A stretch of 64,000 nt of DNA. It comes from Actinomycetes bacterium (lineage in GTDB: Bacteria > Actinomycetota > Actinomycetes > Prado026). The translations under genes and the position numbers were made by a program. The stretch covers positions 14,267 through 78,266 of the forward strand of contig JBBQWS010000009.1 in NCBI GenBank assembly GCA_038210415.1, read 5' to 3'. Within the stretch, counting starts at the first letter, position 1. The number at the start of each line of letters is the position of its first letter. This document shows, in pieces, positions 1 to 64,000 of the stretch. The notes under the pieces were generated by a model. The model was not told the origin of the DNA. It ran no database searches and saw only the letters and a list, made by a program, of their open reading frames with translations.

Positions 1-2
1 CC

Positions 3-275
3 GCAGGCGTGCTCGCGGCGATGTACCTCGGGGTGAAGGACGGGCTCAGCGCCCCCCCACCGCTCGAGGGATACGGCTACGACCCGGCGGGAGCGGAGCA
101 GCTGCCGTCGTCCCTCGGCGAGGCGCTGGATGCGCTCGAGGCCGACACCGCGCTCACGGACGTGCTGGGCGAGGTCTTTGTCGGCGCCTACCTCGACTTC
201 AAGCGGGCCGAGGTGGCCCGGTTCGACTCCTGGGTGACCGACTGGGAGCTGCGCGAGTACGCGTACCACCTCTGA
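3..275 (+). CDS. glutamine synthetase family protein, C-terminal fragment (5' end outside window)
   Basis: The frame is open to the left edge. The C-terminal peptide LPSSLGEALDALEADTALTDVLGEVFVGAYLDFKRAEVARFDSWVTDWELREYAYHL looks like the conserved end of GlnA-type / gamma-glutamyl-amine ligases. Recognised from memory, not searched. Confidence 0.55.
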   Translation, partial: AGVLAAMYLGVKDGLSAPPPLEGYGYDPAGAEQLPSSLGEALDALEADTALTDVLGEVFVGAYLDFKRAEVARFDSWVTDWELREYAYHL

Positions 276-315
276 CCAACCCGACCGTCTTCGTCCCCCC
301 GTAGGAGAGAACGCC

Positions 316-1566
316 ATGCGCCTCGATGAGGTCGACCTCGCCGACAACGACCACTTCATGAACGACACGCCGTGGGAGATGTTCGACGTCCTGCGCCGCG
401 AGGATCCCGTGCACTGGCAGGAGGAGGCTGCGCCGAACCAGGGGTTTTGGGCCGTAACCAGGCACGACGACATCGTCCGCGTGCTACGCGACGACGCCAC
501 GTTCTCGTCCGAGGTCGGCGCGGTGTCTCTCGAGGAGCTCCAGGACGACCAGCTGACGGTCCGCAGGTCGATGCTCGAGACCGACGGGGCGCGGCACTGG
601 GCGCTGCGCCGGCTGCTGCAGAAGGAGTTCACGCCCAAGGCCGTCGCTCACTACGGCACCTTCCTGCGTGGCCTCACCGCGACGACGCTCGACCGCGCGC
701 TGCCGAAGGGCGAGTTCGACTTCGTGAAGGAGGTCAGCGCCGACTTCCCGATCCGCGTGCTGGCCAAGATGCTCGACGTCCCGGACGCCGACACGCCCCA
801 GCTCATCGAGTGGGGCAACCGGATGATCGGCAACACCGACCCCGACTACGCCGACGTGCTGGTCGACTCCGAGGACACCGAGGCCTACCGGCTGCTGCCG
901 TTCCGCTCCCCGGCCGCTCTGGAGGTCTTCGAGTACGGGCGCAGGCTGGCCGCGGAGCGTCGCGGCGGCGAGGGCACCGATCTCGTCTCGACGATGATCA
1001 ACCAGGTGCCCGAGGACGGCATCGGACTCTCCGAACGTGACTTCGACAACTACTTCCTGATGATCGTCGTGGCGGGCAACGAGACGACGCGGCACGGCAT
1101 CTCGCACGCGATGCGGGCGCTGATCGAGCACCCGAAGGCGATGGACCAGCTGAAGGAACGACCCGAGCTGATGCCGGTCGCGGTCGAGGAGTTCCTCCGG
1201 TGGGGCACCCCCGTGCACCACTTCCGGCGCACCGCGACCCGCGACGTCGAGATCCGCGGCAAGCAGGTCAAGGCTGGCGACAAGGTGGTCGTCTGGTTCG
1301 GCTCCGGCAACCGCGACGAGGAGGTGTTCGGGAACCCGTACGACTTCGACATCGAGCGGACCCCGAACGACCACGTCACGTTCGGCAAAGGCGGGCCGCA
1401 CTTCTGCCTCGGCAACGCCCTGGCCCGCCTGGAGATCCGGACCATGTTCGAGGAGCTCCTGCCGCGGCTGTCGTCCGTCGAGGTCGCCGGGCCGGTCGAG
1501 ACGATGCGGTCCAACTTCGTCCACGGGATCAAGCGCTTCCCGGTGCGAGTGACCACCGCCGTCTAG
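316..1566 (+). CDS. cytochrome P450
   Basis: 416 aa. Heme-thiolate loop FGKGGPHFCLGNALA (FxxGxxxCxG), I-helix AGNETT and EXXR (EEFLRW). AGGAGA Shine-Dalgarno just upstream of the ATG. Confidence 0.9.
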   Translation: MRLDEVDLADNDHFMNDTPWEMFDVLRREDPVHWQEEAAPNQGFWAVTRHDDIVRVLRDDATFSSEVGAVSLEELQDDQLTVRRSMLETDGARHWALRRLLQKEFTPKAVAHYGTFLRGLTATTLDRALPKGEFDFVKEVSADFPIRVLAKMLDVPDADTPQLIEWGNRMIGNTDPDYADVLVDSEDTEAYRLLPFRSPAALEVFEYGRRLAAERRGGEGTDLVSTMINQVPEDGIGLSERDFDNYFLMIVVAGNETTRHGISHAMRALIEHPKAMDQLKERPELMPVAVEEFLRWGTPVHHFRRTATRDVEIRGKQVKAGDKVVVWFGSGNRDEEVFGNPYDFDIERTPNDHVTFGKGGPHFCLGNALARLEIRTMFEELLPRLSSVEVAGPVETMRSNFVHGIKRFPVRVTTAV

Positions 1567-1575
1567 GTTGGCCGG

Positions 1576-2262
1576 ATGTTCGGTGAAACCCTGACCGGCG
1601 CGGCCCTGCCGTCCGGTGCGCTCTGCCTGACCTTTGACGACGGCCCTGGTGACACGGCCGGACCCGGGCCGGGACCAAGGACCTTCGAGCTCGCCAGGTA
1701 CCTCGCCGCGGAGCAGGTGCCGGCGACGTTCTTCCTCTCCGGAAAGCACGTGCTCGAGCTGCCGAATGCTCCGGCGCGGCTTGCGGCACTCGGTTTCGAC
1801 GTGGGCAACCACTCGCAGCAGCACGTGAACCTTGTCGAGCTGTTGGCCGCCGGCGGGGACGTGGTGGCCGAGCTGGTGGCGACGGCCGAGCTGATCGCCG
1901 CCGGCGTGCGCGGACCCGTGCACTTCCGGCCTCCGTACGGGTCCTGGTCGGCCGACGTGGCCGCCGCGCTGAACGCGGACGTGGAGCTCGCCCGTACGCA
2001 TGTGGGTCCGGTGCTCTGGGACGTCGACGGGGGCGACTGGCGACACTGGCGCGACCAGAGCACCCCGCAGGCCTGCGCCGACGACTACCTAGCCCGGATC
2101 GACGCCGCCGGCCACGGCATCGTGCTGCAGCACGACTGCACCGCCGACAGCGACGCGATCAAGGCAGCGAACCGGACGCTCGAGACGGTGCAGCTGCTCG
2201 TACCCGAGCTCAGACGCCGCGGCTACACGTTCGTCTCGCTGGCCGAGGCCTTGGCGGCGTAG
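1576..2262 (+). CDS. polysaccharide deacetylase (NodB-type) family protein
   Basis: 228 aa. NodB motif 1 LTFDDGP, followed by GNHSQQH. Confidence 0.8.
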
Positions 2263-2319
2263 CCGAGGAGCGCCGAACCCGCCGATACGCTGGGCGACGT
2301 CTCCTCTGAACGGACACCC

Positions 2320-4893
2320 ATGGATCTGACCACCAAGAGCCAGGAAGCCCTTGCGGCGGCGCAGCGAAGCGCCGTGACGGCCGGCAACCCGAGCCTCGAA
2401 CCCGCGCACCTGCTGGCGGCACTCCTCGACCAGCCTGAAGGCATCGCGCTCGCCCTGCTAGACGCGCTCGGTGTCGACCGCGCCGGTATCCGCGTGCAGG
2501 CGGACGCCGCCGTCAGCCGACTGCCCCGTGCGTCCGGGGCGACAGTCTCGGCCCCGCAGGCGTCTGGTGCGTTGCAGCGGGTCCTGGCCATGGCCACCGA
2601 ACGCGCGACTGCGCGCGGCGACGGGTTCATCTCGACCGAGCACCTGCTGCTGGGGCTGGCGGCAGCCGGGGCCGACTCGGCCGACCTGCTGCGCGAGCAC
2701 GGTGCGACCGAGACCGCGCTCACCGAGGCGCTCGATCGGGTGCGCGGCTCGGCCCGCGTCGGTTCGGCCGACCCGGAGGGTTCGTTCCAGGCCCTGGAGA
2801 AGTACGGGGTCGACCTCACCGCCCGGGCCCGCGAGGGCGCGATCGACCCGGTCATCGGGCGTGACGCCGAGATCCGCCGGGTCGTGCAGGTGCTTTCGAG
2901 GCGGACCAAGAACAACCCGGTGCTCATCGGCGAGCCAGGTGTCGGCAAGACCGCTGTCGTCGAAGGTCTGGCGCAGCGCATGGTGGCGGGTGACGTGCCG
3001 GAGTCGTTGCGGGGCAAGCGGTTGGTGTCGCTCGACCTCGGCGCGATGCTCGCGGGGGCCAAGTACCGCGGCGAGTTCGAGGAGCGGCTCAAGGCCGTGC
3101 TCGACGAGATCAAGGGGTCGGACGGCCAGGTCGTCACGTTCATCGACGAACTGCACACCGTGGTCGGTGCCGGCGCATCAGGTGACTCCGCGATGGACGC
3201 GAGCAACATGCTCAAGCCGATGCTCGCCCGCGGAGAGCTGAGAATGGTGGGAGCCACGACCCTTGACGAGTACCGCCAGCACATCGAGAAGGACCCGGCG
3301 CTCGAGCGCCGGTTCCAGCAGGTGCTCGTGGGTGAGCCCTCGGTCGAGGACACGGTCGGCATCCTGCGTGGGCTGAAGGAGAAGTACGAGGCGCACCACA
3401 AGGTGCAGATCGCGGACGCCGCCCTGGTCGCCGCTGCGGTGCTGAGCAACCGGTACATCACCTCGCGGTTCCTCCCCGACAAGGCGATCGATCTTGTCGA
3501 CGAGGCAGCGTCGCGGCTGCGCATGGAGATCGACTCCAGGCCGATCGAGATCGACGAGCTGCAGCGCGCCGTCGACCGGCTGCGCATGGAGGAGATGGCC
3601 CTCGAGCACGAGACCGACGACGCGTCCGTCGAGCGGCTGCGCCGGCTGCGCGCCGACCTCGCCGACCGGCAGGAGAAGCTCAACGCGCTGAACGCCCGCT
3701 GGGAACAGGAGAAGGGTGCGCTCAACCGCGCCGGAGCCCTGGCCGAGGAGCTCGACCGGCTGCGCACCGAGGTCGACCTCGCACAGCGTTCGGGTGACCT
3801 CGAGAAGGCGTCGCGGCTGCTGTACGGCCGGGTCCACGAGGTCGAGAACGAGCTGGCGATCGCCCGCGAAGAAGCCAACTCGCGCAGCGCCATGGTCAAG
3901 GAGAACGTCGGCCCCGACGACATCGCCGAGGTCGTCGCCGCCTGGACGGGCATCCCGGCGGGTCGCCTGCTCCAGGGCGAGACCGAGAAGCTGCTGCAGA
4001 TGGAGGACCGGATCGGTGACCGGCTGATCGGTCAGGCGGCCGCCGTGCGCACGGTGTCCGACGCCGTGCGCCGGGCGCGGGCCGGTATCTCCGACCCCGA
4101 CCGGCCGACGGGTTCGTTCCTGTTCCTCGGCCCGACCGGGGTGGGCAAGACCGAGCTCGCGAAGGCCCTGGCCGAGTTCCTCTTCGACGACCCGCACGCC
4201 ATGGTCCGCATCGACATGAGCGAGTACGGCGAGAAGCACTCGGTGTCGCGGCTGGTCGGAGCGCCCCCCGGCTACGTCGGCTACGAGGAGGGCGGGCAGC
4301 TCACCGAGGCGGTCCGGCGGCGTCCGTACTCCGTGATCCTGCTCGACGAGGTCGAGAAGGCGCACCCCGAGGTCTTCGACCTGCTGCTGCAGGTGCTCGA
4401 CGACGGCCGGCTGACCGACGGCCAGGGCCGCACCGTCGACTTCCGCAACGTCATCCTGATCATGACGTCGAACCTCGGCTCGCACCTGCTCGTGGACCCC
4501 GGCTTGGACGGGGTCGCCAAGCGCGAAGGCGTGATGACGCTCGTGCGCGCGTCGTTCAAGCCCGAGTTCTTGAACCGGCTCGACGACGTCGTGCTCTTCG
4601 ACCCGCTCGGCATCGAGGACCTGGCCCGGATCGTCGACCTGCAGGTGAGCCTGCTGGCGAAGCGGCTGGTCGACCGCCGGCTCACGCTGGCGGTGACCCC
4701 GGCGGCGCGGGAGTGGTTGGCACTGGCGGGTTTCGACCCTGTCTACGGGGCCCGGCCGCTGCGCCGGCTCATCCAGACCGGGATCGGCGACCAGCTCGCG
4801 CGTTCGATCCTGTCAGGCGAGGTACGAGACGGCAGTGAGGTCGCGGTCGACGTCGACGCCGACGGCACCCATCTGGTGGTCAGCGGCGCCTAG
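2320..4893 (+). CDS. clpB: ATP-dependent chaperone ClpB
   Basis: 857 aa. N-terminal Clp_N repeats, two AAA+ modules (Walker A GEPGVGKT and GPTGVGKT) and a long coiled-coil middle domain between them. Confidence 0.97.
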
Positions 4894-4973
4894 CTGGCCC
4901 GCGGATGGCCCCGGGCGCGACTCGGCTACTGGCTCGGGTTCAGCCCCGCTAGCAGGGGTGCGGGGGGGTCGGC

Positions 4974-6143
4974 TCAACGGAAGGCGCCCGCGGCCAGCCG
5001 GTCGAGCGCCTCGGCAATGACGACCTCGCGCTTGCAGAAGGCCCAGCGCACCAATGGTCGGCCGATCTCGACGTTGTCGTAGAAGACCTGGTGCGGGATC
5101 GCGACGACGCCGCAGCGTTGCGGCAGGGCCCGGCAGAACGCGACGCCGTCGTCCCAGCCGACGCTGCGTACGTCCGTGGTCGCGAAGTAGGTGCCGCGGG
5201 GCACGAACACGTCGAAGCCGAGCTGGGCCAGCCCGTCGCACAGCTGGTCGCGGCGCGAGGCGAGCTCGGTGCGTAGCCCCTCGAAGTACGACGCAGGCAG
5301 CGCGAGCGCCTCGGCGATGGCGTACTGGAACGGGCCGGACGACACGTAGGTCAGGAACTGCTTGGTCGTCCGCACGGCAGCGACGAGCTCGGGGGACCCG
5401 GTCGCCCAGCCGACCTTCCAGCCGGTGAACGAGAACGACTTGCCCCCCGACGAGATCGTGAGGGTGCGGTCGGCCATGCCCGGCAGGGTGCAGATGGGGA
5501 TGTGCTCGGCGCCGTCGAAGGTCAGGTGCTCGTAGACCTCGTCGCTGATCACGAGCAGGTCGTGCGCGACCGCCACCTCTGCCAGGGCGGTGAGCTCGGC
5601 GCGCGAGAGCACCGCGCCGGTGGGGTTGTGCGGGGTGTTCAGCAGGATCGCCCGGGTTCGCGGGGTCACCGCCCGGCGCAGCGCGTCGACGTCGAGGGCG
5701 AAGTCGGGCGCCCGCAACGTGACCGGCACCCGGACGCCGCGGGCCATGGTGATCGCGGCCGCATAGCAGTCGAAGTACGGCTCCAGTGCGATCACCTCGT
5801 CGCCGGCATCGACGAGGGCGAGGATCGCTGCGGCGAGCGCCTCGGACGCCCCGGCCGTGACGAGGACCTGCGCATCCGGGTCGAGCTCGATGCCGTATCG
5901 CGATCGCTGGTGCTCGGCGACCGCGCGGCGGAGCTCGGGGACGCCGAGGCCGGGCGGGTACTGGTTGCCGCGGCCCTCGCGGATGGCCCGCACGGCCGCC
6001 TCGGCGATCTCGCCCGGGCCGTCGGTGTCGGGGAATCCCTGGCCCAGGTTGATCGACCCGGTCGCGGACGCGAGGGCCGACATCTCCGCGAAGATTGACG
6101 TACCGAGGCCTTGCAGGTGTGGGGAGAGCAGGCGGGCGACCAT
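4974..6143 (-). CDS. PLP-dependent aminotransferase, class I/II (DapC / MalY-like)
   Basis: 389 aa. N-terminal LQGLGTSIFAEMSALA..INLGQGFPD and PLP-lysine context SSGGKSFSFTGWKVGW. Confidence 0.85.
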   Translation of the reverse strand: MVARLLSPHLQGLGTSIFAEMSALASATGSINLGQGFPDTDGPGEIAEAAVRAIREGRGNQYPPGLGVPELRRAVAEHQRSRYGIELDPDAQVLVTAGASEALAAAILALVDAGDEVIALEPYFDCYAAAITMARGVRVPVTLRAPDFALDVDALRRAVTPRTRAILLNTPHNPTGAVLSRAELTALAEVAVAHDLLVISDEVYEHLTFDGAEHIPICTLPGMADRTLTISSGGKSFSFTGWKVGWATGSPELVAAVRTTKQFLTYVSSGPFQYAIAEALALPASYFEGLRTELASRRDQLCDGLAQLGFDVFVPRGTYFATTDVRSVGWDDGVAFCRALPQRCGVVAIPHQVFYDNVEIGRPLVRWAFCKREVVIAEALDRLAAGAFR

Positions 6144-6172
6144 CCCGACAACGTACGTGGCAGGCTGAGCGA

Positions 6173-6931
6173 ATGGCTATCGCACTCGTCACCGGCTCGA
6201 CGTCAGGCATCGGCGCGGCGTTCGCGGAGCGGCTCGCGGCTCGGGGCTACGACCTCGTGCTGGTGGCCCGCACCGCGGCCAGGCTCGAAGCGCAGGCCGA
6301 ATCTCTGCGGCATCGGTACGGCGGCGCCGTCGAGGTGCTGCCCGCGGACCTCGCCGACCCGCTGGCCCTGCGCGAGATCGAGGCGCGGCTGGCGGCGGAG
6401 CCCTTCGACCTGCTGGTCAACAACGCCGGCTTCGGTACGAACCAGAGGTTCGCCGACGGTGACGTGAGCGAGGAGGAACGGCAGCTCGACGTCCTCGTGC
6501 GTGCGGTGCTCCGGCTGACCCATGCCGCGATCGGCCCGATGATCCGACGCAGGCAGGGAGCGGTCGTCAACGTCTCGTCGGTCGCCGGCTTCGTGCCTGG
6601 CGGGTCCTACGCCGCGGCCAAGGGCTGGGTGACGTCGTTCAGCGAGGGCCTCGCCGCAGAGCTCGACCCCGCTGGCGTCCAGGTCATGGCGCTCTGCCCC
6701 GGGTTCACGCGGACGGAGTTCCACGAACGTGCCGGCATGGACGTCTCGGCGATCCCGGACCGGATGTGGCTGCAGCCGGACGACCTGGTCGAAGCGGCGC
6801 TCGTGGACCTCGCGAAGGGCAAGCGCGTAAGCATCCCCGGGACGACGTACAAGGTGCTGGCCACTGCGGCCCGGCATGCGCCGCGGCGCGCTGTCGCGGC
6901 TGCGTATCGCCGGGCCAGGCCCAAGCGGTAA
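6173..6931 (+). CDS. SDR family oxidoreductase
   Basis: The internal ATG at 6173 gives MAIALVTGSTSGIGAAF (TGxxxGIG) and the catalytic YAAAK. The upstream extension to 6095 overlaps the aminotransferase start. Confidence 0.85.
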   Translation: MAIALVTGSTSGIGAAFAERLAARGYDLVLVARTAARLEAQAESLRHRYGGAVEVLPADLADPLALREIEARLAAEPFDLLVNNAGFGTNQRFADGDVSEEERQLDVLVRAVLRLTHAAIGPMIRRRQGAVVNVSSVAGFVPGGSYAAAKGWVTSFSEGLAAELDPAGVQVMALCPGFTRTEFHERAGMDVSAIPDRMWLQPDDLVEAALVDLAKGKRVSIPGTTYKVLATAARHAPRRAVAAAYRRARPKR

Positions 6932-6970
6932 CCCGGCGAGTGGTCCGCGGAGCCAGCTGTCAGCCCGGGT

Positions 6971-9970
6971 TCAGCCCGAGCTGACCGTGATGACGCCGAC
7001 GTAGAATGTCTCGTTGGTGCTGCGCGCGGTGAGCACGGGGACCGCCTCGGCCGGGAACGTCACCTGGTAGGTGTCGACGTTCGTGCCGAAGGTGAGCGGC
7101 GGCCCGATAGCGCCGTCGGACGACGAGTCGGCGACGTTGTTCGGGTCCTGCGACCCGCCGACCGGCGTGAGCGGGGCGCCGTTGAGATCCATGGAGTCGC
7201 CGACAAGGCTCGCGTCGCTCTCCCAGAGCACCGCACCGATCGTTGTCGCGGCTCCGGGGACGCCGGTGATCGTGGTCGCCTGGTCCCGGCCCGGTTGTAC
7301 GCTGGCGATCCCGTCGAACACGGTCACCTGCGCTCCCGGGTGCGTCGGGTCGTCGAAGACGACGACCAGCGACCAACCGGCGTAGCGGTTGCTGCCGAGG
7401 GTCGCCGTCGGGTCGGCGGCCGACCAGGTGCCGCCACCACCGGCCCGGACCGACGAGGTGACGTCCGCGAAGGCCTGGTAGACCTTCGGGTTGGCTTTCG
7501 CGTCGACCAGGTGGGCGGCAGTGACGTCGGTGTAGTCCGAGTCCGCGGGACCACGGAGCTTGATGTGGGTCGGGTCGGTGGTGCCGTCCCAGCTGCCGGA
7601 CCAGTACAGCCCGGCCCAGCGCACCGTGGCGCCGCTCGGCATGGCGAGGTTGACCGCGGACGACGCGTAGGTCGAGGGGTCGCCGTCGGCGTCGTACCAG
7701 GTCATGTTCCAGTCGTTGTTGTCGAGCTTGGTGCCGATCCGGTTCTGGGCGTCGGTGCAGCCCTTGAGCACGATCGGGCAGGTCATCAACGTGTTGCCGA
7801 CCTGGGTGATCGATAGGGCGCCCTGGCCGGAGAACCGAGCGGTGAGGCCCTCCTTCTGGATGCCGCGCTCACCCGTGAGCGTGATCGGGGCAAGACCGGC
7901 CGCGCTGACGGTGACGGTCACCGGGGTGTCGCCGAGCGAGCGTTCGGCGACGTCGACCCGGAGGTACGCGGTCGTGGACTCACCCGGTGCCAAGGCGGGG
8001 TGCATGCAGGTGGCCCCATCGGTGGCTGCCGAGCACGACCAGCCGGTGACCGGCGCTCCGGTGGCGTACGTACGCGGGTGCAGGGCCGGGAGCCCGTCGG
8101 GCAGCCCGACCGCCGAGCCCTGGACGCCGACGAACGTGACGCCCTTGGGCAGCGCGACCGTGGCAGCCAGGGCGGTGGAGGTAGCGGTCCCGGTGTTGGT
8201 CACGGTGAAGCCGATCAGGCCGCTGCGGCCCTGCACCAGGTCGCCGAGCCGAGCCATCGAACCCGACAGGAGCGCGGCGCCCGGGTCAGTGGGACTGGGG
8301 GAGGGCGACGGGGACGGTGTCCCAGTGTCGGTCGGGCTCGGCGACGGCGAGGGCGACGGGGATCCGGTGTCGGTCGGGCTGGGGCTCGCGCTCGGGCTGG
8401 GGCTGGTCGACGTCGGCGTGGGGCTGGGGCTGGTCGAGGTCGGGCTGGGGCTCGGGCTGGTCGACGTCGGGGTCGGCCCGGCCGGGCTCGAGCTGGTCAC
8501 GGGTACCGGGATGGTCGCCAGCGAGGTCGGACCGCTCCCGGGTGTCGACGGGTCGCTTGGCCCGGGCGTCGACGGCCCGCTCGGACCGCCGGGTCCCCCG
8601 GTGCCGGCAGAGTCGCTCGGGCCCGGGACGACGGGTGCCGTCGCCGCCGGCGGGTCGCCGTTGATGTCCGGCTGTCCTGAGCTCTGGGTGAGTGCGACGA
8701 CGACACCGGCCCCGGCCAGCCCGATGACCGCTGCAGCGACGCCGGCGATCCAGGTCGTGGTGAGCGCGCCCCCGGTCGCCGTTGCCGTGATCGTCAGCGT
8801 CGGGATCGCGCTCGCCGCCGCGGTTCCGGTGCTGCTGCTGCTCGCTGCTGCGGCTGCCGGTGTGCTGGCTGCTGCGGCACTGGCGGCTGATCCCACGGCT
8901 GCGAGTCCGGCGGCTCCTGCGGCAGCCGCGGCGGCCACCGCTACCGCCCCCGACGACGCTGCTGCTCCGCCGCCTGCTGCTCCGGCGCCTGCTGCGCCGG
9001 CCCCCGCACCAGCACCGCTCGCCGCACCAGCGCCACCCGCGCCAGGGATCGAGCTGATGGCTGCGCCCGCGCCGAGCAGCGCGCCCGCTTTGAGGTAGCC
9101 TGCGACGAAGAGCCCCAGGACCAGCGGCGCAACGACGGCGCGCATGCCGTGATTGACGTCGACGAGCTCGCCGACGAGGGCCCGGCACCTCTCGCAGGTG
9201 TCGAGGTGGCCTTCGACCTGGGCGGTCTCACGCTTGGACAGGCCTCCGCGGGCGTACGAGCCGAGCCGGTCGGAGTACGGCTGGCAGCCCTGGTCGAGCG
9301 GCCCCATGAGGTGCTGCTGGAGGTAGGCCTGGCGCAGTCCCTCGCGGGCGCGGTACGCGAGCGCGGCGACGCCGTTGGCGGTGAGCCCGAGGATCGGGGC
9401 TACCTGAGCCGGGTTCAGTCCCTCGACCTCGGTGTGCCACAGCACCGTCTGCCAGCGCTCGGGAAGCGACGAGTACGCCCGGGCGACGAGCGACTTCTCC
9501 AGGCCCTCGACGGCGGGGTCGACGAACGGGACGCCCGGGTCGTACGGCTCGAGGTCGTCGGTGACCTGGACCTTGCTGCTCGCCCGGGTGCGGTCGTACG
9601 CGCCTCGCCGGAGGGCGGTCAGCAGGTACGCGCGGAACGCGACGTCGGGCCCGCCGCCGGCCTGGAGCACGACCAGCACCTTCGCGAAGGCGTCCGACAC
9701 GAAGTCTTCGGCCTCGCCGGGGTCGCGGGTCAGCTGCCGGGCTAGCGAGCGCGCGGCGCCGATGTGCCGCGAGAAGAGCGGCCCGAACGCCTCGGTGTTG
9801 CCGGCCCGGACCGCGGTGATCAGCTCAGCGTCGCTCGGCTCGACTGCGCCTTCGGGGGCGGCGTCGAGCGGGACGGGGGGCTGTTCGGACACGGGTCGGG
9901 CTTCTCCATTCGAGGTCGGCGAGCTCGTGCGTGGGGCAGTTTGTCCGGTCTGCGGCCTATCAGTGTCCAT
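6971..9970 (-). CDS. ECF sigma factor fused to a zinc anti-sigma motif, membrane segments, an Ala/Gly-rich tract, a Pro/Ser/Thr linker and a ~435-aa C-terminal domain
   Basis: - One uninterrupted frame.
- Sigma-70 region 2 (FVSDAFAKVLV) and region 4 HTH (NPAQVAPILGLTANGVAALAYRAREGL).
- HLDTCERC (HxxxCxxC) motif.
- Hydrophobic segments VVAPLVLGLFVAGYL and WIAGVAAAVIGLAGAGVVVAL.
- SPSPSPSPTDTG repeats, then a Trp/Asp-rich domain.
- Start taken at ATG 9970. The farther TTG at 9991 would make codon 2 a rare TTA. Confidence 0.75.
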   Translation of the reverse strand: MDTDRPQTGQTAPRTSSPTSNGEARPVSEQPPVPLDAAPEGAVEPSDAELITAVRAGNTEAFGPLFSRHIGAARSLARQLTRDPGEAEDFVSDAFAKVLVVLQAGGGPDVAFRAYLLTALRRGAYDRTRASSKVQVTDDLEPYDPGVPFVDPAVEGLEKSLVARAYSSLPERWQTVLWHTEVEGLNPAQVAPILGLTANGVAALAYRAREGLRQAYLQQHLMGPLDQGCQPYSDRLGSYARGGLSKRETAQVEGHLDTCERCRALVGELVDVNHGMRAVVAPLVLGLFVAGYLKAGALLGAGAAISSIPGAGGAGAASGAGAGAGAAGAGAAGGGAAASSGAVAVAAAAAAGAAGLAAVGSAASAAAASTPAAAAASSSSTGTAAASAIPTLTITATATGGALTTTWIAGVAAAVIGLAGAGVVVALTQSSGQPDINGDPPAATAPVVPGPSDSAGTGGPGGPSGPSTPGPSDPSTPGSGPTSLATIPVPVTSSSPAGPTPTSTSPSPSPTSTSPSPTPTSTSPSPSASPSPTDTGSPSPSPSPSPTDTGTPSPSPSPSPTDPGAALLSGSMARLGDLVQGRSGLIGFTVTNTGTATSTALAATVALPKGVTFVGVQGSAVGLPDGLPALHPRTYATGAPVTGWSCSAATDGATCMHPALAPGESTTAYLRVDVAERSLGDTPVTVTVSAAGLAPITLTGERGIQKEGLTARFSGQGALSITQVGNTLMTCPIVLKGCTDAQNRIGTKLDNNDWNMTWYDADGDPSTYASSAVNLAMPSGATVRWAGLYWSGSWDGTTDPTHIKLRGPADSDYTDVTAAHLVDAKANPKVYQAFADVTSSVRAGGGGTWSAADPTATLGSNRYAGWSLVVVFDDPTHPGAQVTVFDGIASVQPGRDQATTITGVPGAATTIGAVLWESDASLVGDSMDLNGAPLTPVGGSQDPNNVADSSSDGAIGPPLTFGTNVDTYQVTFPAEAVPVLTARSTNETFYVGVITVSSG
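8282..8674 (-). repeat. coding low-complexity Pro/Ser/Thr linker with tandem ~45-nt units (inside the ECF fusion gene)
   Basis: Residues ~440-570 of the ECF fusion. The sequence SPSPTDTGSPSPSPSPSPTDTGTPSPSPSPSPTDPG is visible as repeated GGCGACGGGGA..GTGTCGGTCGGGCT units on the + strand at about 8285-8400. Confidence 0.7.
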
Positions 9971-10152
9971 GATCGCGCGTGCGTATAACAACGCTTACAA
10001 GACAGAGACGTCGCCGCCACCGGATCGTGACGGAGAAACGGCCCTGGAAGCCGTACGGAAAAAACATCGACCAAACCCGCGTCACGGTTGAGCCCTGGGG
10101 ACGTCTCATCGGTGTTCGGGAAGTTTCCAGCCGGAGAGAGAGGAGGACGCAG

Positions 10153-10935
10153 ATGTCCGACGATGTGCTCGAGGCCCTGTTCCCCCTCGGCGGCCCTGCC
10201 TCCGCCCTCCGCGCCCGTTGGCAGCGGCGCAGCGCCGCTGCCACCTGGTCACACCCCACCGACTGGTGGGACCCGGCCGTCGACGCCCTCGCCGAGGCAC
10301 TCACCGATGGGCGTGACGCGTCCGTCCCCGCCGAGCTGCTGGGCCGGGTCCGTGCCGAGGCGTGCGTAGGGCTGAACGAGTGCCTCGACGACCTGTCCGC
10401 CCTGTTCCGTGAGCTAGGTATCGACGAACCGCCGTTCGAGGTCACCCGCTCCTTCATGGCCGGCTGGGCCGACGTCGGCGTCGTGCCGCTGCGCACCGCC
10501 GGCTGCGAGGACGCGATGACCGGCCTGGCGACCCCGTCGTACCTGCGTACCCGGCTCGGCGAGCTCTACCGCACCGCCGTCCTCGACAACCGGCTGGTCA
10601 CCGACATCGCCGGCCTGGTCATCCTCGACGCATCGGTCGAGACGGCCGACCCGTGGGAGCGGCTCGGTCGGGTCTCGATCCTGGCGGACTGCCTGCGCGA
10701 GCACTTCGTCGGTGGCGAGACGCTGGTCGTCCTCGGCTCCGGTCGGGTGGCTGCCCTCGTCGACCGCACGGCCGACCTCGGCCCGATCCTTGCCGAGCTG
10801 CGCGACCTCGTCGACGTGCGACTGATCATGGGCGGGCTCTCGCAGGCCTCCCGGCGACCTCCGCGGGTGTGGCTCGAGCCGCTCCCGGCGGACTACGACC
10901 AGGCGATGGCGCTCCTGCGGGAGCTCGATCGCTGA
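10153..10935 (+). CDS. hypothetical protein with a degenerate GGDEF-like C-terminal half
   Basis: ATG at 10153 preceded by GAGAGAGGAGGA. The segment EDAMTGLATPSYLRTRLGEL..GLVILDAS..ILADCLREHFVGGETLVVLGSGRVAALV lines up by eye with DxLTGL..llDiD..RyGGDEF, but the GGDEF signature reads GSGRV. Confidence 0.6.
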   Translation: MSDDVLEALFPLGGPASALRARWQRRSAAATWSHPTDWWDPAVDALAEALTDGRDASVPAELLGRVRAEACVGLNECLDDLSALFRELGIDEPPFEVTRSFMAGWADVGVVPLRTAGCEDAMTGLATPSYLRTRLGELYRTAVLDNRLVTDIAGLVILDASVETADPWERLGRVSILADCLREHFVGGETLVVLGSGRVAALVDRTADLGPILAELRDLVDVRLIMGGLSQASRRPPRVWLEPLPADYDQAMALLRELDR

Positions 10936-11039
10936 CCGACGAGTACGGAGCGCGCTGAGGGGCCGCTCGGTACTTCTGACCCACCCGGGGGTGTGGGTCT
11001 CCTGGCAGAACTCTTCGAGGGGAGGGGTTCTGTCGACGG

Positions 11040-11090
11040 CTCGGCGGTGCAGCGGCCCCGGAGGGGTGTGCCGGTGCACCGCCGAGTTTC
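11040..11090 (+). terminator. intrinsic-terminator-like hairpin downstream of the 10153-10935 gene
   Basis: Perfect 12-bp stem CTCGGCGGTGCA (11040-11051) / TGCACCGCCGAG (11075-11086). The loop can pair further, and TTTC follows the stem. Confidence 0.45.
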
Positions 11091-11160
11091 GTCGTGCGCC
11101 GACGCTGTACGGTGACCGCACCGCTGTCCAGCGTTGTCGTCGGAGGAGTGCACGGTGAGC

Positions 11161-12534
11161 ATGTACCAGGTCGTCAACCCCGCATCGGGCAAGACCGAGA
11201 ACGAGTTCGCATCGGCCACGGACGCCGAGATCTCGGGCGCGCTGGAGCGAACCGCTGCGGCCTTCGGCACCTGGAGTCGCACCTCCATCGCCGAACGCGC
11301 GACTGTGCTGCACCGGGTCGCCGACCTGTATGCCGAGCGGATCGACGACCTCGCGGCTCTGATCACGCGCGAGATGGGCAAGACCACCGCCGAGGCGGTC
11401 GGCGAGATCGAGTTCGTCGTCGACATCTACCGCTACTACGCCGACCAGGGCCCCGGGCTGCTCGCCGACCAGCCCCTCGACTCGACTTCGAGCGGCTCGG
11501 CGTGGGTCCGCAAGGCGCCGGTCGGGCCGCTGCTGGGCATCATGCCCTGGAACTACCCGTACTACCAGGTCGCCCGGTTCGCCGCCCCGAACCTCATGGT
11601 GGGCAACACGATCCTGCTCAAGCACGCGCCCCAGTGCCCTGAGTCGGCGCTCGCGATGGAACAGATCTTCGCCGACTCCGGTCTCGTGGCGGACGGTTAC
11701 GTCAACCTCTTCGCCACCAACGAGCAGGTCGCCGGCATCATCGCCGACCCTCGCGTCCGGGGCGTCTCCGTCACCGGCAGCGAGCGCGCTGGAACGGCCG
11801 TCGCGGCCCTCGCCGGGCAGCACCTGAAGAAGGTGGTGCTCGAGCTCGGCGGCTCCGACGCGTTCATCGTGCTCGATGCCCCTGAGCTGGAGCCCGTCGT
11901 CCGCGCTGCAGTCGGTGCTCGCATGGAGAACGCCGGTCAGGCCTGCAACGCGTCCAAGCGCTTCATCGTGGCCGATGGCATCTACGACGACTTCGTCGCG
12001 CAGTTCACCTCCGAGATGGCCGCGCAGACCACTGGTGACCCCAGCGATCCGGCTACGTCGTACGGACCGCTCTCGTCGGAGGCGGCCGCGCAGAACCTTC
12101 TGGAGCAGGTCGAGGACGCGATCGCCAAGGGCGCGACCGTGCGCACCGGCGGCGGCCGCCTCGCCGGGCCGGGGGCGTTCTTCGAGGCCACGGTGCTCAC
12201 CGACGTGACCCCCGAGATGCGGGCGTACCGCGAGGAGCTCTTCGGCCCGGTGGCCGTGGTCTACCGGGTCAGCGACGCCGATGCGGCCGTCGAGCTGGCC
12301 AACGACAGCCCGTTCGGCCTCGGTGGGGTCGTCTACAGCTCCGACCTGACGGTGGCACTGGACGTCGCGGACCGGCTCGACACCGGCATGGTCTGGATCA
12401 ACGAGCCGCAGGGTGGCGGCCCGGAGCTCCCCTTCGGTGGGACCAAGCGCTCCGGGGTCGGTCGCGAGCTCGGCCCGAACGGCATCGACGAGTTCATCAA
12501 CCGCAAGCTCATGCACGTCCCGGCCGTCGACTGA
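11161..12534 (+). CDS. NAD(P)-dependent aldehyde dehydrogenase (succinate-semialdehyde dehydrogenase-like)
   Basis: ATG 11161 after GGAGGAG. ALDH glutamate motif LELGGSDAF and catalytic-Cys motif ENAGQACNASKRF. Confidence 0.85.
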   Translation: MYQVVNPASGKTENEFASATDAEISGALERTAAAFGTWSRTSIAERATVLHRVADLYAERIDDLAALITREMGKTTAEAVGEIEFVVDIYRYYADQGPGLLADQPLDSTSSGSAWVRKAPVGPLLGIMPWNYPYYQVARFAAPNLMVGNTILLKHAPQCPESALAMEQIFADSGLVADGYVNLFATNEQVAGIIADPRVRGVSVTGSERAGTAVAALAGQHLKKVVLELGGSDAFIVLDAPELEPVVRAAVGARMENAGQACNASKRFIVADGIYDDFVAQFTSEMAAQTTGDPSDPATSYGPLSSEAAAQNLLEQVEDAIAKGATVRTGGGRLAGPGAFFEATVLTDVTPEMRAYREELFGPVAVVYRVSDADAAVELANDSPFGLGGVVYSSDLTVALDVADRLDTGMVWINEPQGGGPELPFGGTKRSGVGRELGPNGIDEFINRKLMHVPAVD

Positions 12535-12555
12535 CGCAGCACCGGCACATGCTGC

Positions 12556-13473
12556 TCAGGTGGGTGGCTGGTTCGCCAGCTCTCGTCTGAGGTCCTCATA
12601 GGAAGCCAGTCCGGTGGCCGGGGTGACCGTGGTGGTCCAGGCCAGTTCCAGCTCGGCCTTTACGGGGTCGGGCACCCCGGTGGCGGACGACCCCACGTCC
12701 CCGTCGACGACCTTCGACATGGTCTGGGTGAGCGGCAGGCGCAGTCGGTGCCGGATTGACTCGAAGAGATCGAGGTCGTCGAACTTCGCTCCGTGCTGCT
12801 TCATGAACCCGATGTCCGACTGGCGCACCACGACCTCGAGGAGCTCGGCGTCCGCCGGCACGCCGACGAACCGCGCTACCAACTCAACCGTTCTTGGCAG
12901 ATCCGTCTTGATGTTCTCGAAGCAGAGCATCAGCACGTCGGGGTCGTGCCGTCGCGGCCAAGCCGCGAGGACGTGTTGGGCGCCCGCCTGGCGTGGCATG
13001 AAGAACTCGCGGGCGAACGTCTCGATGTCGATGCTGCCGGCCTCGAAGAAGGCCCCCTCGAAGAACCGGTAGTGCGACAGCAATGCGTCCTTGGGGTCGC
13101 GGACGACCACGATGTACCTGCCACCCTCCGGCACCTCGCTCAGGGGGTTGTGCGTCTTGAAGGCTTGTGGTCGGACGCCCTGTGGCGCGTTCAGGTCCTG
13201 CCCGTTGTCGTACGCCGTCTGCAGCCACGGGACCACGTCGTTGATGTTGTCGTAGTCCATCGAGCCCCGGGACCTTAGCCCGTGCACGATCTGCTGCATC
13301 CACGTGGTGCCGGACTTCGCCGGGGTGACCACGAAGACGTCGCTCGGCTCGGCCCGGTAGGCCTGCCAGTGCGCCGTCCCTTCGGGCGTCACGAACGTGT
13401 CCATCCGGTCCAGCATCTCGGGTACCGACGTGGGGCGGCGGTAGGTCGTCTCGTCGGACAACTCGTCGGCCAA
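12556..13473 (-). CDS. PAPS-dependent sulfotransferase (Sulfotransfer_1-like)
   Basis: 305 aa. 5'-PSB loop TPAKSGTTW, catalytic-His context FKTHNP, and 3'-PB motif VVRDPKDALLS. Confidence 0.8.
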   Translation of the reverse strand: MADELSDETTYRRPTSVPEMLDRMDTFVTPEGTAHWQAYRAEPSDVFVVTPAKSGTTWMQQIVHGLRSRGSMDYDNINDVVPWLQTAYDNGQDLNAPQGVRPQAFKTHNPLSEVPEGGRYIVVVRDPKDALLSHYRFFEGAFFEAGSIDIETFAREFFMPRQAGAQHVLAAWPRRHDPDVLMLCFENIKTDLPRTVELVARFVGVPADAELLEVVVRQSDIGFMKQHGAKFDDLDLFESIRHRLRLPLTQTMSKVVDGDVGSSATGVPDPVKAELELAWTTTVTPATGLASYEDLRRELANQPPT

Positions 13474-13505
13474 ACTGGCTCCCTTCGTCGGGACGAGCGG
13501 CGGCG

Positions 13506-14297
13506 TCAGACCGCGAGTCGCCAGGCGGTGAAGCTGTGCAGCTCCCAGCCGGAGTGGTGGTGGAACGCCGCGGTGGTGTGGTCGGGGTCCCAGAACACGA
13601 AGCCCTGCACGTCGATGAGCCGGCCGCCGGGCGGGATAGCCGGCGCCCAGCCCTTGGCGCGGAAGTTGCCGTCGATCTCGATATGGATGGCCCGGAAGTC
13701 GGCGGTCACCGAGGCCGGCAGCGCTGGATCGGTCAGCTCACAGGTCCAGTCGCCGTCGGCGTTGATCTTCGCGCACGAACCGACGGTCACCCGGTGCAGC
13801 TCGACCAGAGTCGGGACGCCGGACACGGAGCAGGGCGGGTTGGTCGACCGTCGGTCGGGTATGCCGGGCTTGAAGCCGCCGCCCGCGAGGGTGGCCCCGC
13901 CGAGAGCCGAGCGCTGGGTCCCGAGGACCTTCGCGAGCGTGGTGAGCACGGGCTTGCAGGACACGTGGGTGTTCCACGAGACCCCGGTGACGGCCCGAGC
14001 GGCCGCGCTGCTCGGGGCGACGGTCGTCGCCCGGGGCGCGGTCGACGGGCGGCTCGACGGGCGGCTGGGCGTCGCCTTGGCTGCCGGCGTGGCAGACCGG
14101 GAGGCGGAAGCGGAAGCCGACGCCGTCCCGGTCAGCGACTGGGACGGCCCGGAGCTTTGGTCCGGCACGGCGGCCTGGGCGGTCGTGGCGCCCGGCGGCG
14201 TCGTAGCGTTGGCAGCCGAGCACGCGGCCAGGGTGATGAAGGCGGCCGAGGCGGCGAGCCAGCGCCCGGCGGAACGACGGCCTGTGCGGTAGGTCAT
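13506..14297 (-). CDS. putative lipoprotein, unknown function
   Basis: 263 aa. Signal peptide with lipobox ITLAAC|S, then an Ala/Ser/Pro-rich linker and a Cys-containing C-terminal domain ending WDPDHTTAAFHHHSGWELH. Confidence 0.65.
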   Translation of the reverse strand: MTYRTGRRSAGRWLAASAAFITLAACSAANATTPPGATTAQAAVPDQSSGPSQSLTGTASASASASRSATPAAKATPSRPSSRPSTAPRATTVAPSSAAARAVTGVSWNTHVSCKPVLTTLAKVLGTQRSALGGATLAGGGFKPGIPDRRSTNPPCSVSGVPTLVELHRVTVGSCAKINADGDWTCELTDPALPASVTADFRAIHIEIDGNFRAKGWAPAIPPGGRLIDVQGFVFWDPDHTTAAFHHHSGWELHSFTAWRLAV

Positions 14298-14307
14298 GGC
14301 CTGCAGG

Positions 14308-15018
14308 CTACAGCCGGTCGACGAGGTCCACGAGCGCCGCCGCCGTTCCGGCCGGGTCGCGCAGGGCAGCGAAGTGGCCGGCCGGGTGCTGCGCCGTCGG
14401 CCACCCGCGGCCCCGGGCCAGCCGCATCGGGAGGTCGTAGGCGCTCGAGGTCTGCAGGTAGCCGCAGGGGGCGTCCGGCCAGTCGACGGCAGCCGGCAGC
14501 GGCTCGACGAAGAAGTCGAGGTCGTGCGGGCGCAGCGAAGCCAGCAGCAAGGCCCGGTCGACCGGGTCGGGAACGTCGTCAGCGAGGTCGGCCCCCGACC
14601 AGTCCGGGAAGCGTCCGCCAGAGGTCAGGTCGCTGCGCAGTCCCTCGGCGAACGACGAGTCCTCGACGTCGAGCAGGTCGAGCCTGGACGCCGGTGAGCC
14701 CGGGCGGGGCAGGCCGGCATCGAGGAACACGTAGCCGCGGACCGGCTGGTGGGCGCTGCGCCGGGCGAACCCGACCTGCGGCAGCAACGGGCCGGCGCCG
14801 CTGTGCCCCACCACCACCGTCGCAGCGGCGACCCCGGCAGCGGCGATCTGGAGCGCCGCGAGCGCGACGTACCGGCTGGCGTACGGCGGCTGGTCGTCAC
14901 CTGTGACCTCGGGGACGACCACGTGCAACCCAGCGGCCCGCAGGATCTCCGGCAGCCGTCCCCAGGCGGCCGCACCGGTCAGCGGGGAGTGGAGTAGGAC
15001 GATCGACGACGGCTGCAC
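14308..15018 (-). CDS. alpha/beta hydrolase
   Basis: 236 aa. Nucleophile elbow VVGHSGAG (GxSxG), a short N-terminal beta strand, and LLHSPL. Confidence 0.7.
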   Translation of the reverse strand: MQPSSIVLLHSPLTGAAAWGRLPEILRAAGLHVVVPEVTGDDQPPYASRYVALAALQIAAAGVAAATVVVGHSGAGPLLPQVGFARRSAHQPVRGYVFLDAGLPRPGSPASRLDLLDVEDSSFAEGLRSDLTSGGRFPDWSGADLADDVPDPVDRALLLASLRPHDLDFFVEPLPAAVDWPDAPCGYLQTSSAYDLPMRLARGRGWPTAQHPAGHFAALRDPAGTAAALVDLVDRL

Positions 15019-15047
15019 CCGTACAGCCTGCCGTAGACTTCAGCCTC

Positions 15048-15596
15048 GTGACTTCACCCACAGCTGACCGTTCCGCGCTCCTCCAGCAGATCAAGGACAA
15101 GGCCGTCGTGCACGGCAAGGTCGTGCTCTCGTCCGGGCGCGAAGCCGACTACTACGTCGACCTTCGCCGGATCACCCTCGACGCCGACGCCGCCCCCCTG
15201 GTCGGTCGGGTCATGCTCGAGAGGACGGCCGACCTGGACTACGACGCGGTGGGTGGGCTCACGCTCGGAGCCGACCCGGTCGCTGCTGCCATGCTGCACG
15301 CCGCCGCCGCCCAGGGCCGCCGGCTCGACGCCTTCGTGGTCCGCAAGGAGGGCAAGGCGCACGGCCTCCAGCGCCGGATCGAGGGCCCTGATGTCGCAGG
15401 GCGCCGCGTGCTCGCGGTCGAGGACACCTCCACCACCGGCGGGTCGGTGCTCACCGCGGTCGAGGCGCTGCGCGAGGCCGGCGCCGAGGTCGTCGGCGTG
15501 GCGGTGATCGTCGAGCGCGGTGCCGCCCCCGCGATCGCCGAAGCAGGTCTCCCGTACCGCACGGCCTACTCGCTGGACGACCTTGACCTCGCCTGA
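15048..15596 (+). CDS. pyrE: orotate phosphoribosyltransferase
   Basis: 182 aa. PRPP-binding loop VLAVEDTSTTGGS and the N-terminal LSSGREADYYVD motif. Confidence 0.92.
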   Translation: MTSPTADRSALLQQIKDKAVVHGKVVLSSGREADYYVDLRRITLDADAAPLVGRVMLERTADLDYDAVGGLTLGADPVAAAMLHAAAAQGRRLDAFVVRKEGKAHGLQRRIEGPDVAGRRVLAVEDTSTTGGSVLTAVEALREAGAEVVGVAVIVERGAAPAIAEAGLPYRTAYSLDDLDLA

Positions 15597-17019
15597 GCCC
15601 GATCGACCCGGGATCGACCCCGCCGAGCTCGAGGTCTTCCACCGGGTGATCGCCCGACTGGACGACCTGCCCGTCGAGCACCCCGACGCGCGCGCCGTGC
15701 GCCAGGCGACCGCGCACGTGTTCAAGGCGGTGAAGAAGCGTCGTCGGGCCGAGAAGCGCGACGAGATCTCGGCTGCCGACGGTGCGGTCGTCGCGGCAAC
15801 GGCCACCGGATCCGCCGGCCGCATCGACGACGAGACGCAGGGCATCCCGCTCGTGTCCGCCGCCGAGGGCGCCAGCGCCGGGACGTTCGTCCGGGCCCGT
15901 CCGTGCTACATGTGCAAGGAGAAGTACCAGCAGGTCGACGCGTTCTACCACCAGCTCTGCCCGAGCTGCGCGGCGAGGAGCCATGCTCACCGCGACGCCC
16001 GCACCGATCTGACCGGCCGCCGGGCGCTGCTCACGGGCGGCCGGGCCAAGATCGGCATGTACATCGCGCTGCGCCTGCTGCGCGACGGTGCCCACACGAC
16101 GATCACGACCCGGTTCCCGGCCGACGCCGTCCGCCGGTTCACCGCCATGCCGGACAGCGCCGACTGGCTGCACCGGCTGCGCATCGTCGGCATCGACCTG
16201 CGCGACCCGGCGTCGGTCGTCGCGCTGGCCGACTCCGTGGCGGCGCAAGGACCGCTCGACATCCTGATCAACAACGCTGCGCAGACCGTGCGCCGGACGC
16301 CGGGCTCGTACGCCCTGCTCGCCGAGGCCGAGGCGGCGCCGCTGCCCGAGGGGCCGCTGCCCGACCTGCTCACCCTCGGCCGCACCAGCGACGCACACCC
16401 GCTCTCACTGCCGGGTGCCTCCGGGCACACCCCTGCCGAGATCGCCGCCCTGGCCATGACCGCCGGGTCGGCCTCGCCAGAGCGCATCGTGCAGTCCACG
16501 GCCATCGACGCGGGCGGTCTGGTCCCCGACCTCCTCTCGGTCAACAGCTGGACCCAGCTCGTGCACGAGGTCGACCCGATGGAGCTGCTAGAGGTCCAGC
16601 TGTGCAACATGACAGCGCCGTTCATCCTGTTGAGCCGGCTGCGGCCGGCGCTGGCCGCAGCGCCGGCCCGGCGCAAGTACGTCGTCAACGTCTCAGCGAT
16701 GGAGGGCCAGTTCAGCCGCGGTTACAAGGGTCCCGGGCACCCGCACACCAACATGGCCAAGGCCGCCCTGAACATGCTCACCCGTACGAGTGCGCAGGAG
16801 CTGCTCACCGACGGCATCCTGATGACCGCGGTCGACACCGGCTGGATCACCGACGAGCGGCCGCACACCACCAAGATGCGGCTGGCCGACGAGGGGTTCC
16901 ACGCCCCACTCGACCTCGTCGACGGTGCCGCCCGGGTCTACGACCCGATCGTCCGCGGCGAGGCCGGCGAGGATCTCTACGGCTGCTTCCTGAAGGACTA
17001 CGCGCCCCACCCCTGGTGA
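15583..17019 (+). CDS. atypical SDR-fold oxidoreductase with a ~170-aa N-terminal extension carrying a CxxC-x14-CxxC motif
   Basis: Rossmann motif LLTGGRAKIG and NNAAQ. The N-terminal extension contains CYMCKEKYQQVDAFYHQLCPSC (15904-15969). The start is ambiguous (GTG 15520, TTG 15583 or GTG 15646) and the ORF overlaps the pyrE end. Confidence 0.7.
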   Translation: MTSPEPDRPGIDPAELEVFHRVIARLDDLPVEHPDARAVRQATAHVFKAVKKRRRAEKRDEISAADGAVVAATATGSAGRIDDETQGIPLVSAAEGASAGTFVRARPCYMCKEKYQQVDAFYHQLCPSCAARSHAHRDARTDLTGRRALLTGGRAKIGMYIALRLLRDGAHTTITTRFPADAVRRFTAMPDSADWLHRLRIVGIDLRDPASVVALADSVAAQGPLDILINNAAQTVRRTPGSYALLAEAEAAPLPEGPLPDLLTLGRTSDAHPLSLPGASGHTPAEIAALAMTAGSASPERIVQSTAIDAGGLVPDLLSVNSWTQLVHEVDPMELLEVQLCNMTAPFILLSRLRPALAAAPARRKYVVNVSAMEGQFSRGYKGPGHPHTNMAKAALNMLTRTSAQELLTDGILMTAVDTGWITDERPHTTKMRLADEGFHAPLDLVDGAARVYDPIVRGEAGEDLYGCFLKDYAPHPW

Positions 17020-17065
17020 TCGGGCCGGGCGGGGGTGCGCGCCGGTCGTCAAGATCGGGCCGCCG

Positions 17066-17821
17066 ATGGTCGAGCATCTAGGCGTGACCTCCATGAGCGG
17101 GCTGTCGATCATCGGCCTCGGCGTCCTCGTGTTCATCGCGTTCGCGGTCTGGTCGACCGTGCAGCAGAACAAGCGCCGCCAGGAGCTCATGTCGTTCTGC
17201 CGGTCGCAGGGCTGGACCTACGAGCAGACCGAGCCGTCGCTCGTCACCCGCTGGCAGGGCACGCCCTTCGGCCGCGGCGAGAACCAAAGGGTCAAGGACG
17301 TTGTCCGAGGCGTACGCGACCAGCGACCGTTCACCGCGTTCAACTACTCGTACGTCGAGCGGCGCTCCGACGGAAAGGGCGGCTCCGAGACGACGACGTA
17401 CCAGTTCGCGGTCGTTGCGCTCGGGCTTCCGGCCTTTCTGCCTGCGGTCGAGGTGGTGCCCGACAACCTGCTGACCCGGGCTGCTGCGGCCGTCGGGTTG
17501 TCCCCCGGCATCGAGCTCGAGAGCGAGGACTTCAACCGGAAGTTCCGGGTGACGGCCCGCGACCCCAAGTTCGCCTCCGACATCTTGTCGCCGCGCACGA
17601 TGGAGCAGTTGCTGCGTAGCCCGGCCCGGGCCTGGCGCATCGAGGGCACCGACCTCGTCAGCTGGGACAACGGGCGCGTCAAGCCGGTGGAGCTGCTCGC
17701 CGCCCTTGCGCCGCTGTGTGCGGTCGTCGCGGGCATTCCGACCTTCGTCTGGCACGACCACGGCTACGATCCGCCTCAAGCGCAAGAACCGCGCCCCCCG
17801 ATGGAAGGCAGTACCCCATGA
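17066..17821 (+). CDS. hypothetical membrane protein (DUF3137-like, uncertain)
   Basis: 251 aa with one N-terminal TM (LSIIGLGVLVFIAFAVW). Its stop overlaps the lemA ATG (ATGA). The start may instead be the internal ATG at 17093. Confidence 0.6.
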   Translation: MVEHLGVTSMSGLSIIGLGVLVFIAFAVWSTVQQNKRRQELMSFCRSQGWTYEQTEPSLVTRWQGTPFGRGENQRVKDVVRGVRDQRPFTAFNYSYVERRSDGKGGSETTTYQFAVVALGLPAFLPAVEVVPDNLLTRAAAAVGLSPGIELESEDFNRKFRVTARDPKFASDILSPRTMEQLLRSPARAWRIEGTDLVSWDNGRVKPVELLAALAPLCAVVAGIPTFVWHDHGYDPPQAQEPRPPMEGSTP

Positions 17822-18378
17822 AGCCCGTGATGTGGGTGATCCTCGGCCTCGTCGTCGTGGTGGCGCTCGGCGTCGTCGTCTCGTACAACCGATTCGTGCG
17901 CCAGCGCAATCTCGTCGAGGAGTCCTGGCGGCAGATCGACGTCGAGCTGAACCGTCGGCACGACCTGGTGCCGAACCTCGTCGAGACCGTCAAGGGTTAC
18001 GCCGCGCACGAGCGGCAGACCCTTGAGGCGGTCACGGCAGCCCGGGTCTCTGCGACTGCGACCGGTGCCGGACCCGCCGCACAGGCCCAGCAGGAGAACG
18101 TGCTCACCGGCGCGCTGCGCCAGCTCTTCGCGGTGGCCGAGTCGTATCCCGACCTCAAGGCCAGCACCAACTTCCTGGACCTGCAGCGCCAGCTGGCCGA
18201 GACCGAGGACCGCATCGCCGCGGGTCGCCGGTTCTACAACGGCAACGTGCGCGCACTCAACACCCGGGTCGAGGCGTTCCCGTCATCGGTCGTCGCGGGT
18301 ACGTTCGGCTTCAAGAAGGCTGAGTACTTCGCGGCCGACGACCCGGACATCCGCAGCAACCCGCAGGTCACCTTCTAG
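17818..18378 (+). CDS. lemA: LemA family protein
   Basis: N-terminal TM MKPVMWVILGLVVVVALGVVV followed by the LemA core SYNRFVRQRNLVEESWRQIDVELNRRHDLVPNLVETVKGYAAHE. Confidence 0.88.
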   Translation: MKPVMWVILGLVVVVALGVVVSYNRFVRQRNLVEESWRQIDVELNRRHDLVPNLVETVKGYAAHERQTLEAVTAARVSATATGAGPAAQAQQENVLTGALRQLFAVAESYPDLKASTNFLDLQRQLAETEDRIAAGRRFYNGNVRALNTRVEAFPSSVVAGTFGFKKAEYFAADDPDIRSNPQVTF

Positions 18379-18388
18379 CCGGTTCGCG

Positions 18389-19048
18389 TCAGGCGTCCTG
18401 GTCGCTCGGCTGCCCGGCCCCGGGGGACCTGCGGGTCTGCAGCACCTTCGCCAGGATCGGCAGCACCGATACCAGCACGACCCCGATCAGGATGAACTCG
18501 AGGTTGTTCTTCACGAACTCGATCCGGCCGAGCCAGAAACCGAGCAACGTGACGCCGGTGCCCCACAACACCCCGCCGACGATCGAGTAGAGCGTGTAGG
18601 TGCGGCGGTCCATCTTGCCGACGCCGGCCATCACCGTGATGAACGTGCGAATGATGGGCACGAAGCGGGCCAGCAGGATCGCGCGGCCGCCGTACTTGTC
18701 GAAGAACGCCTGGGTGTGCTCGACGTACTCCTGCCGGAACAGCCGCGAGTCGGGCCGCCGAAACACCGCGGGGCCGAGCGACCGGCCGATCTCGTAACCG
18801 ACGAGGTTTCCGGCGATCGCCGCGATGGAGATCAGCACGCAGAGGACGACGATCGGGGTGTTCAGGCGACCCGACGCCACGAGCAGGCCGGCAGTGAACA
18901 GCAACGAGTCGCCGGGGAGAAAGAACCCGACCAGCAGACCGCACTCGGCGAAGACGATCACCAGGATGCCGATCAGGCCGACCGTGTCGATCAGGTGCTG
19001 CGGGTCGAGGAGGCTGGCGGCGAGGAAGGCGGTCAGGGCGGAGGTCAC
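18389..19048 (-). CDS. DedA family membrane protein
   Basis: 219 aa, polytopic. DedA signature FFLPGDSLLFTAG..RFVPIIRTF. Confidence 0.88.
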   Translation of the reverse strand: MTSALTAFLAASLLDPQHLIDTVGLIGILVIVFAECGLLVGFFLPGDSLLFTAGLLVASGRLNTPIVVLCVLISIAAIAGNLVGYEIGRSLGPAVFRRPDSRLFRQEYVEHTQAFFDKYGGRAILLARFVPIIRTFITVMAGVGKMDRRTYTLYSIVGGVLWGTGVTLLGFWLGRIEFVKNNLEFILIGVVLVSVLPILAKVLQTRRSPGAGQPSDQDA

Positions 19049-19067
19049 CGCGCGAGCCTAACCGCCG

Positions 19068-19757
19068 GTGCTGAGTGTTCCCCGAGCGACGTGCCAGGCT
19101 GCGGTCGTGACGACGAGCCGCCCTGACGACGAGGGCCCCGTGGAGGTCGGCGTCGGACCGTGGTCGGGGCTGATGCCGGACGACCTCCGCTACGACCCCG
19201 AACTGCTCGCGGGCGGCGACCGGCGCAACGTCGTCGACCGTTACCGGTACTGGCGGCTGGACGCGATCGTCGCCGACCTGGACCGGACCCGGCACCCCTT
19301 CCACGTGGCCGTCGAGAACTGGGGCCACGACTTCAACATCGGCTCGGTCGTTCGCACCGCCAACGCGTTCAACTCGGCCGCCGTGCACATCGTCGGGGAA
19401 CGCCGCTGGAACCGGCGCGGTGCGATGGTCACCGACCGCTACCAGCATGTGCTGCACCACCCAACGGTCGACGCGCTGGTGGCCTGGTCGGCGCAGCGCC
19501 GGCTGCCGCTGCTGGGAATCGACAACCTCCCGGGTGCCGTTCCCCTGGAGACGTACGACCTGCCGCTCGCCTGCGTCCTCGTCCTGGGTCAGGAGGGCCC
19601 TGGCCTGTCACCTGCCGTGCGGGCCGCAGCGACCGCCACGCTCACGATCGCGCAGTACGGCTCGACCCGTTCGATCAACGCCGGAGCCGCCGCCGCCATC
19701 GCGATGCACGCGTGGGTCCGCCGGCACGAGTTCGGTCAGCCGGCTTCCTCGGGCTGA
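19068..19757 (+). CDS. TrmH/SpoU family RNA 2'-O-methyltransferase
   Basis: SpoU motifs NIGSVVRTANAF, LVLGQEGPGLS and SINAGAAAAIAMH. The start is uncertain because only 19 nt separate it from the divergent dedA start. Confidence 0.8.
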   Translation: MLSVPRATCQAAVVTTSRPDDEGPVEVGVGPWSGLMPDDLRYDPELLAGGDRRNVVDRYRYWRLDAIVADLDRTRHPFHVAVENWGHDFNIGSVVRTANAFNSAAVHIVGERRWNRRGAMVTDRYQHVLHHPTVDALVAWSAQRRLPLLGIDNLPGAVPLETYDLPLACVLVLGQEGPGLSPAVRAAATATLTIAQYGSTRSINAGAAAAIAMHAWVRRHEFGQPASSG

Positions 19758-20971
19758 GCCGCCGGCAGCGAAGGCAGCGACCTCACCTCCGGTGACAGCA
19801 GACCGAGCAGGACCGGGACGACGACGAGCCCACCGCACAGCCACAGCGCCCCGCCGAGGCCGAGCAGGCCGGCGGCGGCTCCCGCCAGCACCAGCCCGAC
19901 CGGCCCGAGGATCATCGAGCCCAGGTAGTCGTAGGCGCTGACCCGTGACAGCACCGCCTGCGGAACGTGCTGCTGGAGGGCGGTGTCCCACAGCACCGTG
20001 AAGATGTCGATCGCCACCCCGGTGACCAGCGCGGCGACCACGACCGTCCAGACCGGCGCGGCGACGGCCAGCAAGGCGATCGGGCCCACCTGGAGCAAGA
20101 CCACGAGCATGGCCAGGCGCATCGGGTGCTTCGGCCGGATCCGCATCGCGACGACCACGCCGACCACCATGCCGACGGACTCGGCGACCAGGATCGTCGC
20201 CCACGAGGCCGCGCCGTCGTACGAGACCCTCGACCGCACCGGGCCGAGCACCCCGAACACCGCGATGAACGCCATGTTGGCCACCGAGAAGCACAGCACG
20301 ATGACCCACACCCACTGCCGTCCGACGAACTCCTGCCACCCCTCCTTCAGCTCGCCGAGCATCGTCGAGCGGGGCGTTCGCTCGGTGGGCAACACGCCGA
20401 TGCCGGCGAGGATCAGGGCGGACAGCCCGAACGTGCAGCCGTCGACGATCAGCGCCCGGCCGCTGCCGGCGGTCGCCACGAGGACTCCGGCCAGGGCGGT
20501 CCCGAGGATCCGGGCCAGGTTCATCGTCAGCCGGAGCAGGCCGTTTGCCGACTGCAGCTGGTGCTCGGGCACGACCTGGGGAATGAGGCCCGTGATGGCC
20601 GGGAAGAACAGCGCCGACGCGATGCCGTTCGCCGCCGCGAGCACCATCAGCACCGGCAGAATCGCGTGCCCGGTGAGGAACGCGGCGCCCAGCCCCAGCT
20701 CGGCGAGGCCGGCCGTGATGTCGGCCGCCACCATGACCCGGGCGCGCGGGAACCGGTCGGCCACGACACCGCCGAGCAGGATGAACAGGATCTGGGGTAC
20801 CTGCTGCGCCGCGAGCACCAGCCCGAGCGTCGATGCGCTGGAGCCGGGTAGGTCGAGAACCGCGAAGGCCAGGGCGACGGGGGCGATCGCGCTGCCGAGG
20901 ACCGATATCGAGCGGGCGGCGAACAGCCGGCGGAATCCTTTGTGCCGGAGCGCGTCCAGGTTCTGCGGCAT
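19736..20971 (-). CDS. MFS transporter
   Basis: The internal ATG at 20971 gives MPQNLDALRHKGFRRLFAARSISVLGSAI and about 12 hydrophobic segments. The upstream part of the 624-aa ORF is antisense to fba. Confidence 0.8.
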   Translation of the reverse strand: MPQNLDALRHKGFRRLFAARSISVLGSAIAPVALAFAVLDLPGSSASTLGLVLAAQQVPQILFILLGGVVADRFPRARVMVAADITAGLAELGLGAAFLTGHAILPVLMVLAAANGIASALFFPAITGLIPQVVPEHQLQSANGLLRLTMNLARILGTALAGVLVATAGSGRALIVDGCTFGLSALILAGIGVLPTERTPRSTMLGELKEGWQEFVGRQWVWVIVLCFSVANMAFIAVFGVLGPVRSRVSYDGAASWATILVAESVGMVVGVVVAMRIRPKHPMRLAMLVVLLQVGPIALLAVAAPVWTVVVAALVTGVAIDIFTVLWDTALQQHVPQAVLSRVSAYDYLGSMILGPVGLVLAGAAAGLLGLGGALWLCGGLVVVPVLLGLLSPEVRSLPSLPAAQPEEAG

Positions 20972-21082
20972 GGCCCGATCCTGCCAGCAGGAACAGGGCC
21001 CTACGCCTCTTGTCACCGGGGTGCGGTTTCCTGCAAGGATGGGGGAGATTCCAGCGCCGTCGCCGATTCGAGGAGTACAGCC

Positions 21083-22114
21083 ATGCCCATCGCCTCTCCC
21101 GAGGTCTATGCCGAGATGCTCGACCGGGCCAAGGCCGGCTCGTTCGCGTACCCGGCCATCAACTGCACGTCGTCGCAGACGATCGTCGCGGCCGTCCGCG
21201 GGTTCGCGGAGGCCGAGAGCGACGGCATCGTGCAGATCTCGTGGGGCGGTGCGGAGTTCGCCTCCGGCCAGCTGCAGAAGGACATGGTCCTCGGCGCAAC
21301 TGCACTCGCCGAGTTCGCCCATGTCCTCGCCGCGAAGTACGACGTCAACATCGCCCTGCACACCGACCACTGCCCGGCGAACAAGCTCGACGGGTTCATG
21401 CGTCCGCTCGTCGACCTCTCGCTCGAGCGGGTCGCGGCCGGCGAGGCCCCTCTCTTCCAGTCGCACATGTGGGACGGCTCGGCGGTCAGCTTGAAGGAGA
21501 ACCTCACCGTCGCCGAGGAGATGCTCGACAAGTGCCACCGGGCCAACATAGTGCTCGAGCTCGAGATCGGTGTCGTCGGCGGCGAGGAGGACGGCGTCGA
21601 GGCAAAGCACGACGCCAAGCTCTACTCAACGCCCGAGGACGCCATCGCGACTGTCCGGTCCCTCGGGCTCGGCGAGCGCGGCCGCTACCTGCTCGCGGCG
21701 ACCTTCGGCAACGTGCACGGTGTCTACAAGCCGGGCAACGTCGTGCTCCGGCCGGCCATCCTCAAGGAGCTGCAGGACGCTGTGGTTGCCGAGTTCGGCC
21801 TGGCCGCCGGCGCCAAGCCGTTCGACCTGGTCTTCCACGGCGGGTCCGGATCGCTGCTGTCCGAGATTCGTGAGGCGCTCGACTACGGCGTGATCAAGAT
21901 GAACATCGACACCGACACGCAGTATGCCTTCACCCGGCCGATCGCCGACCACATGTTGGTCAACTACGCCGGCGTCCTCAAGGTCGACGGCGAGGTCGGC
22001 AACAAGAAGCAGTACGACCCGCGTGCCTATGGCAAGGCGGCTGAGGCCGGCATGGCTGCCCGCGTCGTCAAGGGCTGCGAGGACCTCCGCTCCGCCGGCA
22101 CGCGGATCAAGTAG
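21083..22114 (+). CDS. fbaA: class II fructose-bisphosphate aldolase
   Basis: ATG 21083 after AGGAG. N-terminus MPIASPEVYAEMLDRA, with metal and active-site motifs ALHTDHC and VFHGGSGS. Confidence 0.95.
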   Translation: MPIASPEVYAEMLDRAKAGSFAYPAINCTSSQTIVAAVRGFAEAESDGIVQISWGGAEFASGQLQKDMVLGATALAEFAHVLAAKYDVNIALHTDHCPANKLDGFMRPLVDLSLERVAAGEAPLFQSHMWDGSAVSLKENLTVAEEMLDKCHRANIVLELEIGVVGGEEDGVEAKHDAKLYSTPEDAIATVRSLGLGERGRYLLAATFGNVHGVYKPGNVVLRPAILKELQDAVVAEFGLAAGAKPFDLVFHGGSGSLLSEIREALDYGVIKMNIDTDTQYAFTRPIADHMLVNYAGVLKVDGEVGNKKQYDPRAYGKAAEAGMAARVVKGCEDLRSAGTRIK

Positions 22115-22340
22115 CCGGCTGGGCAGGGGGCTGTGGACGACCGCGGCTACTCCCCGGACGCGATTCAACCCGGCGGACGGCCCGCAGCGGCCGCTAAGCA
22201 TCGAGCAGCTGGCTGATCAGCCTGGGTTGCCCTGCTGGCCCATCCGGATGCCGTCGTCGGATTCGGTGCGGTGGTGCGCAGGCCGGTCACCCCCTAGCCG
22301 GGGGTGAGGCGCCGGGCCACGCATGGGAGAGGATGGGGGC

Positions 22341-22754
22341 ATGACCTTCGACAACCTGATAGCCGGCCCGCCTCCGACGCTGCTGCCCGAGTCGCCCGAG
22401 CCACTTGCAGCGCTGGGGGCCGGCCGCAGCCCCGCCGAGGTCGCGGCGGATTTCCCCGAGTTCTCGCTGGCCTGGGCCCAGCTCGCCGACGACGCGTACG
22501 CCAGGGGCGCCGTCATCGAGTCGTATGCCTATGCGCGCACGGGCTACCACCGCGGGCTGGACCAGCTGCGCCGCAGCGGCTGGAAGGGGCACGGCGAGGT
22601 GCCTTGGGAGCACGAGCCGAACCGCGGCTTCCTGCGCTGCGTGCACGCCCTCGGCCGTGCGGCCGCCGACATCGGGGAGGTAGCCGAGGCGGAGCGTTGC
22701 GACGGGCTTCTGGGCGACAGCTCGCCGACGGCGGCTCAAGTCCTCGGCGGCTGA
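22341..22754 (+). CDS. DUF3151-like protein
   Basis: ATG 22341 after GGAGAGGA. It is a small conserved protein that, as I recall, follows fba in actinobacteria. The family name comes from memory. Confidence 0.65.
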   Translation: MTFDNLIAGPPPTLLPESPEPLAALGAGRSPAEVAADFPEFSLAWAQLADDAYARGAVIESYAYARTGYHRGLDQLRRSGWKGHGEVPWEHEPNRGFLRCVHALGRAAADIGEVAEAERCDGLLGDSSPTAAQVLGG

Positions 22755-22757
22755 GCC

Positions 22758-23726
22758 GTGCCAGGGCGCGCGCCGGTCGTCATCGTTGGCGCGGGCATCG
22801 CCGGCGTCGCGTGCGCCCGCGAGCTCGTGGCTGCCGCGGTGCCGTTCCGCCTGCTCGACCGCGGTCGTCGAATCGGTGGACGGATGGCCGTGCACACGGT
22901 GGACGGGCGCCCGCTCGATCTCGGGGCGTCCTACTTCACCGCCCACGACCCGCTGTTCACCGCTGTGGTCGACGAGTGGACGGTGCGGGGGCTGGCCCGC
23001 CCCTGGACCGACACGTTCCGGATCGCCACCCCCGAGGGTCTGCAGGGCACCAAGACGGGCCCGGTCCGCTTTGCCGCGAGGCACGGCCTCCGCTCGCTGG
23101 TCGAGGACCTCGCAGCCGGGCTCACCGTGGAGCATCCCGTGGAGGTGCTCGATGTGGCGAGCGGTCCGGCCGGCCCGACGGTCGACGGCCTCGCCGCTGC
23201 TGCCGTCGTCCTGGCGATGCCCGACCCGCAGGCGCTCGACCTACTGGCCGACGACCTGACGGACGAGCGCGCCCTGCTGGGCGGCAGCACGTGGGAGCCG
23301 GTGCTGGCATTCGCTGCCCGCTGGCCGGAGCGCACCTGGCCCGACCTCGACGGCGTCTTCGTGAACGAGTCTCCGGTGCTGACGTTCGTGGCCGACGACG
23401 GGGCTCGCCGGGGCGACGGCGCGCCGGTACTGGTCGCCCACGGGCACCCGGTCTTCTCGGCCGGCCACCTCGACGAGCCCGACGAAGCCGGCCCGGCGAT
23501 GCTCGATGAGCTCGCGGCGGTGCTGGGGTTTCGTAGCCGGCCCACGTGGCAGCTCGTCAAGCGGTGGGGCGTGGCCAAGCCGGTGGCCGGGCGGGACGAG
23601 CTGTTCCACTTCGGCGCGGCCAGGATCGGCCTGGCCGGAGACGGCTGGCACGGGCCGCCGCGGATCGAGGCGGCATACCTGTCCGGCCGGGCCCTGGGCG
23701 CCGAGCTCGCCCGACGCCTCGGGTAG
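22758..23726 (+). CDS. NAD(P)/FAD-dependent oxidoreductase (amine-oxidase/renalase-like)
   Basis: 322 aa. Dinucleotide fold VVIVGAGIAGVACAREL..LLDRGRRIGGR. Confidence 0.75.
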   Translation: MPGRAPVVIVGAGIAGVACARELVAAAVPFRLLDRGRRIGGRMAVHTVDGRPLDLGASYFTAHDPLFTAVVDEWTVRGLARPWTDTFRIATPEGLQGTKTGPVRFAARHGLRSLVEDLAAGLTVEHPVEVLDVASGPAGPTVDGLAAAAVVLAMPDPQALDLLADDLTDERALLGGSTWEPVLAFAARWPERTWPDLDGVFVNESPVLTFVADDGARRGDGAPVLVAHGHPVFSAGHLDEPDEAGPAMLDELAAVLGFRSRPTWQLVKRWGVAKPVAGRDELFHFGAARIGLAGDGWHGPPRIEAAYLSGRALGAELARRLG

Positions 23727-25683
<1,957 letters not shown>

Positions 25684-25731
25684 CACACTGTCACTCGCGC
25701 AGCGGGTGGGACCACTCGTACGCTGTGCCCC

Positions 25732-27081
25732 ATGACGATTCCCACGCCTGACCCTGCTCGCGGCGCCGAGGTCTACGCGCTCGACCGCGCGCACGTCTTC
25801 CACTCCTGGTCGGCCCAGGCCGCGCTCAACCCGATGCTGATCGCCGGAGCCGAGGGCTCGTACGTCTGGGACTACGACGGCAACCGCTTCCTCGACTTCT
25901 CGTCGCAGCTGGTCAACGTCAACATCGGGCACCAGCACCCGAAGGTCGTCGCGGCGATCCAGGAGCAGGCCGGTCGGCTGGCCACCATCGCCCCTCAGCA
26001 CGCGAACGACGCGCGCGGCGAGGCGGCGCAGCGGATCGCGGGGCTCGCCCCCGACGGGCTGAACAAGGTCTTCTTCACCAACGGTGGCGCTGACGCGGTC
26101 GAGAACGCGATCCGGATGGCCCGGCTGCACACCAACAAGCACAAGGTGCTGAGCTTCTACCGCTCGTACCACGGCAACACCGGCGCAGCGATCACGGCCA
26201 CCGGCGACCCGCGGCGCTGGCCGAACGAGTTCGCGGCCGGCCACGTCCACTTCTTCGGCCCGTACCTCTACCGGTCGTCGTTCTGGGCGACCACCGAGGC
26301 CGAGGAGACCGAGCGGGCGCTCGCGCACCTCGAGCAGGTCATCCAGTTCGAGGGTCCGGCGACGATCGCGGCGGTGCTGCTGGAGTCGGTCGTGGGTACG
26401 GCCGGGGTGCTGATCCCGCCGCCCGGCTACCTGGCCGGCGTCCGAGCCCTGTGCGACAAGTACGGCATCGTCTACATCGCCGACGAGGTGATGTCCGGGT
26501 TCGGCCGCACCGGGGCATGGTTCGCGTTCGAGCACTTCGACGTCGTCCCGGACCTGATCGCGTTCGCGAAGGGGTCCAACTCCGGCTACATCCCGGTGGG
26601 CGGGGTGGTCATCAGCGACGCGATCGCGGCGACGTTCGACACCCGGGTCTTCCCCGGCGGGCTCACCTACTCGGGGCACCCGATCGCCTGCGCGTCCATC
26701 GTCGCGTCGATCGACGCGATGAAGGAGGAGGGCATCGTCGAGAACGCGGCCCGCATCGGCGAGGCGGTGCTCGGGCCCGGCCTGCGCGAGCTGGCCGACC
26801 GCCACCCGGTGATCGGCGAGGTGCGCGGGCTCGGTGTGTTCTGGGCGCTCGACCTCGTGTCGAACCGGGCGACCCGCGAGATGCTCGCGCCGTACGGCGG
26901 CACGTCGCCCGCGATGACCGAGCTGGTCGCAGAGGCGAAGAAGCGCGGCATGCTGCCGTTCACCAACTTCAACCGGCTGCACGTCGTGCCGCCCTGCACG
27001 GTGACCGACGCGGAGGCCAAGGAAGGCCTGGCCATCCTCGACGAGGTCTTCACCATCGTCGACCGCCACTACCACGTCTGA
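25732..27081 (+). CDS. class III (omega) aminotransferase
   Basis: 449 aa. Motifs GSYVWDYDGNRFLDF, DEVMSGFGRTG and FAKG (PLP lysine region). Confidence 0.88.
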   Translation: MTIPTPDPARGAEVYALDRAHVFHSWSAQAALNPMLIAGAEGSYVWDYDGNRFLDFSSQLVNVNIGHQHPKVVAAIQEQAGRLATIAPQHANDARGEAAQRIAGLAPDGLNKVFFTNGGADAVENAIRMARLHTNKHKVLSFYRSYHGNTGAAITATGDPRRWPNEFAAGHVHFFGPYLYRSSFWATTEAEETERALAHLEQVIQFEGPATIAAVLLESVVGTAGVLIPPPGYLAGVRALCDKYGIVYIADEVMSGFGRTGAWFAFEHFDVVPDLIAFAKGSNSGYIPVGGVVISDAIAATFDTRVFPGGLTYSGHPIACASIVASIDAMKEEGIVENAARIGEAVLGPGLRELADRHPVIGEVRGLGVFWALDLVSNRATREMLAPYGGTSPAMTELVAEAKKRGMLPFTNFNRLHVVPPCTVTDAEAKEGLAILDEVFTIVDRHYHV

Positions 27082-27192
27082 CCCCCCTTCCCGCCACAAG
27101 GGTCCCCCCATGCCGCTAGGCCGCGGTTCAGGGACCATCACGACTTGCCCGGGATGTGTCCCTCTGCTGTGTGCGCCCTGGTGGCGGGAAGG
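27082..27192. repeat. palindromic intergenic element, copy A (right arm truncated)
   Basis: The left arm CCCCCCTTCCCGCCACAAGGGTCCCCCCATGCCGCTAGG starts right after the TGA at 27079-27081. The right remnant CCCTGGTGGCGGGAAGG (27176-27192) is the reverse complement of CCTTCCCGCCACAAGGG (27086-27102) at 16 of 17 positions. Confidence 0.8.
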
Positions 27193-27201
27193 TTGGTGCA
27201 G

Positions 27202-28449
27202 ATGACGGGGCGGACGACGGTTGTTCGGGCCGGGCGGGTGCTCGACGTCGACGACGGGAGCCAGCGTCAGGGGCTGGCGGTGGTCATCGTCGACGGCCGG
27301 ATCGCCGAGGTCACCACGGTGGCCAGCGCGCCGACTGACGCGTTGGTCGTCGACGCGGCCGAACTCACCCTGCTGCCCGGCCTGATCGACTGCCACACGC
27401 ACCTGGTCGGTGAGCCCGACGGTGGGCACGGGTACGCCGAGCTGATCACGCGTAGCGGCGCCCAGGAGGCCCTCTCGGGGGTACGCAACGCCCGCGCCAC
27501 GCTGCGAGCGGGCTTCACCACGGTGCGCGACCTCGGCACGTTCCGGGCGTTCGTCGACGTTGCGCTCCGCGACGCCATCTCGGCCGGGCACGTCGAGGGG
27601 CCGCGCATGCTGACCACAGGAGGCTTCCTCACCTGCAGCGGCGGCGGGGGCGACATCACCGGGCTGGCCGTCGACGTCGACTCGGTGCTGCCGCGCGACC
27701 TGCGGATCGGCGTTGCCGACACGGTCGACGAGGTACGTAGCGCCGTCCGCCGGCTGATCGGCGGTGGGGCGGACCTGATCAAGGTGATCGCGACGGGCGC
27801 GGTCATGACGGAGGGGACGACCCCGGGCGCGCCCGAGTTCACCGAGGAACAGCTCCGGGTGGCGGTGGAGGAGGCGGCCCTGCTCGGCACGTACGTCGCT
27901 GCCCATGCGCACGGCGCCGAGGGGATCAAGCGGGCCGTCCGCGCGGGGGTCCGGTCGATCGAGCACGGCTCGCTCATGGACGACGAGTCGATCGAGCTGA
28001 TGCTCGCCGCCGGTACCTTCCTCGTGGCCGACGTCTACGACGGCGACTACATCAAGGAGCAGGGGACCCTGCACGGCTGGTCCGCCAACGTCATGCGCAA
28101 GAACGACGAGACGACGGACGCCCAGCGCGACGCCTTCGCCAAGTGCGTCGCGCGGGGGGTACGGATCGCGTACGGCACCGACAGCGGCATCTACCCGCAC
28201 GGGTGGAACGCCAGGCAGTTCGCTTACCAGGTGCGGCACGGGCAGACTCCGCTCGCAGCCATCCGCTCGGCGACCGCGACTGCGGCGGAGCTCCTCCGGC
28301 TCGACGGTCAGGTGGGTCGGATCGCCCCCGGTCACCACGGTGACCTGATCGGCGTGTCGGGCGATCCGCTGGTCGACGTGCGCCTGCTCGAGGACGTCCG
28401 GCTGGTCGTCCAGGGCGGCCGCTGCGTCGACCTCGGCCGGGGCCGGTAG
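27202..28449 (+). CDS. metal-dependent amidohydrolase
   Basis: ATG 27202. Metal-binding motifs IDCHTHL (HxH), AAHAHG, IEHG and YGTDSG. Confidence 0.82.
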   Translation: MTGRTTVVRAGRVLDVDDGSQRQGLAVVIVDGRIAEVTTVASAPTDALVVDAAELTLLPGLIDCHTHLVGEPDGGHGYAELITRSGAQEALSGVRNARATLRAGFTTVRDLGTFRAFVDVALRDAISAGHVEGPRMLTTGGFLTCSGGGGDITGLAVDVDSVLPRDLRIGVADTVDEVRSAVRRLIGGGADLIKVIATGAVMTEGTTPGAPEFTEEQLRVAVEEAALLGTYVAAHAHGAEGIKRAVRAGVRSIEHGSLMDDESIELMLAAGTFLVADVYDGDYIKEQGTLHGWSANVMRKNDETTDAQRDAFAKCVARGVRIAYGTDSGIYPHGWNARQFAYQVRHGQTPLAAIRSATATAAELLRLDGQVGRIAPGHHGDLIGVSGDPLVDVRLLEDVRLVVQGGRCVDLGRGR

Positions 28450-28460
28450 ATTCACCGCCT

Positions 28461-29729
28461 GTGAAGGTGTTCGTGGTCGGCGGCGGTGCTCGCGAGCACG
28501 CCATAGTCCGATCCCTCTCCCAGGACCCGACGGTCACCGCGCTGGCCTGCGCCCCCGGCAACGCCGGCATCGGCGCCTCGGCAGAGCTCCTGCCGCTCGA
28601 CGCCGGCGATCCGCAGGCGGTGGCGGACCTGGCCGTGCGCTGGGGGGCCGACTTCGTCATCATCGGGCCGGAGGGCCCGCTCGTCGCTGGCGCGGCCGAC
28701 GCTGTCCGATCCCGCGGCATCGTCTGTTTCGGCCCGTCTGCTTCGGCGGCCCGGCTCGAGGGCAGCAAAGCGTTCGCCAAGGACGTGATGGCCGAGGCCG
28801 GCGTGCCGACGGCGATGGCCCACGTGTGCGACACGGCGGAGCAGGTGGCCGCGGCGCTCGACGCGTTCGGGCCGCCGTACGTCGTGAAGGACGACGGGCT
28901 GGCCGCCGGCAAGGGAGTCGTCGTCACTGGCGACCGGGACGAGGCGTTGGCGCACGCCGCTGCCTCCGGCACCGTCGTCGTCGAGGAGTTCCTCGACGGC
29001 CCCGAGGTCTCGCTGTTCTGCATCACCGACGGCGAGACCGTGGTCCCGCTGCAGCCGGCGCAGGACTTCAAGCGGGTCGGCGACGGTGACCAGGGCCCGA
29101 ACACCGGGGGCATGGGCGCGTACTCCCCGCTGCCCTGGGCGCCGGCGTCACTGGTCGACGACGTCGTGGCCCGGATCGTCCAGCCCACGGTCGACGAGCT
29201 GTACCGGCGCGGCACCCCGTTCAGCGGGGTCGTCTATGCGGGCCTGGCACTGACGAGCAACGGCCCCCGGGTGATCGAGTTCAACGCGCGGTTCGGCGAC
29301 CCGGAGACGCAGGTGGTGCTGGCCAGGCTCGAGTCGCCGCTGCTGGGGCTGCTGCATGCCGCCGCCGTGGGCAGGCTGGGCGAGATCGAGCCGCCGAGGT
29401 GGTCCGACCGGGCTGCCGTCACGGTCGTCGTCGCCGCCGCCGACTACCCGTCGGCCCCACGTACGGGGGACCCCGTCGAGGGCCTGGCCGAGGCCGCCGA
29501 GGTACCGGGCGCGTACGTGCTGCATGCGGGCACCGCGCTCGATGCTGACGGTGCGCTGGTCAGCGCCGGCGGCCGGGTGCTGTCGGTGGTGGGCACCGGA
29601 CGCGACCTCGCCGCTGCCCGAGCGACGGCGTACGAGGCGGTGGCGGCGATCCGGCTGGCCGGCTCGCACCACCGCGGCGACATCGCGCTCGCCGCGGCGC
29701 TGGCCGCCGCTGAGTCTGCGCGACAATAG
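28461..29729 (+). CDS. purD: phosphoribosylamine--glycine ligase
   Basis: 422 aa. N-terminus MKVFVVGGGAREHA, an ATP-grasp core, and GPNTGGMGAYSP. Confidence 0.95.
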   Translation: MKVFVVGGGAREHAIVRSLSQDPTVTALACAPGNAGIGASAELLPLDAGDPQAVADLAVRWGADFVIIGPEGPLVAGAADAVRSRGIVCFGPSASAARLEGSKAFAKDVMAEAGVPTAMAHVCDTAEQVAAALDAFGPPYVVKDDGLAAGKGVVVTGDRDEALAHAAASGTVVVEEFLDGPEVSLFCITDGETVVPLQPAQDFKRVGDGDQGPNTGGMGAYSPLPWAPASLVDDVVARIVQPTVDELYRRGTPFSGVVYAGLALTSNGPRVIEFNARFGDPETQVVLARLESPLLGLLHAAAVGRLGEIEPPRWSDRAAVTVVVAAADYPSAPRTGDPVEGLAEAAEVPGAYVLHAGTALDADGALVSAGGRVLSVVGTGRDLAAARATAYEAVAAIRLAGSHHRGDIALAAALAAAESARQ

Positions 29730-29733
29730 CCCC

Positions 29734-31164
29734 GTGACGAAGCCGCTGACCGCGAACGTCCTGGCCGCCCGCTACGCGTCCACCTCGATGGCCGTGCTGT
29801 GGTCGCCCGAGCACAAGATCGTGCTCGAGCGCCAGCTCTGGCTCGCGGTGATGACCGCGCAGGCCGACCTCGGGGTCGACGTACCCGAGGGTGCGGTCGA
29901 CGCGTACGCCAAGGTGCTCGACACCGTCGACCTGGCCTCGATCGCCGAACGCGAGCGGGTCACCCGGCACGACGTGAAGGCCCGGATCGAGGAGTTCAAC
30001 GCGCTCGCCGGGTACGAGCAGATCCACAAGGGCATGACGTCGCGCGACCTCACCGAGAACGTCGAGCAGCTGCAGGTGCTCGGTGCGCTGCTGCTCGTCC
30101 GCGACAAGGCGGTCGCGGCGCTCGCGCGGCTGGCCGATCTCGCGGCCCAGCACGACGCCACCGTCATCGCCGGCCGCTCGCACAACGTCGCGGCGCAGGC
30201 GACGACGCTGGGCAAGCGGTTCGCGTCCGCAGCCGAGGAACTGCTCGTCGCCTTCGACCGGGTGGAGGACCTGATCGGCCGCTATCCGTTGCGTGGCATC
30301 AAAGGGCCGGTCGGTACGGCGCAGGACCAGCTCGACCTGCTCGGCGGCGACTCGGCCAAGCTGGCCGAGCTCGAGCGTCGGGTAGCCGGGCACCTCGGCT
30401 TCGACCGGGTGCTGACGAGCGTCGGCCAGGTCTACCCGCGTTCGCTCGACTTCGACGTGCTGTCGTCGCTGGTCCAGCTGGCGGCCGGCCCGTCGTCGCT
30501 GGCCACGACGATCCGGCTGATGGCCGGCAACGAGACCGTGACCGAGGGTTTCAAGGCCGGCCAGGTCGGTTCCTCGGCCATGCCCCACAAGATGAACACC
30601 CGCTCCTGCGAACGCGTCAACGGGCTAGCGGTCGTGCTGCGTGGCTACCTCTCGATGGTCGGCGAGCTGGCCGGCGACCAGTGGAACGAGGGCGACGTGT
30701 CGTGCTCCGTCGTCCGCCGAGTCGCGTTGCCCGACGCGTTCTTCGCCCTCGACGGCCTGTTCGAGACGTTCCTCACCGTGCTCGACGAGTTCGGGGCGTT
30801 CCCCGCGGTCATCGAGCGCGAGCTGTCGCGCTACCTCCCGTTCCTTGCCACCAGCAAGGTGCTGATGGCCGCGGTACGGCACGGCGTCGGCCGCGAGACC
30901 GCCCACGAGGCGATCAAGGAGCACGCCGTCGCGGTGGCCCTCGAGATGCGCGAGCAGGGTGCCGACCGCAACGAGCTGCTCGGCCGGCTCGCCGCCGACC
31001 CTCGGCTGGGCCTGACCGCGACCGATCTCGCCGCCCTCGTGGCCGAGCCGGTGACGTTCACCGGCGCCGCTGCGGCGCAGGTGGCCGCGGTGGTGCAGCG
31101 GGTGCTCGGCGTCGTGGCCGCGCACCCCGAAGCGGCCGCGTACGTCCCCGGCGCCATCCTGTGA
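29734..31164 (+). CDS. purB: adenylosuccinate lyase
   Basis: GTG 29734, 5 nt after the purD stop. Fumarate-lyase signature GSSAMPHKMN. Confidence 0.93.
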   Translation: MTKPLTANVLAARYASTSMAVLWSPEHKIVLERQLWLAVMTAQADLGVDVPEGAVDAYAKVLDTVDLASIAERERVTRHDVKARIEEFNALAGYEQIHKGMTSRDLTENVEQLQVLGALLLVRDKAVAALARLADLAAQHDATVIAGRSHNVAAQATTLGKRFASAAEELLVAFDRVEDLIGRYPLRGIKGPVGTAQDQLDLLGGDSAKLAELERRVAGHLGFDRVLTSVGQVYPRSLDFDVLSSLVQLAAGPSSLATTIRLMAGNETVTEGFKAGQVGSSAMPHKMNTRSCERVNGLAVVLRGYLSMVGELAGDQWNEGDVSCSVVRRVALPDAFFALDGLFETFLTVLDEFGAFPAVIERELSRYLPFLATSKVLMAAVRHGVGRETAHEAIKEHAVAVALEMREQGADRNELLGRLAADPRLGLTATDLAALVAEPVTFTGAAAAQVAAVVQRVLGVVAAHPEAAAYVPGAIL

Positions 31165-31184
31165 CCCGCCGATAGGGTGAGCCC

Positions 31185-32048
31185 GTGACCGAGCCGCATG
31201 GGTATACCCACGCCTACAGCGGGAAGGTCCGCGATCTGTACGACCTTCCCGACGGCACGCTGCTGGTCGTCGCCTCCGACCGGATCTCCGCGTACGACTG
31301 GGTGCTGCCGAGCCTGATTCCCGACAAGGGCCGGATCCTCACGGCGCTCAGCCTGTGGTGGTTCGACCAGTTCTCCGACCTCGTGCCCGGCCACGTGCTG
31401 TCGACCGATGTGCCGCCGGAGTTCGCCGGCCGGGCCATGGTCTGCGAGCGGCTGCAGATGTTCCCGGTCGAGTGCGTGGTGCGTGGTTACCTCGCCGGGT
31501 CGGGGCTGGCCGACTACAGCGCGACCGGAGCGGTGTGCGGCGTGCGGCTGCCGCCCGGCCTCGTCGACGGCGACCGGTTGCCGGCGCCGATCTTCACCCC
31601 GGCGACCAAGGCGGCGCTCGGGGACCACGACGAGAACGTCGACTTCGACCACGTGGCCCGCACGGTCGGCGTCGAGGCTGCCGAACACCTGCGGGCGCTG
31701 AGCCTGGCGGTCTACGAGCGGGCCGAGGCCGTGGCCCGAGGCCGCGGCATCATCCTTGCCGACACCAAGCTCGAGTTCGGTCGCCGGGAGGACGGCACGA
31801 TCGTCCTCGGCGACGAGGTGCTCACCCCCGACTCGTCCAGGTTCTGGCCGGCCGTCTCCTGGGCACCGGGTCACGCCCAGCCGTCCTTCGACAAGCAGTA
31901 CGTCCGCGACTGGTTGACGTCGCCGGCGTCGGGCTGGGCCAAGGACTCCGGCAAACCGCCGCCGCCGTTGCCGGACGACGTCGTCGCCCGAACGCGAGCC
32001 ACGTATGTCGAGGCCTACGAGCGGCTGACCGGCCGCGCGTTCGTGTGA
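31185..32048 (+). CDS. purC: phosphoribosylaminoimidazole-succinocarboxamide synthase
   Basis: 287 aa. Motifs SGKVRDLYD and ILADTKLEFG. Confidence 0.93.
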   Translation: MTEPHGYTHAYSGKVRDLYDLPDGTLLVVASDRISAYDWVLPSLIPDKGRILTALSLWWFDQFSDLVPGHVLSTDVPPEFAGRAMVCERLQMFPVECVVRGYLAGSGLADYSATGAVCGVRLPPGLVDGDRLPAPIFTPATKAALGDHDENVDFDHVARTVGVEAAEHLRALSLAVYERAEAVARGRGIILADTKLEFGRREDGTIVLGDEVLTPDSSRFWPAVSWAPGHAQPSFDKQYVRDWLTSPASGWAKDSGKPPPPLPDDVVARTRATYVEAYERLTGRAFV

Positions 32049-32070
32049 ACCGACCGAGGGGAATGCCCGC

Positions 32071-33036
32071 ATGACATGGCTCGTCACCGGAGGCGCCGGC
32101 TACATCGGGGCCCATGTCACCCGCGCTCTCGAGGCGGCAGGTCTCGGGGTCGTCGTCCTCGACGACCTGTCCAGCGGCCATCGCAGCTTCGTCGCCGAGG
32201 GGACGGCCGTCGTCCAGGGGTCGGTCGTGGACCCGGCGACGGTCCGCTCGGTCCTCGCTGACCACGGCTGCACCGGTGTGATCCATCTGGCCGGCTTCAA
32301 GTACGCCGGGGTCTCGGTCGAGCGCCCGCTGCACACCTACGAGCAGAACGTCACGGGCATGCAGGTGCTGCTCGGCGCGATGACCGATCTCGGCGTCGAC
32401 CAGCTGGTGTTCTCTTCGTCGGCCGCCTGCTACGGGTCACCGGACGTCGAGCTGGTGACCGAGGACCTCGTGACCCGCCCCGAGTCGCCGTACGGCGAGA
32501 GCAAGCTGATCGGCGAGTGGTTGATCCGCGACGTCGCTCGGGTGACCCCGTTGCGGCACACCTCGCTGAGGTACTTCAACGTCGTGGGCTCAGGGGCGCT
32601 CGACCTGTACGACACCAGCCCGCACAACCTGTTCCCCTTGGTGCTGAAGGCGTTGAGCGAGGGCCGTACCCCGATGGTGCGCGGCGACGACTACGCGACC
32701 CCGGACGGCTCGTGCGTGCGCGACTACGTGCACGTCTGCGACGTCGCTGACGCGCACGTCGCGGCGGCTGAGGCGCTGGCTGCGGGGAAGCCGCTCGAGC
32801 CGGTCTACAACCTCGGCAGCGGCGAAGGCCTGAGCGTGTTCGAGATCATGGCGGCGATGGCCCGCGTCACCGGCATCGACTTCGTGCCGGCGATCGGCGA
32901 CCGCCGTCCCGGGGACCCGGACCGGATCGTCGCCTCGGGGGCGCTGGCTGCCCGGGACCTCGGTTGGGTGCAGGCTCACACCGTCGACGAGATGGTCCGC
33001 TCCGCCTGGGACGCCTGGGCGACCGCTCCCCACTAA
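32071..33036 (+). CDS. galE: UDP-glucose 4-epimerase
   Basis: 321 aa. NAD motif TGGAGYIGAH and catalytic YGESK (YxxxK). Confidence 0.9.
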   Translation: MTWLVTGGAGYIGAHVTRALEAAGLGVVVLDDLSSGHRSFVAEGTAVVQGSVVDPATVRSVLADHGCTGVIHLAGFKYAGVSVERPLHTYEQNVTGMQVLLGAMTDLGVDQLVFSSSAACYGSPDVELVTEDLVTRPESPYGESKLIGEWLIRDVARVTPLRHTSLRYFNVVGSGALDLYDTSPHNLFPLVLKALSEGRTPMVRGDDYATPDGSCVRDYVHVCDVADAHVAAAEALAAGKPLEPVYNLGSGEGLSVFEIMAAMARVTGIDFVPAIGDRRPGDPDRIVASGALAARDLGWVQAHTVDEMVRSAWDAWATAPH

Positions 33037-33038
33037 GA

Positions 33039-33284
33039 CCCCCCCTTCCGCCACAAGGGTCCCCTCATGCCACTAGATGGCATTCCGGTGCCCTTCATCG
33101 CGTCGGCCGGCGGGCCCGATCGGCGACGCCGGACCGAGCCTGTCGATCGAGGGGCGCGGCCCACCGGCGCAGCCCGGCGCAACGAGGCGCAGCCAGGCGC
33201 CGGGGGCCGGCCCGGCCCGCTGATGAGTGTCACCAGACCGCGGTCTAGTGGCATCAGGGGACCCTTGTGGCGAGATGGGGTGGG
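33039..33284. repeat. palindromic intergenic element, copy B (full length)
   Basis: The arms at 33039-33077 and 33244-33284 are reverse complements; the inner 28 nt pair at 27 of 28 positions. The core is 166 nt. The element fills the whole galE/copD convergent spacer. Confidence 0.9.
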
Positions 33285-35336
33285 TCAGGGGTGGTTGCGC
33301 CGGTCGCGGCGGTTGAGGTCAGCCAGGCGCCGGTTGTACGCGGCGAGCTCGTCGTCGGCGTCCTCGCCGCGGTCACCGCTGGCCAAAGCCTCGGCCTCGA
33401 CCCGGTCCGCCGCCCGGTCGAACCGGCGGGCGTCGCGTTCGTCCGAGCGCATCCATTGGATGCCGATGCTCACGACCACCATGACCATCGGGATCTCGCC
33501 GAGCGCCCAGCCGATCGACCCGCCGAGGTGCTGGTCGGCGAGCAGGTCGGTGAGGTACGGACGCTGGAGCGACTCGAAGTAGCCGTTGCCCAGCAACGTG
33601 CTGGACGACATGACCGCGATGTTGAAGAAGGCGTGCAGCGGCATGGCGATCAGGAGGAGACCGAACCGGGCCGGATACGGCAGCCGTGGCGGACCCGGGT
33701 CGATCCCGAGGAGCGCCCAGAAGAACAGGTACCCGGACAGCACGAAGTGGGTCTGCATGAAGATGTGGCCCCAGTGGCTGCCCATCAACGTGCCGAACAA
33801 CGACGTGAAGTACAGCCCGTAGAAGCTACCGACGAAGATGGCGGTGGCCACGAACGGGTTCGCCAGGATCCGGACGAACGGGGAGCCGAGGAACGCGAGC
33901 AGCCACTCCCGAGGGCCCGCGTCGTCGCGGTGCGCGGGCAGCACCCGCAGCGCCAGGGTGCTCGGGGCCCCGAAGACCAGCAGCACCGGCACCACCATGG
34001 CGAGCGTCATGTGCTGGATCATGTGCGCGCTGAAGAGCACCCGGGAGTACGTCGCGATGCCTCCGCTGGTCGCCCAGGTGAGCAGCGCCAGCCCGGTGAA
34101 CCAGCCGATCGAACGGCCGACCGGCCACCGGTCGCCGCGCAGGTGGAGTCGGCGCAGTCCCACGCCGTACAGGGCGGCCGCGAGCAGGGCGACGCCGAGG
34201 AACAACGCATCAGGGCGAATCTCGGTGAGGGCGACCCGTACGAAGGTGGGCGGCGGCGGAAGGTCGAAGCCGAGTACGAGCCGCGCCGGGCTCGCTCCGC
34301 TGAGGTCTTCTGGAGTTACGACGGGGGCCGGCGTGCGCGACAGCGCGACAGCGATACCGATGGCCGCCGACATCACGGCGAGCTCCGCTGCGGCGAGCCG
34401 GACGAAGGCCCCGCTCCGGCGCGGACCGGTCAGCTGGGGAATCGTGGTGGTGCGGTGCCACCAGCCGGCCACTCCGAGCAGGACGAGCAGCACGGTCTTG
34501 GCGGTGACCAGGCGGCCGTACCCGGTGGTCAGCAGGTCCAGCGGCCCCGAGAGCCGGATCCACGCGTTGGCCATGCCCGACAGGGCCAGCCCGACGTAGC
34601 ACCAGAGCGCGACCGAGCTGAACCGTGGGACGACGTCGCGCAGAAGTCGCCGGTCGACGAACGCGACCGTGAGGAGCCCGCCGAGGCCGCCGACCCAGAC
34701 CGAGACGGACAGGACGTGGATGAGCACGCTCGAGACCGCGACCTCGTGCTGGCTCGACGCGCCCGAGTGACCGGTCAGGAAGGGGACCAGCAGGGCCGCC
34801 CACGCCGTGAGCAGCACCACGGCCGTGCCCGGTCGGGTGATCACGAACCGGCTGGCCACAGCGACGACGCCGACGCCGACGAGCTCGGCCAGCAGAGCCT
34901 GGCCCTGCGAGATCTCGGTGACGAAGTTCGTGAGCACCCCGGGGGCCAACGCGTCACCCACCGACCCACCGATCTCGTCGGCCAGGGTCAGCACGATCTG
35001 CGCGGCGACGGCGAGGAACCAGCCGAGCGCCGCGTACGACGCCCACCTCGTGAGCTTCACGGCGACGCCGCCGAGCCGACCGTTGCTGGTCGGCAGGAAG
35101 GCGGCAACGGTGAGGAGAAGACCGCTGGCCACCAGGCCGGTCAGGTCGGTGAGCAGTCGGGACACCGGCAGCGCCCAGCCGACCGCAGGTCCGGCCGAGG
35201 GCAGACCGGCGGGCACCGGCTGCGGGCTCCCGCCGCCGGCGAGCAGCGCGACCACCAGCGCAACCAGGGCGACAAGCAGGCAGCCCCAGGCGACGTGGCG
35301 CAGCGTCAGCGGCCCGGGGGCGGTGGTGTCCGACAT
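33285..35336 (-). CDS. CopD / cytochrome-oxidase-assembly (CtaG-like) fusion membrane protein
   Basis: ATG 35336 overlaps the copC stop by 1 nt. The product is 683 aa and highly polytopic, and it sits in an operon with copC. Confidence 0.75.
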   Translation of the reverse strand: MSDTTAPGPLTLRHVAWGCLLVALVALVVALLAGGGSPQPVPAGLPSAGPAVGWALPVSRLLTDLTGLVASGLLLTVAAFLPTSNGRLGGVAVKLTRWASYAALGWFLAVAAQIVLTLADEIGGSVGDALAPGVLTNFVTEISQGQALLAELVGVGVVAVASRFVITRPGTAVVLLTAWAALLVPFLTGHSGASSQHEVAVSSVLIHVLSVSVWVGGLGGLLTVAFVDRRLLRDVVPRFSSVALWCYVGLALSGMANAWIRLSGPLDLLTTGYGRLVTAKTVLLVLLGVAGWWHRTTTIPQLTGPRRSGAFVRLAAAELAVMSAAIGIAVALSRTPAPVVTPEDLSGASPARLVLGFDLPPPPTFVRVALTEIRPDALFLGVALLAAALYGVGLRRLHLRGDRWPVGRSIGWFTGLALLTWATSGGIATYSRVLFSAHMIQHMTLAMVVPVLLVFGAPSTLALRVLPAHRDDAGPREWLLAFLGSPFVRILANPFVATAIFVGSFYGLYFTSLFGTLMGSHWGHIFMQTHFVLSGYLFFWALLGIDPGPPRLPYPARFGLLLIAMPLHAFFNIAVMSSSTLLGNGYFESLQRPYLTDLLADQHLGGSIGWALGEIPMVMVVVSIGIQWMRSDERDARRFDRAADRVEAEALASGDRGEDADDELAAYNRRLADLNRRDRRNHP

Positions 35337-35881
35337 CACGACTCCTGCCCCGAGGCTCCCCGTCCCCGTCGCGACAGCCACCAGCCGGCAACGGCGCAGG
35401 CGACCAGCACGGCTGCACCTGCCGCTAGGGCACCGCCGGTACCGGAATCGACCGGTTCGTCGGCGCCGTCGGGGGGTTGCACCGTTGCCGGTGGCGCGGT
35501 CGCGCCCGCAGTGAGGGTGAAGCCCAGCGTGCCGGTGAGGGGGTGACCGTCCGCGGAGACGACGCGACACGTCACCGAATAGTGCCCTCGGTACGGCAGC
35601 GGTTCGAGCGGCTGCGTTGCCGTGCGATCGACCACCGTGGGCTTCCCGGTGTCAAAGCGCCCGCCATTCGGCCCGGTCACGATCACCACGTCGCCGATGT
35701 CCTGGACGTTCTCGTCGAAGGTCAGCACGATCTGCTGCGGGGAGCCCGACACGAGAGCACCGTTCGCCGGGCTCGTGCTCACGAGCTGGCTGTGCGCCCA
35801 CGCGGGGGCCGGCTGCAGCACGACCACCGCACTCATCACCAGGCCGAGCAGGCCGCCGCCGAGTCGTCGAGAACCGTTCAC
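35336..35881 (-). CDS. copC: copper resistance protein CopC
   Basis: 181 aa. The signal peptide ends AWA|HSQLVSTSPANGA, giving the CopC N-terminal His after cleavage. A C-terminal TM anchor is present. Confidence 0.82.
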   Translation of the reverse strand: MNGSRRLGGGLLGLVMSAVVVLQPAPAWAHSQLVSTSPANGALVSGSPQQIVLTFDENVQDIGDVVIVTGPNGGRFDTGKPTVVDRTATQPLEPLPYRGHYSVTCRVVSADGHPLTGTLGFTLTAGATAPPATVQPPDGADEPVDSGTGGALAAGAAVLVACAVAGWWLSRRGRGASGQES

Positions 35882-35960
35882 CGTTCGTGCCTCCCTGGAT
35901 CGAGTCTGCCCTGACCGGCGGCTGAGCGCGCCTGCGGTACGGGGACGGCGCCTCGACGGG

Positions 35961-37421
35961 TCAGCCGGTCGGTCGGGTCAGCGCCGAGAGAAATGACTCC
36001 GCCCAGCGCTGCACATCGTGGGTGCGGACGTGCTCGCGCATCGAGGCCATCCGGCGCGCGCGGTCCTCAGGAGAGGCGTGCACAGCGGCGAGGATGGCGC
36101 CCTTGACCCCGTCGGCGTCGTACGGGTTGACCAGCCACGCCTGGGTCAGCTCGAGCGCTGCACCGGCGAACTCGCTGAGCACCAGCGCGCCGTCGCCGTC
36201 GACCCGGGCGGCGACGTACTCCTTGGCCACGAGGTTCATCCCGTCGCGCAGCGGCGTGACCAACATGATGTCGGCGGCCTCGTAGAACGCGATCAGCTCG
36301 GCGGAGTCGAGGGTCTGGTAGAGGTACTGGACGGGGTTCGCGCCGACGCTGCCGTAGCGGCCGACCGCCCGGCCCACCGCGAGCTCGATCTCGTCGCGGA
36401 TGCGTTGGTACTCCTCGACGTTGCCCCGGCTCGGGGTGGCGATCTGGAAGAACACCACCGACCCCGGGTCGAGCGAACCGTCCTCGAGCAGCTCGTCGAT
36501 CGCGGTCAGCCGAACGCCGATGCCCTTGGTGTAGTCGAGCCGGTCGACGCCGAGCACCAGGGTGACGGGGTTGCCGAGCTCGGCCCGGATCTCCTTCGCC
36601 CTGGCCTGCACCTCGGGGCTGTGGGCGATCGCGTCGATGGCGCTGTAGTCGATGGAGATCGGGAAGTCCTTGGCCTTGACCCGACGGGTGTTCGGCTCGT
36701 CCGGCGCGCTCTCGGTCACGACGAGGTCGTCGCCGTCGACCATGGCATCGCAGAGCCGGGCGGCGAGGCCGATGAAGTTGACGGCGTCGTCGGGGATCTG
36801 AAACCCCACGAGGTCGGCGCCCAGCAGGCCCCAGATGATCTCCGACCGCCACGGCAGCTGCATGAACAGCTCGATCGGCGGGAACGGGATGTGCAGGAAG
36901 AAGCCGATCCGCAGGTCGGGCCGCAGCTCGCGGAGCATGCGCGGGACGAGCTGCAGCTGGTAGTCGTGGACCCACACCGTCGCGCCCGGCGCTGCGACGG
37001 CGGCCACGTCGTCGGCGAAGCGCCGGTTCACCGCGCGGTAGGCCGTCCACAGGTGCCGGTGGTACGCAGGGGTGGCGACCGCGTCGTGGTATAGCGGCCA
37101 GATCGTGGTGTTGCTCATGCCCTCGTAGTAGAGCTCGACCTCCTCGCGCGTGAGGCTCACCTCGATCAAGGCCAGCTCGTCGTCGTCGTTCGGCAAGGGG
37201 GCGTCGGTGCCCTCGGCGACCTCGTCGGCGGCCCGCCCGCTCCAGCCGACCCAGGCCGCAGGCTTGCCCTTGAGAGCCGGGGTCAGCGCGGCGACCAGTC
37301 CACCCGGCGAACGCCGCCACGTCGAGGTTCCGTCGTCCGCGACGATTGCATCGACGGGCAACCGATTGGCCACGACCACGAAGTCGTACAAAGCAACACC
37401 TCCGGCTGGGGGTTTACCCAA
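35961..37421 (-). CDS. otsA: alpha,alpha-trehalose-phosphate synthase
   Basis: 486 aa GT20 family. Motifs FVVVANRLPV, HDYQL and GFFLHIPFP. Confidence 0.92.
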   Translation of the reverse strand: MGKPPAGGVALYDFVVVANRLPVDAIVADDGTSTWRRSPGGLVAALTPALKGKPAAWVGWSGRAADEVAEGTDAPLPNDDDELALIEVSLTREEVELYYEGMSNTTIWPLYHDAVATPAYHRHLWTAYRAVNRRFADDVAAVAAPGATVWVHDYQLQLVPRMLRELRPDLRIGFFLHIPFPPIELFMQLPWRSEIIWGLLGADLVGFQIPDDAVNFIGLAARLCDAMVDGDDLVVTESAPDEPNTRRVKAKDFPISIDYSAIDAIAHSPEVQARAKEIRAELGNPVTLVLGVDRLDYTKGIGVRLTAIDELLEDGSLDPGSVVFFQIATPSRGNVEEYQRIRDEIELAVGRAVGRYGSVGANPVQYLYQTLDSAELIAFYEAADIMLVTPLRDGMNLVAKEYVAARVDGDGALVLSEFAGAALELTQAWLVNPYDADGVKGAILAAVHASPEDRARRMASMREHVRTHDVQRWAESFLSALTRPTG

Positions 37422-37432
37422 CCGGTGTCAGG

Positions 37433-37900
37433 TTAGTCGCGGTCGGGCAGGTCGCCAGCCGCCAGCCGCTCGCCGGGGGTGACCCGGAAGACCGGTATGT
37501 ACCGGTCGGCACGCTCCTCGTACGTGGAGAACGACGAAAAGCTGCTCGTGAGCTTGGCGTACAGCGCGTCGCGGTCCGGCCCCTCGGCCTCGCCGAACGC
37601 GGCGCGGAAGTGCTGCCCGTCGACCTCGAGGAAACCCTCCGGGTGGGCCCGGACGTTGAAGACCCAACCCGGCACCTTGGCCTGGCCGGCGTTCGACCCG
37701 GTGACGACGAACGCCGCGTCCGCGCCCTCGCCGTCGCGCACGGCGAGCAGCGGGTTCTTGCGCCAGACCCCCGACTTGCGGCCCAGCGTCGTGATCCAGA
37801 CGATCTGCTGGCCCCCAGGGAAGTGTCGGCCGAGGCGTCCACCCGATACGCGGTACAGGACGCGGTGACCCCGGGTCAGGCTGCGGAGAACCAGTCCCAT
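37433..37900 (-). CDS. deazaflavin (F420)-dependent nitroreductase family protein (Ddn-like)
   Basis: Motifs TTLGRKSGVWRKNPL and GWVFNVRAHP. ATG 37900 is preferred, because GTG 37969 would leave only 14 nt to the divergent purS start. Confidence 0.75.
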   Translation of the reverse strand: MGLVLRSLTRGHRVLYRVSGGRLGRHFPGGQQIVWITTLGRKSGVWRKNPLLAVRDGEGADAAFVVTGSNAGQAKVPGWVFNVRAHPEGFLEVDGQHFRAAFGEAEGPDRDALYAKLTSSFSSFSTYEERADRYIPVFRVTPGERLAAGDLPDRD

Positions 37901-37983
37901 GGCGGCGTCGTACGTCCGTTTGTTCACGTGGGGAACGGTATCCTGAGCGGACCGCCGAACACCCTCCACACCGGGAGCGCCTC

Positions 37984-38229
37984 GTGGCCCGCGTCGTCGT
38001 CGACGTCATGCTCAAGCCGGAGATCCTCGACCCGCAGGGTCAGGCCGTCCAAGGAGCGCTGGGACGCCTCGGGTTCGACGGGGTGACCAGCGTCCGCCAG
38101 GGCAAGCAGTTCGTCATCGATGTCGACGGACCGGCCGACGAGACGCTGCGCGGCAGGGCCGACGAGATGGCCAGCACCCTGCTCGCCAACCTCGTGATCG
38201 AGGACTACACGGTTCGGGTCGACGACTGA
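37984..38229 (+). CDS. purS: phosphoribosylformylglycinamidine synthase subunit PurS
   Basis: 81 aa beginning [22 protein letters not shown]. The stop overlaps the purQ ATG. Confidence 0.9.
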
Positions 38230-38906
38230 TGGCGCTGCGGATCGGTGTCGTCACGTTTCCCGGCTCGCTCGACGACCGCGACGCCGCTCGGGCCGTCCGG
38301 CTGGCCGGCGGTGAGGCCGTGGCGCTCTGGCACAAGGACCGCACCCTCTCCGGGGTGGACGCAGTGGTCCTGCCCGGTGGCTTCTCGTACGGCGACTACC
38401 TGCGCTGCGGTGCGATCTCGCGGTTCGCTCCCGTCATGGCCGCCGTCGTCGAGGGTGCACAGGGTGGGCTGCCGGTTCTGGGCATCTGCAACGGTTTCCA
38501 GATCCTGTGCGAATCCGGACTGCTGCCCGGCGCGTTGACCCGCAACGACAGCCTGCACTTCGTGTGTCGTGACCAGCGCCTACGCATCGAGTCCGTCACG
38601 ACGGCCTGGACCAGCGGCTACACGGCCGGCCAAGAGATCGTCGTCCCGCTGAAGAACGGCGAAGGCGGCTACGTCGCCGACCAGCTCGCGTTGGACGAGC
38701 TCGAGGCCGAGGGCCGGATCGTCGCCCGCTACCTCGAGGTCAACCCGAACGGCTCGCGGCGCGACATCGCCGGCATCTCGAACGCGGCCGGCAACGTCGT
38801 CGGACTGATGCCTCACCCCGAGCACGCCGTCGAGCCGCTCACCGGCCCCACGACCGACGGGCTCGCGTTCTTCACGTCCGTCCTGACCCGGCTCGTCCGC
38901 TCATGA
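38229..38906 (+). CDS. purQ: phosphoribosylformylglycinamidine synthase subunit PurQ
   Basis: 225 aa. GATase nucleophile motif GICNGFQIL and MPHPEHA. Confidence 0.93.
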
Positions 38907-38922
38907 TCGAGGAGTTCTTCCA

Positions 38923-41196
<2,274 letters not shown>

Positions 41197-41198
41197 GC

Positions 41199-41235
41199 CA
41201 GGTGGGCGGGGCCCCCTGCAGACCCCGCCCACCTG
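41199..41235 (+). terminator. strong hairpin immediately after purL
   Basis: Perfect 13-bp stem CAGGTGGGCGGGG (41199-41211) / CCCCGCCCACCTG (41223-41235) with an 11-nt loop. There is no U tract, which is common in high-GC actinobacteria. Confidence 0.6.
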
Positions 41236-41398
41236 TGGCGATCATGCGTCCAGCCGACGGTCGGACGCCGGGCCAACTGCTTGCATGTTCCTGCCGTGTC
41301 CGGAATCGGCAACTAAGTTCACCCGATTGGCGCAGAATGTGCCGACGCGGTCCGGGTCCGGCGAGACAGCCCGACGTCCGACCCAGCATCCTTGGGCT

Positions 41399-42394
41399 AT
41401 GCCATCGACTGATGACACAGCCGCTGCTGCCGGTGCGCTGTACGACGCGGTTCGCCGACTCGACGGTGCGACCCGCGAAAGGCTCGCGGCCTCCCTCCAC
41501 CGCTCGGTCGCGGAGGTCTTCCCGCTGTTGGAGACGCTCGTCGACGAGGGACTGGTCTGGGTCGACGACAGCTTTCCGCCGCTCTATCGCCGTGCCGACC
41601 CGACCGCCGGGCTGATCGCCCTGGCAGCCAATCGAAGGGCGGACCTCGAGCGGTTGAGCGAACGCCTCGAGATCGACCTCGGGGTGCTTGACGCCTTGCT
41701 TGGGCCCAGCGACTCGGTCGGGGGCTGGCGGCCTGGGGTCGACCGTGTCGTCGATCTGCCCAGCATCCGGACCCGGTTGGCCGAGCTGCACAGCAAGGCT
41801 TCGGTCGAGCTGCTCGCGTTCGACTTCGGCCGACCCAGCCGGGCCAGCAAGGCGCGGCGCCAGGAGGCGTACGAGGCCTCGGCCCGGCTCGACCGCGAGT
41901 GGCTCGCTCGCGGCGGTTCCATGCGCACGATCTTCACCGAGGCCGTGCAGTACGACCCCCTCGCTTGGGCGTTCACGACCCGGCCGGTCGACGAGGGCGG
42001 TTCGGTCCGGCTCAGCCCGACCCTGCCGCTGCAGCTGCTCATCATCGACCGCACGATCGCTGTCGCCCAGGTCGACCCGTTGGACTCCGACGCCGGCGCC
42101 CTGTTCATCTCCGAACCGGGAGTCGTCAGTGCTCTGGTCGACCTGTTCGAGGTCTACTGGATGCACTCGACCGAGGTCGGTGCACCGCCGGCCAACGACG
42201 TCGGGTCGCTCACCCCCCAGCAGCGCGCGGTGCTGGGACTGCTCGAGCTCGGTCACAAGGACGAGTCCATCGCGCGGCACCTCGGGGTGTCGCTGCGCAC
42301 CGCCAGCCGGATCATCGCCGACACCCTCGAGGTGCTGGGCGCCGAGAGTCGGTTCCAGGCAGGGGTGCTGGCAGCGAAACGGGGTTGGTTGTGA
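41399..42394 (+). CDS. LuxR/GerE-type transcriptional regulator with an N-terminal winged-helix-like region
   Basis: ATG 41399. C-terminal HTH LTPQQRAVLGLLELGHKDESIARHLGVSLRTASRIIADTLEVLG. Confidence 0.75.
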   Translation: MPSTDDTAAAAGALYDAVRRLDGATRERLAASLHRSVAEVFPLLETLVDEGLVWVDDSFPPLYRRADPTAGLIALAANRRADLERLSERLEIDLGVLDALLGPSDSVGGWRPGVDRVVDLPSIRTRLAELHSKASVELLAFDFGRPSRASKARRQEAYEASARLDREWLARGGSMRTIFTEAVQYDPLAWAFTTRPVDEGGSVRLSPTLPLQLLIIDRTIAVAQVDPLDSDAGALFISEPGVVSALVDLFEVYWMHSTEVGAPPANDVGSLTPQQRAVLGLLELGHKDESIARHLGVSLRTASRIIADTLEVLGAESRFQAGVLAAKRGWL

Positions 42395-42421
42395 TCGAGG
42401 CGGCCCAGCGCAGGCCCGGCG

Positions 42422-43612
42422 CTAGTAGTAGCCGTGCGCCTGCCAGAACGCCCAGCCGCCGCAAGGTGTCACGTACTTGCCCTTGATGTAGTCGAGCATC
42501 CAGTTGATCTGCGTGACCGGGTTGACCTGCCAGTCGGGGCCCGCGGTCACCATCTTCGAACCCGGCTGCGCCTGGGGGATCCCGTACGCCCCGGCGACCG
42601 AGCCTGCGTTCCACCGCCAGCTGCTCTCCTTGGCGGCGATGTTGTTCAGGCAGGTGAACTCGGTGGGCGCGAGCCGACGGCCGGCGACGACCTCGGAAGC
42701 GACGATCTGGACTCCGGCCAGGTCGGCCCGGTCGAGCGGGCTGCAGGCGGTCGGGTCGACGGTCGCGTTCGTGTACCCGGCCAAGGACAGGCCCGGCAGG
42801 GTCGCGCCGCTGCCCGCGGCCCACGAGGCGGTGGCCGTCAGCACCCCGAGATTGTTGTACCAGCGCACCGAACCGTCCGCGGCGACACCGAGCAGCACGC
42901 CGCCGCCGGCCGAGAGGACGTTGGTCGCGTACGACCAGCCGAGGCCGACGACGCGACCTGATCCGGTGCGCCAGGCTGCGGCGCCCGTGAGCCAGCCGTC
43001 GTGGTGGTACCAGCGAAGGTTGCCGGCGGAGTCAGTGGCGTAGAACGTGCCGAGCCCGGCGGCGACCAGATGGGTCAACAGGTTCCACTTGCTCACGACG
43101 ACCAGGCCGGACCCCCGGGTGAACCCGAGAGCACCCGTGAGATAGCCGAGATGGTGGTACCAGTGGAGCTGCCCGGTGGCGTCCAGGGCGTAGATCGTTC
43201 CGGCACCACCGGTGACGACCTTCGTGAACACCTGCCACCCGTGGCTGATCTCGGTGCCGCTCGCGGGATCCCAGGTGGGCTGCCCGGTCGCCGATCCGAG
43301 GTGCCGGTACCAGAGCAGCCGGCCGGAGGCCGTGATGACATAGAAGACGCCGCTTCCGCCGGCGATGACCTTCGCGAGGCCACCCATCGAGGGACGTTGC
43401 ACGGCCGCGATCGACGTGACACCGCCGGGTACCGAGGGGGCCGCGTCGAGCCACTCGTGCAGGTCCCCGGTGGCGGTGACGCCGTAGAGGGCCGTGCTCG
43501 CGCCGCACGCTGCGGCCGCTGCGGCCTCGGCGGGAGCTCCCTGTGGCAGCGTCAACGCCACAACGGCGCTGGCCAGCAGAATGGCGGAGGAGCGCTTGAT
43601 CGAGTTGCGCAC
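42422..43612 (-). CDS. secreted tachylectin-like beta-propeller fused to a lytic-transglycosylase-like (SLT/Apf C-terminal type) domain
   Basis: - GTG 43612 after AAGGA.
- Signal peptide RNSIKRSSAILLASAVVALTLPQGAPAEA.
- Five repeats with (L/V)xWYxxxG (LLWYRHLG, LHWYHHLG, LRWYHHDG, VRWYNNLG, plus a degenerate first one).
- C-terminus AAKESSWRWNAGSVAGAYGIPQAQPGSKM..WAFWQAHGYY. Confidence 0.7.
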   Translation of the reverse strand: MRNSIKRSSAILLASAVVALTLPQGAPAEAAAAAACGASTALYGVTATGDLHEWLDAAPSVPGGVTSIAAVQRPSMGGLAKVIAGGSGVFYVITASGRLLWYRHLGSATGQPTWDPASGTEISHGWQVFTKVVTGGAGTIYALDATGQLHWYHHLGYLTGALGFTRGSGLVVVSKWNLLTHLVAAGLGTFYATDSAGNLRWYHHDGWLTGAAAWRTGSGRVVGLGWSYATNVLSAGGGVLLGVAADGSVRWYNNLGVLTATASWAAGSGATLPGLSLAGYTNATVDPTACSPLDRADLAGVQIVASEVVAGRRLAPTEFTCLNNIAAKESSWRWNAGSVAGAYGIPQAQPGSKMVTAGPDWQVNPVTQINWMLDYIKGKYVTPCGGWAFWQAHGYY

Positions 43613-43767
43613 AACGGTCCTTCGAGCTCGACGACAGGACGCGGGCTGCCCCTTCGAGCGGAGGCGCCACCAAAGCCGTACGGTGTAGCGAACCACAGCA
43701 GCGGCCGCACCGCTACCAAACCGTTATCTTCCGTCCGAGGGGGCGTCATGCACTTCCACGGTCAGCC

Positions 43768-45132
43768 GTGAGCCTCGACCCCGTCGAGCGGCCGGAAACC
43801 TGGTGCGTCATCGGCGCCGGTGCGCACGGGCTTCCGGTGGTCAAGGCCTTCCGCCAGCACGGCATCGACGTCGAGGCGTACGAGCGCGAGAACGACGTCG
43901 GCGGCAACTGGAGCTTCGGTGCACGGACGAGCCGGGTCTACGGCAGCACGCACACCATCTCGAGCAAGGCCTTCACGGCTTACCCCGACTTCCCGATGCC
44001 GGACGACTACCCGGACTACCCGCACCACACCCAGGTGCTGGCGTACTTCCAGCGGTACGCCGACCACTTCGGGCTGCGCGAGCACATCCGGTTCGGCACC
44101 GAGGTCGAGACGGTGGAGCCGGTCGACGATGGCGCCTGCTGGGACGTGACAGTGCGGGCAGCGGACGGCACCCGGACCCGCACGCGCTACGCCGGCGTCG
44201 TGGTGGCGAACGGCCACAACTGGAACCCCAAGCTGCCGTCGTACCCTGGGCTTCCCGGCTTCACCGGCGAGGTGCTGCACTCGGCCGACTACAAGGACCC
44301 GGCCGTCCTGCGTGGCAAGCGGGTGCTCGTGGTCGGCGCCGGCAACACCGGTTGCGACCTCGCGGTCGAGTCGGCCCAGCAGGCGGCCGGCACGCTGCAC
44401 TCGACCCGACGTGGCTACTACTACAACCCCAAGTACGTCGGCGGGCGGCCGGCCGACCAGGTCGCCGACACCTTGCTGCTGCTGCGGTTGCCGCTGGCGC
44501 TCCGCCGCGCGCTCTACAAGCTGACGTTGCGGGCGACCGTTGGCGACTTCACGAAGTTCGGGCTGGCCAAGCCCGACCACAAGTTCTACGAGACGCACCC
44601 GATCGTGAACAGCCTGCTCGTCTACTACGTCGGGCAGGGCGACATCACGCCGAAGCCGGACGTCGAGAGCTTCGACGGCGGCACCGTGCGGTTCGTCGAC
44701 GGCACGTCCGCCGAGGTCGACCTCGTGCTCCTGTGCACGGGCTACCTCGTGGAGTTCCCGTTCTTCGACGCCGCGGCCCACCTGAACTGGGCGGGCGACC
44801 ACCCGCGGTTGTACCTCCACCTGTTCACCCCTGCGCACGAGAACCTGTTCGTCGCCGGCCTGATCCAGCCGGACAGCGGGCAGTGGTGCCTCGCGCACTG
44901 GCAGGCGATGGCGCTGGCGACGTACGTCGAGGCCCGCCGCGACCGGCCGGACCTCGCGGCCGCGTTCCGGCACGAGGTCGCGGTCGGCGTCGACGCCCGC
45001 TTCTCGGGTGGCACCCAGTACACCGAGTCCACCCGGCACTACTACGAGATCGCCCACCAGGACTACCTGCGGTCACTCGAGCTGGCCATCCACGCCCTCG
45101 AGCGGCAGCCGGCCGACCGGTCGCGGCGATGA
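43768..45132 (+). CDS. flavin-containing monooxygenase
   Basis: 454 aa. Two dinucleotide motifs (VIGAGAHG, VVGAGNTG) and the FMO motif FTGEVLHSADY (FxGxxxHxxxY). Confidence 0.85.
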   Translation: MSLDPVERPETWCVIGAGAHGLPVVKAFRQHGIDVEAYERENDVGGNWSFGARTSRVYGSTHTISSKAFTAYPDFPMPDDYPDYPHHTQVLAYFQRYADHFGLREHIRFGTEVETVEPVDDGACWDVTVRAADGTRTRTRYAGVVVANGHNWNPKLPSYPGLPGFTGEVLHSADYKDPAVLRGKRVLVVGAGNTGCDLAVESAQQAAGTLHSTRRGYYYNPKYVGGRPADQVADTLLLLRLPLALRRALYKLTLRATVGDFTKFGLAKPDHKFYETHPIVNSLLVYYVGQGDITPKPDVESFDGGTVRFVDGTSAEVDLVLLCTGYLVEFPFFDAAAHLNWAGDHPRLYLHLFTPAHENLFVAGLIQPDSGQWCLAHWQAMALATYVEARRDRPDLAAAFRHEVAVGVDARFSGGTQYTESTRHYYEIAHQDYLRSLELAIHALERQPADRSRR

Positions 45133-45962
45133 GCCGCCGCGGCAGCCGGGTGATGCGACCGCTCGACTGGGCGCTGCCGCCGGTTCCGGTGCATCGAGAG
45201 GTCCTGTCGGCCTTGCCGGCGCGAGACACCGGACGCCCGGCCCTGCTGTTCGTGCACGGCATGGGGCACGGTGCGTGGTGCTTCGCGGAGCACTGGCTGC
45301 CGGCGGCCGCAGCGGCCGGGTACCCCGCGTACGCCCTCTCGTTACGCGGTCACGGCGGCTCGGGCGGAGCGCGGCGGCTCGGTCGCACCCTGCTGCGTGA
45401 CTACGTCCACGACGTGCTGCAGGTCGCGTCGTCGTTGCCGCACCCGCCGGTGCTCGTCGGGCACTCGCTCGGCGCAGCGGTGGTGCAGCTGGTCATGGAG
45501 CAGTACCCGGCCCCGGCGGGCGTGCTGCTCGCCCCTGCGCCGCTGCACAGCGGGGCTCGCGCGATGGCGGCCATCGCCAAGGACCGACCCACGCACGTGC
45601 TGCGGACCCTGGTCGGTGGCTCGCTCCCGATGACGGCCGAGGCGCTGTTCGTCGGGCTCGACCCGGCAACCGCGCAGCGCCACGCCAGCCGGTGTGGACG
45701 CGAGTCTGCGCTGGTGCAGTACGACGTCGCGTTCAGCCGTCGCACGCTCGGCCCGATCCGGGCGCCGATGCTGGTGGTCGGCACGCCCGACGACCGGTAC
45801 GTCCCGGTGTCCGACGTCCGTCGCACCGCGCGTGACCACGGCTCGGTGCCCGTGTGGTTCCCGGGGCTGGGCCACGACCTGATGCTCGACCGCGGGCAGG
45901 AGCGGGTCCTCGACACGATCCTCGAGTGGGTCGGCCGTGCGGTGCCCAGCAGGCCGGGCTGA
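45129..45962 (+). CDS. alpha/beta hydrolase
   Basis: The ATG overlaps the FMO stop (ATGA). Oxyanion region LLFVHGMGHG and nucleophile elbow GHSLG. Confidence 0.8.
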   Translation: MSRRGSRVMRPLDWALPPVPVHREVLSALPARDTGRPALLFVHGMGHGAWCFAEHWLPAAAAAGYPAYALSLRGHGGSGGARRLGRTLLRDYVHDVLQVASSLPHPPVLVGHSLGAAVVQLVMEQYPAPAGVLLAPAPLHSGARAMAAIAKDRPTHVLRTLVGGSLPMTAEALFVGLDPATAQRHASRCGRESALVQYDVAFSRRTLGPIRAPMLVVGTPDDRYVPVSDVRRTARDHGSVPVWFPGLGHDLMLDRGQERVLDTILEWVGRAVPSRPG

Positions 45963-46339
45963 TGGTGCCGCCGCCGCTCGACCCGGCGGACGTCCAGGTC
46001 GCGGTCGATGCCTGCCTGGCCGCGCACGCTGCCGGCGAGGTTCCTGGGGTTGCTGATCTGCGGCCGGCCGTACGCGGGACGCTTCGAGCCTTCGCCGCTG
46101 CGGTTCCGGGGCACAGCGTCGAGGTGCGGGTCCCTCCGTTCGCCGCGGTGCAGTGCATCGAGGGACCACGGCACACCCGCGGAACCCCGCGTGCGGTCGT
46201 CGAGACCGATGGGCTCACCTGGTTGCTCCTGGTCACGGGTGCGCTCGGTTTCGCCGATGCGACGGCCGCCGGCCGCGTACGGGCCAGCGGCGAGCGCTCC
46301 GACCTCACCCCCTTCCTCCCCAGCTCCCAGTTCCCCTAG
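45962..46339 (+). CDS. small SCP2 / sterol-carrier-like protein (uncertain)
   Basis: The ATG overlaps the hydrolase stop. The product is 125 aa, and the C-terminal part VETDGLTWLLLVTGALGFADATAAGRVRASGE resembles SCP2-type folds. Recognised from memory only. Confidence 0.5.
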   Translation: MVPPPLDPADVQVAVDACLAAHAAGEVPGVADLRPAVRGTLRAFAAAVPGHSVEVRVPPFAAVQCIEGPRHTRGTPRAVVETDGLTWLLLVTGALGFADATAAGRVRASGERSDLTPFLPSSQFP

Positions 46340-46356
46340 CTCCCCCTCCCCTAGCT

Positions 46357-46513
46357 CCCCCTTCCGCCACAAGGGTCCCCCCATGCCGCTAGAACGAGCT
46401 CGCGCGCCACTCATCGCAGCGCGGTTGAGTCCGCAGCGAGCCGCAGCGGCGAGTCGTGAGTGAGGCAATCGCGCGGTCTAGTGGCATGAGGGGACCCAGG
46501 TGGCGAAGGGGGG
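46357..46513. repeat. palindromic intergenic element, copy C
   Basis: Left arm CCCCCTTCCGCCACAAGGGTCCCCCCATGCCGCTAGA (46357-46393) and right arm TCTAGTGGCATGAGGGGACCCAGGTGGCGAAGGGGGG (46477-46513). The core is 83 nt. Confidence 0.9.
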
Positions 46514-46675
46514 CGGAGGGTGCTGATTTCGGGGCAGGGTCGGACGCGGGCAACGATTTGCCGCACCGAGAGGTAACGATTGCGACGGAATACGCACGTC
46601 AGCGGCCGGGGCGCGCTCCCGGCGCGGTAGCCTCGCTGCGCCACCTGCACGGACCGTGACGAGAGGACCCAACGC

Positions 46676-47746
46676 ATGCCGGACCAGTCCTCGGGCCGGG
46701 TCGCCGTACGCCTGCGCGGCCTCCGCAAGGAGTTCGGTACGGGGGCGCACACGGTCACGGCCGTCGACGGCGTCGACCTTGACGTGAACGACGGGGAGTT
46801 CATCACCCTGCTCGGCCCGTCCGGCTCGGGGAAGACCACCGTCCTGCGCATGATCGCGGGTTTCGAGCTGCCGACCGCAGGGACGATCGAGCTCGACGGC
46901 GTCGACGTGACCCGCCGGGCCCCGTTCGAACGTGACGTCAACACGGTCTTCCAGGACTACGCCCTGTTCCCGCACATGACGGTGCTGGAGAACGTCGCGT
47001 ACGGGCTGCGGGTCAAGAAGGTCGGCAAGGCCGAGCGCACCCAGCGGGCAACGGACGCGCTCGAGAGCGTCCGCCTCGGCGAGTACGGCGGCCGGACCCC
47101 GGCGCAGATGTCCGGCGGCCAGCGCCAGCGGGTCGCCCTGGCCCGGGCGCTGGTGAACCGGCCCAAGGTGCTGCTGCTCGACGAGCCGCTCGGCGCGCTC
47201 GACCTCAAACTGCGCGAGCAGATGCAGGTCGAGCTCAAGGAGATCCAGCGTCAGGTCGGCATCACCTTCCTCTTCGTGACCCACGACCAGGAGGAGGCCC
47301 TCACGATGTCGGACCGGATCGTCGTCTTCAACGCCGGCCGGATCGAGCAGGTGGGGAGCCCCGCCGAGGTCTACGAGCGGCCCGCCACCGCGTTCGTCGC
47401 CAGTTTCGTCGGCACCTCCAACCTGCTGACCGGCGCGGCAGCGCGGGCCATCGTCGGGCAGGACGGCACCTGGTCCGTGCGGCCGGAGAAGATCCGGATC
47501 GACCTGCAGGAGACCCCTGCGGAGCCCCGGCCCGGCGAGCACTCCGCTCAAGGGACCGTCCGCGAGGTCGTCTACGTCGGCTCGTCGACCCGGTTCCTGG
47601 TCGACCTCGACGCCGGCGGTTCGCTGATGGCGCTGCAGCAGAACCTCCAGACCTCGTCGATGGACGTCCTCGCCTACCGCGAGTCGCGGGTACGGCTCGC
47701 GTGGCGGGCCGAGCACGAGTTCCAGGTCGCGAACAGCACTCCCTAG
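46676..47746 (+). CDS. ABC transporter ATP-binding protein (PotA-like)
   Basis: Walker A GPSGSGKT, signature SGGQRQR, Walker B LLLDEP, and a C-terminal TOBE-like tail. Confidence 0.9.
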   Translation: MPDQSSGRVAVRLRGLRKEFGTGAHTVTAVDGVDLDVNDGEFITLLGPSGSGKTTVLRMIAGFELPTAGTIELDGVDVTRRAPFERDVNTVFQDYALFPHMTVLENVAYGLRVKKVGKAERTQRATDALESVRLGEYGGRTPAQMSGGQRQRVALARALVNRPKVLLLDEPLGALDLKLREQMQVELKEIQRQVGITFLFVTHDQEEALTMSDRIVVFNAGRIEQVGSPAEVYERPATAFVASFVGTSNLLTGAAARAIVGQDGTWSVRPEKIRIDLQETPAEPRPGEHSAQGTVREVVYVGSSTRFLVDLDAGGSLMALQQNLQTSSMDVLAYRESRVRLAWRAEHEFQVANSTP

Positions 47747-47794
47747 TCCCCAAGACAGCTCAGTCCCCTGCACCCTCAACCGAAGGAGAACCCC

Positions 47795-49006
47795 ATGACG
47801 CGCTCGCGTCTGGTGAAGGTAGCGACAGCGGGTGCCCTCGTGGCCCTGCTGGCCACGGCCTGTGGCACCACCTCAGGCGGCAGCTCGGCCCAGCCGGGCT
47901 CGACCAAGGCCCAGCCGCCCAAGCTCGATGCGCTCAAGGCGCTCGGCGCGGGCGAGGGCGCGATCAACATCCTGGCCTGGGCCGGGTACGCCGAGAACGG
48001 CAGCACCGACAAGACCGTCGACTGGGTGACGCCGTTCGAGAAGGCGAGCGGTTGCAAGACCAAGGTTCAGGTCGCGAACACTTCCGACGAGATGTTCGAG
48101 AAGATGGGCACCGGCAACTTCGACGTCGTCTCGGCCTCTGGTGACTCCTCGCTCCGGCTGGTCTACGCCGGGAAGGTGGCGCCGGTCAACACCGACCTGC
48201 TGACCAACTACGCCGACGTCCCCGCCTTCCAGAAGACGCAGCAGTGGAACTCGGTCAGCAGCGTTGCGTACGGCATGCCGCACGGCTGGGGCGCCCAGCT
48301 GATGGCGTACCGAACCGACAAGGTGACTCCTGCGCCGGACTCCTGGGCGCCGGTCTGGGACCCGAACTCCGCCTACAAGGGCAAGATCACGATGTACGAC
48401 TCCGCGGTGGACGGCATCGGTGCCGCTGCCGTCTACCTGATGGCGACCCAGCCGGCGCTCGGGATCAAGAACCCGTACGCGCTCGACCAGAAGCAGTTCG
48501 ACGCTGCGATCGCGCTGCTCAAGGCTCAGAAGCCGGCCGTCGGCAGCTACTGGGCCGCGTACGCGGATGCTCAGAAGGCGCTCGAGAACGGCACCAGCGT
48601 CATCGGGTCCACGTGGCAGATCATCGTCAACCTCGCCAAGGGCGACAAGGCACCGGTGTCGTCCGTGCTCCCCAAGGTAGGCGCGACCGGCTGGGCCGAC
48701 ACGTGGATGGTCGACGCGAAGAGCCCGCACCCGAACTGCTCGTACCTGTGGATGAACTGGGTGACCAAGCCCGACGTCCAGGCACAGATCGCGGAGTGGT
48801 TCGGCGAGGCCCCGGCGAACGTGAAGGCGTGCGCGCTGACCGTCGACAAGACGCACTGCGACACATACCACGCGACCGACGAGGCGTACTTCAAGAAGAT
48901 CGCTTTCTGGTCCACGCCGCAGAGCGACTGCCTGGACGGCCGCACGGACGTCAAGTGCATGCCGTACTCCGAGTGGAGCAAGGCGTGGAGCAGCCTGCGC
49001 AGCTGA
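47795..49006 (+). CDS. ABC transporter substrate-binding lipoprotein (PotD/PotF-like)
   Basis: 403 aa with lipobox LLATAC|G. Periplasmic-binding-protein layout within the pot-like operon. Confidence 0.82.
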   Translation: MTRSRLVKVATAGALVALLATACGTTSGGSSAQPGSTKAQPPKLDALKALGAGEGAINILAWAGYAENGSTDKTVDWVTPFEKASGCKTKVQVANTSDEMFEKMGTGNFDVVSASGDSSLRLVYAGKVAPVNTDLLTNYADVPAFQKTQQWNSVSSVAYGMPHGWGAQLMAYRTDKVTPAPDSWAPVWDPNSAYKGKITMYDSAVDGIGAAAVYLMATQPALGIKNPYALDQKQFDAAIALLKAQKPAVGSYWAAYADAQKALENGTSVIGSTWQIIVNLAKGDKAPVSSVLPKVGATGWADTWMVDAKSPHPNCSYLWMNWVTKPDVQAQIAEWFGEAPANVKACALTVDKTHCDTYHATDEAYFKKIAFWSTPQSDCLDGRTDVKCMPYSEWSKAWSSLRS

Positions 49007-49045
49007 CCGGTTGCCCCGCGTAGCTCTCGTTCCCTGAAAGGCAGT

Positions 49046-49927
49046 GTGATGTCGGCTTCTGCACCAGCGGGCCGCCGGTTGTCGGCGGTGCTGTTCAGTC
49101 GGCCCCGGCTTCGGCTCGGCGGTCTGCTGGTGCTCCCGATGGCGTGGCTCGTGTTCGTCTACCTGGCGGCGCTGTTCGCGCTGCTGGCCACGTCGTTCTT
49201 CCTGGTCGACGAGTTCACCAACGAGGTGCAACGCGGGTTCACCTGGGCCAACTTCCACGACGTACTCACCGACCCGGCGTACCTCGGGTCGACCCTGCGC
49301 ACAGTCGGCATCGCCGCCGCGGTGACGGTGCTGTGCGCGGTGATCGGGCTGCCGATGGCGTTCTTCATGGCCAAGGTCGTTCCGGCGCGCTGGCGCAACC
49401 TGCTGGTGGCGCTGGTGGTCACGCCGCTGTGGGCGTCGTACCTCGTCAAGGTCTACTCGTGGCAGGCCATGGTGCAGCCTGACACCGGGGTGCTTGACTG
49501 GATGCTCAAGCCGCTCGGCCTCAGCGGGCCCGGCTACGGCGCGATCGCTGTGATCCTGACCCTGACCTACCTCTGGCTGCCGTACATGGTGCTGCCCATC
49601 TACGCGGGGCTGCAGCGGCTGCCCGACTCGCTCGTCGAGGCCTCCGGCGACCTCGGGGCACGGCCTTGGCGGACGATCCGCAGCGTCGTCCTGCCGCTGG
49701 TCTACCCGTCTGTGATCGCCGGCTCGGTGTTCACGTTCTCACTCAGCCTCGGCGACTACATCACCGTCCAGATCGTGGGCGGCAAAGTTCAGATGCTGGG
49801 CAACATCGTGTACCAGAACTACACGGCCAACCTCCCCTTCGCGGCGGCCATCGCGGTGATCCCGGTGGTCATCATGATCGGCTACCTGATGATCGTGCGG
49901 CGCACCGGCGCCCTGGACAACCTGTGA
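49046..49927 (+). CDS. ABC transporter permease (PotB-like)
   Basis: 293 aa with six hydrophobic segments and the EAA-type loop EASGDLGARPWRT. Confidence 0.88.
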   Translation: MMSASAPAGRRLSAVLFSRPRLRLGGLLVLPMAWLVFVYLAALFALLATSFFLVDEFTNEVQRGFTWANFHDVLTDPAYLGSTLRTVGIAAAVTVLCAVIGLPMAFFMAKVVPARWRNLLVALVVTPLWASYLVKVYSWQAMVQPDTGVLDWMLKPLGLSGPGYGAIAVILTLTYLWLPYMVLPIYAGLQRLPDSLVEASGDLGARPWRTIRSVVLPLVYPSVIAGSVFTFSLSLGDYITVQIVGGKVQMLGNIVYQNYTANLPFAAAIAVIPVVIMIGYLMIVRRTGALDNL

Positions 49928-49937
49928 GGGCCGGCCG

Positions 49938-50744
49938 ATGACGTTGTCGCGCAAGGCGCGCTGGCTGTTCGGAGCCGCGATGGCTCTGGGGCTCGCGTTC
50001 ATCTACGTCCCGTTGCTCGTGATCGGGATCAACTCGTTCAACGCCAGCAGAGTGTTCGCGTGGCCACCGCGCGAGTACACCACCCACTGGTGGACCGAGG
50101 TCTTCGTCAACACCGGCGTCCGCGAGGCGGTGGCCACCTCGATCGAGGTCGGCATCATCGCGACCGCCTTCGCTCTGGTCCTCGGCACGCTGCTGGCGTT
50201 CGCGCTGAGCCGCTACAGCTTCTTCGGCCGGCACTCGCTGTCGCTCCTCGTCGTCCTGCCGATCGCGCTGCCGGGCATCGTGACGGCGCTGGCCTTCCGC
50301 ACCGCGTTCCGCACGATCCTGGGCATCGAGCTGTCGATCTGGACCGTGGCCATCTCGCATGCCACGTTCTGCATGGTCGTCGTCTACAACAACGTGATCG
50401 CCCGGCTCCGGCGGATGGGTACGACGCCGGAGGAGGCGTCGATGGACCTCGGCGCCGACTCGTTCACGACCTTCCGGCTGATCACGTTCCCACTGCTCCG
50501 CGGCGCGCTGCTGGCTGGAGCACTGCTCGCCTTCGGGCTCTCGTTTGACGAGATCGTGGTCACCTTGTTCACCGCGCCGCCCGGCGTCACCACCTTGCCG
50601 ATCTGGATCTTCCAGAATCTCTCGCGGCCCAATCAGGCACCGGTCGTCAACGTCGTCGCCGCGATCCTCGTCGTGGCATCGATCGTGCCGATCTACCTCA
50701 GCCAGAAGCTCGCCGGCGACTCGCCAGGTGGCGGTCGGCTCTAG
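49938..50744 (+). CDS. ABC transporter permease (PotC-like)
   Basis: 268 aa with the EAA-type loop EASMDLGADSFTTF. Confidence 0.88.
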   Translation: MTLSRKARWLFGAAMALGLAFIYVPLLVIGINSFNASRVFAWPPREYTTHWWTEVFVNTGVREAVATSIEVGIIATAFALVLGTLLAFALSRYSFFGRHSLSLLVVLPIALPGIVTALAFRTAFRTILGIELSIWTVAISHATFCMVVVYNNVIARLRRMGTTPEEASMDLGADSFTTFRLITFPLLRGALLAGALLAFGLSFDEIVVTLFTAPPGVTTLPIWIFQNLSRPNQAPVVNVVAAILVVASIVPIYLSQKLAGDSPGGGRL

Positions 50745-50774
50745 CCGCGGCACCAGGCTGCCGATCATCGGTCG

Positions 50775-51404
50775 GTGAGGCTCTATCTCGTCATGGCGTC
50801 GCTGCTGGGCGGCGGGTGGCTGGCCGTTCGGCAGACCCAGGGGCACCGGCACCGGGTCGCGATCGCGCTGCTGCTCGTCCCCGGGCTCGTGCTGGGCTGG
50901 TTCGAGTACGAGGACCGGCGCGCCGTCCAGCTTATGTCGCACGTGGCCTCGGTCCTGTCGCGCCGCCCGGTGAGCGTCAACTGTCAGCGGTACTCCGGCG
51001 CGCTCGTCGACCTGGGTTCTGAGCTTGGTTCCGTCCAGTTCGACGAGAACGGCTTCCCGGCCGACGTGACCGACCTGAAGTACGACGCCTGCACCAACCT
51101 GCGGGCCTGGCTGGGGTCGGACAAGAAGTCGCCGACCCTCGACCAGGTCATCGCCGTGCACGTGCTCGCACACGAGTCCGAGCACCTGGCGGGGGTGTTC
51201 AACGAGGCGGTGGCCGAGTGCAACTCGGTGCAGACGACGGAACGGGCGGCGCTGCTGCTCGGCGCGACGCCGGCGCAGGCCCGCAGCCTGGCAGTCGTGT
51301 ACGACACCGAGGTCTACCCCCGGATGCCCGACGGGTACCTCTCCCCGGACTGCCGGCCGGGCGGCTCGCTGGACCGCCATCCCGACGACCCGGCCTGGCC
51401 CTGA
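50775..51404 (+). CDS. hypothetical membrane-anchored protein with an HExxH motif
   Basis: 209 aa. Two N-terminal hydrophobic segments, VLAHESEHLAG (HExxH), and four Cys residues. Confidence 0.6.
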   Translation: MRLYLVMASLLGGGWLAVRQTQGHRHRVAIALLLVPGLVLGWFEYEDRRAVQLMSHVASVLSRRPVSVNCQRYSGALVDLGSELGSVQFDENGFPADVTDLKYDACTNLRAWLGSDKKSPTLDQVIAVHVLAHESEHLAGVFNEAVAECNSVQTTERAALLLGATPAQARSLAVVYDTEVYPRMPDGYLSPDCRPGGSLDRHPDDPAWP

Positions 51405-51435
51405 GCGGGGCCCAGCGGCGGGTAGACTCGGGCAG

Positions 51436-52992
51436 GTGCCCCGCGGTGACGGTCTGCTCAACCACGACCTCCTCCCCAACGAGAAGGGTCCGCAGGATGC
51501 CTGCGGCGTCTTCGGCGTCTGGGCTCCCGGCGAGGAGGTCGCCAAGCTCACCTACTTCGGCCTCTACGCGCTGCAGCACCGGGGCCAGGAGTCTGCCGGC
51601 ATCGCGGTCAGCAACGGCAGCCAGATCCTCGTCTACAAGGACATGGGCCTGGTGGCCCAGGTGTTCGACGAGTCCCACCTGAACGCCCTCACCGGGCACC
51701 TCGCCGTCGGCCACTGCCGATACTCGACCTCCGGCTCGAGTGTCTGGGAGAACGCCCAGCCGACCTTCCGGGCCACCGCCACCGGCTCGATCGCGTTGGG
51801 GCACAACGGAAACCTGACCAACACCGGCGAGCTCGCCCGCCTGGTCGCCGAGTTGACCGAGGCTCGGGGCGAGCTGCGCCTGCAGGGCGCACCCCCCATC
51901 CGGTCGACGAGCGACACCGATCTGCTGACCACCTTGCTGGCGTCGCACCCGGACGTCTCACTCGAGGTCGCCGCGGTCGAGGTTCTACCGAGCCTGCGCG
52001 GTGCGTACTCTCTGGTCTGGATGGACGAGAGCACCCTGTACGCCGCCCGCGACCCGCAGGGGATCCGCCCGCTCGTGCTCGGCAAGCTCGAGCGCGGCTG
52101 GGTGGTCGCGTCCGAGACGGCCGCCCTCGACATCGTGGGGGCCTCGTTCGTCCGCGAGGTCGAGCCCGGGGAGCTTCTGGCCATCGACGAGCACGGCCTG
52201 CGTTCGTCGCGGTTCGCGCCCGCGGAGCCCAAGGGCTGCTTGTTCGAGTACGTCTACCTCGCCCGCCCCGACACCACGATCAGCGGGCGCAACACGCACA
52301 CGGCCCGGGTCGAGATGGGGCGTCGGCTGGCCCGCGAGGCGCCGGTCGAGGCCGACCTCGTGATCCCGGTGCCCGAGTCGGGCACCCCGGCCGCTGTCGG
52401 CTACAGCCAGGAGTCCGGCATCCCGTTCGGTCAGGGCCTGGTCAAGAACTCCTACGTCGGGCGCACGTTCATCCAGCCCTCCCAGACGATCCGGCAGCTC
52501 GGCATCCGGCTCAAGCTGAACCCGCTGCGCGAGGTCATCGCCGGCAAGCGGCTCGTGGTCGTCGACGACTCGATCGTGCGCGGCAACACCCAGCGGGCGC
52601 TCGTCCGCATGCTGCGCGAGGCCGGGGCGGCTGAGGTCCACGTCCGCATCTCGTCGCCTCCGGTGAAGTGGCCCTGCTTCTACGGCATCGACTTCGCCTC
52701 GCCCGCCGAGCTCGTCGCGAACGGGCTCACGGTCGACGAGATCCGGCAGTCGATCGGTGCCGACTCGCTCGCGTACATCTCGCTCGAGGAGCTGATCGAG
52801 GCCACCACGATTCCGGCCGACAAGCTGTGCCGGGCCTGCTTCGACGGCGTCTACCCGGTCGAGCTTCCCGAGCCGGAGTTCCTCGGCAAGCACCTGCTCG
52901 AGGGGATCGAACGTTCGGTGACCAAAGAGGTCGAGGGGCTGGCGAACCTCGTCGGCGGGGGCGGCGCGGCCGACGCGTTGACCCGCCCGTGA
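51436..52992 (+). CDS. purF: amidophosphoribosyltransferase
   Basis: Nucleophile context DACGVFGV and PRTase loop VVVDDSIVRGNT. Confidence 0.95.
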   Translation: MPRGDGLLNHDLLPNEKGPQDACGVFGVWAPGEEVAKLTYFGLYALQHRGQESAGIAVSNGSQILVYKDMGLVAQVFDESHLNALTGHLAVGHCRYSTSGSSVWENAQPTFRATATGSIALGHNGNLTNTGELARLVAELTEARGELRLQGAPPIRSTSDTDLLTTLLASHPDVSLEVAAVEVLPSLRGAYSLVWMDESTLYAARDPQGIRPLVLGKLERGWVVASETAALDIVGASFVREVEPGELLAIDEHGLRSSRFAPAEPKGCLFEYVYLARPDTTISGRNTHTARVEMGRRLAREAPVEADLVIPVPESGTPAAVGYSQESGIPFGQGLVKNSYVGRTFIQPSQTIRQLGIRLKLNPLREVIAGKRLVVVDDSIVRGNTQRALVRMLREAGAAEVHVRISSPPVKWPCFYGIDFASPAELVANGLTVDEIRQSIGADSLAYISLEELIEATTIPADKLCRACFDGVYPVELPEPEFLGKHLLEGIERSVTKEVEGLANLVGGGGAADALTRP

Positions 52993-54083
52993 GTGGTTCG
53001 TACGCAGCGGCAGGGGTCGACGTCGAGGCGGGCGAGCGCGCCGTCGAGCTGATGAAGGCGTCGATCGCGGCGGCCCAGCGCCCTGAGGTGGTCGGCGACT
53101 TCGGTGGCTTCGCCGGCTTGTTCGACGCCAGCGCCCTGAAGACCTATCGCCGCCCGCTGCTGGCCACCTCCACCGACGGCGTCGGTACCAAGGTCGCCGT
53201 CGCGCAGCGGATGGACGTCCACGACACCATCGGCATCGACCTGGTCGCGATGGTCGTCGACGACCTCGTGGTGTGCGGCGCCGAGCCGCTGTTCATGACC
53301 GACTACATCGCGACCGGCAAGGTCCATCCCGAGCGGATCGCGGCCATCGTGCGCGGTATCGCCGAGGGCTGTCGGCAGGCGGGCTGCGCCCTCGTCGGCG
53401 GCGAGACGGCCGAGCACCCGGGCCTGCTCGCTCCGGACGAGTACGACGTGGCGGGCGCGGGCACCGGGGTTGTCGAGGCCGACGAGCTGTTGGGGGCCGC
53501 CCGGGTCCGCGCCGGCGACGTCGTCATCGCGATGCGCTCGAGCGGCCTGCACTCCAACGGCTACTCGCTGGCCCGGCACGTGCTGCTCACAACGGCCGGG
53601 CTGGACCTCGACCGGACCGTCGACGAGCTCGGGCGCACCCTCGGCGAGGAGCTGTTGACGCCGACGCGCATCTACGCCCTCGACTGCCTCGACCTCGCCC
53701 GTGACGACTCCATCGACGTGCATGCGTTCAGCCACCTCACCGGCGGCGGGCTCGCGGCCAACATCGCGCGGGTTCTGCCCGTGCACCTCGCGGTTGACGT
53801 GGACCGGTCGACCTGGGAGCCACACGCGATCTTCGACCTGATCGGCCGCACCGGCAGCGTGCCGCGGGCCGAGCTCGAGCGCACCTTCAACCAAGGCATC
53901 GGCATGGTGGCGGTGGTGGCCGCAGGGTCCGCCGACGCCACGCTTGAGCGGCTGGCCGCGCGTGGGGTGCCGGCCTGGGTGTGCGGAACCGTGCGCGAAC
54001 GCGCCGCTGACGAGCACGGGGACGCCGAGGCCAAAGGCGGAGCGGGTGGTGCGGTCACGTTGGTGGGCGACCACCGCCGCTGA
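52989..54083 (+). CDS. purM: phosphoribosylformylglycinamidine cyclo-ligase
   Basis: GTG 52989 overlaps the purF stop (GTGA). Motifs SYAAAGVDVEAGE and DGVGTK. Confidence 0.94.
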   Translation: MSGSYAAAGVDVEAGERAVELMKASIAAAQRPEVVGDFGGFAGLFDASALKTYRRPLLATSTDGVGTKVAVAQRMDVHDTIGIDLVAMVVDDLVVCGAEPLFMTDYIATGKVHPERIAAIVRGIAEGCRQAGCALVGGETAEHPGLLAPDEYDVAGAGTGVVEADELLGAARVRAGDVVIAMRSSGLHSNGYSLARHVLLTTAGLDLDRTVDELGRTLGEELLTPTRIYALDCLDLARDDSIDVHAFSHLTGGGLAANIARVLPVHLAVDVDRSTWEPHAIFDLIGRTGSVPRAELERTFNQGIGMVAVVAAGSADATLERLAARGVPAWVCGTVRERAADEHGDAEAKGGAGGAVTLVGDHRR

Positions 54084-54107
54084 CGCGCGGCGCGGATCGT
54101 CAGAGGT

Positions 54108-54317
54108 TCAGTCCTCGAGCTCGTCGTCCTCGACGACGTACTTCGCGTACGGATCGTCCAGCTCGTCCTCCGCCGGCGCCGATTCGGCGACCTTGCGGTC
54201 GCTCGGACGGTCGCCGGCGAGCTCTGCGCGAAGTGCATTCAGATCGGTTCCCGCGGTGCTGTACTTCAGCTCGCGGGCCACCTTGGTCTGCTTCGCCTTG
54301 GCCCGGCCGCGCCCCAT
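54108..54317 (-). CDS. DUF3073-like small protein
   Basis: 69 aa beginning MGRGRAKAKQTKVARELKY, with an acidic C-terminus. The family name comes from memory. Confidence 0.75.
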   Translation of the reverse strand: MGRGRAKAKQTKVARELKYSTAGTDLNALRAELAGDRPSDRKVAESAPAEDELDDPYAKYVVEDDELED

Positions 54318-54376
54318 GGCTCGACCCCCTCTTACGGAGCGCGTGCTCCGGTCGGCAACACGATGTCTTCACTGCT

Positions 54377-54402
54377 GGATGCTCACTGCACTGAGTGCAT
54401 CC
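54377..54402. promoter_or_regulatory. imperfect 26-nt palindrome upstream of the DUF3073-like gene
   Basis: GGATGCTCACTGCACTGAGTGCATCC. The outer 6 bp are a perfect match (GGATGC/GCATCC) and 9 of 12 positions pair. It lies 60 nt upstream of the start codon. Confidence 0.25.
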
Positions 54403-54431
54403 TAAGGTACGCGCGGCCGGTCTCGCATCGG

Positions 54432-55544
54432 TCAACCTGGCAGGGTCGGCGCGGCGGCCAGGCCGGGGAACAGGGTGCCGGCCCACGGTCCGGCGGCCAT
54501 CCGGGCCTCGGCCAGCTGCTCCGCGGCATGGACCGGCAGCACGTCGTGTTCGACCGCGGCGGCGAGCAGGTCGCGCGTGGTCGCGTAGATGCCGCCGGCC
54601 AGCGTCCGGGCCCGTTCCGGCGAGTAGCCCCGCAGCTCGTCGGCGACCTGGATCACTCCGCCGGCGTTGACGACGAAGTCCGGGGCGAAGAGGATGCCGC
54701 GGGCCGCGAGCATGGCTGCGACGCCGGGGTGGCTGAGCTGGTTGTTGGCCGCGCCGCAGACGATCTCGGCCTGGAGCACTCCGGCGACGTCGTCGGTTAA
54801 TGCGCCGCCGAGCGCGCACGGCGCGTAGACGTCCAGCGCCAGGCGGATGAGCGCGTCGGCGTCGGGTACGTCCGCCACCTCCGGGTGTTCCGCCCACAGG
54901 CGCTGCACGGCCGCTGGGTCGACGTCGGTCACGGTGACCTCGGCTCCGTCGGCGAGCAGGTGCCCGACGAGGTGGGTGCCGACCTTCCCGACACCGCAGA
55001 CCCCCACGTGGCGGCCCGTCAGGCTGGGGTTGCCCCAGCGCGCCTCGGCGGCGGCCCGCATGCCCTGGAACAGCCCGAACGCGGTGAGCAGGCTGGAGTC
55101 GCCGCAACCGCCGTTCGCCACGGACCGGCCGGTCACCCAGCGGCAGACGCTCGCGATCTCGTCCATGTCGGCGACCTGGGTGCCGGCGTCGGCGGCCGTG
55201 ACGTAGCGGCCGTTCAGGGCCTCGACGAACCGGCCATAGGCGTGGAGCAGGGCCGGCTTGCGCCGGGTCGCCGGGTCGCCGATGATTACCGCCTTACCGC
55301 CGCCGTGCGGCAGCCCGGCCAACGCGTTCTTGTACGACATCGCGCGCGCGAGCCGCAATGCGTCGGCGAGAGCCTCGCCCTCGCTGGCGTACGGCTGGAA
55401 CCGGGTGCCGCCGAGAGCGGCGCCGAGGGCGGTGCTGTGAATCGCGACGTACGCCACCAGCCCCGAACGCGCGTCGGAACAACGAACCACCTGCTCGTGC
55501 GCCGAACCGTCGAGCTGGTCGGTGATGACGAGCGATTGACTCAT
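54432..55544 (-). CDS. vdh: Leu/Phe/Val dehydrogenase family (valine dehydrogenase-like)
   Basis: 370 aa. Active-site Lys context PHGGGKAVI and Rossmann motif GVGKVG. Confidence 0.85.
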
Positions 55545-55760
55545 GGCTCAACCCTAGGCCTGCCGCCGAGCCCGCGATGGTCACCCGGATGGCCCAGTCG
55601 AACCACTTGCTGTGCGGATCGGGCCACTCTCACTAGCCTGTCTGGGCCATGCCGGGCCACCTTTCTGAACCATTTCGGACAACAGGGACGGACCGGGATC
55701 ATGTGAACCGGTCGTCGCAGGGGCGATCGCTTGTGCGTGCGACGAAGGGGCGGTACGACC

Positions 55761-55970
55761 GTGACCTCCCGAATGCCCGATGCTGAGCCGCTGCTCACCC
55801 CGTCGGAGGTGGCTGCCATGTTCCGGGTCGACCCGAAGACGGTCACCCGCTGGGCCAAAGCGGGCAAGCTCACCTCGATCCGTACGCTCGGCGGTCACCG
55901 CAGGTATCGCGAGGCCGAGGTCCGTTCGCTGCTGGCCGGCGCCCCGGAGGACTCCGCCGACGCCGAGTAG
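55761..55970 (+). CDS. bldC: BldC-like MerR/excisionase-family small DNA-binding protein
   Basis: PDAEPLLTPSEVAAMFRVDPKTVTRWAKAGKLTSIRTLGGHRRYREAEVRSLLAG is nearly identical to the Streptomyces BldC core as I remember it. The GTG 55761 start gives 69 aa. Confidence 0.85.
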   Translation: MTSRMPDAEPLLTPSEVAAMFRVDPKTVTRWAKAGKLTSIRTLGGHRRYREAEVRSLLAGAPEDSADAE

Positions 55971-56046
55971 CCCGGCTGGTCGATGGGGTGTGGGTGGGTT
56001 CCGCGATCTGACCCTCCGGGCAGCGTGGCGATGGTTCACTGGGCAC

Positions 56047-57072
56047 ATGCTCCCGTGGGACGCCCCCCTGCGCGGTCGCCTGGACCGCTCGGTGATCGAC
56101 TCCGTGCTGCTCAGGGGTAACCCGCTCGGCGACCCCACGGAGCGGCCGCTGTGGGTCTACGTCCCGCCGGGGTACGACGACGACGGTGTGCGCTACCCGT
56201 CGGTCTACGTGATCCAGGGCTACACCGGGCAGGTGACGATGTGGGCCAACCGGGACGCCTACCGGCAGTCGTTCGTCGAGACCGCGGACGCCCTGTTCGC
56301 CTCGGGGGCGGCGCCCGGATGCATCGTCGTCTACGTCGACGCCTGGACGGCTTACGGCGGTTCGCAGTTCGTGGACTCACCGGGCACCGGCGCCTACCAC
56401 TCGTACCTCTGCGACGAGGTCGTCCCCTGGGTCGACGCGCGCTACCGCACTCTCGATGACCGCGAGTCGCGGGCGATCTCGGGCAAGTCGTCGGGTGGCT
56501 TCGGTGCGATGATCACCCCGATGCTGCGGCCAGACCTGTTCGGCGCGCTCGCGACGCACGCCGGCGACGCGCTGTACGAGCTGTGCTACGTGCCCGAGTT
56601 CGGGCAGGCCGTGCGGTTCCTGCGCGACTATGACGGCGACATCCAGCGGTGGTGGGCCGACTTCCGGTCGCGGACGTCGTTCACAAAACCGGCCGACGAG
56701 GTGCTGCTGATGATGCTCGGGGTCTCCGGGTGCTTCTCGGCGGCGGCCGACGGCACTCCGGTGCTGCCCTTCGACCCGCTGACCGGCGTGCTGCGGCCCG
56801 ACGTCTGGCAGCGGTGGCTCGACTGGGACCCGGTGCGGATGGTCGAGTCCCACGCGGAGGCTGTGCGGTCGCTGCGCGCCGTCTGGATCGACGCGGGCGT
56901 GCGCGACGAATGGTTTCTCGACGTGGGGGCACAAGCCTTCCGCGCCGAGCTTGCTCGGGTCGGCCTGGCCGACGATCGGGTGCAGTTCGAGTTGTTCGAT
57001 GCGGCTCACGGTGGCATCGGGTATCGGTACCCGATGGCGTTGTCGTGGCTGGCCCACCGGCTGGCCCGCTAG
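56047..57072 (+). CDS. esterase family protein (enterochelin-esterase / esterase D-like)
   Basis: ATG 56047, with an alternative GTG at 55990. Motifs YPSVYVIQGYTG and nucleophile elbow GKSSGG (GxSxG). Confidence 0.75.
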   Translation: MLPWDAPLRGRLDRSVIDSVLLRGNPLGDPTERPLWVYVPPGYDDDGVRYPSVYVIQGYTGQVTMWANRDAYRQSFVETADALFASGAAPGCIVVYVDAWTAYGGSQFVDSPGTGAYHSYLCDEVVPWVDARYRTLDDRESRAISGKSSGGFGAMITPMLRPDLFGALATHAGDALYELCYVPEFGQAVRFLRDYDGDIQRWWADFRSRTSFTKPADEVLLMMLGVSGCFSAAADGTPVLPFDPLTGVLRPDVWQRWLDWDPVRMVESHAEAVRSLRAVWIDAGVRDEWFLDVGAQAFRAELARVGLADDRVQFELFDAAHGGIGYRYPMALSWLAHRLAR

Positions 57073-57088
57073 CGAGGGGAATCGGCAG

Positions 57089-59128
57089 ATGCGTGCTCAG
57101 GGGTGGGGGCCGAGAAGGTTGCGGGCTGGTGCGGTGTTGGCGGCGACGGCCTTGGGGCTCGGCGTGGTCGTGGCGGGGCCTTCCGTGGCGCAGGCGGCCG
57201 TCAGCGGCACTGCGTGGACGGTCGGTGCGGGCGTCAACGGTCAGCTCGGCACCGGCTCCACCGCGAACCGAGCGGCCTTCGGATCGGTACCCGGGTTCAC
57301 CGACGTGACCGAGGTGTCCGGTGGCCGGGAGCACGTGCTGGCCCTCGACGGCTCCGGCCAGGTCTGGGCCTGGGGCGACGGGCCGATGGGCGAGCTCGGG
57401 TACGGCGGCACCGCCGACAAGCTCAGCCCGACGCGGGTGCCGGGCATCTCGACAGCCGTACAGGTCGCCGCTGGCCACTACCACTCGTTGGCGCTGCTCG
57501 CCGACGGAACCGTACGGGCCTGGGGCTACAACGGTTTCGGCCAGCTGGGTGACGGCTCGACCTCCAACCGGTCCAGCCCGGTGACGGTCTCGGGCCTCAC
57601 CGGGGTCGTCGAGGTCTCCGGTGGGCGGGACCTCAGCATGGCGCTCAAGGCGGACGGGACGGTGTGGGCCTGGGGCAGCGACGTCAACGGCGAGCTGGGC
57701 GACGGTGCCCACACCAACCGGTCGACTCCGGTGCGCGTGGACAGCCTGACCTCGGTCGTCCACATCGTCACCGGTCGCAACCACGGGTTGGCCGTGAAGT
57801 CCGACGGCTCGGTCTGGGCGTGGGGACTCAACGCCTCCGGCCAGCTGGGCAACGGCACGAAGGTGTCGCAGGCCCTCCCGGTGCGCGCGACGGGGATCAC
57901 CAACGCGGTCGAGGTCGCAGCAGGGGCGGACGACAGCCTCGCCCTGCTGGCCGACGGCAGTGTCATGTCGTGGGGCGAGGCCGGCCGCGGGCAGCTCGGC
58001 TCCGGCTCGACCACCGACCGGGTGCTTCCCGGCGACGTCGCGGGTCTCCCGCCGGTCGCGTCGCTCGACTCCGGTCGCGACCACACCTTGGCCGTCACGA
58101 CGACGGGCCAGCTGTGGGACTGGGGCTTCGACGACGCCGGCCAGCTCGGCGACGGCTCGACCGCGAATCAGCTGACGCCGCAACGGATTCCTGGCATCGA
58201 CGACGCGGTCGAGGCTTCCGGCGGGCGCAACTACACCGTGCTCCTGAGGGGTTCGGCGACCCCGCCCGACACCGTCGCCCCGACCGTACCGGGCCGACCG
58301 TCGGCGACGAGCACGAGCGCCGGCCGGGTCGACCTGAGCTGGGCGGCGTCGACCGACGACCATGCCACCACGATCACGTACCTGGTGTTCAGGGACGGTG
58401 GGGCCGGGGCCGTGGGCACCGTGTCGAGCGGCTCGACCGGTCAGGTCGGCTGGGCGGACACCGGGCTCGCGGGCGGCAGCGTCCATACGTACACCGTCTC
58501 CGCCTCGGACGGTACGAACACGAGTGATCCGTCCGCGGCGTCGGATCCCGTGACCGTGGCCTCGGGCGGGGGCAACGACCTGTTCTCGGACGGCTTCGAC
58601 GCTGGTCTCGCGGGCTGGGGCACGGTCAACAACCTGGTGCTGGACAACGGTTCCGCGCCGCCGACGGGCACCGCCCCGAGCGTTCGGGCGACGATGGCCA
58701 ACCAGCCGGGCTACGCGTCCCGAGCCCTGTCAGCGGGAGAGCCCTCGGTCTGCACCGCGGTGAGCGTCCGGGTCTCCGCGTTGCCGCTCACGGGCACGAC
58801 CGTGAACTTCGTACGGTTGCGCACCGCTGCGAACGTTGCCATCGCACGGGTGTACGTCACGTCGGCGGGCAAGCTTTCCGTGCGCAGTGATGCCTCTGCG
58901 ACGACGTTCACGACGACCGCGACGCTGCTGGTCGGCCAGTGGCGCGTGGTGCGGCTGTGCACCACGGTGGGGACCGTCGGCTCGGTGTCGCTCTCGCTCG
59001 ACGGCGCGCTGGTCAAGTCCTGGGCGACGGGTACGGGGACGACGCCGATCGGCGTGGTCCAGATCGGTGAGGACGGCGCCCGGACCGCGGTGGTCAACTA
59101 CGACGACGTCCGAGCCACCCGCTCCTGA
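57089..59128 (+). CDS. secreted RCC1-repeat propeller - fibronectin type III - jelly-roll (LamG/ConA-like) protein
   Basis: ATG 57089 after GAGGGGA. Signal peptide AVLAATALGLGVVVAGPSVAQA. Seven G(Q/E)LG(x)G repeats, an FN3-like segment (VDLSWAAS..YTVSASD), then a ~190-aa beta-rich C-terminal domain. Confidence 0.8.
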   Translation: MRAQGWGPRRLRAGAVLAATALGLGVVVAGPSVAQAAVSGTAWTVGAGVNGQLGTGSTANRAAFGSVPGFTDVTEVSGGREHVLALDGSGQVWAWGDGPMGELGYGGTADKLSPTRVPGISTAVQVAAGHYHSLALLADGTVRAWGYNGFGQLGDGSTSNRSSPVTVSGLTGVVEVSGGRDLSMALKADGTVWAWGSDVNGELGDGAHTNRSTPVRVDSLTSVVHIVTGRNHGLAVKSDGSVWAWGLNASGQLGNGTKVSQALPVRATGITNAVEVAAGADDSLALLADGSVMSWGEAGRGQLGSGSTTDRVLPGDVAGLPPVASLDSGRDHTLAVTTTGQLWDWGFDDAGQLGDGSTANQLTPQRIPGIDDAVEASGGRNYTVLLRGSATPPDTVAPTVPGRPSATSTSAGRVDLSWAASTDDHATTITYLVFRDGGAGAVGTVSSGSTGQVGWADTGLAGGSVHTYTVSASDGTNTSDPSAASDPVTVASGGGNDLFSDGFDAGLAGWGTVNNLVLDNGSAPPTGTAPSVRATMANQPGYASRALSAGEPSVCTAVSVRVSALPLTGTTVNFVRLRTAANVAIARVYVTSAGKLSVRSDASATTFTTTATLLVGQWRVVRLCTTVGTVGSVSLSLDGALVKSWATGTGTTPIGVVQIGEDGARTAVVNYDDVRATRS

Positions 59129-59133
59129 CCCGG

Positions 59134-59297
59134 CCCCCCACCCCAGCCCGCCACAAGGGACCCTCCATGCCACTAGGCGGAGTATCCGTGCCACTCACCA
59201 CGGGGGGCTGACGGCTCTTCGCCGGCGTCGCCGCGCATGACTGACAGGAGACCTCGATCTAGTGGCATGGAGGGTCCCTTGTCGCGGGGGAGGGGGG
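59134..59297. repeat. palindromic intergenic element, copy D (compensated arms)
   Basis: The left inner arm GCCACAAGGGACCCTCCATGCCACTAG (59150-59176) and right inner arm CTAGTGGCATGGAGGGTCCCTTGTCGC (59259-59285) pair at 26 of 27 positions. The core is 82 nt. Confidence 0.9.
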
Positions 59298-59321
59298 CGG
59301 GCGCGGGACGGGGGAGGGGGG

Positions 59322-59696
59322 TCAGGTGAACAGGGCGGAGGCGACTGCGAAGCCGGCGGCGCACCCACCCAGCCCGACGGCGACGCTGCCGATCACGTTC
59401 ACCGTCGCGGCGCCCAGCTGGCCCTGCTCGACGAGCCGCACGGTCTCGAAGCCGAACGTCGAGAAAGTCGTGAACGCACCGCAGAACCCGGCGCCCAGCA
59501 GAGTCAGCGCCCACGAGGGTCCCCGGGTGCCGGCCTCGGCCCCGGCCAGCGCACCGAGCAGGACCGAGCCGGAGGCGTTGACCGCGAACGTGCCCCATGG
59601 GAAGGCGGTGCGGTGCCGCGACTGGACGTAGAGGTCGGCCAGGTACCTCATCGGCGCCCCGACCATCGCCCCGAGGATGACCAGCAGGGCGGTCAT
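59322..59696 (-). CDS. crcB: fluoride channel CrcB
   Basis: 124 aa with four hydrophobic segments and GAFTTFSTF. The ATG overlaps the upstream crcB stop. Confidence 0.88.
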   Translation of the reverse strand: MTALLVILGAMVGAPMRYLADLYVQSRHRTAFPWGTFAVNASGSVLLGALAGAEAGTRGPSWALTLLGAGFCGAFTTFSTFGFETVRLVEQGQLGAATVNVIGSVAVGLGGCAAGFAVASALFT

Positions 59697-60190
59697 CGAA
59701 CGACCAACCGTCGGGTCAGGACCAGTCCGGCGAGCACCGCCGGCAGGCCGACCACCAGCGTCGCCGTGACGTACAGCAGGGCCGTCCCGGCGTGGCCGTC
59801 GGTCAGCAACGACCTGGTGTCGAGCATGTACGTCGAGAACGTCGTGAACCCGCCGAGCACGCCGACCCCCAGGAACGGCCGCAGGTGCCGGTGCCCGGGC
59901 CAGACGTCGGTCACGAAGACCATGAGTACGCCGAGCAGCAGCCCACCCACGACGTTGACGGTGAACGTGGGCCACGGGAACCCGCCGGCAGGGGGCGGCC
60001 AGGCAGTCGCCAGCCCCCAGCGTGCGAGGCTGCCCACGGCGCCGCCACAACCGATGGCCAGCAGCACGTCCCAGCGCGAACGCAGGAGGGCGGCGAGCCG
60101 GGTGCCGAACGGCGGTAGGTCCTCGGGCTCGACATCCGGGTCGATCGGGTACGCGTGCAGCCCGGAGTCGTCGTCGGGTCCAGGGCTCAC
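59693..60190 (-). CDS. crcB: fluoride channel CrcB (second paralogue, with N-terminal extension)
   Basis: Contains GGFTTFSTY. The GTG 60190 start is tentative, and the true start may lie up to ~35 codons downstream. Confidence 0.78.
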   Translation of the reverse strand: MSPGPDDDSGLHAYPIDPDVEPEDLPPFGTRLAALLRSRWDVLLAIGCGGAVGSLARWGLATAWPPPAGGFPWPTFTVNVVGGLLLGVLMVFVTDVWPGHRHLRPFLGVGVLGGFTTFSTYMLDTRSLLTDGHAGTALLYVTATLVVGLPAVLAGLVLTRRLVVR

Positions 60191-60201
60191 GCCGGGCAAC
60201 G

Positions 60202-61464
60202 CTACCGCTGTGGGGCGTCTGCCGATTCGTCCAACAGGTGCAACGACTTCATGGCCGAGGCGAGCAGGGCCACCAGGACGATCACCCCGGCGAGCACCGC
60301 GAACGCCCCGCGCAGCCCGACGGCCACGACGAGCGGGCCGGCAACCATGAGCCCGAGCGGTCCGGCGGCGTAGCTGAGCGAGGTGACCGTCCCGATGACG
60401 CGACCGCGCAACAGCTCGGGGGTGCGTTGCTGCAGCACGATGTTGGTGATCGGCGGGATGGGCCCGAAGAACAGCCCGGACAACGCCGCCAGCACGAGCA
60501 GCGGGACGTACGGGGGTAGCAGGGCCATCGCGGCAGTGGGCAGCGCGGTCGCCGCGAGCGAGACGAGCAGGGCCGGGCGGTGCCGGAACCGACCTCCGAA
60601 CGCGCTGTAGGCCAGCGAGCCGATCACTCCGCCGGCGCTCATCGCGATGAACAGCACGCCGAGGTGCTCCGGCTGGTTCTGCCGCTGGAAGAACACCGGC
60701 AGCAGCACGCCCTCGATCGGCATCCACGCGCCGATGAGGACGGTGAAGAGGGCGGTGAGACCGCGAAGCGCGTGGTCGTTCCACACGAACCGCAGCCCCT
60801 CGACCGTGTCGGCGAGGAACGACTCCGTGCGGGCGTGCGCGCCCGGCCGGCCGGAGCCCGGCACGCGGACCATCAGCATGGCGGCGGCGGCCGCGAGGAA
60901 CGCCGACGTGGTGGCCCACATGGTCGTGCGTGCTCCGATGAGAGCGATGAGCACGCCTGCGGCCCCTGGCCCGACGAGGAACCCGACCCCGTAGACGGCC
61001 TCGTGCACGCCGTTCGCCCGGGCGAGGGAGAGCCCGGCGGCCTCGGCGGCTTCGGGAAGCATGGCCTTGCGCGCAGTGACCCCGGCCGGGTCGAACACGG
61101 CGCCGAGCGCGGCCAGGACGAGGATCCAGGTGAGCGTGAGGTGGCCCGCAAGAGCGACGACCGGGATCGCGGCGACGGACAGTCCGCTCATCACGTCGGA
61201 GAAGACTGACGTACGGCGACGCCCGAGCCGGTCGACGAGGGTGCCGGAGAACAGCGACGACAGCAGCAGCGGCAAGGCGGCGATGCCGGCGACGAGCCCT
61301 GCTGCGGCGGGGCTCCCGGTGAGCTCGAGCACGAGCCAGGGGATGGCGATGACCGAGACCCCGTTGCCGACCGCGGCGAGGCCGGCGGCAGTCTCGAGCG
61401 CGACGAACGGGACCCAGCTTCGCGTCACGGTGTGCCCGGACAGATCGGTGGTGACGGCGGTCAT
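60202..61464 (-). CDS. MFS transporter
   Basis: ATG 61464 overlaps the tetR stop (ATGA). The product is 420 aa with about 12 hydrophobic segments and the motif LVDRLGRRR. Confidence 0.82.
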   Translation of the reverse strand: MTAVTTDLSGHTVTRSWVPFVALETAAGLAAVGNGVSVIAIPWLVLELTGSPAAAGLVAGIAALPLLLSSLFSGTLVDRLGRRRTSVFSDVMSGLSVAAIPVVALAGHLTLTWILVLAALGAVFDPAGVTARKAMLPEAAEAAGLSLARANGVHEAVYGVGFLVGPGAAGVLIALIGARTTMWATTSAFLAAAAAMLMVRVPGSGRPGAHARTESFLADTVEGLRFVWNDHALRGLTALFTVLIGAWMPIEGVLLPVFFQRQNQPEHLGVLFIAMSAGGVIGSLAYSAFGGRFRHRPALLVSLAATALPTAAMALLPPYVPLLVLAALSGLFFGPIPPITNIVLQQRTPELLRGRVIGTVTSLSYAAGPLGLMVAGPLVVAVGLRGAFAVLAGVIVLVALLASAMKSLHLLDESADAPQR

Positions 61465-62018
61465 GGCCGGGCCGCCGTCCCGTGCAAGGCGGTGTCGACG
61501 ACGAGCCCTACGGCGTCGCGGCGCGCGATCCGCCCATCCCGGATGCCGTCGGCGGCGGCCCACACGGTTGCGGTGAACACGTCGACGACCCAGGCCCGCG
61601 GCAGGTCGGTGCGCAGGGTTCCGCCGGCCTGGGCCCGGCGGACGACCTCCTCGAGCGGCCCGGCGACGTCATACCAGCGCTCGACCAGCTCGGGGAGGTC
61701 CCAGACCTCGGCGCCGAGGTTGAGGAAGCGCAGCTCGTCGGCCAGGGGTAGCAGAGCCGCGGCGACGGCGGTGAACACCTCGGACGTGCTGCCCTGGACC
61801 CGGACGCTGCCTTCGACGGCGGCGGCCACGCGGTCGAGAGCGTCGTGGGCGAGGGCGCGCAGGAGGGCCTGCCGGGTGGCGTAGTGGCGATGCAGCGTCG
61901 TACGGCTCACGCCGGCGGCGCCGGCGACCTGGGCGAGGGAGGCCCCGCTGTCGCGGCACAGCACCTCGGCGGAGGTGTCGAGCAGGTGCCGACGCAGCTT
62001 CTCTGGTGTGACGGTCAT
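61461..62018 (-). CDS. TetR family transcriptional regulator
   Basis: HTH ASLAQVAGAAGVSRTTLHRHY. ATG 62018 is preferred over ATG 62045 because the intervening codons (GAA CAT AAG TGT TTC ACT AGT) do not fit the GC-rich codon usage. Confidence 0.85.
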   Translation of the reverse strand: MTVTPEKLRRHLLDTSAEVLCRDSGASLAQVAGAAGVSRTTLHRHYATRQALLRALAHDALDRVAAAVEGSVRVQGSTSEVFTAVAAALLPLADELRFLNLGAEVWDLPELVERWYDVAGPLEEVVRRAQAGGTLRTDLPRAWVVDVFTATVWAAADGIRDGRIARRDAVGLVVDTALHGTAARP

Positions 62019-62027
62019 GTCACTAGT

Positions 62028-62043
62028 GAAACACTTATGTTCC
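62028..62043. promoter_or_regulatory. candidate TetR operator half-palindrome upstream of tetR
   Basis: GAAACACTTATGTTCC, in which AACA-N4-TGTT is perfect and 5 of 6 positions pair when extended. It lies in the only AT-rich patch directly upstream of the tetR start. Confidence 0.3.
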
Positions 62044-62068
62044 ATATCGAGCAACTGCGTGGTCGGCG

Positions 62069-62416
62069 TTAAGAAGAGCTGAAGATGCTCGCCACGTCGT
62101 CCAAGCGGCCCGGGACGAGCGTGAACCAGGCCCAGCTGCCGCGTCGCTCGCGGGTCAGCAGGCCTGCGTCGGTGAGCACCTTGAGGTGGTGGCTGACGGT
62201 CGGCTGGGCCAGGCCGACGGCGTCGGTCAGGTCGCAGACGCAGGCCTCGCGCGCGTCCGCCGCCCGGATCATGCTGAGCAGCTGCAGCCGGACCGGGTCG
62301 GCCACCGCCTTGAGCAGGGCCGACAGCTCGTCGGCTCGTAGGCGGTCCAGCGGCGCGTCGAGGGCTCCGGCGCAGCAGCTCGGCTTCGCCTCGACGAGGG
62401 GCAGCGACCGGGGCAT
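62069..62416 (-). CDS. arsR: ArsR/SmtB family metalloregulator
   Basis: Metal site ACVCDL and HTH GLAQPTVSHHLKVL. It is divergent from the arsI-aqp-arsC genes. Confidence 0.88.
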   Translation of the reverse strand: MPRSLPLVEAKPSCCAGALDAPLDRLRADELSALLKAVADPVRLQLLSMIRAADAREACVCDLTDAVGLAQPTVSHHLKVLTDAGLLTRERRGSWAWFTLVPGRLDDVASIFSSS

Positions 62417-62442
62417 CAGGCGCCTCCACAACATTCTTGGTG

Positions 62443-62502
62443 GTCGATATTGACAGTCATCGATACGATGTCTACCGTGCGGTATCGATGGTAGTCGATA
62501 TC
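62443..62502. promoter_or_regulatory. candidate ArsR operator region (four TCGATA-type hexamers)
   Basis: Layout: GTCGATAT (62443-62450), TCATCGATAC (62457-62466), a 15-nt spacer, GTATCGATGG (62482-62491), then GTCGATATC (62494-62502). The middle pair is an inverted repeat matching at 9 of 10 positions. The region ends just before the AGGAGG SD of arsI. Confidence 0.4.
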
Positions 62503-62513
62503 AGGAGGTAGCG

Positions 62514-62930
62514 ATGGCCCGCGTGCAGCTGGCCCTCAACGTGGCCGACCTCGAAGCGTCGATCACCTTCTACAGCACCCTGTTCGGGACCGCACCGCAC
62601 AAGCGCCGTCCGGGTTACGCCAACTTCGCGATCGCCGAGCCGCCGCTCAAGCTGGTGCTCATCGAGGTCACCGACGAAGTCCGCGGGACGGGCCCGGCGG
62701 GGGCCTTGAACCACCTCGGTGTCGAGGTCGAGTCGACCGAGGCCGTCGAGGCCGGGGCCGCTCGCCTGCGCGACGCCGGGTTGGCGGCTCTCGACGAGAA
62801 GGACACCACCTGCTGCTTCGCCGTGCAGGACAAGGTCTGGGTGCAAGACCCCGCCGGCGCGCCGTGGGAGATCTACACGGTCAAGGACGACCTGCTCTCG
62901 GTCATCGAGCAGCGCAGCGTCTGTTGCTGA
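62514..62930 (+). CDS. arsI: ArsI/CadI-type VOC (glyoxalase-fold) protein
   Basis: 138 aa. N-terminus VQLALNVADLEASITFY, the motif HLGVEV, the vicinal cysteine pair DTTCCFA, and a second CC at the C-terminus. Confidence 0.78.
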   Translation: MARVQLALNVADLEASITFYSTLFGTAPHKRRPGYANFAIAEPPLKLVLIEVTDEVRGTGPAGALNHLGVEVESTEAVEAGAARLRDAGLAALDEKDTTCCFAVQDKVWVQDPAGAPWEIYTVKDDLLSVIEQRSVCC

Positions 62931-63607
62931 CCGCCTCGGCGCTGCTGCGACGGCTCGCGGCCGAGACGCTCGGCACCGGGGCGCTCGTGGCCACGGTGAT
63001 CGGCTCCGGGGTCATGGCGACCAGGCTCACCGACGACGTCGCCGTTCAGCTGCTCGTCAATGCCCTTGCCACCGTCGCTGCCCTCGGAGTGCTGATCTCG
63101 GTGCTCGGCCCCGTCTCCGGTGCCCACTTCAATCCGGCGGTCACCGCAGTCGCCCTGGTGCGCCGCGACCTCGGCGGGCGAGTCGCGGGTGGCTACGTCC
63201 TCGCCCAGGTCGTCGGGGCGGTCGTCGGCGCCGCCGTGGCGAACGTGATGTTCGCCCTGCCTGCGTGGCAGACGTCGACGCACCGACGCACCGGTGGCGG
63301 CATCTGGCTCGGTGAGGTGGTCGCCACCGCCGGGCTGCTTCTCGTGATCGCCGTCCTCACCCGTACGGGCCGCGGACACCTGGGGCCGGTGCTTGTCCCG
63401 GCCTGGATCGGCGCGGCCTACTTCTTCACCGCGTCGACCTCGTTCGCGAACCCTGCGGTCACCGTCGGGCGGAGCCTGACCGACACGTTCTCCGGAATCG
63501 CCCCGTCCAGCGTGCCCGTGTTCGTCGGCTGCCAGCTGCTCGGCGCTCTCCTGGGGGCCGGGCTGGCTGCGCTGCTGTACCCACCCTCGTTCGCCACGAC
63601 CGCCTGA
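62924..63607 (+). CDS. MIP-family aquaglyceroporin (AqpS-like arsenite channel)
   Basis: Two NPA boxes (HFNPAVT and FANPAVT). A TTG 62924 start is proposed, since the GTG at 62864 would overlap arsI by 67 nt. Confidence 0.82.
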   Translation: MLTASALLRRLAAETLGTGALVATVIGSGVMATRLTDDVAVQLLVNALATVAALGVLISVLGPVSGAHFNPAVTAVALVRRDLGGRVAGGYVLAQVVGAVVGAAVANVMFALPAWQTSTHRRTGGGIWLGEVVATAGLLLVIAVLTRTGRGHLGPVLVPAWIGAAYFFTASTSFANPAVTVGRSLTDTFSGIAPSSVPVFVGCQLLGALLGAGLAALLYPPSFATTA

Positions 63608-63616
63608 GAGGCCCAC

Positions 63617-64000
63617 ATGTCCGACCGTCCCACTGTGCTCTTCGTCTGCGTCCACAACGCCGGACGCTCGCAGATGGCCGCGGGCTACCTGGCGCACCTG
63701 TCGGGGGGCGCCGTCGAGGTGCTGTCCGCGGGCTCCGAGCCGGCCCACCAGGTGAACCCGTCAGCGATCGCGGTGATGGCAGAGGAGGGCATCGACATAA
63801 CGGCCGAGCAGCCCAAGCTGCTCACCGTGGACGCCGTCCGCGAGTCCGACATGGTCATCACGATGGGATGCGGCGACACCTGCCCGATCTTCCCGGGCAA
63901 GCGGTACGAGGACTGGGAGCTCGACGACCCGGCGGGTCAGGGCGTCGACGCGGTGCGCCCGATCCGGGACGACATCCGGGCGCGGGTTGTCGCCCTGCTC
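63617..64000 (+). CDS. arsC: arsenate reductase, LMW-PTPase type (3' end outside window)
   Basis: ATG 63617. P-loop VLFVCVHNAGRSQMA (CxxNxxRS) and the motif GCGDTCP. The frame is open to the right edge and is not in the ORF track for that reason. Confidence 0.88.
   Translation, partial: MSDRPTVLFVCVHNAGRSQMAAGYLAHLSGGAVEVLSAGSEPAHQVNPSAIAVMAEEGIDITAEQPKLLTVDAVRESDMVITMGCGDTCPIFPGKRYEDWELDDPAGQGVDAVRPIRDDIRARVVALL

Follow-up and report, generated by a model that had tools for sequence, protein, structure and literature searches.

How a sigma factor can be controlled when it is part of the same polypeptide as a membrane segment and a large C-terminal region is the question raised by a gene found in a stretch of 64,000 nucleotides of actinomycete DNA (the window). 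Its product is best read, with reasonable though far from full confidence, as a one-polypeptide signalling device of an ECF52-like class that would combine a sigma factor inside the cell, a sensor outside, proteolytic release and a regulon defined by its own promoter.

The gene and its start codon

The sigma-fusion gene is one unbroken open frame, and residues of its product are numbered here from TTG 9991.

6971..9991, reverse strand: whole frame of the sigma/anti-sigma/TM/sensor fusion, with starts TTG 9991, ATG 9970 and GTG 9892
9839..9991, reverse strand: N-terminal residues 1-51, low-complexity, variable and predicted disordered (pLDDT <50 for residues 1-47)

Translation gives 1006 amino acids from TTG 9991 and 999 from ATG 9970. 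The frame is indeed open from the latter codon, which the first-pass annotation had taken as the start, but GTG 9892 (V34 of the long frame) is probably the conserved and most likely initiation codon: sequence conservation in sister genomes begins only at the V34 position and a Shine-Dalgarno-like GGAGAAG lies upstream of the GTG. The protein would then have ~973 amino acids, part of residues 1-51 probably preceding the true start. At the same locus, sister genomes carry open frames of 1005-1098 amino acids.

The GC3 of the frame is 0.82-0.97 throughout and dips to 0.67 only in an Ala/Gly tract, because of a (GCA)n triplet repeat present there. The product matches 1080 database proteins. Among the best 120 of these, Sigma70_r2 is found in all and zf-HC2 is also on record in 118, in one polypeptide each; the C-terminal domains described below are found in the same order, D2 at the extreme carboxyl terminus in 111 and D1 in 94. 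The fused layout is thus common to many database proteins and the sigma fusion is not a frameshift artefact, in agreement with the single polypeptide proposed initially. The host genome is a MAG (89% complete) fragmented in 95 contigs in which repeat lengths of low-complexity tracts may be mis-assembled, the Ala/Gly and Pro/Ser/Thr tracts hold tandem repeats that are difficult to assemble, and the annotation of the published S. clavuligerus ortholog shows a split gene, possibly the result of a sequencing error (PMC5826349), but an assembly or frameshift error joining separate sigma, anti-sigma and surface-protein genes is effectively refuted already by the same one-frame module order in over 100 independent clusters, which stem from isolates as well as MAGs, and in complete genomes, by the high GC3 across every junction and by the lack of a plausible product in the other frames.

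Sigma and anti-sigma modules

The amino-terminal part of the protein has the following organization.

9572..9838, reverse strand: ECF sigma region 2, residues ~52-140 (pLDDT >90)
9299..9508, reverse strand: ECF sigma region 4 with HTH, residues ~162-231 (pLDDT ~90)
9146..9298, reverse strand: zinc-binding anti-sigma domain (ZAS, class I ASD), residues ~232-282

Region 2 is recognized by Pfam Sigma70_r2 at residues 72-139 (35.8 bits, cut-off 24) and by the NCBIfam sigma70-ECF model TIGR02937 (51 bits, cut-off 42.9), CnrH, SigL, AlgU and σE being among its PDB sequence matches. Region 4 gives a Sigma70_r4_2 match at residues 170-217 of 20.9 bits, under the Pfam cut-off of 25.7; 48 of 50 family members also match this model. 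Both regions of the earlier description as a complete ECF sigma factor are present. The σ2-σ4 linker (residues 140-161) is disordered.

The zinc anti-sigma signature HLDTCERC noted at first sight is located exactly at nt 9185-9208, within a zf-HC2 match of 37 bits (Pfam, residues 236-270). The ligand set is C236-x25-H262-x3-C266-x2-C269, its four positions being invariant in 50 homologs. The anti-sigma domain of ChrR is matched by sequence (E 0.0097), and Foldseek on the N-terminal module recovers σE/RseA, AlgU/MucA and SigW/RsiW. In the predicted structure the pLDDT exceeds 85 over most of the stretches 50-140 and 170-270, dropping to ~60-77 at 220-229 and 270-289. Homology suggests that the zinc anti-sigma domain acts in cis, keeping the ECF sigma factor of its own polypeptide inactive.

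C-terminal domains

The ~435 carboxyl-terminal residues, left without family assignment in the first-pass annotation, comprise two domains.

7856..8275, reverse strand: D1, Ig-like β-sandwich, residues ~573-712
6974..7855, reverse strand: D2, putative exported β-sandwich 'head', residues 713-1006 (294 amino acids)

D1 has a weak Pfam match to DUF11 (E 0.13), pLDDT >90 except for loop 626-647, and a nearly invariant cysteine pair, C653/C662. D2 is just above the Pfam gathering threshold of DUF3344 (PF11824; 27.5 bits, cut-off 27.2) with a match covering only part of the model, which recognizes 10 of 50 family members; its cysteine pair C738/C745 is invariant. The predicted structure of D2 (pLDDT 96.6, pTM 0.94) has no close fold match in the PDB (best TM-score <=0.27).

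D2 matches 2421 representative clusters, many of them with a signal peptide immediately before the domain. In the relatives without a sigma factor the signal peptide (…AQA followed by D, …ASA followed by A) leads directly into D2 and then into DUF11 or CWB2 domains. This succession of signal peptide, head, DUF11 stalk and sometimes CWB2 anchor is the layout of the fibrillar-adhesin-like proteins that hold DUF3344 (Monzon et al. 2022, PMC9210967), a domain whose function is termed ambiguous in the adhesin survey that flagged it (PMC9210967). The orientation is reversed in the window protein, whose head is at the C-terminal tip and whose anchor is an N-proximal TM helix. D2 thus appears to be a marginal DUF3344 relative that is found elsewhere as the signal-peptide-led tip of DUF11-stalk cell-surface proteins. 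It is probably a binding domain for a ligand of the envelope or the environment, perhaps a glycan.

Membrane topology

Between the anti-sigma domain and D1 the protein carries the hydrophobic segments, the Ala/Gly tract and the Pro/Ser/Thr linker that had been reported at the outset.

9077..9145, reverse strand: first, weaker hydrophobic segment, residues 283-305
8759..9076, reverse strand: charge-free Ala/Gly low-complexity tract with the (GCA)n repeat, residues 306-411, predicted disordered, with tandem repeats
8684..8758, reverse strand: putative single TM helix, residues 412-436, N-in/C-out
8276..8683, reverse strand: Pro/Ser/Thr-rich linker, residues 437-572, predicted disordered and presumably extracytoplasmic

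The segment at residues 412-436 is the strongest hydrophobic segment of the protein (KD 2.36) and is kept in 50 of 50 homologs, where its median KD is 2.26 versus 1.63 for the first segment. The homologs have on average 2.96 K/R versus 0.14 D/E in the loop preceding it, while the 25 residues that follow are net acidic. This positive-inside argument rests on the homologs because the corresponding loop of the window protein has zero charges. In the AlphaFold model the TM helix is not built as a helix and residues 295-466 have pLDDT <50. The region of residues 283-305 prolongs a predicted helix (267-298) with falling pLDDT. In a class I anti-sigma domain, helix IV would occupy this position. Rather than crossing the membrane, the segment most likely forms the final anti-sigma helix or a helix associated with the membrane. 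Residues 281-460 are 35% A and 18% G, with a weaker hydrophobic poly-Ala stretch at 345-370. The Ala/Gly expansion is confined to the closest relatives and is read as a flexible cytoplasmic tether. In the linker that follows the TM helix (S 26%, P 26%, T 15%), TRF detects tandem coding repeats with periods of 27 and 24 nt, located at 8373-8588.

A single N-in/C-out helix, instead of the two or three considered in the first-pass annotation, is the most likely arrangement and places the large C-terminal region outside the cell. If residues 283-305 and 412-436 formed instead a hairpin of two TM helices, the Ala/Gly tract would be outside, and the Pro/Ser/Thr linker, D1 and D2 would be in the cytoplasm, sensing something inside the cell. 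The first segment of the window protein does reach a KD of 1.81 over 19 residues, above the usual 1.6 threshold, and the literature on these ECF groups leaves room for 'one to two' or 'a variable number' of TM helices (PMC5826349, PMC8999054), but the KD is <=1.65 in 29 of 50 homologs and their basic inter-segment loop marks this loop as cytoplasmic. The hairpin is rendered very unlikely also by the signal peptides of the D2 paralogs, which sit on DUF11/CWB2 surface proteins, by the conserved cysteine pairs of D1 and D2, and by features typical of exported proteins, namely the Pro/Thr/Ser linkers and the Big_9, cadherin and CARDB domains of clade members. Other members of the clade carry DUF11, CARDB or Big_9/cadherin ectodomains.

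Relation to characterized sigma fusions

The first-pass annotation placed the protein in an actinobacterial class of fused sigma/zinc-finger/TM proteins. Its membership in this known class (ECF48/52/53; PMC8999054) is supported, its σ/ZAS module sharing 43% identity (E 5e-56) with a Streptomyces-type protein that has the architecture and TetR synteny of SCO4117. The accompanying statement that no member had been characterized experimentally does not hold: SCO4117 of Streptomyces coelicolor, the ECF52 prototype, was knocked out, truncated and profiled by RNA-seq, and the truncated protein activates its own expression (Lopez-Garcia et al. 2018, PMC5826349). Like the window protein, SCO4117 unites in one polypeptide an ECF sigma factor, a zf-HC2/ZAS domain, an Ala/Gly-rich hydrophobic region with a TM helix, a linker rich in Pro and, at the C-terminus, an extracytoplasmic binding domain. 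Both types are found only in Actinobacteria, and positive autoregulation is proposed in both cases. They differ in their sensors, an NPCBM carbohydrate-binding module in SCO4117 and the Ig-like D1 with the DUF3344-like D2 in the window protein, and in their neighbours: the TetR regulator gene atrA precedes SCO4117, which lacks a GGDEF-like neighbour, whereas the window gene has a GGDEF-like partner. None of the 14 genomes of family f28, home of the SCO4117-type locus, was found to have this partner.

The ECF48 and ECF53 proteins are also actinobacterial and have, like the window protein, a C-terminal fused zinc-finger anti-sigma-like domain; they have one or two TM helices and their activation by proteolysis is predicted (Huang et al. 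2015; Marcos-Torres et al. 2022, PMC8999054). Their extension is described as up to ~400 residues, compared to ~775 with two folded ectodomains in the window protein. Features new here are the proposed single-TM topology, the DUF3344-related D2, the conserved GGDEF-like partner and a bipartite promoter motif.

Promoter motif and partner gene

The intergenic region upstream of the sigma-fusion gene has two predicted promoters back-to-back, the second facing a divergent gene.

10005..10032, reverse strand: predicted ECF-type promoter of the sigma-fusion gene, CGTCACG-N15-CGTCTC
10080..10107, forward strand: predicted ECF-type promoter of the partner gene, CGTCACG-N15-CGTCTC
10153..10935, forward strand: divergent partner gene, 260 amino acids

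The partner promoter ends 45 nt before ATG 10153, with the RBS GGAGAGAGAGGAGGA in between. The core CGTCA-N17-CGTC is found in 43 of 71 loci (shuffle maximum 15) and its spacer is exactly 17 nt in 42 of these 43; the untrained motif positions Y and G are invariant in 25/25 instances, and PWM scores >=18.5 are reached in 55/71 loci and in 0/1420 shuffles. The promoter of the sigma-fusion gene, a site outside the training set, scores 26.3 compared to a shuffled-genome maximum of 18.4. In 7 of 12 genomes of the family, the exact motif and the partner promoter stand back-to-back. The relaxed motif faces the sigma gene in 15 of 71 loci (shuffle mean 0.12), while a high-scoring copy in this orientation is limited to the closest relatives. 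In family f12 a single motif copy heads an operon in which the partner gene precedes the sigma gene. CGTCAYG-N15-CGTCYC also precedes a stand-alone gene coding for an RsbW-like HATPase_c_2 protein that is conserved in sister genomes, its ortholog being 121 nt downstream of the motif in 5/5 sister loci checked.

Conservation argues that these sites are real, and their co-localisation with the sigma gene, together with the ECF-like form of the motif, provides a circumstantial indication that the window sigma factor reads them. The motif could instead be read by another ECF sigma factor or by a different regulator acting on the locus from outside, the partner being then a co-regulated neighbour and not a target. 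The motif is unlike the one published for SCO4117 (CSGYN-17-SRHA; PMC5826349) and absent from the SCO4117-type locus. The genome has also seven zf-HC2 matches including that of the window gene, and the other six, in frames of 86-452 amino acids, probably reveal further ECF sigma/anti-sigma pairs. We nevertheless regard a foreign reader as improbable: the motif accompanies the sigma gene across many families in two arrangements (mostly divergent, and the f12 operon), it faces the sigma gene itself in the 15 loci mentioned above, ECF promoters typically show such strict spacing and a CGTC-type -10, and ECF sigma factors are commonly autoregulated (PMC5826349).

Of 80 related loci, 70 have the partner gene beside the sigma gene. 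The partner gene is present in one copy in the host genome, and in a sample of 301 genomes a real match was found in 46, adjacent to the fusion gene in ~44 of them. Its product is cytoplasmic and has a helical N-terminal region and a GGDEF-like domain that is degenerate, carrying GSGRV/LGPxx in place of GG[DE]EF. No Pfam model reaches threshold for this protein, and weak GGDEF_2 and RsbRD_N matches are found in a few orthologs. Searched against the PDB, the partner profile has GGDEF domains as its nine best matches (E 1.5e-4 to 0.07). It aligns to GGDEF domains from the DxLTGL start through the signature strand, a likeness to degenerate GGDEF/GGDEF_2 proteins (FimX, PucR/CdaR-type). Points of difference are that the partner lacks GG[DE]EF and has no RxxD I-site where this is normally found; EAL, HTH and receiver domains are absent as well. 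Degenerate GGDEF domains are commonly nucleotide- or protein-binding modules and not cyclases. The literature searched gave no description of a degenerate GGDEF protein working beside an ECF sigma fusion; that the partner feeds back on the σ/ASD module is a speculation.

Proposed model of activation

In the preferred reading the sigma factor and ASD would be tied in the cytoplasm, by the ~105-residue uncharged Ala/Gly tether, to the single TM helix, while outside the Pro/Ser/Thr stalk and the Ig-like D1 would carry the D2 head. Ligand binding to D2, or its loss, would set off regulated proteolysis. A first cut, at site 1, would fall outside the membrane and a second, at site 2 (M50), within it; the σ/ASD fragment would thereby be freed, and degradation of the ASD in the cytoplasm would release the sigma factor. 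The latter would then read CGTCAYG-N15-CGTCYC and switch on its own gene, the GGDEF-like neighbour and the HATPase_c_2 gene.

Release by proteolysis is proposed by analogy with RseA, RsiW and IutY, and such a model was put forward for ECF48/52/53 (PMC8999054). In σE/RseA, σW/RsiW and IutY of Pseudomonas putida (ECF243) a single-pass membrane anti-sigma blocks the sigma factor, to which it is fused in IutY; release proceeds by cleavage at site 1 (Prc, DegS or PrsW) and at site 2 (RseP/RasP, M50), and then by cytoplasmic degradation (PMC8999054). Unlike the window protein, IutY belongs to Gram-negative cell-surface signalling with a TonB-dependent transducer and has neither a ZAS motif nor an adhesin-like ectodomain. 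M50 proteases are encoded in the host genome, but their presence says little as they are found in all control genomes too.

It is also conceivable, though unlikely, that the sigma factor is never released. A conformational change would undock the ASD and the long tether would let the sigma factor reach RNA polymerase and DNA from the membrane, as ToxR/CadC-type regulators do. The disordered, charge-free tether is expanded specifically in the window sub-lineage (up to 170 amino acids in close relatives), which cut-and-release would not need; processing is not known from any ECF52-type protein, and conformational change is listed as an alternative by the SCO4117 authors (PMC5826349). However, the ASD-TM loop has just 20-27 amino acids in most homologs, too short for a tethered sigma factor to join the holoenzyme on the nucleoid with ease, proteolysis is used by all well-studied single-pass membrane anti-sigmas and by the fused IutY (PMC8999054), and a soluble σ-only truncation of SCO4117 is active (PMC5826349). 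Whether by the favoured proteolytic release or by tethered action, the partner gene, the promoter motif and the small predicted regulon make the mechanism of this sigma fusion testable.

Gene Organization and Translation Start

The fusion gene is one open frame on the minus strand (window 6971..9991) that codes 1006 amino acids from TTG 9991, the codon from which residues are numbered here. The ATG at 9970, taken as the start in the first-pass annotation, is codon 8 of this frame. The earlier reading of a single polypeptide is borne out by the uninterrupted frame, and the anti-sigma signature HLDTCERC is found at nt 9185-9208 as claimed. In-frame GC3 ranges from 0.82 to 0.97 along the gene; the one lower value, 0.67, belongs to the Ala/Gly tract, where a (GCA)n triplet repeat accounts for it. 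A word-indexed search yielded 1080 relatives; all the 120 that were listed are single polypeptides of 620-1550 amino acids carrying Sigma70_r2, and zf-HC2 is on record for 118 of them. BLAST searches by parts place the β-sandwich head D2 (731-1006) at the extreme carboxyl terminus in 111 of these 120 relatives and detect the preceding Ig-like domain D1 (591-730) in 94. The same locus in sister genomes of the same family has open frames of 1005-1098 amino acids. The fusion is one genuine gene and not an artefact.

The host is a metagenome-assembled genome (MAG) of 3.3 Mb with 89% completeness; among named relatives, a Sporichthyaceae MAG is the closest. Sister genomes keep the sequence only from a GTG aligned with V34 of the window protein (GTG 9892). 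A Shine-Dalgarno-like GGAGAAG lies 11 nt upstream of GTG 9892, while neither ATG 9970 nor TTG 9991 is preceded by such a motif. TTG 9991 lies 13 nt past the end of the predicted -10 element (10005) and so coincides, give or take a few nt, with the position where transcription is expected to start. The conservation of GTG 9892, its GGAGAAG and the position of TTG 9991 indicate that translation probably starts at GTG 9892 to give a mature product of ~973 amino acids.

Two repetitive stretches are found within the gene. The Pro/Ser/Thr linker has tandem coding repeats (unit lengths 27 and 24 nt) at 8373-8588, and the Ala/Gly tract has a run of (GCA)15 at 8830-8875. The loop length varies from 41 to 170 amino acids among close relatives, a wide spread that suggests slippage-driven variation or assembly uncertainty.

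Sigma Factor and Anti-Sigma Modules

The family models matched in the amino-terminal part of the protein are the following:

Residues 72-139: Sigma70_r2 (Pfam), 35.8 bits, cut-off 24
Residues 170-217: Sigma70_r4_2 (Pfam), 20.9 bits, slightly under the cut-off of 25.7
Fusion protein: TIGR02937 sigma70-ECF (NCBIfam), 51 bits, cut-off 42.9
Residues 236-270: zf-HC2 (Pfam), 37 bits, cut-off 22.2

The amino terminus had been read as an ECF sigma factor. This holds for σ2 and for TIGR02937, both above cut-off, while σ4 is present but falls below its own. Regions σ1 and σ3 have no match in the fusion protein, and the presence of σ2 and σ4 only, with matches to ECF family models, assigns it to the ECF (group 4) factors of the σ70 family. 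A PDB sequence search with the σ part retrieved the ECF sigmas CnrH (6e-6), SigL, AlgU, σE, SigH and SigW, and the zinc-finger part retrieved the ChrR anti-sigma domain (E 0.0097). The arrangement C236-x25-H262-x3-C266-x2-C269 is the full ligand set of a zinc-binding anti-sigma (ZAS) domain and is invariant in a 50-sequence alignment. The H-x3-C-x2-C motif with an upstream Cys in a helical domain identifies a class I anti-sigma domain (ASD) of the ZAS subfamily; AlphaFold models helices at residues 237-298.

The alignment-based AlphaFold model has pLDDT >85 for residues ~50-140, most of 170-270, and 570-1006. Residues 220-229 and 270-289 have lower values (~60-77), and disorder is predicted for the Ala/Gly and Pro/Ser/Thr regions. 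Foldseek searches with the amino-terminal module recovered the complexes σE/RseA, AlgU/MucA and SigW/RsiW.

The Sensor Region

The carboxyl-terminal ~435 amino acids, described at first as one sensor-like domain of no assignable family, do look like a sensor but consist of two parts, the Ig-like D1 and the DUF3344-like D2. D1 (~573-712) is an Ig-like sandwich with a weak DUF11 match at 596-697. Within D2 (713-1006), residues 766-900 match DUF3344 (PF11824) at 27.5 bits against a cut-off of 27.2, over model positions 29-173 of 275. The same model matches only 10 of 50 sigma-fused family members at E 0.01 or better, which would make D2 a distant branch of DUF3344.

A fold search with the full-length model returned generic Ig-stalk matches (integrin legs, MSCRAMM adhesins; TM-score ~0.1) that were uninformative on D2, and D2 was therefore modelled by itself (pLDDT 96.6, pTM 0.94). 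The search with D2 alone found no close solved relative, at TM-scores of 0.27 or lower. The weak matches are all jelly-roll or β-sandwich proteins (PNGase F, GH86 carboxyl-terminal modules, CBM22, Cry toxins, viral capsids), and no function is assigned to D2 from them.

With D2 as query, an exhaustive phmmer search retrieved 2421 representative clusters, of which 136 reached E 1e-30 or better. The match begins at about residue 40 in many large proteins (1000-3500 amino acids). Two examples have a signal peptide (…VAAQA|D and …SASA|A) followed directly by D2 and then by DUF11 repeats, with CWB2 cell-wall-binding repeats in one of them. The non-sigma D2 proteins thus share the layout of fibrillar adhesins, the protein class in which a survey found DUF3344 and called its function ambiguous (PMC9210967).

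D2 is single-copy in the host genome. Partner-bearing fusions of other genera feature, in its place, DUF11, CARDB, five Big_9/cadherin-like repeats or unassigned carboxyl-terminal regions. The chassis of σ, ZAS and transmembrane (TM) segment is thus conserved, as are its partner and promoter, and it is the ectodomain that is exchanged.

Membrane Topology

The hydrophobic segments, Ala/Gly tract and Pro/Ser/Thr linker noted at first reading are all recognized by composition and hydropathy. The hydrophobic segments span residues 283-305 and 412-436, the latter being the strongest (hydropathy score, KD, 2.36), and a poly-Ala stretch occupies 345-370. Ala and Gly make up 35% and 18% of residues 281-460; in residues 461-590 the shares of Ser, Pro and Thr are 26%, 26% and 15%.

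Each of the 50 homologs has a single strongly hydrophobic segment, of median KD 2.26, and a weaker one (median KD 1.63) begins 14-17 residues past the CxxC. The short loops between the two (20-27 amino acids) are strongly basic, with a mean of 2.96 K/R against 0.14 D/E and most of the charge within the 15 residues preceding the second segment, while the 25 residues past that segment are net acidic (1.32 K/R against 1.74 D/E). By the positive-inside rule the basic loop would be cytoplasmic and the second segment a single N-in/C-out TM helix. The first segment would not span the membrane: its position matches that expected for the fourth helix of a class I ASD. The Cys pairs C653/C662 in D1 and C738/C745 in D2 are conserved in the 50-sequence alignment, and they, together with the exported relatives of D2 and the surface-type ectodomains of the clade, would place D1 and D2 outside the cell.

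The window protein has, in place of the homologs' loop, a 106-amino-acid tract without any charged residue, so that the positive-inside rule is not directly applicable to it; this is the main caveat on its topology. The TM helix has no helical model in the AlphaFold output. The probable arrangement is one TM helix, N-in/C-out, that leaves the sensor on the outer side of the membrane.

A Conserved GGDEF-like Partner

A second gene lies next to the fusion gene:

10153-10935, plus strand: partner gene, 260 amino acids, divergent and directly upstream of the sigma gene

Of 80 related loci from named genomes, 70 have the partner directly upstream of the sigma gene; only 12 of these loci have D2. 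In a sample of 301 genomes of the class its profile matches 48 genomes, two of these matches being ordinary GGDEF proteins. Coordinate comparison shows that it adjoins the fusion gene in ~44 of the remaining 46 genomes and lies within 2.5 kb in the other two. The partner is divergent in most families, and co-directional and immediately upstream in nine genomes of one sampled family (f12). In a Streptomyces-like family the fusion is present and the partner is found in none of the 14 genomes.

Searches with the single partner sequence gave no match in Pfam (E up to 10) or the PDB. A profile of 43 orthologs, however, has GGDEF domains as its first nine PDB matches (E 1.5e-4 to 0.07), in an alignment that spans the DPLTGL start to the signature strand. 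The GG[DE]EF signature itself is replaced by GSGRV in the window partner and by LGPxx in the consensus, and weak GGDEF (PF00990) matches occur in only three of the 43 orthologs. The partner thus lacks the GG[DE]EF motif and Pfam match that define a GGDEF diguanylate cyclase, while homology is supported at the level of the fold. GGDEF domains as first profile matches and the replaced signature characterize the partner as a degenerate GGDEF-like protein, presumably non-catalytic to judge from the altered motif.

In two sampled genomes the partner is matched as two adjacent pieces in different frames (G184, C15:1674852-1675588; G045, C5:846454-847192), which could reflect a frameshift, a pseudogene or misassembly. 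The other neighbours of the fusion gene were discarded as operon partners: genes for SDR, aminotransferase, ALDH and ClpB are found beside orthologs in 0-2 of the 80 loci each, and the P450, deacetylase and sulfotransferase genes are conserved just as rarely (0-2 of 80 each). A 236-amino-acid hypothetical ORF without Pfam match (window 14308-15018, minus strand) shows loose synteny: it has homologs in the 4-kb flanks of six of the 80 related loci, which belong to the closest relatives and to some Streptosporangiales.

Promoter Motif and Candidate Regulon

ECF promoters typically show a fixed spacing and a CGTC-type -10 element. Bipartite words were enumerated in 71 divergent intergenic regions, and CGTCA…CGTC, on the strand of the partner, was found in 43 of them against a shuffle maximum of 15; of these 43, 42 have a spacer of exactly 17 nt. 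The Y and G right after CGTCA, which lie outside the search pattern, are invariant in all 25 non-redundant instances and extend the motif to CGTCAYG-N15-CGTCYC. Scores of at least 18.5 by its position weight matrix (PWM) are reached in 55 of the 71 regions and in none of 1420 shuffles.

The 182-nt divergent intergenic region of the window has two back-to-back copies of CGTCACG-N15-CGTCTC, one per gene:

10080-10107, plus strand: partner-facing site, 45 nt before the partner ATG with a strong ribosome-binding site between
10005-10032, minus strand: sigma-facing site, PWM 26.3, outside the training set

The exact pattern is found back-to-back at the locus in seven of 12 family genomes, and has 48 matches over those family genomes against 8 for a reversed control. 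A relaxed motif faces the sigma gene in 15 of the 71 loci (shuffle mean 0.12). In family f12 a single copy precedes the partner and then the sigma gene, with 32 nt between the two genes, an arrangement that reads as an ordinary autoregulated ECF operon. The co-localisation of the motif with the locus and its form suggest that the window sigma would read CGTCAYG-N15-CGTCYC.

When the entire host genome was scanned with the PWM, six sites exceeded 18.4, the maximum for the shuffled genome. Four of them lie outside the window on other host contigs:

C41:20120-20147, plus strand: same motif, 120 nt upstream of a HATPase_c_2 gene
C44:5505-5532, plus strand: after the end of an EAL-domain gene, before a 27-amino-acid Cys-containing ORF
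C25:7021-7064, minus strand: before a 69-amino-acid ORF without family
C19:43974-44017, plus strand: runs into a convergent prepilin-peptidase-like gene

The C41 target is a 127-amino-acid stand-alone HATPase_c_2 protein (PF13581, 46.8 bits), which has the RsbW/SpoIIAB fold. This site class recurs in nine of the 12 family genomes, and homologs of the protein (58-66% identity) are encoded 121 nt downstream of the site in all five sister loci checked. The C44, C25 and C19 sites each score above the shuffled-genome maximum; those on C25 and C19 are putative sites by score. The C44-like 'CGTCATGACC' class precedes unrelated sequence in sister genomes and, having no homologous downstream genes, was dropped from the regulon.

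Relation to ECF52

Actinobacteria commonly have 'one-component' ECF systems, in which σ and anti-σ are fused. The ECF52 group was reportedly set up by Huang et al. in 2015, with SCO4117 of Streptomyces coelicolor as prototype. The fused σ/zinc-finger/TM proteins of actinobacteria are classified as ECF48, ECF52 and ECF53, and their proteolytic activation has been proposed (PMC8999054). The earlier statement that none had been characterised experimentally is out of date: SCO4117 was studied genetically in 2018, when its knockout was found to delay development and antibiotic production, a σ-only truncation switched on its own expression, and the candidate motif CSGYN-17-SRHA was proposed (PMC5826349).

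The placement of the window protein among the fused actinobacterial proteins was right, on the grounds of domain order and of 43% identity to an SCO4117-type protein over the σ/ZAS module. The ECF52 order of σ, zinc finger, TM segment, Pro-rich extension and carboxyl-terminal domain is matched, and the named relatives of the fusion all belong to Actinomycetota. The SCO4117-type locus used for comparison (L091) codes a 631-amino-acid protein with Sigma70_r2 and NPCBM, and its gene directly follows a TetR gene, as published for SCO4117; the L091 protein aligns with window residues 52-295 at E 5e-56. By this pairwise identity and by the layout, homology between the window protein and the ECF52 prototype extends over the whole σ/ZAS module, and the two differ in the sensor. 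The L091 protein has the NPCBM carbohydrate-binding module (smart00776) at 95.6 bits, while this module of SCO4117 has no match in the window protein, whose D2 is DUF3344-like instead. No TetR gene lies beside the window gene, as opposed to the position of SCO4117 downstream of atrA, and CGTCAYG-N15-CGTCYC is absent from the SCO4117-type locus (best PWM score 8.2). Counted at E 1e-30 or better, the window σ/ZAS module is matched in 89 of the 301 sampled genomes, including all 14 genomes of a family with genome sizes of 7-10 Mb (f28) at 46-48% identity.

The class of the fusion has been described, one of its members has been characterised genetically and the architecture is already catalogued, so that the finding refines a known class and opens no new one. 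What it adds is a probable topology, the assignment of the sensor domains, a conserved partner, a promoter and a regulon, the use of the motif by the sigma being predicted. These five features were not found in the accessible literature and are possibly catalogued in ECF group resources.

Proposed Mechanism and Significance

At the sequence level the comparisons establish the order of the modules, the intact ZAS ligands, the exported relatives of D2, the conserved partner, and a conserved motif before the partner, sigma and HATPase_c_2 genes. In the mechanism proposed, σ would be inhibited in cis by the fused ASD while D2, outside the cell, would sense a ligand. Regulated proteolysis by a site-1 protease and then by an M50 site-2 protease might follow; the host genome has two M50 loci, and M50 is also found in all control genomes. 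The sigma would then recognise CGTCAYG-N15-CGTCYC promoters and the partner might exert feedback. The main rival explanation is that the sigma is never released and works on a long flexible tether, which the expanded Ala/Gly tract of the window protein fits, but the loop is just 20-27 amino acids in most homologs.

A bolder proposal, which we consider rather unlikely, is that the partner-bearing clade is a distinct, undescribed module in which a surface-sensing fusion would control a regulon of signalling proteins (its own gene, the GGDEF-like partner and the RsbW-like HATPase_c_2 protein). The partner might bind c-di-GMP/GTP or σ/ASD and form, with the HATPase_c_2 protein, a feedback or partner-switching layer. 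If this were true, cell-surface contact would be coupled to second-messenger-type control of an ECF sigma. We know of no ECF group for which the combination of a surface-sensing fusion, a GGDEF-like protein and a HATPase_c_2 protein was reported.

The locus offers experimenters a likely topology, with one TM helix and the sensor outside, and an ectodomain whose fold is modelled with confidence and which could be produced for screening of ligands. The motif of its two candidate promoters, which stand back-to-back, is sharply defined and makes them usable as reporters, and the conserved GGDEF-like partner and the conserved HATPase_c_2 target are open to tests of feedback. Since the chassis keeps partner and promoter while the ectodomain changes between D2, DUF11, CARDB and cadherin-like repeats, the clade is a natural sensor-swap set in which to study the channelling of different surface signals into a single output, and it may provide parts for synthetic ECF switches.

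Follow-up and report, generated by a model that had tools for sequence, protein, structure and literature searches.

Few non-coding features of bacterial genomes are as common as REP-type repeats. To our knowledge their only enzyme partner is RAYT, an HUH transposase known mainly from proteobacteria, and we know of no equivalent of REP/RAYT described in high-GC actinomycetes. A 64-kb stretch of actinomycete DNA (the window, whose numbering is used throughout) was analyzed here. The intergenic spacer at 33037-33284 is read as a head-to-head unit pair of a REP/BIME-like repeat of an uncultured actinomycete lineage. With slightly better than even confidence, the family is taken to be a REP/BIME-like dispersed repeat in a REPIN/RAYT-like system with a non-HUH enzyme, its units being portable stop/hairpin modules.

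The doublet in the epimerase-copD spacer and its relatives in the window

The spacer comprises 248 nt between convergent ORF ends. The + strand ORF ending at 33036 encodes a galE-like NAD-dependent epimerase (Pfam E 3e-52) and the - strand ORF ending at 33285 carries the Pfam domains CopD and Caa3_CtaG. A complete head-to-head doublet (copy B, 33037-33284) fills this convergent spacer, in line with the earlier note, which had described the spacer as wholly one element but gave its length as 246 bp. The left outer C-rich tract CCCCCCCTTCC (33039-33049, + strand) begins 2 nt past the epimerase TAA stop and corresponds to the family consensus CCCCcTTCC ahead of the box. It is followed by the left 27-nt box GCCACAAGGGTCCCCTCATGCCACTAG (33050-33076, + strand; 0 mismatches against the pattern) and by the semi-conserved inner arm ..GTGCCCTTCATCGC (33077-33101, + strand; family D1). 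A GC-rich, self-folding core (33102-33219) that is absent from the other copies of the window separates this arm from the right inner arm (33220-33244, - strand; family D3), the right 27-nt box (33245-33271, - strand; 1 mismatch against the pattern) and the right outer tract (33272-33284, - strand). The last is C-rich on the - strand and adjoins the copD/ctaG TGA stop (33285-33287).

The right box is the reverse complement of the left except at 1 of 27 positions, which bears out the reverse-complementary arms proposed from the sequence; the left-arm string given with that proposal lacks one C, since 33039-33077 reads CCCCCCCTTCC.... The entire spacer was predicted to form a single hairpin of -180.8 kcal/mol (z = -10.1), a value equalled by 0 of 200 shuffles. 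By eye only, the ends of the core (TCGGCCGGCGGGCC.. and ..GGCCCGCTGA) look like the M2 module of related contigs, a ∼65-nt palindrome that is combined there with units of the family.

The box GCCACAAGGGTCCCCYCATGCCRCTAG, searched as a 27-nt pattern with up to 3 mismatches, occurred 7 times in the window against 0.00 expected, at 27093+, 33050+/33245-, 46366+/46478- and 59150+/59259-. Six of these matches pair up as inverted doublets, at 33.0, 46.4 and 59.2 kb; the seventh belongs to a decayed copy at 27.1 kb. Every copy lies at a gene end. An nhmmer profile search of the window recovered these 7 arms and, in addition, the vestige of an outer right arm at 27175-27197, and the box family is the sole real dispersed repeat of the window. 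Copy A (27082-27197, + strand) is a decayed doublet between an aminotransferase stop (27081) and an amidohydrolase start (ATG 27205); its left box (27093-27119) and the outer right arm are retained and its right box is gone. Copy C (46340-46521), also a doublet, comes after an SCP-like gene that ends in TAG; its boxes are at 46366-46392 (+) and 46478-46504 (-), and its right arm points at the start of an ABC-transporter gene. Copy D (59129-59321) lies between a convergent RCC1-repeat gene (stop 59128) and crcB (stop 59322), and both of its boxes, 59150-59176 (+) and 59259-59285 (-), are of the variant GGGACCCTCC.

The recurrence of the arms at 27.1, 46.4 and 59.2 kb had been anticipated, and both the family and its position at gene ends held; the 27.1-kb copy is without the inner right arm. 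The further claim that arms always directly follow a + strand stop has to be relaxed, as the right arm at 46.4 kb faces a gene start. A short stretch shared beside each arm proved real, with the consensus gCCGaGgTTtcGcGcCAcTCAtc; the cores of the copies are mutually unrelated.

Unit structure, insertion and placement at gene ends

A metagenome scan turned up ∼120 arms, spread over 73 related contigs; some form doublets and many stand alone. Together with the 7 arms of the window, this agrees with the high copy number suggested from the window. In the 73 contigs and the window there were 35 doublets of 127-490 bp and 50 unpaired arms, ∼35 of which have space for a partner arm. The unit is oriented: a C-rich, G-poor tract, often beginning CTAACCCC (37 counted), is followed by the nearly invariant 27-nt box and ∼25 loosely conserved nt, and GCCAC(T/A) repeats recur along it every ∼20 nt. 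Between the box and the outer end lie 8 to 73 nt. The box is asymmetric and has CTAG at its inner end without a GTAG/CGTC tag, and a small hairpin lies beside it in only one solo subfamily. Arms are frequently found at contig ends.

Inner arms of the two sides were 0.574 identical within a doublet and 0.536 between elements. At one locus a 585-aa gene lies between the arms in one strain; in a second strain only the leader of that gene is left between them. The arms are taken to be independent units because solo arms with room for a partner are common, within- and between-element identities are near-equal, cores are unrelated and the content of the 585-aa locus varies in this way. The 585-aa protein itself (L026/L040) was considered as the enzyme and discarded: Pfam gave no match for it, its sequence has the look of a secreted protein, and in L016 it is simply deleted. 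Compensatory evolution of doublet arms was likewise set aside, the effect being small (box 0.953 versus 0.935) and confounded by species differences.

No match to Rfam 15 was found at gathering thresholds for the whole window, nor at E <= 1 for 32990-33330. A full-text literature search, with subscription journals outside its coverage, returned no account of the repeat family or of its link to a gene, in keeping with the earlier note, in which the repeat was not recognized as a described actinobacterial family. A scan of GTDB species representatives with GGGWCCCYYCATGCCRCTAG gave a single match, by chance within a helicase gene, so that the lineage is either absent from that set or has a diverged box there. 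Blastn of the element against a plasmid collection gave only a chance match in Methylobacterium coding sequence.

Between populations that share 90.5% identity in the flanking coding DNA, the box at orthologous sites was 94.7% identical, compared with 78.5% for the inner 25 nt, 64% for the next 35 nt and 62% for the outer tract. Among syntenic partner contigs the arm was also present in 95 of 100 cases, the remainder showing rearrangement instead of a clean empty site; between near-identical strains, no unit was found to be cleanly gained or lost. The orthologous site of copy A in L023 holds a full 128-bp doublet; in the more distant relatives L079 and L077 the element is absent from this site, and the aminotransferase and amidohydrolase genes overlap (GTGA) or lie 33 nt apart. 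The window and L023 carry the element at exactly that junction, with a new stop inside the inserted block: CACTACACC[CCCTAACCCC...GGGGGG]ATGA. Comparison of filled and empty sequences gave the junctions ACC|CCCTAA and GGGGGG|ATGA without duplication, at this one site and between sequences ∼12-16% diverged.

These data bear on a classical MITE, that is, a non-autonomous deletion derivative of an ordinary DDE-type insertion sequence whose transposase, acting in trans, escaped the fragmented metagenome assemblies. Terminal inverted repeats framing non-coding DNA (127-490 bp), symmetric outer junctions CTAACCCC...GGGGTTAG at many sites, TAA stops enriched beside arms and the occurrence of arms at contig ends, like assembly-breaking repeats, would all suit such an element. 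An IS630/Tc1-type transposition into CTAG with TA duplication would, moreover, turn a C-TAG stop into C-TA-ACCCC. This insertion model was rejected, as no TA is present at the right junction of copy A in L023 or the window and the CTAACCCC/GGGGTTAG symmetry is only suggestive. The sole site with an empty relative shows neither TA nor any other duplication, and copies are not homologous over their full length: cores are unrelated, left and right arms are independent, the box-to-outer-end spacing varies and solo arms are common. Conservation is limited to the 27-nt box and is not even, as it would be in decaying copies. We therefore consider a MITE distinctly unlikely. The initial alternative of a REP doublet or a MITE is accordingly narrowed to its first half, the REP-doublet/BIME description, which fits; independent arms and unrelated cores do not suit the second.

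A high-GC3 ORF ends 3-73 nt upstream of the arm, reading toward it, in 65 of 89 arms. TAA is the stop codon of 55% of arm-adjacent genes versus 3.4% elsewhere, and the C-rich tract of the unit often provides it. C makes up 54-67% and G 4-19% of the 40 nt ahead of the box. Predicted stems are strong in copies A-D. The U-tract of an intrinsic terminator was sought: there is no T-run, and 0 terminator-like sites were found in 32800-33500.

Under the preferred reading, a REP/BIME-like unit would provide its own stop codon at the gene end, and its exit side would offer a G-rich, Shine-Dalgarno-like tract, so that insertion may be tolerable even between translationally coupled genes. Whichever strand is transcribed, a C-rich leader would precede a strong hairpin, and from composition and folding we infer that the units could serve as 3'-end modules, that is, as terminators or insulators, in both directions. 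Units of this kind rewrite gene ends, supplying TAA stops, altering C-terminal residues and separating coupled genes; they also break metagenome assemblies and probably shape 3'-end formation where canonical U-tract terminators are scarce.

The same properties could belong to a structural or regulatory element that is kept by the host without a dedicated enzyme and spread by recombination or gene conversion, its copies acting as modules for 3' ends in either direction (a hairpin behind a C-rich tract for Rho loading) or as sites for a DNA-binding protein. Box conservation in excess of coding DNA, the orientation of units relative to the genes whose ends they occupy, and strong hairpins on either strand behind a C-rich, G-poor leader are all as expected of such an element. 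Recombination alone, however, cannot account for new insertions into the 2-nt gap of coupled genes, and the box is invariant in partnerless solo arms too, so hairpin function cannot explain its conservation. Spread as a host element is judged unlikely on these grounds, though it is the least improbable of the alternatives to a REP/BIME-like repeat with its own enzyme.

A nuclease gene bracketed by the arms

At the dus/glyS locus of L024, L036 and L072, a 329-aa ORF lies between arms of this family and forms with them a compact unit of 1.15 kb with the same ends. A 78%-identical orthologue in L081 is likewise bracketed by arms. A 59% homologue at the same dus/glyS locus is flanked by 51-nt inverted repeats with a diverged box (..GGGGCCCTTGTGGCCACTAGATCGAGG..), and a 46% homologue (L085) by 51-nt inverted repeats of unrelated sequence. 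Palindromes flank both sides of the homologues of Amycolatopsis japonica, Pseudonocardia and Rhodococcus ruber (WP_029540190), and one side only of that of Cryptosporangium; in all, five other actinomycete lineages have their own repeats on both flanks and a sixth on one. In R. ruber the gene-flanking palindrome recurs at 6 gene-end sites in 74 kb. No additional repeat copies were found within 21 kb in A. japonica, Pseudonocardia and L085, and dispersal is thus not general; the A. japonica palindrome was also without a match in the plasmid collection. The gene is at dus/glyS across lineages with 59-100% protein identity, always bracketed, and in ∼770 kb searched it was found at this one locus and between no other pair of arms.

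The AlphaFold2 model of the 329-aa protein has a pLDDT of 89. In Foldseek searches its N-terminal fold matched the AbiEi antitoxin 6y8q (E 4.5e-4) and Rv2827c (1zel), and its C-terminal fold matched the nuclease domain of I-Bth0305I (3r3p; probability 1.0, TM 0.70) and NGO0050 (3hrl). The protein gave a weak Pfam AbiEi_4 hit, and some homologues have precomputed Pfam assignments to AbiEi_4 (PF13338) or to the Vsr-type REase_MTES_1575 (PF18741), a domain described previously (PMC3710099). It belongs to no known transposase family, and its own family contains at least 1,398 clusters at E <= 1e-30. From the model and these matches, the gene is predicted to encode a fusion of an AbiEi-like wHTH with a nuclease of the Vsr type. 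The nuclease motif PD...E-x-D-S...H is present in the family; the window's clade has Asn for an acidic residue (EMNS/EVNS), and this replacement of D by N means that the protein may bind DNA without cutting.

The earlier note had seen no transposase or RAYT-like gene in the window. Tblastn found no homologue of the bracketed nuclease there either; outside the window, the same arms bracket the nuclease gene. When 773 kb were searched by tblastn for relatives of IS200 TnpA and E. coli RAYT, no credible hit appeared, which is weak negative evidence.

The wHTH-nuclease, found on related contigs outside the window, is likely the cognate protein of the repeats, and the box a putative binding site for it. 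In this reading the units are the gene-less, genome-wide offshoot of the inverted repeats around one vertically inherited gene. If RAYT and REPINs are a guide, the protein may cut beside the box and so seed the copying or homogenization of units, and we infer mobilization of the units by the nuclease on this basis. The locus tells further against a MITE, as the only gene in the compact 1.15-kb arm unit is of no known transposase kind and fixed at one place.

A host-kept element would instead make the repeats of the gene an operator and a terminator. AbiEi-type proteins autoregulate by binding inverted repeats in their own promoter, so the upstream repeat is explicable without mobility; that AbiEi-family autoregulators generally bind such repeats favours this account, and the D-to-N change of the clade suits a binding-only protein. 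An operator, though, needs no repeats on both flanks of the gene, even after its stop codon.

The nuclease gene could also be a parasite of the repeats, comparable to a homing endonuclease and inserted mid-doublet as IS1397 is in REPs, in a doublet that was there before it; its two flanking arms would then be incidental. In the window's clade, L083 and L085 it sits between single inverted arms, at the position of a core, and its nuclease domain resembles that of the homing endonuclease I-Bth0305I. A parasite would not be expected to keep to the constant dus/glyS locus with no other arm pair occupied, and in R. ruber, A. japonica and Pseudonocardia there are complete palindromes on both sides, not halves of one. 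The flanking repeats are, in addition, kept in genomes in which no dispersed copies were seen nearby. Parasitism is considered very improbable.

The broader proposal is put forward tentatively, at somewhat less than an even chance: that the Actinomycetes contain an undescribed counterpart of REPIN-RAYT, in which a vertically inherited, single-copy wHTH-Vsr nuclease recognizes its own lineage-specific repeats and has seeded hundreds of gene-less gene-end copies, with stop codon, hairpin and ribosome-binding-like tract, in the uncultured clade and in Rhodococcus ruber. If true, REP-like sequence populations would be maintained by a second enzyme class as well, one mechanistically unrelated to the first. 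If the link between gene and repeats holds, intragenomic repeat populations would have had an independent origin based on another catalytic fold, the 'hypothetical' AbiEi/DUF559-like genes, which form a large family, would gain a function, and R. ruber, A. japonica and Pseudonocardia would provide culturable test beds.

Comparison with known systems

MITEs, such as the Correia/NEMIS elements of Neisseria or those derived from IS630, share with the present family terminal inverted repeats, small size, non-coding content, intergenic position and a possible effect on transcripts. Here, unlike in MITEs, neither a target-site duplication nor a transposase partner was found, interiors are unrelated, solo arms are frequent and arms are independent. 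DNA uptake sequences (Neisseria DUS, Haemophilus USS) are likewise asymmetric, conserved, high-copy motifs that occur as inverted pairs with variable spacers and form hairpins downstream of genes. The box differs in being far longer (27 nt) and tied to a bracketed gene; on a qualitative impression it is seen in intergenic gene-end spacers rather than coding DNA, and competence is not in evidence.

The N-terminal fold of the bracketed protein is that of AbiEi antitoxins and Rv2827c-type wHTH proteins, and its C-terminal fold that of Vsr/DUF559/I-Bth0305I nucleases. Here no AbiEii toxin partner adjoins and the gene stands alone between repeats; no reported link of the AbiEi or Vsr-type families to dispersed repeats was found in the literature searched.

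E. coli BIMEs resemble the family in being mosaics of alternating oriented units and other short modules (here M2), whose composition varies by locus and which are sited in 3' untranslated and inter-cistronic regions. The sequences are unrelated, and the outer C-rich/G-rich tracts and unit-borne stop codon do not belong to BIMEs.

The closest parallel is the REP/REPIN-RAYT system of Pseudomonas and enterobacteria. Both consist of short, extragenic, high-copy repeats, some single and some in inverted pairs, which lie at gene ends and in convergent spacers. Both include a vertically inherited gene bracketed by the same repeats, single-copy here in the sense of one locus in the sequence searched, and in both the repeats and the gene diverge jointly between lineages. 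A REP unit is an imperfect palindrome of 20-40 nt with a GTAG/CGTC tag, whereas the 27-nt box is not palindromic and has CTAG at its inner end instead. REPINs are copied as a unit with a conserved spacer, and doublet spacers are not conserved here. The host is a high-GC actinomycete, and the protein combines a wHTH with a nuclease of the Vsr-type PD-(D/E)XK fold, where RAYT is a Y1 HUH enzyme of the IS200/IS605-like kind.

Copies of the repeat in the window

The 248-nt spacer of copy B is bounded by ORF stops at 33036 (+ strand) and 33285 (- strand), belonging to an NAD-dependent epimerase (Pfam, E 3e-52) and a CopD + Caa3_CtaG protein (Pfam) respectively. The 27-nt box GCCACAAGGGTCCCCTCATGCCACTAG was located by pattern search at 33050-33076 (+ strand), and its reverse complement at 33245-33271 (- strand). 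The arms at 33.0 kb are therefore inverted, as the earlier note had described, with 1 mismatch in 27. The spacer RNA folded into a single long hairpin (-180.8 kcal/mol, z = -10.1), which 0 of 200 shuffles equalled. No U-tract and no Rfam match were found in this region.

Seven box matches with ≤3 mismatches were found in the window (G+C 70.8%), at 27093+, 33050+/33245-, 46366+/46478- and 59150+/59259-, against 0.00 expected; the repeat described in the earlier note is thus real, with minor corrections. Recurrence as pairs was confirmed at 46.4 and 59.2 kb, where folding was far stronger than in shuffles (z = -7.8 and -7.0). The 27.1-kb copy was not a full pair, its inner right arm having been lost. 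A profile made from 105 arms recovered all seven box arms together with the remnant of an outer right arm at 27175-27197. The window contains no further real dispersed repeats. Both boxes of copy D (59150-59176 and 59259-59285) carry the rare variant GGGACCCTCC in place of GGGTCCCCYC, the clearest instance in the window of joint change in the arms of a doublet, an effect that is weak across the family. Separately, a 54-nt stretch (..GGGCTGGGGCTGGTCGA..) occurs three times, overlapping at 27-nt spacing, at 8386-8493 within a long ORF; it forms a 27-nt tandem repeat that probably encodes a 9-residue repeat.

Anatomy and independence of the arms

GTDB species representatives were scanned and gave a sole match, a chance one in coding DNA. 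A metagenome scan returned 75 stretches, almost all of them belonging to a small number of JGI samples (Ga0302299, Ga0302321-23 and others), and a second search, using the full box, confirmed arms in 73 (all but L018 and L056). Of the 120 arms counted, 50 were unpaired and the rest formed 35 inverted pairs. The existence of a repeat family is certain. Ample space for a partner was available at ~35 of the 50. Arms were frequently at contig ends, as expected where repeats break assemblies, and the contigs represent several related populations, whose mutual identities are about 88-90% and about 98-99%. Neither the family nor a gene-repeat link was found described in the literature searched, subscription journals being outside its coverage.

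Alignment of 104 arms resolved a unit of three parts. The first is a C-rich tract (54-67% C and 4-19% G in the 40 nt preceding the box), often composed of short tandem repeats with a unit specific to the locus. The second is the box, GCCACATGGGTCCCTTCATGCCACTAG, with 95-100% conservation at most positions, and the third a looser stretch, gCCGaGgTTtcGcGcCAcTCAtc. GCCAC(T/A) is repeated at unit positions 1, 20 and ~42, i.e. about every two helical turns, a spacing that at the sequence level looks like that of iterated protein-binding sites. Tandem-repeat outer tracts were seen in L040 (865-923), L027, L010, L070, L071, L066 and L072. Some look telomere-like, e.g. (CCCCTAACCCCAA)x3, which gives TAA in all three frames. 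Outer tracts are G-quadruplex-prone on the opposite strand, and at any given locus their length varies among strains.

Pairs span 127-490 bp, with the exception of one locus where the arms are 1,145 bp apart and another where they are 2,231 bp apart. A ~65-nt palindromic module, M2 (CTGGCCCTTGCGGACGCGGGTTGGCCGGCCGGCGGGCCAGGGCGGCCCGCTAAGGGCCAGG), is found within several solo arms, ~100 nt in, at no fewer than four independent loci and is also central in the L014 pair (4960-5020), indicating that the family is mosaic. M2 was located on the reverse strand of L027, about 165-240 nt inside the arm, and in L005, L009, L011, L022, L030, L043, L047, L062, L065 and L074; the core ends of window copy B resemble it by eye. 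Minimal forms (L051 166-225; L054 reverse strand, ~2533) consist of a full left box, ~10 nt and a truncated right arm (..GAAGGGACCCATGTGGCG), giving a short near-perfect hairpin similar to the compact palindromes of Rhodococcus ruber. A divergent arm, GCCACATGGGACCCATGATGCGAATAG, at L034 7880-7960 lies inside its own near-perfect 70-nt hairpin (GGTCCCCAAACCTCAACCTATTC...GAATAGGTCGAGGTTTGGGGGCAC) and may be a separate subfamily.

The arms are independent units and not two termini of one element. Left and right inner arms were scarcely more alike within a pair (identity 0.574) than between elements (0.536), as were boxes (0.953 vs 0.935), and pair cores were mutually unrelated. At one locus the arms surround a 585-aa secreted-looking gene in L040/L026 and only its leader in L016; at another, a full pair in one strain corresponds to a single arm with M2 in relatives. 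Solo arms were also found in tandem (L025). In L002 (11066-11147) a 24-nt unit, GGGCGATAGCCCCCATCAGATCGGA, is present four times in tandem, syntenic with a 61-nt solo arm at L073 3739-3792 (flanks GGGCGCTAG / GGGCGCGGTAG), and could be a footprint or alternative outcome at the site of that arm.

Insertion at gene ends and conservation of the box

A high-GC3 ORF reading toward the arm, with its stop 3-73 nt upstream, was identified for 65 of 89 non-redundant arms. TAA terminates 55-58% of these arm-adjacent genes, usually in the context CTAACCCC (n=37); among the remaining long ORFs of these sequences the figure is 3.4%.

Filled and empty sites were compared at an aminotransferase junction. In L079 and L080 (aminotransferase 87% identical) the gene overlaps the next (..CACTACACCGGGTGAGC..), and in L077 the gap is 33 nt; an element occupies exactly this junction in the window (copy A) and in L023/L038. 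Homology in L023 ends after CACTACACC and restarts at ATGA, the inserted block beginning CCCTAACCCC and ending GGGGGG. The inserted element therefore provides a new stop and alters the final residues, from ..YTG* to ..YTP*, or ..YHV* in the window, and leaves a G-rich Shine-Dalgarno-like tract ahead of the downstream start. No target-site duplication was visible between filled and empty sites. An IS630-type TA duplication was considered and was absent at this junction. L023 also contains the site orthologous to window ~33037 (230-320, reverse strand). In this related species (about 84% nucleotide identity) the epimerase gene is followed by another perfect hairpin, GTTGATCTTGAGCAA..TTGCTCAAGATCAAC, and not by the box doublet, and its downstream neighbour also differs. 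The hairpin may represent a further repeat family or simply a terminator of that locus.

At orthologous sites with flanking coding DNA 90.5% identical, identity was 94.7% in the box, 78.5% in the inner 25 nt, 64% in the next 35 nt and 62% in the outer tract. The box is thus selectively conserved beyond coding DNA while its surroundings drift. Since it is kept in solo arms without a pairing partner, hairpin formation is not the cause, and a sequence-specific reader of the box is implied. Between the two readings in the earlier note, behaviour is closer to that of REP/BIME units; a classical MITE whose transposase went unseen is disfavoured by the lack of a visible duplication at the one junction compared, the variable box-to-end distance, the independent and solo arms and the confinement of conservation to the box.

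The bracketed nuclease gene and comparison with known systems

The 1,145-bp pair (L024, L036, L072) is a single locus, flanked by dus and glyS, that is present in three populations. The pair tightly encloses a 329-aa ORF, with the ORF stop within the right inner arm. An orthologue from another data set (L081, 78% identical) has the same arms and glyS neighbour, with box variants similar to those of the window. The dispersed arms are identical to the bracket of this gene. A search for a transposase sharing the termini had been suggested; the gene between them encodes a wHTH-nuclease and is not HUH/RAYT.

The protein gave a weak AbiEi_4 match (Pfam). AbiEi_4 or the Vsr-type REase_MTES_1575 domain (PMC3710099) is found in its homologues, some being named very-short-patch-repair endonuclease by JGI, and the family is large, with at least 1,398 clusters (50% identity, E <= 1e-30). 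In structure matches of an AlphaFold2 model (pLDDT 89), the N-terminal two thirds resembled AbiEi antitoxin 6y8q (E 4.5e-4) and Rv2827c, and the C-terminal domain resembled homing endonuclease I-Bth0305I (probability 1.0, TM 0.70) and NGO0050. The family motif PD...E-x-D-S...H is conserved, with D replaced by N in the window's clade: residues 253-256 of the 329-aa protein (alignment A1) read E-x-N-S in P0121, P0122, P0124 and P0126, and also in P0178. This substitution may reflect altered or lost catalysis in a clade with single-arm brackets and massive dispersal.

Brackets recur across the gene family (identities relative to the clade protein). L082-84 (59%, same dus/glyS locus) have 51-nt inverted repeats, 90-92% complementary, which are a recognisably diverged box plus inner arm; no other copies were seen in these short contigs. 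L085/86 (46%, another locus) have 51-nt inverted repeats whose sequence is unrelated, Amycolatopsis japonica (45%) 68-nt inverted repeats with each arm palindromic, Pseudonocardia sp. DLS-67 (43%) one palindrome repeated on both flanks, and Cryptosporangium (40%) a palindrome on the upstream flank only, each with no other copies in 21 kb. R. ruber (36%) has ~50-nt palindromes on both flanks. A 74-kb record contains this palindrome at six sites, of which two flank the gene, three lie between convergent genes and one follows a gene end. The R. ruber record NZ_CP145323.1 (L087, L089, L093), entered as 'plasmid pmega_4', looks like a chromosomal fragment, not a plasmid: among its genes are core cell-wall genes (pks13, fadD32, arabinosyltransferases, dprE-type genes) and serS.

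The repeat bracket is a property of the nuclease gene family: a single syntenic gene has a lineage-specific bracket, which in some lineages is also the dispersed gene-end repeat. A reading of the gene as a repeat parasite is disfavoured, since its locus is fixed and since in three genera it has complete palindromes at both flanks. A terminator or binding-site regulon maintained purely by the host accounts for conservation and placement but leaves insertion and the gene's downstream bracket unexplained. As an association the repeat-enzyme link has good support; as a function it is putative. On this link, the wHTH domain would bind the box and the nuclease would nick near it, so that units are copied or undergo gene conversion. 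The copies that survive would be those acting as harmless or useful gene-end modules, ordered as stop codon, C-rich and G-poor leader on which Rho could load, strong hairpin (either strand) and G-rich exit.

RAYTs were linked to REPs through this same pattern, a single syntenic gene whose lineage-specific bracket is in some lineages also dispersed. REP/REPIN-RAYT systems and BIMEs are closest in behaviour to the present family. It differs from REP units in its asymmetric box without a GTAG/CGTC tag, from REPINs in its non-conserved spacer, and from RAYT systems in that the bracketed protein is not HUH.

Follow-up and report, generated by a model that had tools for sequence, protein, structure and literature searches.

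The analyzed window is a stretch of 64,000 nucleotides from a housekeeping region of an uncultured actinomycete lineage and contains purA, purD, purB, purC, purS, purQ, purL, purF, purM, clpB and otsA. It carries four palindromic repeat elements (copies A to D), all of which are intergenic. Copy D occupies the gap between the stop codon of an RCC1-like gene (TGA, 59126 to 59128) and that of crcB (TCA, 59322 to 59324). The following features were assigned at this locus:

57086 to 59128, plus strand: gene for an RCC1-repeat protein (start codon estimated); its stop codon adjoins the left C-rich tract of copy D
59129 to 59321, no strand assigned: copy D as a whole, a palindromic intergenic region recognized from the sequence and from folding
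59129 to 59148, plus strand: left C-rich tract, in line with the base composition ahead of the cores of 21 modules
59149 to 59176, plus strand: left 28-nt core, CGCCACAAGGGACCCTCCATGCCACTAG
59177 to 59258, no strand assigned: inner arms and loop, the inner arms being about 42% identical when compared as modules
59259 to 59286, minus strand: right 28-nt core, CTAGTGGCATGGAGGGTCCCTTGTCGCG, with the reverse complement CGCGACAAGGGACCCTCCATGCCACTAG
59287 to 59321, minus strand: right G-rich tract containing several G-runs (at least three bases each)
59322 to 59696, minus strand: crcB (fluoride exporter); its stop codon adjoins the right G-rich tract of copy D

An earlier note on this DNA had described a stem in copy D with 26 of 27 positions paired. 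This was confirmed, as positions 59150 to 59176 and 59259 to 59285 are reverse complements with C59152/C59283 (C.C) as the sole mismatch. The difference between copy D and the other copies was confirmed as well: both D arms read GGGACCCTCCATGCCACTAG, whereas copies A to C read GGGTCCCC(C/T)(C/G)ATGCC(A/G)CTAG, and the A to C readings given before match the sequence. The intergenic region 59129 to 59321 was found to fold into a single hairpin by both RNA and DNA folding. The RNA folding energy of this region was −114.7 kcal/mol (z −7.5) for the plus strand and −125.2 kcal/mol (z −8.6) for the minus strand, and the DNA folding energy of the plus strand was −61.5 kcal/mol (z −6.5).

The three other copies in the window are located as follows:

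27082 to 27201, plus strand: copy A, a decayed doublet between the stop codon of an aminotransferase gene and the ATG of an amidohydrolase gene at 27202; left core at 27092 to 27119, right-arm remnant at 27176 to 27197
33037 to 33284, no strand assigned: copy B, a doublet between the convergent stop codons of an epimerase gene and a CopC-CopD-CtaG gene; cores at 33049 to 33076 and 33245 to 33272, loop of 168 nt
46318 to 46515, no strand assigned: copy C, a doublet; cores at 46365 to 46392 and 46478 to 46505

The seven arms of copies A to D are the only matches in the window to the pattern GGGWCCCNNNATGCCRCTAG, for which 0.03 matches are expected by chance. Copy A and the left arm of copy C share the sequence GGGTCCCCCCATGCCGCTAG, the left arm of copy B and the right arm of copy C share GGGTCCCCTCATGCCACTAG, and the right arm of copy B reads GGGTCCCCTGATGCCACTAG. 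A profile search of the window with nhmmer returned exactly seven modules, with no further diverged ones.

The repeated unit was determined to be a module of about 56 nt, consisting of a variable C-rich tract, a 28-nt core and an inner part of loose conservation that ends with CACTCAYC in the alignment. The consensus of the core is CGCCACAAGGG-N-CCCTTCATGCCACTAG. It includes the dyad AAGGG-N-CCCTT, in which the centre position N is T, C, A or G across the modules, and it ends with a nearly invariant CTAG, which is ATAG in three arms. As read from the alignment, GCCAC occurs three times per module with a spacing of roughly 20 nt. Modules are found singly or as inverted pairs (doublets) that are able to form long hairpins.

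For the identification of further members, relatives were gathered in three ways: from representative genomes, from a metagenome scan and from homologs of the flanking epimerase. The scan of the representative genomes (185,579 species) yielded one real member, located in an actinomycete MAG (L002), and the metagenome scan yielded ten real loci (L004 to L006, L009 to L012, L014, L017 and L020). The epimerase homologs led to 25 syntenic loci (L035 to L059) from relatives that are about 88% identical in the epimerase protein. A blastn search of plasmids with copies D and B gave no family member, and the pattern scan of virus contigs gave chance matches only. In total, the sample comprises four copies in the 64 kb of the window and about 20 modules overall, and modules were seen only in the lineage of the window and in its roughly 88%-identical relatives. 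Doublets are copies B, C and D, L012 (877 to 1076), L020 (3050 to 3214) and L043 (1434 to 1569), with L002 as a diverged form. Single modules are the decayed copy A and those of L004/L014, L006, L009/L017 and L010/L011. One module (L012, 7908 to 7962) lies in frame within the linker of an FbiC-like ORF.

Of about 20 modules, at least 13 have a C-rich tract that starts at or immediately behind the stop codon of a same-strand gene, and copies B and D occupy gaps between convergent stop codons. In the 40 nt upstream (5′) of the cores of 21 modules, C and G account for 62% and 11% of the bases, compared to 35% and 36% in the window. The elements are thus located at or immediately behind stop codons, and the 28-bp cores of the doublets remain near a single consensus and at the same time complementary to each other.

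A test for covariation between the arms, which had been proposed in the earlier note, was performed on the 28-bp core of the six intact doublets (B, C, D, L012, L020 and L043) with 500 shuffles. Paired positions were found to covary: the covariation score was 0.138 compared to a shuffled mean of 0.072 and was not reached in any of the 500 shuffles, although the shuffle test overstates independence since the six doublets share ancestry. In controls with the partner slid by one to three columns, the score was 0.052 or less. Pairing was found in 95.2% of all core cells (shuffled mean 92.3%; reached by 1 of 500 shuffles). Four core pairs were changed on both sides (shuffled mean 2.1; 37 of 500 shuffles reach four), and six cells carried a double change where 2.2 were expected (1 of 500 shuffles reaches six), whereas 19 of the 28 pairs never vary. 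By our own count, the differences from the consensus comprise about five double events and about 11 single-arm events.

The individual changes are distributed over several positions and copies. The centre N forms U-A in three doublets, A-U in D, C-G in L020 and U.G in L043. At position 16, B and C have C-G where the other doublets have U-A, and the pair at position 17 is C-G in D. In L043 the sequence AAGGG is changed to ATGGG in both arms. Intermediates with a change in one arm only were also observed, as L020 pairs CCCTCC with CCCTTC and L043 has T in one arm and C in the other at the centre (a T.G wobble). The co-evolution of the arms is therefore real and recurrent. Substitutions in the two arms are correlated, no D-type arm was found to be paired with an arm of the A to C type, and the earlier statement that the matched changes do not reflect independent drift is borne out by the degree of pairing and the number of double changes in the 28-bp core.

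The direction of change is different from the one assumed before, when copy D was regarded as a mutated form of the A to C copies. Compared to the family consensus CCCTTC, each group has its own paired changes. Copy D differs from it by two paired changes (centre T to A and position 17 T to C), and the A to C group by one (position 16 T to C). The consensus T at position 16 is retained in the orthologs of copy A, namely in both arms of L043 and in the right arm of L035, which identifies the A to C state as derived. An identical 20-mer is common to copy A and the left arm of C, and another one is common to the left arm of B and the right arm of C. This would agree with a recent origin of B and C by descent within this genome.

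The covariation is restricted to the core. The inner arms of partners are 42 to 58% identical, which is no better than the background, ungapped pairing across all 70 positions was not above the shuffles, and the C- and G-tracts have no fixed pairing register. The proposed constraint on stem pairing thus holds for the 28-bp core and fails for the inner arms and the C/G tracts. The inner arms of B+, L012+ and L020+ represent one distinct type with a mutual identity of 61 to 76%, compared to 46 to 58% with their own partners, which suggests that the doublets descend from an asymmetric ancestral doublet. The origin of each doublet by fold-back of a single module is ruled out, as three doublets have an inner-arm type unlike that of their partners, and consequently the paired changes in the core represent real later events. 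Directly beside and inside the core, mismatches were found in several copies: D, L012, L020 and L043 have a G immediately after CTAG in one arm and an A in the partner arm, and CCAATAG is opposite to CCACTAG in L020 and opposite to CCGCTAG in L043.

In both arms of L043 an unusual outer flank, CCCCCTCTCTCC, is located beside the core, whereas the orthologous copy A of the window has CCTTCC on both sides. This indicates a parallel change of the hypervariable tract in the two arms. Orthologous loci differ considerably in their C/G tracts, by a 39-nt indel between L009 and L017 and by 66 nt (22 codons, in frame) between L010 and L011, and the C/G tract of L004 contains a 14-nt unit in five tandem copies. 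The tracts are thus a mutational hot spot.

The gain and loss of elements was analyzed by comparison with orthologous loci. In L035, whose pur region is syntenic, the position of copy C is unoccupied, and the window has about 198 extra bases (46318 to 46515) that include both the C- and the G-tract. At the junctions, no direct repeat indicating a target-site duplication was found in comparison with the empty L035 site. Copy C thus appears to be an insertion in the lineage of the window, while a precise deletion in L035 could in principle produce the same difference. Relative to the upstream SCP_3-domain gene, the insertion point is 8 nt ahead of the original stop codon, and a TAG in the C-tract now terminates this gene.

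The right arm of copy A is not simply absent, since a remnant (CCCTGGTGGCGGGAAGG) is located at 27176 to 27197. Alignment with L043, which has a full doublet at the orthologous site, shows the deletion of about 35 nt of this arm. The comparison of the two sites indicates that doublets decay to singles, and copy A itself is old. The contig of L035 ends within the right arm of the ortholog of copy A.

Copy B was not found at any of the 25 syntenic loci recovered from the relatives with about 88% identity. In 24 of these 25 loci, a different palindrome that is confined to this single locus is located between the epimerase gene and otsA, and the CopC-CopD-CtaG gene adjoining copy B is likewise missing from the epimerase loci of the relatives. 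This unrelated palindrome has the same C/G bracket, which varies from about 0 to 50 nt in four haplotypes, and it contains one compensated pair (CATG..CATG compared to CGTG..CACG). The arrangement of C-tract, stem and G-tract is therefore a local habit of gene ends in this lineage and not private to one repeat family.

For copy D, no module was found after crcB in relatives with a CrcB identity of 87, 73 and 70%; the neighboring genes differ in those cases in which DNA past the crcB stop codon was present. Loci of more distant relatives with 72 to 80% identity (L003, L060 and L061) contain no modules. These comparisons show that a doublet appears or disappears in its entirety, together with its C- and G-tracts.

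Next, the relation between sequence constraint and RNA structure was analyzed. Folding of both strands, also proposed before, confirmed long and stable hairpins, but neither strand was consistently the better folder. The RNA folding energies of the two strands were −175 and −178 kcal/mol for B, −106.5 and −106.0 kcal/mol for C, −103 and −112.5 kcal/mol for D, −161 and −148 kcal/mol for L012, and −108 and −111.5 kcal/mol for L020. Neither a consistent strand preference nor an excess of G.U pairs was found among the doublets. By our reading, C and L020 have C.A and not G.U at their transition mismatches on the strand common to both flanking genes. No terminator-like site was identified in the region 58900 to 59500, where a U-tract is missing and a G-rich tract follows the stem, and no promoter-like site was found near copy D. 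For the whole window, Rfam 15 gave no match at the gathering score and four weak matches at E ≤ 5, none of them at an element.

Conservation of the sequence itself was found in modules without a partner. The cores of the orthologous single modules L009 and L017 are identical at 28 of 28 positions, while the neighboring intergenic DNA is unalignable. L004 and L014 differ by about four bases across the module, one of which is the centre N (C in one, A in the other). The assumption that hairpin structure is the main constraint was therefore not supported, as it is chiefly the sequence that is constrained, with 19 invariant pairs out of 28 and single modules that keep their core. The same applies to an RNA hairpin as the functional unit, for which nothing specific to RNA was found with regard to strand preference, U-tract or Rfam families. 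The paired changes of copy D alone are not evidence for a new regulatory RNA.

Several explanations were considered for the matched arms. The element could be a host cis-element that acts in RNA as a bidirectional terminator, a Rho-dependent pause site or a 3′-end stabilizer, in which case pairing would be selected directly and compensatory changes would follow. Such a role is possible but less likely. It would agree with the position of most modules behind same-strand stop codons and of B and D between convergent genes, with the very stable folds, with a C-rich and G-poor tract ahead of the stem in both reading directions, with cores conserved in situ between orthologs and with the bracketed epimerase/otsA palindrome of the relatives and its compensated pair. 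The missing U-tract, terminator-like site and Rfam match, the lack of a consistently better folding strand and the C.A mismatches in C and L020 point in the other direction. Furthermore, the invariant pairs and the partnerless modules suggest that it is the sequence that is conserved, the stems of 60 to 97 predicted pairs are far beyond the need of a terminator, and the elements are dispensable, being absent from the same gene ends in relatives with 87 to 88% identity. A mutational process without selection on the hairpin, i.e., template-switch copying or gene conversion from arm to arm that transfers several differences per event, is likewise possible but less likely. Template switching at quasi-palindromes perfects imperfect inverted repeats and introduces multibase compensatory changes in one step (PMC8794818). 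It is a mechanism and not an element family, and it fits the two paired changes of D, which are only 5 nt apart (positions 12 and 17), as well as the same odd flank on both sides of L043 and the slippage in the C/G tracts between close orthologs (39- and 66-nt indels, 14-nt tandem repeat). A process of this kind does not account for the near-consensus core in single modules, and homogenization stops sharply at CTAG, leaving the inner arms of partners dissimilar, while several mismatches beside or inside the core persist across copies. An exchange between the arms, which had been considered as an alternative in the form of an inversion of the GGGWCCC segment, was rejected by reasoning: an arm-to-arm crossover swaps the inner arms and flips the loop, and the centre base in both arms is unaffected.

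A third explanation does without the hairpin: each arm would be an independent double-stranded DNA site for a dimeric protein recognizing AAGGG-N-CCCTT, the variable positions would simply be uncontacted, and partners would agree by shared descent. The four different bases at the dyad centre, the difference at this position between the orthologous singles L004 and L014, the conservation of modules without a partner and the three GCCAC per module at roughly 20-nt spacing are all in line with this. We nevertheless regard it as quite improbable, since partners agree at exactly the free positions beyond the shuffles (0 of 500), and the inner-arm type of B+, L012+ and L020+ points to one ancestral doublet, so that the paired differences arose later on both arms. 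In addition, no candidate protein was found. Chance resemblance or a short conserved peptide gene is very improbable. Seven pattern matches compared to 0.03 expected speak against chance. A peptide gene was considered because AAGGG is located 7 nt before an ATG that opens MPLDRGL..., with ATGCC(A/G)CTAG preceded by AAGGG in all arms. In copy A, the ORF opened by the ATG at 27110 runs into the amidohydrolase start with an ATGA overlap, and the ATG of L010/L011 shares the reading frame of the downstream gene. It was rejected, as the three codon positions show equal column variability (0.81, 0.83 and 0.90 bits), and the ORFs diverge in length and content after 11 codons.

Taken together, copy D is probably a member of a previously undescribed REPIN/BIME-like family of interspersed palindromic doublets in this uncultured actinomycete lineage. 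Two inverted modules make up a doublet capable of folding into one long hairpin, and single modules are decayed doublets. The core would serve as a sequence-specific recognition site for a putative protein that either mobilizes the element or binds to it. At the few positions that are free to vary (dyad centre N, positions 16 and 17), a change in one arm would subsequently be matched by the partner arm. This matching would need the stem to form in vivo, by way of selection on the stem, template-switch copying or both. The sharp stop of homogenization at CTAG and the persistence of neighboring mismatches favor the route via selection; both routes fit, and the present data cannot separate them. 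Selection on the hairpin, as suggested in the earlier note, is thus supported in part. Copy D and the A to C group may represent two sublineages with different fixed paired changes. A C-rich, G-poor tract together with a strong stem, the same in both directions, would suit a Rho-loading or pause site between convergent genes, and from the arrangement of the sequence a host-level role such as Rho loading and pausing is plausible.

The REPIN/BIME elements have the architecture closest to that of the copy D family. Both are extragenic, often located between convergent genes, and built of a short repeated unit with a dyad, which forms inverted doublets with long hairpins and also occurs as decayed singlets, as found here. 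In both, the two units of a doublet can be different subtypes (Y and Z in E. coli), and the presence of the elements varies among relatives without target duplication. Characterized RAYT/REP systems are mostly from Proteobacteria, whereas the host here is an actinomycete. Compensatory changes across REPIN/BIME-type hairpins are common (PMC3116915), and by analogy co-changed arms as in copy D appear to be usual for such repeats. In-frame insertions within genes have been reported for REPs (PMC6006769), comparable to the in-frame copy in the FbiC-like ORF of L012. In canonical REPs, the unit hairpin carries a 5′ GT[AG]G tetranucleotide as its foot (PMC6006769). Here, in contrast, the foot is CTAG (on the reverse strand CTAG followed by the palindrome) or, in three arms, ATAG. 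The window copies have a weak unit hairpin, made of 5 bp, a 3x3 internal loop and 2 bp, with a near-perfect dyad in the left module of L002 (GGCATCAAGGGTCCCCTGATGCC) and in the module of L012 at 7908 to 7962. Each unit also carries a hypervariable C-rich tract that is mirrored as a G-rich tract, which is not a feature of REPIN/BIME. REPINs are mobilized by RAYT/TnpA-REP, a Y1 (HUH) transposase with a gene flanked by the repeats, and REPs number tens to hundreds of extragenic copies per genome. Here, four elements were counted in 64 kb, and no Y1 transposase was identified: a search for transposase, integrase or Y1 (HUH) genes found none among about 58 scanned ORFs of the window and none among ten proteins adjoining modules at other loci. 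Membership in the REPINs is not established.

Other known repeats were compared in the same way. Correia/NEMIS and ERIC/IRU elements are 100 to 250 bp in length, have terminal inverted repeats, are intergenic and co-transcribed with their neighbors, and form long hairpins. The elements described here resemble these MITE-like repeats as palindromic intergenic elements with inverted repeats. They differ in that no related autonomous insertion sequence was found and that their ends fade into low-complexity C/G tracts, and the lack of a target-site duplication at the one empty site available (copy C compared to L035) is unlike a DDE-type MITE. MIRUs are actinobacterial intercistronic repeats in direct tandem arrangement, with small ORFs overlapping the flanking stop and start codons. 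Similar overlaps were found as ATGA in copy A (27202 to 27205) and as a TGATG stop/start overlap inside the module of L010/L011. The elements here, however, are palindromic, the overlaps are limited to two loci, and the codon-position variability does not indicate coding. In the TRIT of Mycobacterium tuberculosis, a repeated terminator motif is tied to defined mRNA 3′ ends in a genome that is poor in L-shaped terminators with a stem and a U-tail (PMC3384566). Compared by description only, both are actinobacterial, but the present element has a far longer stem, and close relatives can do without it. An integron attC site, with its R″/R′ core sites (RYYYAAC ... GTTRRRY) and a nearby integrase, does not fit, as the ends are CGCCACAAGGG ... 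CCCTTGTGGCG without GTTRRRY and no integrase was found among the scanned ORFs of the window. A DDE-type MITE, an intrinsic terminator, attC and the Rfam families each fail a defining test.

A more far-reaching interpretation would be a new actinobacterial class of mobile elements, in which stop-adjacent doublets with CTAG-footed arms of 28 bp are recognized by a putative non-RAYT enzyme, the tracts load Rho and the elements act as bidirectional terminators. The self-expanding C/G tracts could then form an i-motif or a G-quadruplex, the arms would be matched by mutual copying, and in-frame landing would occur in protein linkers. We consider this interpretation unlikely.

The family extends the interspersed palindromic repeats, which are best known from Proteobacteria, by a case from an actinomycete, and it offers a small and clean case for the question whether 'compensatory' stem changes reflect selection or template-switch mutation. 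At the protein level, the elements supply proline-rich tails or take the place of the terminal codons of a gene, and they mark sites of gene-order difference between close relatives. They also break metagenome assemblies: the contigs of L005, L014 and L035 end inside a module and that of L004 ends just past one, which is the expected effect of a multi-copy repeat on assembly. A second motif (GCCGGCGGGCCAG...GGCCCGCTAAG), which has only a weak match in the window, located in the loop of copy B, was found to adjoin single modules in metagenome loci.

The C-rich tracts of the modules, the repeat units of about 56 nt, change rapidly in length between orthologous loci on metagenome contigs. The comparison of L010 2660-2760 with L011 770-880 revealed an in-frame expansion of the tract by 66 nt, and a 39-nt indel was found in the tract between L009 5289-5300 and L017 1115-1160. 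At L004 2830-2915 the tract contains five copies of the 14-nt unit CCCCCACCCCTATG.

In L010/L011, the Pro/Thr-rich tail of a biotinyl-domain ORF located upstream of the module is read-through of the C-rich tract, and this ORF terminates within the module, where its stop codon TGA overlaps a start codon (TGATG). In a further locus, a module was identified inside a protein gene:

L012 7908-7962, single module, in frame within an FbiC-like gene (ORF L012 6472-9144)

The core of this module is a near-perfect palindrome (CCTATTCGCCACATGGGACCCATGATGCGAATAGG), and the protein gains ...AHQAHQAHQATHEGPQTSTYSPHGTHDANRSRFGG... from the module. The FbiC-like ORF comprises two radical-SAM stretches and CofH_C, and the module precedes the radical-SAM/CofH_C portion (residues 559-860, placed by Pfam).

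In the window, the ATG of copy A (position 27110), a decayed doublet, opens an ORF whose stop codon TGA (27203-27205) overlaps the amidohydrolase start codon ATG (27202-27204) in an ATGA arrangement. This layout suggests translational coupling between the two reading frames, although the overlap may be due to chance.

A second short motif, GCCGGCGGGCCAG...GGCCCGCTAAG, which is partly hairpin-forming, shares intergenic regions with single modules in metagenome relatives:

L004 2700-2735, second motif
L006 3685-3720, second motif
L009 5080-5130, second motif
L014 110-140, second motif
L017 1310-1390, second motif
L005 10929-10939, second motif

It was not found in the window, except for a weak match in the loop of copy B (33106-33118).

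Copy B adjoins a gene that is missing from the syntenic loci of the relatives with about 88% identity, where the epimerase gene and otsA are neighbors; copy B therefore marks a difference in gene content:

33285-35893, minus strand, CopC-CopD-CtaG fusion gene

Between the epimerase and otsA stop codons, these relatives carry a palindrome, GTTGATCTTGAGCAACACGGG...CCCGGTTNTGCTCAAGATCAAC:

L035 5905-5985, palindrome
L043 7458-7545, palindrome
L044 4540-4672, palindrome
L053 3291-3360, palindrome

This palindrome is unrelated to the family of copies A-D and confined to the epimerase/otsA locus. The C/G tracts that bracket it vary in length between roughly 0 and 50 nt across four haplotypes, and one compensated pair was detected (CATG..CATG vs CGTG..CACG).

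The gene upstream of copy D contains six direct repeats with an exact spacing of 150 nt (57366-58167), which represent the RCC1 blades of the protein rather than a DNA-level element. Two crcB genes lie side by side at 59322-60200, yet the Rfam scans of the entire window list no hit to a fluoride riboswitch.

Tandem 27-nt repeats with GGGCTGGGGCTGGTCGAC-like units were observed at 8285-8493, inside a 3-kb unannotated gap (6931-9979) in which composition-based gene calling identified no gene. A 21-nt inverted repeat (GATATTGACAGTCATCGATAC / GTATCGATGGTAGTCGATATC; 62446-62502) is located between the divergent genes of an ArsR-family regulator and a glyoxalase-family protein and looks like an operator.
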